Shown: positions 1 through 32,000 of the stretch, in pieces
How positions within the stretch are numbered: the first letter of the stretch is position 1
Layout of the letters: every line of letters starts with the position of its first letter
DNA from: Amoeboradix gromovi X-113
Taxonomy: Eukaryota > Fungi > Sanchytriomycota
Direction of reading: 5' to 3'
Length of the DNA: 32,000 nucleotides
Assembly: GCA_018985225.1 (NCBI GenBank)
Contig: JADGIF010000030.1
Span: 453-32,452, forward strand
Program-made: the position numbers and the translations under genes
Notes under the pieces: model-generated
What the model was told of the DNA's origin: nothing
The model's database searches: none
The model's input: only the letters and a program-made list of their open reading frames with translations

Positions 1-184
1 GCACCTGTTAGTTATTTCTTTAGAATTGATTTACCATTTGGGAAAAGGAAGAATACCTAGTATTTAAGCTATTAGATAAATCTGGAAAAGTCATGAAATT
101 ATACAAAAATGCATACAAATTCGCAATAAATGATTTATTCAAGAAAATAGTCAAGCTGTTTACAGAGTTACTCTCCTCGGTATC

Positions 185-1105
185 ATGAGAGCAACATCAA
201 CAACATTTACGACCGTTAAGCTTATCCTTTCCAACTATAAAATGTTTCTCAGGTCTAGACATTTTAAGATAATCTTGCTTACAGTATCGGCAATTTTGTT
301 GCTTAAAAGGTTCAAAGCCAATATTTATAATTGGATAAATGGAAATCTCATTGATACCACAATAGCTTTAGGGTATCCACTATTTTACAATGACGTTAAT
401 GATGCATTAGAAAAATCAAAACCGGATTTCGCAAATCTGGTGCCAAATGCAATGAGAGCATCATTTAAGAAAGTGTTGGGAATTGCAGAGGATGACAACA
501 GCAATCAAATATGGTGGAACAGTATTATGCACAGAGTTTTTTTTAATGTCGAAGAATGGATCAGCAACATAGAGGATCAAATGAAAGTTGAGGTTAGTAA
601 AACCTTGAATGACTCCAAAGAGAGCATTACACTGGCAGTAATCAGGGGTGCTCAAAATCATTTACATCTCGACGTTAATCATAAAATCGCTATTAGATAT
701 GTGTATTCAGAGACTTGGAAGCACTGGTTAAGAATGCTAGCAGAAGATTTGCTAAAATCTATTTTAATAGAAGTCAATCAAGAAATACACGTACAGACTG
801 TAAGTTTAATTGCAGACATGAAAACAAAACTGCCCAAATGGTTACCGCAGCAGCTAACTTCCTTGCTACCTGGCGAACTTATTGCACCTCCTGCATATAT
901 ACCAAGTAACCTGATAGAAAGAGTTTGGAAATGGATTTTAGAATTAGAAGTATCAGTTTTATCCCAGATACATGAAAGAATAGAAATGGAAGTTGACTTG
1001 ACAGAAAAGAAGTTGTGTCAAATCACAGAGCAAAGACTCAGAGAATCTATCCAAGACAAGCTGAAAATAACTGGGTTGAACATGTTAGAACCAATAGAGC
1101 CTTAG
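185..1105 (+). CDS. Hypothetical protein with an N-terminal hydrophobic segment and helical/coiled-coil body
   Basis: 306-aa ORF from ATG, hydrophobic stretch IILLTVSAILLL, AATAAA shortly after the stop. No family recognised. Confidence 0.7.
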   Translation: MRATSTTFTTVKLILSNYKMFLRSRHFKIILLTVSAILLLKRFKANIYNWINGNLIDTTIALGYPLFYNDVNDALEKSKPDFANLVPNAMRASFKKVLGIAEDDNSNQIWWNSIMHRVFFNVEEWISNIEDQMKVEVSKTLNDSKESITLAVIRGAQNHLHLDVNHKIAIRYVYSETWKHWLRMLAEDLLKSILIEVNQEIHVQTVSLIADMKTKLPKWLPQQLTSLLPGELIAPPAYIPSNLIERVWKWILELEVSVLSQIHERIEMEVDLTEKKLCQITEQRLRESIQDKLKITGLNMLEPIEP

Positions 1106-1200
1106 AATATAAAAATAAATGTAGTTTATCTTATTTTTTATTCAACGCCTAGTAGACACTTCTAGTGACTGCCGTTTAAGTGAATTTATGAACTTAATAA

Positions 1201-2515
<1,315 letters not shown>

Positions 2516-2539
2516 ATTTCAGTTTTTATTTTTCCAAAC

Positions 2540-5500
2540 ATGATTGATCCTATTCTTGAATTTGAATCCAAATTTGGCAGCAAAAGTGATCCTGACAACA
2601 ACGGAATATCGAAGGCGATAAGTGTTATGCTAAATCTTAATCAGAACACTGTATATGGTATCTTGGTATTTATTAAAAATAATCACCATTCTGAATACAA
2701 TGGAAATATGGAATGGATTCAAGATATATTTATTCCCATCTACTTTAATCAGTATTCTCTTTTTTGGAAGCAATTTGAGAGCGAATTAGAAGCTAAAATG
2801 GATAGCAATACTGCTACTACTAATGATTTAGCAATATGCTGGAAAGGTTTGTTGTCTCCGATATTCCCTTCACATCCACTAATACTTCATTTATTAATCA
2901 CCACTACTGGCTACATTACAATGGATTTAAATTACCGATTAGAGTACATCTCAAACTGCTCTAAAATTATGCAATTGTACTCCAATATCCCACCCTCTGA
3001 TCCCATATATGCCAATTGCATTAAGCAAAATACTAAGTTAATGCTAATTGTGATTGTATCCATAATATTCCTCCAAAAGAACGAGTCATTTAATTCTAGT
3101 TTTTATTCGTCCATAAAATCTTTTATAAGCACTTTTCCCTTGCCGGGTCCAATATATTTAGCACTAGCGGGCCTGGAGTCTCCCGAATCTTCTGAGTTTG
3201 CACTATCCTCTTTTAAGTCTAATACAATCTCGATTTTAAATAGTTTATTACAATCTAGCATCCCCAACATCCCTGACTTTTCCTCCTTGTTAGCTAGCAT
3301 GACTTATTCTATCATAAATAATTTCTGTTACATATTCAACCTTGATTTGTTATCCAAGTCCCTCATGGACTCCATATACTCTCTTAATTCGACTGTTCTT
3401 TCCATATTAGATGGAAACAACATGATTTTGGTCCCTAACCAACCTACAGATTTCAAATTCAATGTATCACAATCTCATTTATTTCAATATACATTTCAGC
3501 ATCTACCTTCTTTAATTCATCCCTTCTTAGCTTTTCTACCGTATATATTTGAACCCTTAGTCGTCAGTTTGGGCATTCCAGACAACATGCTCTTTTTTGA
3601 TTTGAATTCTACATGTTATACCACTGTTCCATCCAGTAATTCTATCTCAATTCTAGTCAGTTCTAGTACATCGATTCTGTTATTAATATCGCCGTTTTTG
3701 TTAAGCAATAATCCTTTTAATCATTCAATCTATGATTACATTTACAATCTTTGTACTTTAGAAAACAATGCGTTGAATCTTATAAACACTATCAATCACT
3801 ATATCAGGAATACCAGCCTAGTTAAAGCGATGCAAAGAGACACTATGAACAACTCTAATGATAAAACTAATAAAAGTGTGTCCAAACTTGTTTGCTTGTT
3901 ATTCCCTCTTGATTTTAACTTGCTTACTATATTTTACAAATGCAACAAGCTGCTATTCATGCATTCTATCTGCAAGTATTCTATACATCGTGAAATACCT
4001 ACTAGTCATTATAGCAATGCTCTATATACTCTGCATGCTAATATAAACAGTATATGCGCTAGCAGTACCCCGAGTAGCACCATAGATTTGTTGTTGTCCA
4101 GTGTATTGTATGTTGTAATGGTTTATTACAACTATAACAACTGCTCTAACCCTGCTTATATTCAGGCCATAAATACTGTGTTAGATGTAGCTCTGTTGAT
4201 TGATCTTGCAAATGACTACATTAGCAGCTGTGGCGGCAGTAGCAGCAATAGTAATAATGCCAATTGTACCCTTACGGGTGTATCGTATGCCTGCTCAATA
4301 TTGCATTTGTCAAACTCTACCGTTTCTAACGTCCCAAATTATCCGATTAATATCATCATCAAAATTGTCAATCCACTGCTGTACAGCAATGAGATAAATC
4401 AATATTACTCCACCAGATTCGATGATTTAATCGACCTGTATCCGCATGGTATAATATTGACCAAACGCACTGTTGAACTACTCCTAAGTAAAATTGATGC
4501 CAAGGGTGCTGGCTTGGATAATTTGCAAACTTATAAATGGCTATTTAACCTGTATATACTACTAAAGCACTGTAATTACTACAAGATATCAATTAATGCA
4601 CCCGAATATGCTGTCATGTACATGAACATGAGTGCTATAACGATGAGTGACCAGCAGAATTCCGAATATCCAATGCTGCTTATTGATGTACAAACACGAG
4701 GTTTGTTGGAGTTGCTGAACATAGGCAATAACAACATTGAGTTTCTTTGTTGTGAATATGTACTAAACCATGGAAACAACGTTGAAATAGAACACATCGA
4801 TGCTATGATAAATGCCATTAGTATAAATGGGTTAAACAGATTACTAGGAATGATGGACATTACAATACTGAATGGAGTGGCAATCATGGATATCATATTA
4901 TACAGATGTATTAGTATACTGCTGTTGAAAGAACAGGAGCAAGAACTAGACATGAACAGCGTAATAGGATGCATACATTTGATGATAAATGTACAGCTGT
5001 ACTCCAAAGTAACAAGTGAGATAGTTTACAGACTTATTATTATAATGGAGTATTACAACACAGATATTATGAATGATTTGGTTGAGATCAATAAAAGCAG
5101 AAAGAGCGAATTGATATACTTAATAATTACTAACATCGTAATAGCTAATAGTGTGGAAATAAGTAAAACAACTGATGACGGCTCGTTGTGGAGCAAGAGA
5201 CTGCAGTTGATATTTGAAAGCAGTGGTCAAAAGAAGATCAATGACATTTCCCAATTTGATGGAATAGATAGCCGAATAGTCTGTACATTTAATAGTTTAA
5301 TCGACTTAAGGGACGGAGTAGTGCGTTTAGATAGATTGGATAGTGTGGAGATGGACAAGCTGGGGACTATAGAAATCAAGAGCATATTCACTGGAATAAT
5401 AGAAGACAGGGTAAAACTAGATGCGTCAATGGTTAGAAGAATAATAGAGATTATAAGAGAGGATAATGAATTGAAATCGATGATGATAAGCTACATCAAC

Positions 5501-5653
5501 AAAGCAGACATGAAAGGAGAGGTTTTAGTAGAATATAACGAACTAATGAATATCAAAGAGCAGCAATTTCATGAGCAACAGGAGAGCGTTTCTACAGTTC
5601 CAGTAAAAATACAAGGAATAGAAAAATGGACAATGGAAGATGTACTGGCTTAA
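2540..5653 (+). CDS. Large hypothetical protein with strong compositional bias
   Basis: Uninterrupted 1037-aa ORF tightly packed between known genes. S/L/I/F/P-rich first half and E/D/I/M-rich second half. No family recognised. Confidence 0.75.
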   Translation: MIDPILEFESKFGSKSDPDNNGISKAISVMLNLNQNTVYGILVFIKNNHHSEYNGNMEWIQDIFIPIYFNQYSLFWKQFESELEAKMDSNTATTNDLAICWKGLLSPIFPSHPLILHLLITTTGYITMDLNYRLEYISNCSKIMQLYSNIPPSDPIYANCIKQNTKLMLIVIVSIIFLQKNESFNSSFYSSIKSFISTFPLPGPIYLALAGLESPESSEFALSSFKSNTISILNSLLQSSIPNIPDFSSLLASMTYSIINNFCYIFNLDLLSKSLMDSIYSLNSTVLSILDGNNMILVPNQPTDFKFNVSQSHLFQYTFQHLPSLIHPFLAFLPYIFEPLVVSLGIPDNMLFFDLNSTCYTTVPSSNSISILVSSSTSILLLISPFLLSNNPFNHSIYDYIYNLCTLENNALNLINTINHYIRNTSLVKAMQRDTMNNSNDKTNKSVSKLVCLLFPLDFNLLTIFYKCNKLLFMHSICKYSIHREIPTSHYSNALYTLHANINSICASSTPSSTIDLLLSSVLYVVMVYYNYNNCSNPAYIQAINTVLDVALLIDLANDYISSCGGSSSNSNNANCTLTGVSYACSILHLSNSTVSNVPNYPINIIIKIVNPLLYSNEINQYYSTRFDDLIDLYPHGIILTKRTVELLLSKIDAKGAGLDNLQTYKWLFNLYILLKHCNYYKISINAPEYAVMYMNMSAITMSDQQNSEYPMLLIDVQTRGLLELLNIGNNNIEFLCCEYVLNHGNNVEIEHIDAMINAISINGLNRLLGMMDITILNGVAIMDIILYRCISILLLKEQEQELDMNSVIGCIHLMINVQLYSKVTSEIVYRLIIIMEYYNTDIMNDLVEINKSRKSELIYLIITNIVIANSVEISKTTDDGSLWSKRLQLIFESSGQKKINDISQFDGIDSRIVCTFNSLIDLRDGVVRLDRLDSVEMDKLGTIEIKSIFTGIIEDRVKLDASMVRRIIEIIREDNELKSMMISYINKADMKGEVLVEYNELMNIKEQQFHEQQESVSTVPVKIQGIEKWTMEDVLA

Positions 5654-5674
5654 GTAAATAAAAATAGAATTAAT

Positions 5675-8254
5675 TTATTGATTAACCAAACTACACCTTG
5701 AGCATACCGAGTTATTGCTGGGCGCCAAAGATCTCCAGCATCGAATGCATTTGAATTTGTTAGACTTCAATATGGATATTTCAGATCGACTGGGATTAAA
5801 TTGTACAGAAGAGACACCAAACAAATCAGCTAGTTCAAGGTTAAATGCGTGATCTTTACAGTCCAAAACGACAATAGCATCGAGAGGATTCGAAATAAAA
5901 TTAGATTTGATAGCAGCATCCAACAATCGGTTAACAGTAGACTTGGTTGACAGTAAAAGTGAGAATTCAGTCAACAGCTGCTGATTGTCAAACCTGTTCA
6001 ATATGTCATACTCAAGACTAAAAATTGAATCCGTGTGGTTCAGATGATTATATGCCTCTTCGGCCAGAGACGGTGTAATTGGGGCGATCCATTTCAATAT
6101 ATTGATTAGCAAGACCTCCAATGTAAATATCGATGACATTCTTCGTCTGCTATCAATTGAATCACAATACAGCCGATCCTTTATAGTTTCAAAATATACA
6201 GCTGACAATTTCATGTTTATAAAGTGGTTAATAGAATGAACTACCGCATGATATTCAAACCCACTGTAGTGCGATAAAATAGCTTTGTGAGTACTAGCCA
6301 TCTCAGCCAATATCCATTTATCAATCTGGCTGGTATCATTATAATCCTCTGTATATCTTAACTTGTCATTTAGGTTTCCTAGCATGTACTTAATTGCGAT
6401 TCTCCATTTCTTTAAATCCTTAGCTGTTGACTCGATTATACGTGGCCCTATTTGAACATCCTTAGTAAACTGAGTGCTTGCACACCATAGTCTTAATCCA
6501 TCTACTCCCAATGCTTTATTTGACTTGGTCCCATGTATTACCGACTTGGGATCAATAACGTTTCCAACGCTCTTGGACATTTTTCGTTTTTGTTCATCTA
6601 GAACAAATCCATGCGTAATAATTTGTTTGGTGGGAGACTGCTTGTTTATCGCAACACTCAGCAGCATGGAAGACTGAAACCATCCTCTGTGCTGATCTGT
6701 TCCTTCTATGTAGCAGTCTGCCTGCTTGTCTAGTATATGCCAAGATATGCCGCTGTCAAACCAAACATCCATAGTGTCATCTTCCTTGGTCAAATAAGGG
6801 GCCATATACTTTAGCTCTGATGGCAAGAACTCGCTTAATGGCATTGTAAACCATGCGTTAGGGCCCAGTTCTTTAATTATACCGATAATATGTTCAAACA
6901 AATCGGTATTCATGAATGGCTTGTTATCTCTTAAATCATACATCATTAAAATAGGAACACCCCAAAATCGTTGTCGGCTTATACACCATTCTGATCTACT
7001 CGTTATACTATCTATGAGCTTAGATTTGGAGTGTGGAGGGATAAAACTTACAGAATTAACAGAATCTAAAGCATCCTGTTTTAAGAGGTTAACGTTACAG
7101 AACCACTGCAGAGTAGCTCGAGTAACAATTGGCTGCTTCTTCCTCCAATCCACAGGATATGAGTGACTGTATGGCTCCGTGTGAAGCAGCAAGTTACTGG
7201 CTTTTAGCAGCTCGATCACTCTATCAGTACCCTGTGTCAGTGCGTATAATCCCTCTAATGCAGGGATGTTGCATGACTTGTCAAAGAGACCATCTTCGTC
7301 GATAAAACAAGTTATCTTGATATCATGGGCTTTGCATATGACATAGTCGTCGGCTCCGTGGCCACCTGCTATGTGTACAAGACCTGTTTGACTATCTGAG
7401 ACATGACTGCCTATAAGAATGGGGTGCCTAGTATTATAGAATGGATGTGTGTACTTCATGTTTAGCAAATCTTCAGTTCTGATATCTAATAGTGTGTAAT
7501 TCGTATTATTCTTTATTTCAGCTAATCTATGGACAAAGCTCTGGGCAGTTATATAAGATTCATCGTCAAACTGACATATCACGTACTTGATATCAGGGCT
7601 AACACAAACAGCGTTATTGGATGGCACTGTATAAGGAGTGGTGGTCCATACGAGTAGAAACAATTTATCCCTGATTTTCAACTTGCAAAAGATTGATTTG
7701 CTAGTTATAAGATTGTACTCTATTTCAGCCTCCGCCAAAGCTGTTTTGTTAGCGGGAGACCAATAAACAGGTTTATATTCCCTATAAACAAGACCACTTT
7801 TATAAAGTTGATGAAATATTTGCAATTGCTTGACAACATAACTATTATCCATAGTTTTATATGGATTATCCCAATCCGCTATAATATTCCATGATTGGAA
7901 CTGCAAAAGTTGTGTTTTTAAGCTGCTCATGGCGTAAAGACAGGCTTCATGCCGGATATCTATCGGAAGTGAAGCCTTGGTTCTAGCTCTTAATTCAACA
8001 GGGAGACCATGAGTATCAAATCCAGGTCGCATATATACGTTATTGCCTCTTAATAGCCTATACCGAAGGGTAATATCTTTGATAATTTTATTTAAAGCAT
8101 GTCCCAAATGCAACTGACCACTACAATAAGGTGGCCCGTCATGTATTACATATTTTGGACCATTCTTAGCTGGTATCTTTTTGTTTATAAACTGCGAATT
8201 CTTCTTGAATTTCGTCATTGGCAAGATAACTTTCGTTGCAATTATGTTGTTCAT
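5675..8254 (-). CDS. ISM1: Isoleucyl-tRNA synthetase, mitochondrial/bacterial type
   Basis: HDGPPY, HLGH (HIGH), WTTTP, WCISRQRFWGVPI, DVWFDSG, EGTDQHRGWFQSS, KMSKS and a C-terminal CxRCW...CSRC zinc finger. Confidence 0.95.
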   Translation of the reverse strand: MNNIIATKVILPMTKFKKNSQFINKKIPAKNGPKYVIHDGPPYCSGQLHLGHALNKIIKDITLRYRLLRGNNVYMRPGFDTHGLPVELRARTKASLPIDIRHEACLYAMSSLKTQLLQFQSWNIIADWDNPYKTMDNSYVVKQLQIFHQLYKSGLVYREYKPVYWSPANKTALAEAEIEYNLITSKSIFCKLKIRDKLFLLVWTTTPYTVPSNNAVCVSPDIKYVICQFDDESYITAQSFVHRLAEIKNNTNYTLLDIRTEDLLNMKYTHPFYNTRHPILIGSHVSDSQTGLVHIAGGHGADDYVICKAHDIKITCFIDEDGLFDKSCNIPALEGLYALTQGTDRVIELLKASNLLLHTEPYSHSYPVDWRKKQPIVTRATLQWFCNVNLLKQDALDSVNSVSFIPPHSKSKLIDSITSRSEWCISRQRFWGVPILMMYDLRDNKPFMNTDLFEHIIGIIKELGPNAWFTMPLSEFLPSELKYMAPYLTKEDDTMDVWFDSGISWHILDKQADCYIEGTDQHRGWFQSSMLLSVAINKQSPTKQIITHGFVLDEQKRKMSKSVGNVIDPKSVIHGTKSNKALGVDGLRLWCASTQFTKDVQIGPRIIESTAKDLKKWRIAIKYMLGNLNDKLRYTEDYNDTSQIDKWILAEMASTHKAILSHYSGFEYHAVVHSINHFINMKLSAVYFETIKDRLYCDSIDSRRRMSSIFTLEVLLINILKWIAPITPSLAEEAYNHLNHTDSIFSLEYDILNRFDNQQLLTEFSLLLSTKSTVNRLLDAAIKSNFISNPLDAIVVLDCKDHAFNLELADLFGVSSVQFNPSRSEISILKSNKFKCIRCWRSLAPSNNSVCSRCSLVNQ

Positions 8255-8276
8255 ACACGGATAATACTGCTTGAAA

Positions 8277-8627
8277 ATGAGTTCAACTCCGATGGATCTG
8301 AGAGTTTTTACATCATTTCTAAACCAGCTCTACGCACCGCTAGAGAAACTTATGGGTTGGCAGGATTTCACATGGCAACAATTGCAAACAAGCTATCAAA
8401 CAATAGTAGAGAGATACCAGAGATTGATGAACAACTTAGGAGAAGCACAAGAGCAAACACTATTATATCCCTTTAAGCCGACTGGAACAAAGACCATATA
8501 TCCTAATGTGTATTTGCGGTCCAAGCATGAACCATTTATAGATGAGTATCTGATGTCGTTGCAGGGTATAGAATACGATTATGATTCAGAAATTGATGAC
8601 ACACTTCTTCTGTTTGAAGCGCAATAA
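8277..8627 (+). CDS. MED8: Mediator subunit Med8-like protein
   Basis: Pattern WQQLQTSYQTI...LLYP...YLRSKHEP resembles the Med8 W-x-x-L...(V)YP...LLRTK-x-x-P motif. Start is ATG 8277 or 8292. Confidence 0.7.
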   Translation: MSSTPMDLRVFTSFLNQLYAPLEKLMGWQDFTWQQLQTSYQTIVERYQRLMNNLGEAQEQTLLYPFKPTGTKTIYPNVYLRSKHEPFIDEYLMSLQGIEYDYDSEIDDTLLLFEAQ

Positions 8628-8699
8628 ATACAAAAATAATTTTACAATTTTCTTAGAATTTTGAACTCTTCTCCTAACGTTTTACTGCAATTTCATTCA

Positions 8700-9671
8700 A
8701 TGGAAGAATTATCTCCGTTTCACCATCTGCTGCAACAGCAGACTACTGGGAAGGCATCCAATGACAAAATAATTAATTTAAAAGCAAAATACTCATCTAG
8801 TTTGGCATCGAATGAGAGTTCCATTGCTGTCTTGAAAAATAGGAAGGTGAAAGTCATAAAAAAAAACGAAAATGCCAAGGTCTGTCTTGTTAAAAAGGAC
8901 GGCGCCAGCCTGCTATTTAGCAACATTGTAGATGAATATCCAAAGGGTGCTGAGGTGATGCAAGTTGAAGAATGTCCATCTCTTCCAACTAGACCACTTC
9001 TGCCGTCCACATCACAAATTAGACTTGATAGAGGTATTGAATTTCTATACACGTCATTCGGAAGCCACTTGCCAAGCAAGGATAGTAGCACTGCTGTGTT
9101 AGGAGAGAGAGAAACCATGCTGTTTAATAAAAGACTGGAGAGGAAGAAATGGAAATTAAAACAACTAGAATACGTAGACGGAATGGATATTGATGAAAAC
9201 ATATACAACTTTGTCCAAAAACAAGGTGATGCCAAGCTGTTAAAGAAAATCAAAAACAATCCAAAATCAATCGAGGCGCTTCAGGTCAAAATTGAATTTC
9301 TGTTGAAATGGATGCAGTGCATAGCTAGGCTAAAAGACGATTTAGATGCAGAGACGCCCACCGAAAAGATACTAGATGCTATTTATCGTAAATCTCTAGT
9401 AGCACATATCACCGCTTGTTCAAAAGCTAATAAAACTTCAAAGTATTTATACAAACATCCTAAAAAGGATATTAGAGCTATGATGGATCGATTGATTTTA
9501 AAAATACCACCATTCCAAGGAAACTTATCCACTGATAAGCCATTTTCATTCACTTGCAATATGGAAGACAGCATTCCCAAAAATGCAAACATTGGTTCTG
9601 AGTACCCATTGGAACCTGAAGATGTTGAAAACTATTACATACTTAAAGATATCGCAGCACCTGCTGAATAA
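8700..9671 (+). CDS. Putative chromatin-remodeller subunit (Rsc58 / BRD7-BRD9 C-terminal-like)
   Basis: SFGSHLPSKDSSTA resembles the (F/Y)xSFAPxxDSxxA motif, and LLKWMQ..RL...PTEK.L resembles the downstream helix of these families. The ORF is solid; the function is tentative. Confidence 0.4.
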   Translation: MEELSPFHHLLQQQTTGKASNDKIINLKAKYSSSLASNESSIAVLKNRKVKVIKKNENAKVCLVKKDGASLLFSNIVDEYPKGAEVMQVEECPSLPTRPLLPSTSQIRLDRGIEFLYTSFGSHLPSKDSSTAVLGERETMLFNKRLERKKWKLKQLEYVDGMDIDENIYNFVQKQGDAKLLKKIKNNPKSIEALQVKIEFLLKWMQCIARLKDDLDAETPTEKILDAIYRKSLVAHITACSKANKTSKYLYKHPKKDIRAMMDRLILKIPPFQGNLSTDKPFSFTCNMEDSIPKNANIGSEYPLEPEDVENYYILKDIAAPAE

Positions 9672-9705
9672 ATCTAGTCATTTTAAAACAAAATCTTTTA
9701 TCTCC

Positions 9706-10548
9706 ATGCTTCAATCGTCCGATAATGGATCTCGTCAAAAGGGTTTGCTGGATAAGCTAAAATCTGTTAATAAGTTCAAACAGCGGCAAGAGTATTTCAA
9801 GAATGCTTTTCTAGATTGCTCTACTAATTTGGGATTTATTGAAATAGGACTACAAGAGGAATTTAAAGTAAATCCATTAGGTGAACCTGATCGCGTAAAC
9901 ATATACTCAACGTATGATTCAGAATATTATGATCCTTGGAAAATGTTTATTCCAAATATTCACACTAAATTGATATGCAGCTCCAAGATTTATGGATGCT
10001 GTTCTATGATATCATTCATAAGGGAGTCAAAATACCCATTTGAAAAGAGCGACACAGTATTTATATACGATATCGATGAGTACTTTAAAGAGGTTCAAAA
10101 GAACTTTACCAGAGTTATGAACAACAAAGATGTGGACATGAGTACAATAATCACCAAAGACGAGTTGGAAACCTGGATGCTGCGTGGTGTTTTGGATGGT
10201 TATAAAATACTATTGTCGTCTAAGTCACAGCTGATATTGACACTTAAGCAGTATTGCAAGCATGCTGCATACAAACCTTACAGAGACGTATTAGAGGGGG
10301 GCATAGGACTGAACAGATGTCAGGAGCTTCCAACTGATATATGGTATCGTATGTTGGAGAATATACCAAGAATAAGAAAGACTGAAATTGACAAGTTCAT
10401 TTTAGAATTCCCGAGTCTAAATGACTTCTTTAAAACTGTTAATGCATACGAAAAATCTTTTCCTAATGAAGGATTTAAGGCTATCAAGTCAGTTGGTCAA
10501 GCTACAGCAATTCGTGCTTACAACATATTCTTTGGAAGAGATCAGTAA
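9706..10548 (+). CDS. EME1: Crossover junction endonuclease non-catalytic subunit EME1/MMS4-like
   Basis: AAYKPY motif followed by the HhH-like C-terminus WYRMLENIPRI...FPSL...VGQATAIRAYNIF. First ATG after the upstream gene is at 9706. Confidence 0.7.
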   Translation: MLQSSDNGSRQKGLLDKLKSVNKFKQRQEYFKNAFLDCSTNLGFIEIGLQEEFKVNPLGEPDRVNIYSTYDSEYYDPWKMFIPNIHTKLICSSKIYGCCSMISFIRESKYPFEKSDTVFIYDIDEYFKEVQKNFTRVMNNKDVDMSTIITKDELETWMLRGVLDGYKILLSSKSQLILTLKQYCKHAAYKPYRDVLEGGIGLNRCQELPTDIWYRMLENIPRIRKTEIDKFILEFPSLNDFFKTVNAYEKSFPNEGFKAIKSVGQATAIRAYNIFFGRDQ

Positions 10549-10573
10549 AAACTTTTTTGTTTTTTATTTTTAT

Positions 10574-11539
10574 ATGAAACGGCAATCTGCCATAATTAGA
10601 AGAATAAATGCTGCTTCTTCGGGCATAAAAAGTTTGTATATTAGCAAAGCATCATTGACCTCTGAATTTTGTATGCATCAATGCCACCATTTTATGACAA
10701 TTATTATTACAAATTTGAAAATACTGCTTAGTGCTAGATTCTCTACGTTACAAAGCATAGCATACTGCTTGTCACTGAGCAAAACAACCAGAATGTTTGG
10801 TAGCCGACCCACGCTATCCCATGTAGTTCAAAGCATTTGTGATTTACCCTTGACTTGTAGATTGTTTGAAGTAGCTCATTTATGCAAAGATTCGGGACAC
10901 TACGGTGAATTTGAATTAGTATTATTGGAAATTAAATCAAGAGCTTTAAATGAATACTTGTATAATGTAGCAAAATCCTATTTTGAGCGTTGGGAAATAC
11001 CGAACTTGATAGAGGAAATGATTTATGAGGAAGGCATTGTCGAAAGCGTACTCGATAAGTTATTTACGCACGAAGACAATGTTCCCTGGAAGTTAGAATA
11101 TTTCATAAATATTTTAATTCATAATGATCACACAGCATATTCGGATTTGTTAGTAAATTACATTGATCAATGCAATGAGCTTGATATGATTTCGATGCAT
11201 CAAAATATTGAACTGTTAATTCTAAAGACTTTGAAATTGAACAGAAATCCTGCAACAGTCTTGAAAACCGTATTTTCTTTTTTGCTAAAGAATATTGATT
11301 ACTCTTCAGAAACTCTTCAGAGCGTGTATGGCTACATAAAAGCTGTAGAATGCAAGTATGGTTACTCTGAAATTCTCGAGTTTCTCAAGACTTTTAAGAC
11401 AGGAATGCCTAAGTCAATGCTACTGTTTTTTGAAAGCAGTTTGAATTCTAAATACAGTGAAAACGTATGTTATAGAGATCACCCTCATTTTTTATTATTG
11501 TTAGATGAAAGTATGATTGAGATAATGGGGGAAACATGA
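10574..11539 (+). CDS. Hypothetical protein
   Basis: Long ORF with ATG 25 bp after the EME1 stop. It may relate to the short overlapping ORF 11536-11742, but I found no clean splice linking them. Confidence 0.65.
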   Translation: MKRQSAIIRRINAASSGIKSLYISKASLTSEFCMHQCHHFMTIIITNLKILLSARFSTLQSIAYCLSLSKTTRMFGSRPTLSHVVQSICDLPLTCRLFEVAHLCKDSGHYGEFELVLLEIKSRALNEYLYNVAKSYFERWEIPNLIEEMIYEEGIVESVLDKLFTHEDNVPWKLEYFINILIHNDHTAYSDLLVNYIDQCNELDMISMHQNIELLILKTLKLNRNPATVLKTVFSFLLKNIDYSSETLQSVYGYIKAVECKYGYSEILEFLKTFKTGMPKSMLLFFESSLNSKYSENVCYRDHPHFLLLLDESMIEIMGET

Positions 11540-11755
11540 CAAATCTAAGAGAGATGAAGGCTTTTGTAAAACTGATACAGAATGTTGAAACTAAAAATAT
11601 CATACCACTAATATCCTTGTCGCATGGGTATTCAGATAAAACTTTAAAAGAAGAACATTTGTTGCAGGAGGAATACAAAAATAACAACAGCGAAAAAATT
11701 AACGCATTAGAGCACTGCAGTGCTCCTGTATTTCGTAAATAAACTTGTTTATTAG

Positions 11756-12088
11756 TTACAATATCTTTTTAGATTTCCACTTATAGCATTTTGGAAGGAA
11801 AACATCGTCAATGTAAAACATGATTTTATCTGAGTTAATAACAAGTTGCAGTCTCTCCAACTTGCATTTATCCGAAGGATTGTCATAATATTTGATCTTT
11901 CTACCATTGCCTCGCGTGCATTTTCTCATCAATTTGCCTTTCAATGTAATTCTATATCCCAGATTTGCAAGGGTTTGAAGTGAGATGTAATACTCATCAC
12001 ATGTATAGAGGGTATTGTTAACAATTTTAAAGTTCTCAAATTCTTTGTTGATTATTATGTTGATAAGGGAAGATCCCAAATGGGCCAT
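11756..12088 (-). CDS. Small hypothetical protein (possibly with an upstream exon)
   Basis: 110-aa ORF filling the gap between genes. No motif recognised. Confidence 0.4.
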   Translation of the reverse strand: MAHLGSSLINIIINKEFENFKIVNNTLYTCDEYYISLQTLANLGYRITLKGKLMRKCTRGNGRKIKYYDNPSDKCKLERLQLVINSDKIMFYIDDVFLPKCYKWKSKKIL

Positions 12089-12413
12089 TTAGCTGACCTC
12101 AAATTTCATATTTTATACTAATACATGTCTATAAAACTCACCTTCAAAACGATCACCAGTGTAAATCAAGTTGATACACACTCTATAAAAGCAAGGCAAT
12201 GTCTTTAAAGCTCTCTCTATCATCACATTTACATTGGTAGTGTACATCCCCTCTCCTGAACATTTGGGTTTTGATAATTTTAGTCTTAATGTGATAGTCT
12301 GACGTGATTAATGTAAAAGCTTTGGACACTTTTTCATTGGCCTGACTTAAATGATAATTTTTCTTTTTATTTTTGTAATCCCCTTTATCCCGCCAGTCTA
12401 CCTTTTACAGAGC

Positions 12414-13358
12414 ATGGCCCAACTGCTTTACAAAGATTTTTTGGAGTCTTTAACAACGATGGCGATAAATGATAGATTTCAGATACATTCATTTACTATG
12501 ATCGCAAGTGACTACAAACAGTTCCACGAAACCATTATTGAAGCATTTGATTCTGCTTTTCCAATCTCAGTAAACACCGAATTAGTTCTACTTGTGCTGG
12601 ATAGCATACTTAAGCACGCCGGTAGTGAGTATGTAATCAAATCAGAACCGTTAATTTTAAAATGGCTTCAGTTTGTCAAAAAAGGCAAATTAGTTCCCAA
12701 AGTCATTGAGACTTGGATTAAACTTCCTAAATCTAAATCCGCACCCTCTCCTGGTCCACTTTTTCCTAACATTGTCGATAGACTAGTTTTGTTTCTCAAG
12801 GAATATGACCATTCTGTAAATCTAAATTCTGAAATTCTACTTTCCATTGATGATTTTGCTTCTAATACCAACACCAAACCTTTCCAAATAAGAGACTATA
12901 TTAACTTTTACTTTAATCAGATTCCTGACAAGTGCCAGCAGTGCGGTATGAGGTTTATTGAGGAATCTAGATTTATACCTCATTTGGATGTTCACTATCG
13001 TGCCAACAGAAGGAAACAAGAAATGGCAATCCAGATTAGGCGTGGATGGTGGACCACTATTCATGAATGGATTAATCCTGTCACAATTGAGGATATCCAA
13101 CAACAGGAAAACGATGATGCCAACAACAATAGCAATAACAATAGCAAGACACAACAGGAGAAACCCAAAGAAGTCAAGTACTGCTCTGTGCCTTCTAATC
13201 GCAAGGAAGTCTTCTGCTTCATTTGCACTGAGAAATTTGATAAATTCTTCAATGACGAAGAGGAGGAATGGATGTTGAAGAATTGTCAACTAGTTGACAA
13301 CGAATATTACCATCCAGCATGTCTTCAAAGTCGCAAAAAACGGAAAATCCAGCAGTAA
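12414..13358 (+). CDS. PCF11: mRNA 3'-end processing factor Pcf11 (compact)
   Basis: CID domain with DSI motif (VLDSILKH), C2H2 finger CQQC...HLDVH, Clp1-binding RGWW segment and second finger CFIC.EKF...EEW...YHPAC. Confidence 0.92.
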   Translation: MAQLLYKDFLESLTTMAINDRFQIHSFTMIASDYKQFHETIIEAFDSAFPISVNTELVLLVLDSILKHAGSEYVIKSEPLILKWLQFVKKGKLVPKVIETWIKLPKSKSAPSPGPLFPNIVDRLVLFLKEYDHSVNLNSEILLSIDDFASNTNTKPFQIRDYINFYFNQIPDKCQQCGMRFIEESRFIPHLDVHYRANRRKQEMAIQIRRGWWTTIHEWINPVTIEDIQQQENDDANNNSNNNSKTQQEKPKEVKYCSVPSNRKEVFCFICTEKFDKFFNDEEEEWMLKNCQLVDNEYYHPACLQSRKKRKIQQ

Positions 13359-13380
13359 AATTGTAATAAATCACTTTTAT

Positions 13381-15537
13381 TTAATCCTCGGCTTCGTTTA
13401 TTGGTGATGCCGATCTTGGGGAATGGTGTTTACTTAGTTTACCAAATGCAAGATAATCAGACGTCATCTCGGGAACATTAATCTCTACATTTATTGAACA
13501 GCAGTCTATTATATTATGAGATACTTCATCAATTCCCAACTGCGTAAAGGGAATGTTTACGTTCGCCAAGTGACCATCTAAAATCAAAGGATGGGGCCTT
13601 TTGACTATACCAAGTACTAAGCAGAGCTCATCAACCAGTGTCGTGTATCTATACAATATTCTTAGATTGGGAACGTTGCTCTTCAATATATCATTTCCAC
13701 TGACACCACACTTTGTAAAATTAGGGCCCAACCAGAATTGTTTTAGCTTGCGCTCCCAACCGCATTGAAGCACAGAGTTCCTAGCTAATTCGCACATGTC
13801 TGTGCCTGATAGCTTATAAATCTGGGCAGCGACAGAGTACTCCTCGATCAAGGGCTCTCGGGTAAAATGAAATTGTAGCGGATCATCGGTGCTTAAAGAT
13901 ACATTCAGACCTCTGTTGTAATAGATAGGAAAGGGATTGCGCTCGTAACTAAGAAACAAAGCGTTATTACTCAATGGACTCATTGCAATGCCAATTTGAT
14001 GCAGATAATACAAATACTGCAGTGCAGGCACTTTGCGTAGCAGAATTCCATGGCTAATACCATAACTGGTTAAGAATGCACTAGCCAAGTGCTCTGTGTC
14101 ACCGGCCTCTCCGCTATGAGGTCTGAGGACAAAAGTATTTAAATTACGCTCTTTTCTAAGTTGGTTTAAAGTAGAAATATTAGCATACATGTAATAAAGA
14201 TAATAAGAGTAAGGCGGGTTATCATGCGACCATTCTTGAGGTAACGGATATTTCCTAAAAGTCCTTTTCTCGATTTTCGATTCATCATCAACAGAGTCAA
14301 ATCCAACAACACGCTGTAGGAATACATAAAGCTCCATGTTGGACTCAGGGTTAATGGTAACTTTGAAAAGTGGTTCAAACAAATTATCAAGGAATTCAGC
14401 AAAGTTTTTGACCAAATTCTTTTCCTTGTATAAGTTGTATAGCCTTGGCACTTGAATCAGCCATCTGATGTTGTTACTGAATATCTTGTTGTCTACTACC
14501 CATTTAGCAATTCCTGTCCATTCTAGTTTATTTCTCCCATAAATAGAAATCCTATACTCGGCCATTTGATATTTACTTTGCTCCAAGTCAGAACAGACCT
14601 CTTTAACTAGTTCGGCCATGTACCTGCCCTTGATGTGGTTATCGGTTTTCAAGAATATCTCCCTTAATCTCGACTCTCCCATTGGATTATACTTAAGATT
14701 GAACCTATCAAATCTATGAAAAGAGTCTTTATGGGCGTGCATGTCCAGTGTATCAATGCTCAGGTCATACGCTTGCAGTCCTAGAGATTGGAATACCTCG
14801 TTCAAAGTAAGATATTGAGCATCACGGTAAATAACAATTTCATCAGGGCATTTCTTAATTTTGGACTTGATAAACCGCAACAGATGCTTCTGGTTCATAG
14901 ACGATGCCAAATGAATGTGCGTATCAATCTTACGGACATTATAAAAGTCACGATGACTGTTTGATTTAGTTTCACTGATCTCTATATTCTCATTAACAAG
15001 TGAGTACATTTGATATTTAGCTTCCAAATATCTTAATCTTCTAAATGCAAATGTTTTTGTGGGTCCATCGCTGATAAAATCAATCAGAAAATCCAAATCT
15101 CTGTAATATTCACCCAATGATTTGACGATCGTAAGGCGCTTGTCATTGCGAAAGTAGTGAAATACACCATCAATCATTTTATAACTCACAGCATCATCAG
15201 CAGGTGGGAATTTCACATCGTTCAGGTTGAATTCCATTGGCACAGAGATTTCAATTCTTTCTTTTCCGATATAGCTAGGTGCCGGAGGATGCGGATAAAT
15301 ATCCCAGTCGGAACTATTCTTTGGATTGTCCTTATCTCTTTGGCGTGATTCAAGAATATTATTACTACGAATAGATAAGCATTTCTTGAAATTCGCCATG
15401 ATATCTCTTTCTGCTTCTGTCAACATGAAATTATATTTTATCTCTTGATCTTGACGATATGAATAGTAAGGGTTTTTGTTTGCGTTAATGTTTTGACCAT
15501 CTTCTGGAGATTCCATGATATCTTCGATGCGCTCCAT
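13381..15537 (-). CDS. AMD1: AMP deaminase
   Basis: RDFYNVRKIDTHIH, FHRFDRFNLKYNP, GFDSVDDESK, LRPHSGEAG, SPLSNNALF and SLSTDDPLQFH. Confidence 0.98.
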   Translation of the reverse strand: MERIEDIMESPEDGQNINANKNPYYSYRQDQEIKYNFMLTEAERDIMANFKKCLSIRSNNILESRQRDKDNPKNSSDWDIYPHPPAPSYIGKERIEISVPMEFNLNDVKFPPADDAVSYKMIDGVFHYFRNDKRLTIVKSLGEYYRDLDFLIDFISDGPTKTFAFRRLRYLEAKYQMYSLVNENIEISETKSNSHRDFYNVRKIDTHIHLASSMNQKHLLRFIKSKIKKCPDEIVIYRDAQYLTLNEVFQSLGLQAYDLSIDTLDMHAHKDSFHRFDRFNLKYNPMGESRLREIFLKTDNHIKGRYMAELVKEVCSDLEQSKYQMAEYRISIYGRNKLEWTGIAKWVVDNKIFSNNIRWLIQVPRLYNLYKEKNLVKNFAEFLDNLFEPLFKVTINPESNMELYVFLQRVVGFDSVDDESKIEKRTFRKYPLPQEWSHDNPPYSYYLYYMYANISTLNQLRKERNLNTFVLRPHSGEAGDTEHLASAFLTSYGISHGILLRKVPALQYLYYLHQIGIAMSPLSNNALFLSYERNPFPIYYNRGLNVSLSTDDPLQFHFTREPLIEEYSVAAQIYKLSGTDMCELARNSVLQCGWERKLKQFWLGPNFTKCGVSGNDILKSNVPNLRILYRYTTLVDELCLVLGIVKRPHPLILDGHLANVNIPFTQLGIDEVSHNIIDCCSINVEINVPEMTSDYLAFGKLSKHHSPRSASPINEAED

Positions 15538-15585
15538 AATTCTATGTTACAAATGAATGGGGAAATCGGATTAATACTTTATTTA

Positions 15586-16131
15586 TTAATTTTGCAATTT
15601 AAAATAGGATCTTATTGGTAAGCTTTTTAGTGGGAATAATATCTGATCAATTTTGGTATCCAAGTCTCTCAACTGAGTGTCATAATCGTATTCCATCTTT
15701 CTGCATATTTTTGGTTGAACATTACCTTTATTTCTAATTGCATCGGCTTCCATGGCTTTCCTTACAAACATTGACCTTTGTTCTTCTTCTGACTTAATGC
15801 TAAAAGAATTGTTTTCGTATTTCTCATTCATTACAACTGACTTCCATAGCTCTTTTTTGTTCGGAGCTTCCAAGACTCCCCACAAATAATTGCGTTTCTT
15901 TTTTAGCTCGAAAGAAAGAATACCAGAGCTTTTACTAATAACTGACAATTTCTCAACTATTGGCTCTAAAAATAACACATAAAAATGTGTTTGCCCATCG
16001 TAAACCTTCAAATGGGAGTCAAATAAATGAATTCTAGAATTCCATGAAGCGTTTAACTCCAAAAATACACGCTCTTCATTTTCTGACCATGATTTTAACA
16101 TAATTTGAAACGTACAAAAAGTTGACACCAT
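15586..16131 (-). CDS. CS/p23-domain protein resembling the N-terminal half of DNAAF4 (DYX1C1)
   Basis: W-S-E...VFLEL, HLKV, LxxPI, SGILSFELKK...LWGVL fit a CS domain. This is followed by a charged coil with KAMEAD and a P-x-R-S motif as in DYX1C1. No TPRs. Confidence 0.6.
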   Translation of the reverse strand: MVSTFCTFQIMLKSWSENEERVFLELNASWNSRIHLFDSHLKVYDGQTHFYVLFLEPIVEKLSVISKSSGILSFELKKKRNYLWGVLEAPNKKELWKSVVMNEKYENNSFSIKSEEEQRSMFVRKAMEADAIRNKGNVQPKICRKMEYDYDTQLRDLDTKIDQILFPLKSLPIRSYFKLQN

Positions 16132-16694
16132 TAATATAATAACTTAAACAAGTACTAAAACTGATTGTGCTCAAGTGCGGTGGACTTGGATTCTTTGGCT
16201 GATGATGCATAGTATGTAAAACTAAACCAAGTACTTGCAACTAAAGATATCGCAAGATTAATAACAATAAATTTATTTACAAGTTTGTCAGACAGTTAGG
16301 ATGCTTCTGATGTACATGCTCAGCCTACTTTTTGGAAAAACAATGAAGAAGATTAGTTGTTAATATGGCAAACGATAGCTGTGCGGGACATAAGGAAAGT
16401 TATTCGAAAGCAAAAGTGAGTGATAAAAAATGGCTTATCATGGGAATGCACGTTGTAGACACAGTCACAGAGATCCAAGATTATGCCATTTGGTGCGGTG
16501 ATGTTTCCACAGATGTGAAAGCGTTTATCAACCATCTTCAATTCACTGAATGTCTTCTAACAAATGGTGAAAGACAGAGAAAATGATGGCGTAAATACTT
16601 TGCTCATTCCTTATGTGATGAATTTTGCGGTAACTCTGTAAAATTGGTTGGAGTATTAGTCTCTAAACTGAAAATTTGAGGAGTAAATTTGGAG

Positions 16695-17711
16695 ATGGCA
16701 TTCGAAGAATTTACATCTTTAGTAAACTTCAGATACAGAGTTGTACTGTCTACCTTATTACAAAGACCAATAGTTTTCAAAGCACAATTGCAAGATCATC
16801 ATTTGAGTTTCCTGAGATTAGTTGGCAAGTTATGTGATGGATCTACCTCTCAAGTGACACATGACCAATGCGTATTTAAACCTGGACTAGTGACTGGAGG
16901 TGAGATTAAATTTAATTGTGTGAAGGACTGCTGCTGGTACCTTTTACCTTTGCTGCCGTTATTTCTATTTTTGAAAAAGCCTCTGGAGTTAAATATATCT
17001 GGTCAAACTGATGGAGTATGCACCTTGGAAATCATAAAGGAGCATGCAATACCTTTTTTAAAAAACTATGGTGCTAATGTTGACGGTGTAGACTTTGTTT
17101 TCCATTCAAGAGGATATTTTAAAGGTACTACTGGATCCGCTACGTTAAAATGGCCACTTTCTGCTACTGTTAAAGTTTTAAATCCTTACATAATGTCTAA
17201 GTGTGGTAAAGTAATAAAAATAAGGGGAACAACCACAGGAACAAAATGCCCTCCTGCAACGTTGAACACTATTATAGGTACTTCTCGTAAAATATTCTCA
17301 GAATTCATTCCTGACGTATATGTGTACTCTATTTTTTCACAGGGCAGCCATCCAGGATATTTGTTGAGCATGATTGCGCACACAACTACTGAGCTAACAT
17401 ACGCCGCATGTTCAGTTGGTCAGGCTAGAGTGAACCCATCCGACATTGCTAATAAATGTTGTGAAAATTTATTTAGAACAATAAAGACTTCGTATTTAGA
17501 TCCCCACCTACAAATTCCAGCACTGTTATTAGCCTCCTGTTGCGAATACACATGTACTATAATGGTTAAAAAGCAATCTAGAGGCACATGGCAGTTTATT
17601 GAAGATCTAGAACGAATGACTAACAAAAAGGTTTTAATAAATGGAGAAGCTCCATTTGAGATTAAGTTATCTGGAATTCCATTGAAGAATATCAATAGAG
17701 AAATAAAATAA
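16695..17711 (+). CDS. RCL1: RNA 3'-terminal phosphate cyclase-like protein Rcl1
   Basis: NFRYRVVLSTL, SFLRLV.KLCDGS, FKPGLVTGG, YLLPLLPL.LF.KKPL...GQT, RG(Y/F) and FIPDVYV. Confidence 0.9.
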   Translation: MAFEEFTSLVNFRYRVVLSTLLQRPIVFKAQLQDHHLSFLRLVGKLCDGSTSQVTHDQCVFKPGLVTGGEIKFNCVKDCCWYLLPLLPLFLFLKKPLELNISGQTDGVCTLEIIKEHAIPFLKNYGANVDGVDFVFHSRGYFKGTTGSATLKWPLSATVKVLNPYIMSKCGKVIKIRGTTTGTKCPPATLNTIIGTSRKIFSEFIPDVYVYSIFSQGSHPGYLLSMIAHTTTELTYAACSVGQARVNPSDIANKCCENLFRTIKTSYLDPHLQIPALLLASCCEYTCTIMVKKQSRGTWQFIEDLERMTNKKVLINGEAPFEIKLSGIPLKNINREIK

Positions 17712-18168
17712 AACCCCTTCTCATTCTGAATTTATATTTAGCGTCTCTTGCAACTTAAGTTTTAGATAAATAGTAATATACTTCATATTATATCTCAATT
17801 TCTTGCTATCGGGATAAGTTCTGCGAATCATAGAGAAATGTGATGCTAGCATGCATAACTTGAATAAAAATTGCACTTTTTTATGAATGAACAAGAACCA
17901 GTAGTAATACGTATAGAACGAATAGGGACACACACTATTTTTTAGCTACCTGAACTTCTCTAAACAACAGTTACCATCTTGTAATAATTCATTTCGGAAA
18001 TAGCAATCTTATGTATAATATATATAGTATGGACATATTTACCTGTAACCATTTAATCACTATAATTGGTGATTTAAATTGAAGCAAATAAAAAGTTCCA
18101 CAAAACAACCAAATACCCATCAAAAAAGCATATACTTGCAATTGCATACTTATAATTATATAGATAAT

Positions 18169-18432
18169 TTATTTACCTTTTTTCATTTCTTTCACGGTAT
18201 TCCAACTTACAGAGATTCCAGATTTATAATGTGAGACCAAAGCTGCTATAGCAGTTAAACCACTACCTGTCAAAACCAGAGCCACTGGAGAAAATGACAA
18301 CATTTGAATTGTGGCAAATACCCCAACACCAGCAGTAATCCCAAGATACAGATTTACTTGTACATCCACAGCTATATTATTTAAAATTACCTCGAAACAC
18401 AATTTCCTTCCATTGTTTTTCAATTTTTTCAA
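18169..18432 (-). CDS. Possible small membrane protein or gene fragment
   Basis: Two hydrophobic stretches, no ATG start, located in the accessory region. Confidence 0.25.
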   Translation of the reverse strand: MKKLKNNGRKLCFEVILNNIAVDVQVNLYLGITAGVGVFATIQMLSFSPVALVLTGSGLTAIAALVSHYKSGISVSWNTVKEMKKGK

Positions 18433-18754
18433 TTCTATCTATATCATAAGTTGATTCTAAAACAATATGAGAAAGAAGTTGAATACAATATAGACAGAAG
18501 TTGAATACAAAAGTGTCTACAATTTAAATAAAATCCATATTTTTCAATCGTAAATATTTGAGGTAGATGTAGCAATACACTCTGTTCAATCGCTACAGGA
18601 GAAAAGTCATCTATCAAAATAGGTTCTTCGAGATGAGTTATTTCATTTATAATAAAACCTGTGCTACTATAATCATATTTGTAATAACGTTTTGAAAGTT
18701 CTAATATCAAAGCAGTATGATTTACCTCTGATAATCCAGAGACTACAAACCAGA

Positions 18755-18897
18755 TGGGACATGCTCTGTAAAAACTAGACTAGGGGTAAAAAGTGGGTGA
18801 CGAGATAAAGCCAATTAAAGTTGTTTCTTGACAATACTCTGTAAAAAGTAGACTAGGAGTTGTTTCATTGAATATGCTATGTGAAATATAGTCTAAG
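18755..18897 (+). repeat. Transposon-terminus-like sequence with a subterminal repeat array
   Basis: 30-mer TGGGACATGCTCTGTAAAAACTAGACTAGG (18755-18784), then tandem 39/40-nt units 18819-18857 and 18858-18897 ending in TAGACTAGG and TAGTCTAAG. Same family as 23767-24004. Confidence 0.7.
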
Positions 18898-18997
18898 AAT
18901 TCTGAATATTATTAAAAAAATTCGTTGATGATTGATTGGTGCTTCAATCATTTATTTACTTTCTTCTATAATTTTTTCGTGAAAATTCAAATCAAAT

Positions 18998-20719
18998 ATG
19001 GAGAAAGAAATTGACGAAAAATTTGAAAATAAACCATTTGAGACCATTTCTAAATCTAAGGCATGGAAGTGTTTTGAAGGAATAAATAATCCTGAGTACG
19101 ACCTAGATTGCTACTTAATACCTCTTGAATTATGGAAAAATGAAGATGAGCGACTACTTGGGATTCTAGAATATAAATATGCTTTTAGATCTGTCATTCA
19201 CTCTGAGAGTATCTTGAAAAAGAATTTCCCTACAAGTTTCCTTAAGGATTTGACGTTAGTAACTATTAAAGAAATTGTGAATGCAATCACTGGCTTAATT
19301 GTTGTAGACAAAGTGGACTCTTTAAACGACACAATCACATTATCTGACTTGGTTATGGAAGACGGTAAAACAGATATAATTGAGGCTGTTGTTGGAGTTG
19401 AAGATAACTCATTGACATGCAACTGCAAACATTTTGCAACGCTACGCAAATTGTCACAAAAGAGGAAAAGATCTAAACTTTCTCATTTCTGCAAACATTG
19501 TTTCTTTGTTTCTCATGTCATATTGAAAAGAGACAGTGAACACATTTTAGACTTTACAGTCCAAGATCTTTCATCATTCTTCATAGTGCATGGCCACTTT
19601 GATGTTTATAGTCAAACCAAGAGTGACCAGAGTATTATTGATCTAGTGTGGTGTCCAGTGTGTGAGCAACTACTTTTAAAATCGAAATTAGAATCTTATA
19701 AAGACAACAGTTACTGCGTATTCCATTGCTCTGTCTATTTAAAGACTTTTATGTATTACAATGAAAAGAAACAGCAAATGGAAAGCAAGGCTTATTTATC
19801 TAAATTTCGTCTGTTTAATAATCAATTTATCCAAGATATTTCTAATATGGATCCCTTGATGATAAATCACTGGGGTCTATTGCATATTCTTGTTGATATC
19901 AAAGATAAAAGCATCATCTTTAATGAAGAGATCTTGAAAGAATGGCAACTGTATCTGGATCAATCACCACCAGGTATGGGTGTAAATAACTGCCTTGATG
20001 TATTCGTATTTGATAGAGCGTATCTAAACAAGATCGCTACAGAATTGGTTGATTTTTATGCTAAAACTGAATCATCAGAAGCATTTGAAAACACATTCAT
20101 CTGGAAATATAGCAAGACAAACAATCAGCCGATTCTAAAAGGCAGATTCACACAAATCCTGGATACTTGCGATATAACTGATTATGAGTTTGTATTCCAT
20201 GCAACAAATTTGGAATCAGCTGTCTCCATCTCGGAACGTGTTGAACCAATTTCTACAAGAAATGCAACAGACCTGGGTCCCGGCTTTTATTGTGGTACTG
20301 ACATGAACACATGCATTAGTTATGCACTTTCAAAAGATGGAAGAGTGAAAGACAAGAAATATGAAAAGGAATATGTTTATGTTGCTGTTGTATGCTTTGC
20401 AGTTGAAAAGACTGTGGTCGAATTGGAAATAAATGATGATGATCAATTGAAACAATTCATTTGGTCTAATAGAATGAGTAACTATGATGGCATGACCTCG
20501 GATGATAAAAACAGTTTAAGGTCGTTTAGAGGAAAGAGTATTAAAAGCAAAACGGGGTTTATTGAGAAATCGGGATCATGGAAAGGAATCAGATTAGATG
20601 TCAATAAAATTCAGATTAAATATGATGAAAATCATAACGATCATTTAAATAAAGGATTACTTGGTATTTGTATTATTAAAAGAAATTTGAGAGATTACAA
20701 CAGAGAATTTAAAAACTAA
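18998..20719 (+). CDS. SWIM zinc finger + degenerate RING-like region + DUF3990-like ADP-ribosyltransferase-fold protein
   Basis: CNC...FCKHCFFV (SWIM). CPVC...FHC (RING remnant). FHATN...DLGPGFY...SYA...VVCF...FIWSNR parallels the YHGS...DFGxGFY...WA...FxxxNR pattern of DUF3990/PARP-like ARTs. Confidence 0.7.
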   Translation: MEKEIDEKFENKPFETISKSKAWKCFEGINNPEYDLDCYLIPLELWKNEDERLLGILEYKYAFRSVIHSESILKKNFPTSFLKDLTLVTIKEIVNAITGLIVVDKVDSLNDTITLSDLVMEDGKTDIIEAVVGVEDNSLTCNCKHFATLRKLSQKRKRSKLSHFCKHCFFVSHVILKRDSEHILDFTVQDLSSFFIVHGHFDVYSQTKSDQSIIDLVWCPVCEQLLLKSKLESYKDNSYCVFHCSVYLKTFMYYNEKKQQMESKAYLSKFRLFNNQFIQDISNMDPLMINHWGLLHILVDIKDKSIIFNEEILKEWQLYLDQSPPGMGVNNCLDVFVFDRAYLNKIATELVDFYAKTESSEAFENTFIWKYSKTNNQPILKGRFTQILDTCDITDYEFVFHATNLESAVSISERVEPISTRNATDLGPGFYCGTDMNTCISYALSKDGRVKDKKYEKEYVYVAVVCFAVEKTVVELEINDDDQLKQFIWSNRMSNYDGMTSDDKNSLRSFRGKSIKSKTGFIEKSGSWKGIRLDVNKIQIKYDENHNDHLNKGLLGICIIKRNLRDYNREFKN

Positions 20720-20983
20720 ATACTTCTTGTAGATAACTAATGAAGAGTTTTTGTATTTTTTAATTGGGTTGGTTTGCTTCCCTTATTTTATTCAGACACA
20801 ATCCTAGTTGAATAAATTCATTTCTTCACGAGTTGATCAGCTATTTTTTTGAGTAAAAATAATAGCAATGGAACTAAAGGGACAAAACAACAATGTCATC
20901 AACAGTCATGAACACCAGTCAATTTACAACATCTTTAGCTGGTTCCAATATTATTGTGAATTGTTAAAATTACAATAATTACA

Positions 20984-23340
20984 GAGCAGTTATGTTACTC
21001 ACCATTCTGATCTCTTAATATGCTCAAAAAGTTGTGACCAACTCCTTTGCTTATATATTCTTTACCATCACCCCAATGAGCTATTGCTCCTATAATAAAC
21101 ATTTACTCGTAAATGACATCATCTAATTGGTCAACGATAAAAATTACTATAAACACCAAAGTCCGACAAGAAATAAAGTAGTCTGTATTGGTTCGATTAT
21201 CAATTAAACAACAGCGCATTATTGGAACAAGTACTCATAGAAAGGTATAAATAGCGCATCATCTTTTCTCATCATGTCAATCAGAAATCCTTTTCATTCT
21301 CAAGAGTCAAAATTCACACAGTCTCAATCGCTTACAACATTAGACTCTATAGCACAGGGAAGTGAGGAGGAAGTGGAACCTATTGCCTTTGACAAGCCAG
21401 GCTGGTTGGAAAAATGTAAAAACTTGTCATGCTGTACTTTCAAATGTCTACAACTGACTCCACCAGATATACTAGCTTTATTTTCTGATAAATTTCAAGC
21501 CCTTGTTAAACCGGAACGTGATATATTCATCAAAGGTATCCTTTCAGCTTGTGAGGTGACAAGCTTGTCTAATAATATAACCAAAAAGCAATTCAAATAT
21601 TCAGTCTATCCATTTGGAAAGGTATACAGAGGTGCTCTGACTACCTTGCTAACCATCTCTCGTCAACAATGTCAGAACATCATAAACGACTTGGATCATT
21701 TCAAGTCTAGAAATCATGGCAATACAGGCAAGGTATTTAATCATGCACTAACGTCTCAAGAGAAAGCTTGCATAAAAGAATGGTTGTTTGACTTTGCTGA
21801 TCTTCATGGCGAACAAAGACCTGGGAGAACGTATAGGTACAAACAGGCTAAGAGGACAAGAGACATTATACTTCTTTGGCTGCCTTCAGACTTTACCATC
21901 GACAAATTACATCAAATCTACTTGACAACTCAGAATGCCATTGCCATTGGATATGAGACATTTAGACGTTTATATCATGATTGTGATAGTATACGAATAT
22001 GATCACTTAGAAGTGACATGTGTGATACGAGTATAGAATTCAAAATGCTATTGTCGTCCAGTGATCTTTCAGAAACAAGCTTGCTTCAAATCACAAAAGA
22101 CTTTCATGATCATCTGAAACAAGCCAAAGTAGCTAGGCTAGACTATAATCAATGCAAAGCAAGAGATGGAACAACTACACTTTCATTTGACTTTAGTCAG
22201 AATTTATGTCTACCTCAGTTAAAAGATCAGCCTTCAGAACTTTATTTTTTATCATTACTAAATGTTTCTTTGTTTGGAATCCATAACGAGTCGATAAAGA
22301 AACAAGTCAATTATGTGTATAGAGAAGATGAAGGCAAAAAAGGTAGTAATAATGTAGCTAGTATGTTGGTAGACTACATCTACAGACTTTCAAATGATGC
22401 AAGGAAAAATCTAGTCTTGTTTGCAGACAACTGTGTTGGACAAAACAAAAACAATACCATCGTCAAGTTACTTTGCTGGTTTTGTGTGTCTGGGGTATGT
22501 GAGTCTATTCAATTGACTTTTATGATTAAAGGTCATACTAAATTTAGCCCAGACAGCTGCTTTGGTCATGTCAAAAAGAAATTCTATAGCCAAGATGTTT
22601 ATACAGTGGGTCAAATAAAAGAGGTAGTGGAATCATCTTCTACTTCCAATAGTAAATGCATTGAATTTCCTTCAAAGCGTTTTAAAGACTATCGTTCCAA
22701 GTTGGATTCCTTTTTCAATGATATTTCAGGTATTGCAGGCTATCAGTCCTTTATATTTAATTCCAGTAGGCCTGGTGTGGTTGTGTTGAAAAAGTTGATC
22801 AATGATCCATCAAGTTTAGATACCGTGATAGATCTTCGGAAAGATGAACACTTGACTTTATATGAGTATGCTTTTCAACCTGAACTGCTAGAAAAGCCAT
22901 GTCTGACGGAAAGAAAGAAAAAGGATTTGGGAAAGGTTATAAAGTACATGCCTGAGCACGTGAGAGACACTTTGTTGAGTTGAATAAGAGAATAGGAGTA
23001 AAAGAAATTTATTCAGAATCATCTATTTTGTAATAGAAAACACAAACCTATCAACCAAAATACACATTTTAAATGTATTGACCACAAATCTAGAATTAGA
23101 CAAAATCGATGAACTCAATAAAAATCCTTTATTAACTTCTTTTCGACCAATTAATACATGTCCAATAACAAAAGTCTTCTTTAATTGGTCAGATACCATG
23201 TTACACGGTTATGATTGGTCATGTTCTTTGGACAATACTTGTAAACAAATCAGGAACCATTCAGCTATTGCGTGTGAGCGTACTGGTCATTATTTCATTC
23301 ACACTCGATTTCTATGGGTAACAGTCTAACTAATGAGCTC
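20984..23340 (+). mobile_element. Candidate extent of the Sola-like DNA transposon
   Basis: Left end GAGCAGTTATGTTAC (20984) versus right GTAACA-gtc-TAACT-aatga-GCTC ending at 23340, a gapped inverted match with GAG...CTC ends. TAATTGGTC occurs at 21124, inverted at 23145 and at 23182. No TSD found, so the boundaries are tentative. Confidence 0.4.
21274..22983 (+). pseudogene. Sola-like DDD transposase with one in-frame stop
   Basis: ORFs 21274-22002 and 22018-22983 are in the same frame, separated by TGA 22000-22002. Motifs SDMCD, DFSQN..LP, EGKKGSN, FADNCVGQNKNN and GHTKFSPDSCFG. Confidence 0.8.
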
Positions 23341-23386
23341 CATTTTATCCGTAATGAATGTACTAAATGATAAAACAAGTTTTGAT

Positions 23387-23698
23387 TTAATAGTAATTCT
23401 GACGAAATAAACCTAGGTTCAAAGAGGTTTCTTGAAATACATCAGTGATTCCCATATTAAGTGCTTGACTAATGCAATCATCTGCTGTTTGAATGTCATT
23501 ACGCAAGAGCAGTGCCAACACAACTGGCTTTAAATAAGGGAGACGAGGCATGAGGTTCTTTCTAAAAAAGTGGATATCCATGGTCTTTATCCAATTAAAA
23601 AAATCTCTTGATTGGTTTCGATTGCCTTTGCCGTACTTGTCAAGATACGTGTAGTGAAGTGTGTAGACAAACGATTTGGTGTGTGGACCCGTCCTCAT
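23387..23698 (-). CDS. Short ORF, possibly a mobile-element fragment
   Basis: 103-aa ATG-initiated ORF between two transposon relics. No firm motif. Confidence 0.25.
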   Translation of the reverse strand: MRTGPHTKSFVYTLHYTYLDKYGKGNRNQSRDFFNWIKTMDIHFFRKNLMPRLPYLKPVVLALLLRNDIQTADDCISQALNMGITDVFQETSLNLGLFRQNYY

Positions 23699-23766
23699 AT
23701 ATTCGTTAGCTATCGTAAATTATACCAGTAATATTTCTGTACAGCCAAAAATAGATTAAATATACA

Positions 23767-24004
23767 TGGGACACGATCTGTGGAAACTAGACTAGGAAAA
23801 AATCACGATTCTCTATAAATTCAATTTTAAACTTTTTATCACTTTTACATTGTGAATACTAGACTAGGATTGTTTGACCTGATTTACAGGGTAAAAGCAA
23901 TAGTTTTTTTAGTTTGAAAGGACTTTCATTAATAATAGTATTTCCTTCTTATGGAGCACCTCCTTTAAAGACGACTTGGTCCAGTTTTTATATTTGGTGT
24001 CCTA
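23767..24004. mobile_element. MITE-like element of about 238 bp with degenerate 30-bp TIRs
   Basis: Left TGGGACACGATCTGTGGAAACTAGACTAGG (23767-23796). The reverse complement of 23975-24004 (TAGGACACCAAATATAAAAACTGGACCAAG) matches it at 20/30 ungapped. Internal TAGACTAGG at 23860-23868. Confidence 0.6.
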
Positions 24005-24011
24005 GTTTATA

Positions 24012-24191
24012 AACTGTCATTTGGAAATACATAGGCACCGTATGGCAGCAAGAACAAATGCTTGAATTATATGCATTCCTGTTATATCCCACGTCAGAAC
24101 AGTGGAAGCGCGGCAACCGCTCTGACTTAGAGGCTGGTATTATTAATCTCACTTTGGAAAATTTCAATTTTCTAGGAAGTTAGGGCTTTTA
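24012..24191 (+). mobile_element. 3' fragment of a TnpB/Fanzor2 element (copy 1)
   Basis: Translates NCHLEIHRHRMAART, a decayed CxxxxDRDxNAARN RuvC-III motif. Collinear with 26897-27074, with the last 37 nt identical at 30 positions. Confidence 0.8.
24088..24191 (+). ncRNA. omegaRNA-like scaffold, copy 1 (more decayed)
   Basis: Hairpins AGTGG-AA-GC[GCG]GC-AA-CCGCT (24101-24121), GAGGCTGGT[ATT]ATTAATCTC (24130-24150) and AATTTT[CTAG]GAAGTT (24166-24181), directly downstream of the TnpB remnant. Confidence 0.6.
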
Positions 24192-24728
24192 TTGGAAGAT
24201 GTGCCACTATACAAAATAAAGGTATGGAATTTGTAGTTAAGCCTAATTTTCTCAATCCCCAGTTCTGGAAATCAAGATCATGTCTTATCTTTCGCAAAAA
24301 GGATGGCTTTTTAACAGCATTCTATCAAAAAATCGTCATTCCATATATGCGCTAACTGAAGTGAGCTTTGAAGATGGGGTTACGGATACTTGTTGATAAA
24401 CTAGCCAAATCATTAACACGATATTATTAACCGGAGAGAAATCCATATTGAACTCTGTTGTAATATAAGTAGATTTATTGAAACGCATACTCATGTTTTC
24501 CAAAGATATCCTTTGGCTGAATTCTGTACAAATCATTTGAGATTATTTCTTGAGCCAAGTTGGTATTAGGAAGCATAGGTCGCTCTAACTTACAATACAT
24601 GTCAAAGTGGTTTGGTATAAGCACACCAGCAGAAACCTGAAGTGGTTTAATCATCTCTACTTCGTGCGGACTGGAATGGTTGTCAAATGGCTTTTTCAAG
24701 GTAGAAGTCATGTTTGAAAAATTCCTTC

Positions 24729-25457
24729 TCATTTTTCAAATATTTCCAGTTCTGACGCAAAGCCCAATGCATATCCCAGCGGAGAGCCTTCAAGATGCTT
24801 TCCTCGATCTCTTAGGTATCTGTCAAACCAGATTTTTTCTACTTTACTACGAGCAGTAGTTCTATAACGGCGATTGTATTTTTTATCGAAAGAACTGTCA
24901 TTTGCAGTTGCAAAAAATTCTTGGTCACCTTTTTTTACATTCGGAGCTTCTTTTACTTCTGATAGATTACAGTCTTCACTTTTAACCTTATCGCGTGTTG
25001 CTATTGGCTTTTCTATCGAATAAAAAGATAAATTTGCTTCACAAATTGATTCTGTTTGTATAGATTTCGATTGATATTCTTTTTTAGATATAATTTTATG
25101 CTGCTTTTCAAATTTTAATTCAAAATATGATTGACGACTTGAACTTTTAAAGGTTCTGAATAAGATATGGGATACCGTTAACAGCAGCCAGATGATGACG
25201 ATCAGAGATGTGTTGGGTGAATCGCATCTGTCAGTGTCCATATCCCCCAATATCGGTAAATTCGTCAAATCTAAGTGGGAATTACTAGACCTGTTATTTT
25301 TAGTGGGGTAGTCAACAAAGCATGGATTTTTTATACTTATAATTTCGCATTGGCGTCCCAACGTTTTCTTAAGATTTATTTGGCGCGCATCTACATCTTT
25401 GAACGCAAAATCTTTCTTCTCCTTTTCTTTAAAGAAAGTATATCCCCAATTCGTCAT
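24729..25457 (-). CDS. Hypothetical protein with one TM segment; possibly a disrupted gene continuing into 24336-24732
   Basis: 242-aa ORF with LIVIIWLLLTVSHILF, followed by two short overlapping ORFs on the same strand in other frames. Confidence 0.45.
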   Translation of the reverse strand: MTNWGYTFFKEKEKKDFAFKDVDARQINLKKTLGRQCEIISIKNPCFVDYPTKNNRSSNSHLDLTNLPILGDMDTDRCDSPNTSLIVIIWLLLTVSHILFRTFKSSSRQSYFELKFEKQHKIISKKEYQSKSIQTESICEANLSFYSIEKPIATRDKVKSEDCNLSEVKEAPNVKKGDQEFFATANDSSFDKKYNRRYRTTARSKVEKIWFDRYLRDRGKHLEGSPLGYALGFASELEIFEK

Positions 25458-25556
25458 AATTACCCATTAAAGAGATACCAGAGTTTAAATAACTTTTTGT
25501 AAAATAAATAGCTGGATATTTACATATCCTAAAATAAGCAACTTAATTTTCAAACA

Positions 25557-26493
25557 ATGGAATTATTATTTGACACCAAGTCTTTTAATTACGATGATCT
25601 TGTTTTAAAAGATGATTTAACAACTGAAAATAGCGTTTGTGCAATTAACTACTCCGAGGACTTTCGACAGCTGCATCTTGCCTGGATCCAGCTCCACGAG
25701 GAAGAAAGCGAACGTGTATTCCATTTATCAACACTCTTAATTCAGCGTAATCCGTCACATTACACTGTGTATATTGATAGAATTAAAATGGTAAAAGTGC
25801 TTAAAAAATCCTTGACAAATGAACTACAATTTATTAACGAAATTATTATGAGCAACCAAAAAAACTATCAGGTTTGGAACTATCGCCAAAGCATTGTGAT
25901 GCTATTGCTGGAAGATTTGGAAGCTGAAGTCGGCAGGAACGCTGTGATTCCTACAGAGCACATCGAATTTCAATCAAAAGCGCAACTTATCGAAAGCGAG
26001 TTGGATTTTGTGCATGACGGACTGGAAATTGAACCCAAGAATTATCATGCATTCACATATCTCTATCACCTTTTGCCTTGGTTCAATGAAAAGATATTGA
26101 GCAATGAATTATTGTTTACGCTAGAACAAATAAACGTTGATGTTTATAACAACTCTATTTGGCATTACAGAATGCAGTTGCTTAAGAAATCAAAAGATTG
26201 GAAAGAGTCAGAAATTGAACTTGTATTGGCGAGTCTAGAGAAGTCAAAGGAAAACGAAAGTGTTTGGGCACATATTGCTGGGTATCAATAACTTACGTAG
26301 AATAGAGGATGCTGTTGGAAACCTTCAAGCTATATACGACTACTGTATCCAGGATAAAAGCCCTTCGATACACTCTTACTGTTATTTAGTTGAACACGGA
26401 TATCCAGTAGAAAAATGTATTGACGAAATGATAAGGATTGACCCAATTAGGCAAGACTTTTGGAGAACTTACTTGCAAGAGTACAATAAATAG
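25557..26493 (+). CDS. RAM2: Protein farnesyltransferase/geranylgeranyltransferase-I alpha subunit (exons 25557-26281 and 26301-26493)
   Basis: PFTA repeats NPSHYTVY, KNYQVWNYR, PKNYHAF, NNSIWHYR and NESVW, plus C-terminal IDPIRQDFW. The 19-nt intron joins the two ORFs. Confidence 0.93.
26282..26300 (+). other. 19-nt spliceosomal intron
   Basis: GTATCAATAACTTACGTAG. Excision gives WAHIAG-IEDAV in frame with the DPIR-containing exon. Confidence 0.9.
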
Positions 26494-26585
26494 TAGTAAG
26501 TCTATTTCTTGTTTTCGTGTGGAGCGAGAGAGATATGCCGCATCAAACACATGCAGCTCGATTGTTTCGCGAATAAATCATTTCA

Positions 26586-27074
26586 AGACTTTTCCAGATT
26601 TATCTAATAGCTTAAATACTAGATATCCTTCCTATTCGCAAATGGTAAATCAATTCTAAAGAAATAACTAAAAGGTACAGCATACATTCATCAACACTCA
26701 GGAATTGGTCGAAAAATGGAACGATTAGATGTCTTTCAATGCCTAGAAAAAGATCAACCATAAATAAACCAATATACCATTTATTTAATAATTCGCGTGT
26801 CTTGCATGTGCAATAACGCGATGTCTTAATACTCATGATGAATGTGCAAGCTGTGGCAATCTAAAGAAAACCAATTTGGAGAGTTGCACTTGTACCAATT
26901 GTCATTTGGAGATATAAAGAGACCATATGCAGCAAGGAATATACATCAAGTATATGCATCCTTATTCAATCCCGCCTCAGGGTAGTGAAAGCGTGAGCAA
27001 TCACTGTAACGGAGATCTAGCATTGCTAGTTTCTCTGTGGAAATTCTCGATTTTCTCGGAAATCAGGTCTTTTA
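26586..27074 (+). mobile_element. Internally deleted IS607-family element: TnpA N-terminus joined to TnpB/Fanzor2 C-terminus (copy 2)
   Basis: 26649-26744 reads INSKEITKRYSIHSSTLRNWSKNGTIRCLSMP (MerR-type HTH of IS607 TnpA). 26791-26828 gives IRVS and, in another frame, Q*RDVL (serine-recombinase YxRVS...QxxDL). 26843-26926 reads CASCGNLKKTNLESCTCTNCHLEI*RDH and 26929-26943 AARNI (TnpB zinc ribbon + RuvC-III). Left boundary uncertain. Confidence 0.85.
26970..27074 (+). ncRNA. omegaRNA-like scaffold, copy 2
   Basis: Three consecutive hairpins: TAGTGA-AA-GC[GTGA]GC-AA-TCACTG (26983-27006, GNRA loop), ACGGAGA-T-CTAGC[ATT]GCTAG-TT-TCTCTGT (27009-27038) and GATTTT[CTCG]GAAATC (27049-27064). Confidence 0.72.
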
Positions 27075-27278
27075 ACGAGGTCATAGAAAATATACTGAGA
27101 AATTTTTATAAAGCTAAATGGCTAAGAAGAGGAAGTGATAACAGATTATGGTTTGAACGCATAAGTGATAGAGAATGGAATTAATATCCGACTATGTCCA
27201 CTTCAAATATTGCTTAAAGAATTTTGTTCTAGTTTTTATATAGCACGCATTATGTGAAATGCTCAATTAAATGATTTA

Positions 27279-27866
27279 TTAGCCCAAAATTAAAATAGGC
27301 TTCAAATAAGATACAAATGCCTCATATTTGGCCTCTTTTAAACCAGGAATATTTTTGATCGTCTGCGAAATAGGTAGCTCATTGTAATATATCAAAATAG
27401 TTGGGATATTCTTAGTTGGATAGTTTGGAATAGCAGTCTTTCCAGGAATAGCACAAAATTTAACATTGCCAAAATCGGCTGCAGCTCGATCCATGAATCT
27501 ACTAAGTACTTGAGATTCTTCAGATCCGTCAAACAATAAAACGACTACAATATCTTTACGACTAGCAACAGTAACGTGTTCTTTATACTCAGTTTGTGAA
27601 ATTTGAAAAACACTACCATACTTGATGTTCTTCATTCTTTCCATGTCTTTCAATCTTTCAAATCGAAGCTTTTGCAAGATTTGCTCTTCCTGGTCCCCAG
27701 ATTCTTCTAGCAACAAATCAATTTCATCTTTGTTTAGTTTATCAAACGGATCTTCGTATACCTCTTCGACTTCTTCAGGCTCTTCCTGTCTTTTTATTAT
27801 TCCATGTTGAACTAAAGCGTCATCCCACTCAGTGGTAACCTTTCCGTAGTTGTTATTTGAAATCAT
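27279..27866 (-). CDS. PLP2: Phosducin-like protein (Plp2/PDCL3 type)
   Basis: TEWDDALVQHGII, acidic stretch, R..RL..M, YGSVFQIS..EY...VT.AS, VKF..I and IPNYP.KNIPTILIY. Confidence 0.9.
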   Translation of the reverse strand: MISNNNYGKVTTEWDDALVQHGIIKRQEEPEEVEEVYEDPFDKLNKDEIDLLLEESGDQEEQILQKLRFERLKDMERMKNIKYGSVFQISQTEYKEHVTVASRKDIVVVLLFDGSEESQVLSRFMDRAAADFGNVKFCAIPGKTAIPNYPTKNIPTILIYYNELPISQTIKNIPGLKEAKYEAFVSYLKPILILG

Positions 27867-28153
27867 CAAGGTGTTTCAATTTCACAAACGAGTTATTGAT
27901 ATTGGCAAAGAACGTGATGTACGTTCCATAAAATACACAAAAAAATTTATTTCTGATTTAACGTCTCTGTTCATAAATTGTGCACGAGAATTAGATTTTA
28001 TGGCAACACCTCAGAACCGGGTTGAATTTTTATTTAAATCTTAGACATGGACAGCTGTTCAGTTTCTCGTGATTTTTAATGCATGTAGCCATAGCTAGCT
28101 AGCGTTTTCGAGTTCTGGAAAGTTGATCAAACTCCTTGCATCAAAAACTAGAA

Positions 28154-30901
28154 ATGAGTCATCCTATTAGTCACGGAAATTGTATTTTGTATTTAATTTA
28201 GGTGGCAGATTTGTATACATTGAGCCGGAGAAGATCGGAGAGTCCTATGTCATTGCTCGCATTATGCAAAAGAGAAACAACAAATATTTAATGAATGCGT
28301 TCTTTAGACCTTCTGAAGTTCTCTCTGGAAAAAGCTTTAACGATAGAATGTTGGTAGCATCTACACAGTCCAAATGGTACGAGCAAAGTAAAATTGTCGG
28401 AGATTGCCAAGTCTTGCACATCTCTCAAATATACGATCTAGAAAAGTTTTCTCAAATAGAAGACAACTTTTATTTTGAACAGCTTTACGACCTTTATGCC
28501 AAAGAAATATATGATCTTGCCAGATCCAACTTGACTAGATTAGCGGAAGACAAGGTTACTAATCTTATGCACTTTCCATTTATCTATGTAGAAGTGGGAC
28601 ACACTTTGGACATTATCAATGGTACAGGGTGGTGCGGTATCTGTAAAGACTACTGCCTTCCTTTGAAACCAGAAGACAATTGCTTTGAGTGTGCTGGCTG
28701 CTTGAATCGTTATCACTTTGATTGCTTTGATCTTAACGACATGCTGGATACGAATAGACAGTTGTGCAATATGTGCTACAATGAAAAGAAAGAGGTTGGC
28801 TGGATTAACAGTTCTGAATCAAACTTGAAGTTATTGACTACTTTTAAAGATTTCGACATATCTCCAATTGACATAAATAGTCTGCAGTTGGAATGGCCAT
28901 TTAGGTATTTCGGAATTCATACGAATGAAGAATCTGCCATTGATATAGACTACAGTATTGTCTTTCCTCGTTGTTCAGTTAAAGTTGGTCAGTCTTTGCA
29001 AGTTAAAATCCCTAAACTTCAAAGTGACACGGACTCATCTGAAGAGGTTTCAACCATTGAAGAGGAGCAGGACCTTTGGCTTATACGATACGGAAAACAG
29101 TTGCAGCAGCAAATGGACGATGAACCTCAAGTAGATCGTACTACATTAGATCATTTAAAATTTAGTAGACCTGACAATATCAGTGTAAATGAAATTAGTA
29201 CATTTGTGAAGTCCACTTGCTCTAGATTATTGGGTCAGGCTAAAGGATCCTGTCAATTTCAGCAATATTTGTATGAGTTATTATATAATAACGGCTTTGA
29301 TTTTAACAAAACAGAGCGAGAATGCAAAAACATATCACTAAGATACATTTTTAACCATGACTCTTTCAGCAATGACTCCATATTTCCATTACCTAGGCCT
29401 GTGCGGTGGTTGGAAGATATACAGTTTGGTGAAAATGGTGAGAAGCTGATTCCGCTTATTAAAGAGCGTGGTCACGTAATATATAAGATTGCCGAATCTT
29501 TAAAACTGCCTACAAAAGTCATCTGTCAATTTTTTGCAATGTGGAAAAAGACGGATATTCAAAGAGAAGCCTACGATTATTATTTAAAAAAGTACATGAA
29601 TACCAAAAAGTTCGGTAAGAATGCTCTTGAACCTCTGGATGTTGTCAAACCAGAAATAGAGATAAACAACATTCATGAGACTGACATGGACGAAAGCAGT
29701 GATGGCGACGGCGAAAGTAGTACGGGTGGTGGTCAAATTAGCACTCCACATTGCGATAACTGTTATAGTACTAATCCAGGTACTCTAGTTCCTACTACTA
29801 TATTTCAAGGCAGACATTCGAAAAAGAGAAGGGAAATGTTTTGCAAGTCATGTGGCGCATTTTGGTTGAAGTACGCATCGACTAAAGCGGTAACAAAAGA
29901 CAAAAAAACCACCAACAAATCGCAGTTATATGAATCCGGTAGAAGAAATAGACGTAACAGCAATCAACAGCAGACTAGCTTTCAATCAGTACCACCGCGA
30001 AGTATTATTCCACATGTGCCGTACTTAAAATTAATTTAGTTGTGGTGTTTGCTTAGACGATATAAAAACAGATGAAAAAGGACTAGTAACAGACAATTCT
30101 GCCGTAAGGTGCGTATCCTGTGGCATTGTTGTTCACAAGATTTGCTATGATATTCCACGGTTTATTAAGGATGACGAGTTGTGGAAGTGTGATGTTTGCG
30201 TTAAAGGTGTAAATAAGGAATCATGCTGTCTCTGCGGCAAGATAGATCCACAGGTAACTGCATGCAAAGCATTTCAGGGCAATATAGCACACGCAGTATG
30301 TTTATATACAAACGATTCGTTCATGTTTAGCAAGGTAGATGGTATTCGTGAGCCTATATTATACAAGGATATAGTTGATACGCAAGATTTAAGCTGTATA
30401 TACTGCCATCAATCTGTTGGATGGAAGACATGTTGTGTAATGAGTGGATGTCAAAGATGGTTCCATTCTTGTTGCGCAACGCGAAGCAATGCAGCGTTTA
30501 CTTTCTTTGACAAGTCCATGAGGTTCTTTTGCTCAGAACACATGTGTCCAATGGTTCCGTATGATATTCATGACTCGATAACTGCTATAAAATCAAATAA
30601 AAGATCTACAAAAATGATAAAGATACAAGAAGAATTGAGATACAAAAGAACCGAATTGGGAAAAGTAACTACACCAAAATTCGATAGAAGCTTTACTCTG
30701 AATCTGTACTGTGACCCAAAAATAGATGTATACAAAGCAGCGTCAAAGAGAACGATGAGGAAATCCAGTGCTCACATGAAAATACCAGAGTTTCCAAGCT
30801 GCTCATGCTGTTTGGGAATAGCATATCCGGTGTTATGGTTAGACGACACTTGGAAATGCATTAAATGCGTTAGATTGAATAATAAAAAGCTCAATAAATA
30901 A
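28154..30901 (+). CDS. SNT2: Snt2-like chromatin protein: BAH, PHD, ELM2/SANT-like, GATA-like finger, PHD and extended PHD (exons 28154-28181, 28202-30020, 30040-30901)
   Basis: BAH (VYIEP...YVIARIM...FYFEQLYD), PHD CGIC...CAGC...H..C, WPFRYFGIH, CDNC...CKSCGAFWLKY. After splicing, a PHD CGVC...CVSCGIVVHKICY...WKCDVC and an ePHD follow. Confidence 0.85.
28182..28201 (+). other. 20-nt spliceosomal intron
   Basis: GTATTTTGTATTTAATTTAG. It links ATG 28154 in frame to the long ORF, which otherwise lacks an ATG before the start of the BAH domain. Confidence 0.75.
30021..30039 (+). other. 19-nt spliceosomal intron
   Basis: GTACTTAAAATTAATTTAG. Excision yields HVP-CGVCL, a complete PHD finger in frame with ORF 30179-30901. 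Confidence 0.92.
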
Positions 30902-30918
30902 TACTCACAAGATTTACT

Positions 30919-31635
30919 TTAACTCGCAACTACAGAAATTCCAGTAGAAGTTTGGACGCATTTTGTTCCTTGTGCCATCGCCATCGTGTAACCATCAGCG
31001 ATATAAGCTTTCCCATCATTAGAGCAAGTGTAAGCATTTGCATTAGGTCCATGTGGTGGTGGGTATGATGGAGGTAGAGGGCCACTAAGTCCCACAGGTG
31101 GTGAGGGTTCTTTCGTCGCAGGAACTTTTATCGAAGATGGTATTACTGGACTAGGTGGTGCTGCTACGGGAATATTTGATTTGTACTTAGCAGGTGACGA
31201 ATTGCCAGAGATGTTGACGTCCAGGCATGATTGATAATCTTCAATGGCCTGGGGTCCTAGATGAGCTGCAGCAACTTTAATAATCAAAACGCAGTGATCA
31301 CATTTTACATTTGGAATATCTACACTCATTGCCTGATTTGTTGAAATACAGTTTGACTCTTGGTTTAGCGCAATATCTTTACCACCTTCTCTTAAATACG
31401 CAGAGCATAGTCCGACATGCGAGGCATGGTTTCCAATTTCAAAAGGAAAAACATTGACGCCTGGCCGAATAGATTTAGGTGCAACCGCAGGCAAATCATT
31501 GCAGTCTAACACTGATCTTAAGGTAGCCCCTCCACCCACCGGCCAAAATCTTTCATTTGAGTATGGCCATTTTGCTTCCTCTCTCGAGCCTACCATTGTA
31601 AAATGGGAGCAAATAAGTTGCAACTGAAATAACAT
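30919..31635 (-). CDS. Secreted lytic polysaccharide monooxygenase-like protein (AA11-like) with a Pro-rich linker and CBM19-like tail
   Basis: Short leader MLFQLQLICS followed by His (His1 candidate), second His in HASHVGLC, EDYQSCLD motif, Pro/Ser linker and C-terminal C...GTKC module. Confidence 0.7.
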   Translation of the reverse strand: MLFQLQLICSHFTMVGSREEAKWPYSNERFWPVGGGATLRSVLDCNDLPAVAPKSIRPGVNVFPFEIGNHASHVGLCSAYLREGGKDIALNQESNCISTNQAMSVDIPNVKCDHCVLIIKVAAAHLGPQAIEDYQSCLDVNISGNSSPAKYKSNIPVAAPPSPVIPSSIKVPATKEPSPPVGLSGPLPPSYPPPHGPNANAYTCSNDGKAYIADGYTMAMAQGTKCVQTSTGISVVAS

Positions 31636-32000
31636 AATTAGCGAGTACTCATCTGCATTTATAGGAATTCATTCGTGTCATTTTTAATTTGTTATTTATG
31701 AGCTAAATTTCCAGATATTAAACTCCAATCAATTTACTGCTATCGAATAAATTAATTGACAATATTAGGAATCAATACGATAAGCTCGGTTACAAGCATT
31801 TTCAAAAGCTAAAACAATTGGGACAAATTTAAAAACTGGACTTACTTTCTGTAACAACTTGGCACATTATTTCAGCTTTATTAATTATATGGATTCAAGA
31901 GGCGAGTGGACATTCAGCTAGTTGCGGAGTTGACGAGTATAAAAGGAAAATAAATAACTTTTTGTATCGAAATTTCAAAAATAAATATTCTGCACAGCTA

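Follow-up and report, generated by a model that had tools for sequence, protein, structure and literature searches.

An internally deleted, non-autonomous derivative of IS607/Fanzor2 and its family of more than 500 copies in the genome of the sanchytrid fungus Amoeboradix gromovi

The 32,000-nt stretch of Amoeboradix gromovi X-113 DNA analysed here (the window; contig JADGIF010000030.1, positions 453 to 32,452) carries, at positions 26555-27080 of its + strand, an IS607/Fanzor2 element that internal deletion has reduced to a non-autonomous form. This copy encodes neither TnpA nor Fanzor2. The best explanation for it, and one that we regard as very probable, is that it represents the dead, MITE-like remains (a "ghost") of an IS607/Fanzor2 transposon and was mobilised in trans by the TnpA of its parent. 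This is a genuine, new family of unusual abundance within a known class of system, and the window copy itself is a fossil. At the level of DNA sequence, the deletion origin, the dispersal, the end signature and the loss of both enzymes are directly documented. A sequence-only reading of this DNA had already proposed a non-autonomous IS607/Fanzor2 deletion derivative, and this proposal is borne out by hundreds of copies with common ends, by longer copies of the same lineage and by full tnpA-fanzor2 loci in related lineages. The limits given in that reading (26586-27074) fell within the element and are corrected to 26555-27080.

The surroundings of the window copy are gene-dense eukaryotic DNA, and the element lies, as the earlier reading had placed it, between two host genes, in this case between their convergent 3' ends. 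On the left is a protein prenyltransferase alpha subunit gene (25557-26493, + strand, stop codon at 26491-26493), which was searched exon by exon (PF01239, E = 3e-29 for exon 1; second exon assigned by eye). On the right is a convergent phosducin-like gene (27279-27869, - strand; PF02114, E = 1e-7). The prenyltransferase gene appears, by eye, to need a 19-nt GT-AG intron (26282-26300) to keep its frame, and very short introns may be general in A. gromovi. From 5' to 3', the element consists of a left end, a decayed TnpA helix-turn-helix (HTH), a middle of about 55 nt, a Fanzor2 zinc-finger/RuvC-III tail, a putative omegaRNA and a right end, all described here on the + strand.

The left target motif of the window copy is GCAG (26553-26556; RC-AG in the family). 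Based on the left-end logo and the IS607 mechanism (PMC6188088), this is a predicted TAM and its AG (26555-26556) the probable 2-nt crossover core. The left end (26557-26641), delimited by alignments and left-end pattern matches, has lost approximately 32 nt after 26583 relative to the family consensus. It is followed by the decayed head of an IS607 tnpA gene (26642-26786), with an ATG at 26642 and a 29-nt deletion after 26650 that causes a frameshift; independent Logan contigs have loose ends at this same place. The MerR-type winged HTH noticed in the sequence-only reading is indeed present as ITKRYSIHSSTLRNWSKNGTIR in the frame from 26649. A profile built from five TnpAs of the A. gromovi genome scores it at 16.2 bits (best of 500 shuffles: 8.2 bits), and it matches both the IS607 transposase model NF033518 (E = 0.0085) and the TnpA of an intact relative, L166 (E = 5e-7). 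The serine-recombinase RVS motif claimed for the same stretch did not hold up: it is in another frame, scores -2.7 bits and depends on substitutions private to the window copy, and it was rejected as a catalytic motif. The other 15 copies of the same type have TAT where the window copy has CGT. The catalytic domain of the recombinase is itself deleted in the window copy. It also lies about 3 codons past the LYNL equivalent, while intact L166 has approximately 21 residues between LYNL and YxRVS.

This chance RVS falls in a middle segment (26787-26841) that is common to the "type 1" subfamily and has the tnpA/fanzor junction at its 3' end. A deletion junction had been anticipated near 26820-26840; it exists, but at approximately 26836-26842, with Fanzor homology from about 26842. 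When the middle segment was compared with the parents on both strands, as possible inverted or duplicated parent DNA, no score rose above shuffles and two alternative alignments were obtained. Beyond the junction is a Fanzor2 C-terminal remnant (26842-26941) comprising a C4 zinc finger, the RuvC-III RD and AARN; it has one stop and two small deletions, and RuvC-I and RuvC-II are deleted. The CxxC...CxxC, RD and AARN tail had been read correctly: the CxxC motifs are at 26843-26854 and 26891-26902, RD is at 26918-26923 and AARN is at 26930-26941, the last in the next frame, while a stop (26915-26917) occupies the position where the family has Asp. With a profile built from 119 Fanzor/TnpB homologues, the tail with the zinc finger and RD reaches 14.2 bits (best in shuffles: 4.2 bits), and PF07282 matches less decayed copies (E = 1e-19). 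Both halves of the element therefore exceeded shuffled sequence in the type of profile search that had been suggested as a check.

A DNA search of the genome, also suggested with the sequence-only reading, returned 871 candidates. End patterns of 27 and 29 nt matched 523 right ends and 462 left ends, with 0 matches for the reversed controls; more than 500 copies were thus found, and the cognate parent is present in the assembly only as broken copies. At 0.55 kb each, 523 copies amount to an estimated 0.29 Mb at least, or about 2.7% of the genome. The full copies (n = 37) are 449-619 bp in length and have ends identical in kind. They fall into several deletion types, each multi-copy and with the same ends, no two of which are alike in the tnpA/fanzor junction; this pattern of multi-copy types with common ends indicates that internal deletion occurred repeatedly and that its products were then amplified. 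Nearly all sampled full copies retain approximately 240 nt at the right end. Private divergence is about 5% per copy and even along the element, and pairwise identity among sampled copies never exceeds 96%, so that the burst has either ended or become slow. Differences inherited by subfamilies tend to spare the scaffold (10.7% versus 6.0%, Wilcoxon p = 9e-5), the pattern to be expected had multiplication been confined to sources whose right end was intact, and no selection on the scaffold of individual copies was seen in private mutations. The earlier reading inferred an RNA-guided nuclease family that "is or was active" in this genome; past activity is upheld for transposition, and by these sequence measures the activity of the family appears to be past rather than current, with single copies now apparently decaying neutrally.

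Other repeats were observed in the window and elsewhere. The left end and tnpA head of another family copy run off the window at positions 1-157 (- strand), with an ACAG junction 27 nt ahead of the ATG at 185. An older, orphan right half (24010-24195, + strand; zinc-finger tail and scaffold, approximately 70% identical) abuts a different repeat. At L014:1270-2010 (G000:C726), a mini-element has inserted into an older member of its own family, within the zinc-finger remnant. A further repeat family, also abundant, ends with GGGACA and AAAACTAGAC words and occurs at window positions 18744-18868, 23760-24005 and 31806-32000 and at L034:744-1140; in L034 it contains a frame of 90 aa that matches the TnpB zinc finger weakly (E = 0.002) and has a Fanzor1-like look. 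Window positions 16224-16310 show a 73% match to the joined flanks of a mini-element on C459 and are part of another dispersed repeat.

The conserved family sequence has sharp limits, with RC-AG marking the left one and TTTTAACGAG(G/T)AG the right one (right-end logo, n = 52). In the left-end logo (n = 45), R is found in 41/45 copies, C in 37/45, A in 38/45 and G in 37/45, and positions further out are random. Most copies have AG at both junctions. The window copy lacks the terminal AG: the core is expected at 27081-27082, where this copy has TC, and the host DNA beyond (right junction and flank, 27081-27100) would be the guide position by analogy with known systems (PMC10711439). Among the 37 full copies, target duplications measure 0 nt in 33 and 1 nt in 4, and no terminal inverted repeats were found in the element. 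IS607 transposition proceeds by crossover over 2 bp of identity and leaves no duplication (PMC6188088). Precise ends, AG at both junctions and the lack of target duplication are, as far as sequence can tell, the signature of an IS607 serine recombinase, and the RCAG of the left flank predicts a TAM of (R)CAG. No exact empty site was found; three diverged nested or paralogous sites served as proxies and differ by 3 nt in the right cut, which suggests that either of two right-end AGs may be used. Neither an empty allele, nor a circle junction, nor an end-to-end joint was present among the joints listed from one DNA run. Joined flanks gave no restored reading frames of the kind expected for intron-like behaviour, and flanks at the guide position matched the searched DNA only by chance or in other repeats. 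As a test for an IStron, Rfam detected no group I intron core, and the left end is an AT-rich stretch of approximately 85-120 nt.

The putative omegaRNA scaffold and right end of the window copy (26939-27080, with a provisional 5' limit) are supported by folding and by right-end matches. The last 140 nt fold into three stem-loops (fold z about -2), and an Rfam search of the element gave no match. A short hairpin (26971-26982) presents the loop CCTC (26975-26978), which is complementary to the terminal GAGG (27077-27080). The equivalent loop/terminal tetramer pairs are CCTC/GAGG in the window family, CCTA/TAGG in L166, CTTA/TAAG in C542 and CTAC/GTAG in a third lineage. The pairing hairpin follows the RD codons and the tetramer precedes the core; in L166 the tetramer is also followed by AG. 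Compensatory changes across the four lineages lead us to predict that the hairpin loop and terminal tetramer form a pseudoknot, a prediction for which part of the support is post hoc, as the right ends of the single-copy lineages were picked by complementarity. The right end of the third lineage was fixed independently by six copies, and covariation for the pseudoknot within the family is weak. A pseudoknot to the terminal bases is required by ISXfa1 and present in ApmFz2 (PMC10711439, PMC11832414). More tentatively, the retained 3' 140-240 nt may be an omegaRNA scaffold.

There are 12 resolvase matches in the genome, and 9 loci exceed the cut-off of NF033518. One Fanzor of this assembly is identical to protein P004065 of A. 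gromovi in EukProt (EP00835). In the cognate lineage, the RuvC-I region is retained in only three copies (C385, C565 and C977), all with stops or frameshifts, and no intact cognate TnpA or Fanzor was found in the assembly. The 3' parts of the cognate long copies share 88-89% DNA identity with window positions 26842-27080, and C385 and C565 have the DPG RuvC-I and a glutamate six residues before CxxC (E-x6-CxxC), both Fanzor fingerprints (PMC10711439). A relic at G000:C818:6645-6845 matches positions 2-70 of the IS607 TnpA profile as well as the window HTH, and is probably the longest piece of the cognate tnpA. The sister lineage, C542, has an uninterrupted 671-aa Fanzor2 frame (NF040570, 117 bits; D471, E605, D637) that overlaps a TnpA (156 bits) whose HTH contains a single stop. 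The best PDB match of the C542 model is the mimivirus Fanzor2 9B0L (E = 3e-20), and it has an N-terminal extension like that of ApmFz2. C542 was considered and rejected as the direct parent, as it has no DNA similarity to the family and a different right end; its ends differ from those of the family and no mini-copies of it were found. The closest outside relative is L166:33-1900 (SRR22455128), which has an intact IS607 tnpA and a 612-aa Fanzor2, is 31% GC and ends in TAGGAG. The third lineage (C459 and others) is distant and has a conserved GC at its end. In C542, C459, C46 and L166, tnpA lies upstream of, overlaps and is on the same strand as fanzor, and this order is kept in the mini-element.

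A quick tree places the cognate lineage with that of C542 (SH-aLRT 99), together with L166, and puts the third lineage on a long branch among viral sequences. This suggests, short of proof, at least two acquisitions. An IS607 TnpA lies on the same strand beside 59 of 79 viral relatives, and identity to database relatives is only 30-40%. Two further loci were observed. At L075:1490-2450 (G000:C385), relics from two different Fanzor2 lineages are fused, back to back and in opposite strand orientation. At L067:563-1123 (G000:C1028), a DUF5764 gene (E = 2e-10) adjoins a full-length third-lineage element; DUF5764 is a family known from giant viruses, and this neighbour hints at virus-borne entry.

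In the mechanism that we favour, the TnpA serine recombinase of the parent would act in trans, binding the retained ends and excising and integrating the copies. Crossover would occur at the AG dinucleotide, with a preference for RCAG sites, and leave no target duplication. We infer with high confidence that TnpA mobilised the copies in trans at AG cores. In a further step, transcription of the scaffold into the flank would yield a guide that directs Fanzor2, supplied in trans, to the empty site (TAM RCAG, then right flank), sparing the filled site (GGAG before the flank); repair of the vacated site from a filled copy would then raise copy number. An empty site and a filled junction are told apart by the C at -3, and the TAMs of Fanzor2 have a length of about 3 nt (PMC11832414). 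The odds that RNAs from ghosts led a Fanzor2 acting in trans to vacated sites with the TAM (R)CAG are, in our judgement, about even. The full two-part system, in which TnpA moved the ghosts and a few Fanzor2 proteins with hundreds of ghost guides cut vacated sites and fixed the copies, in the largest IS607 expansion in a eukaryotic nucleus and with a competent Fanzor2 still left (in the sister lineage or an unassembled cognate copy), is speculative and on the whole unlikely.

The 3' region may instead have been kept only as a TnpA-binding right end, the ghosts giving no guides and Fanzor playing no part in their spread, a reading to which we give slightly less than an even chance. It is consistent with a private mutation rate that is equal in scaffold and coding remnant, with contigs showing copies in which the hairpin region is deleted and with the dispensability of TnpB for IS607 transposition (PMC6188088, PMC3627910). 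However, the 240 nt or so kept at the right end is far above the 20-80 nt needed by TnpA in bacteria, the target C at -3 separates empty from filled sites in a TAM-like manner, and RNAs from Fanzor1 ghosts do function (PMC10432273). Selection on the scaffold of the window copy, as an active guide RNA or one of use to the host, would account for a scaffold approximately 1% off the consensus compared with 12% in the zinc-finger remnant; this contrast was noticed post hoc and largely reflects subfamily columns, and several other copies are equally clean. A domesticated or live element is improbable. Capture of a Fanzor remnant by a eukaryotic cut-and-paste or rolling-circle transposon (the Fanzor2* case) is known in molluscs and Chloropicon (PMC10711439), and other repeat families in this genome adjoin some copies. 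This reading is largely refuted by the absence of target duplications and terminal inverted repeats, the tnpA head inside the element and the same dinucleotide at both ends, and we consider it very improbable. Contamination (bacterial, algal host or virus) or an assembly artefact might be suspected in a single-cell assembly with heavy decontamination (PMC8371127), in which the contig of the intact Fanzor has low k-mer coverage in its name, a caveat that still applies to the single C542 locus. For the family, however, it is hardly credible: copies are spread over hundreds of contigs, with eukaryotic genes on either side, independent Logan contigs run from both flanks into the element at flank depth, and the right-end pattern had 0 matches in viral contigs and one in metagenomes, a chance match inside a prophage gene.

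IS607-type Fanzor2 elements, Fanzor2 in fungi and ghost loci have been published (PMC3627910, PMC10530073, PMC10432273), and surveys have reported up to 122 Fanzor copies (PMC10530073) and 134 Fanzor1 ghosts (PMC10432273). Eukaryotic IS607-like sequences were found at 1-22 per genome with no evidence of transposition (PMC3673617), and transposons are not mentioned in the description of the reduced, 10.5-Mb A. gromovi genome (PMC8371127). In the literature searched, the coverage of which is incomplete, no paper linked Fanzor to Amoeboradix, Rozella or the sanchytrids, and there was no report of a sanchytrid host group, of the scale of more than 500 copies or of clear traces left by IS607 transposition in a nucleus. 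The dispersal of more than 500 copies, with junctions of the recombinase type, provides strong genomic evidence of IS607 transposition in a eukaryotic genome, and it indicates that transposons with RNA-guided nucleases once spread massively inside a eukaryotic nucleus. The copies also give a statistical read-out of the target motif, with a testable TAM and scaffold, and the analysis points to two natural intact Fanzor2 frames, those of C542 and L166.

Like the IS607-type Fanzor2 elements of mimivirus (ApmFz2/ISvMimi), Acanthamoeba and Naegleria (PMC3627910, PMC10711439, PMC11832414), the sanchytrid elements have tnpA (HTH, then serine recombinase) and fanzor in frames that overlap, DPG, the shifted glutamate, an N-terminal extension, no target duplication, a probable dinucleotide core, a predicted terminal pseudoknot and a predicted short TAM. 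They differ in the probable core (AG rather than GG), the predicted TAM ((R)CAG), the sanchytrid fungal host and the form of the family, which consists mainly of hundreds of 450-620 bp deletion derivatives. The 134 ghost Spu-1 copies of Spizellomyces punctatus (PMC10432273) are similarly approximately 550 nt in length, keep both ends and the omegaRNA region (putative in the sanchytrid family), have lost the nuclease frame and outnumber full copies; however, Spu-1 is a Fanzor1 with 30-nt inverted repeats and a TA duplication, while the sanchytrid family is IS607-type, lacks inverted repeats, retains coding scraps and has about four times as many copies in a genome under half the size. The sequences of Gilbert and Cordaux 2013 (PMC3673617) are likewise IS607 fragments, from fungal, oomycete and amoebal genomes, in which the zinc ribbon is most often kept; many arose by segmental duplication and their number per genome is low, in contrast to the unrelated flanks, precise ends and high copy number seen here. 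With bacterial IS607, IS1535 and ISXfa1 (PMC6188088, PMC10711439), the family shares a probable 2-bp crossover core, the lack of target duplication, unlike ends and a predicted pseudoknot beside the predicted guide, in a host that is eukaryotic and by a mechanism that is here inferred.
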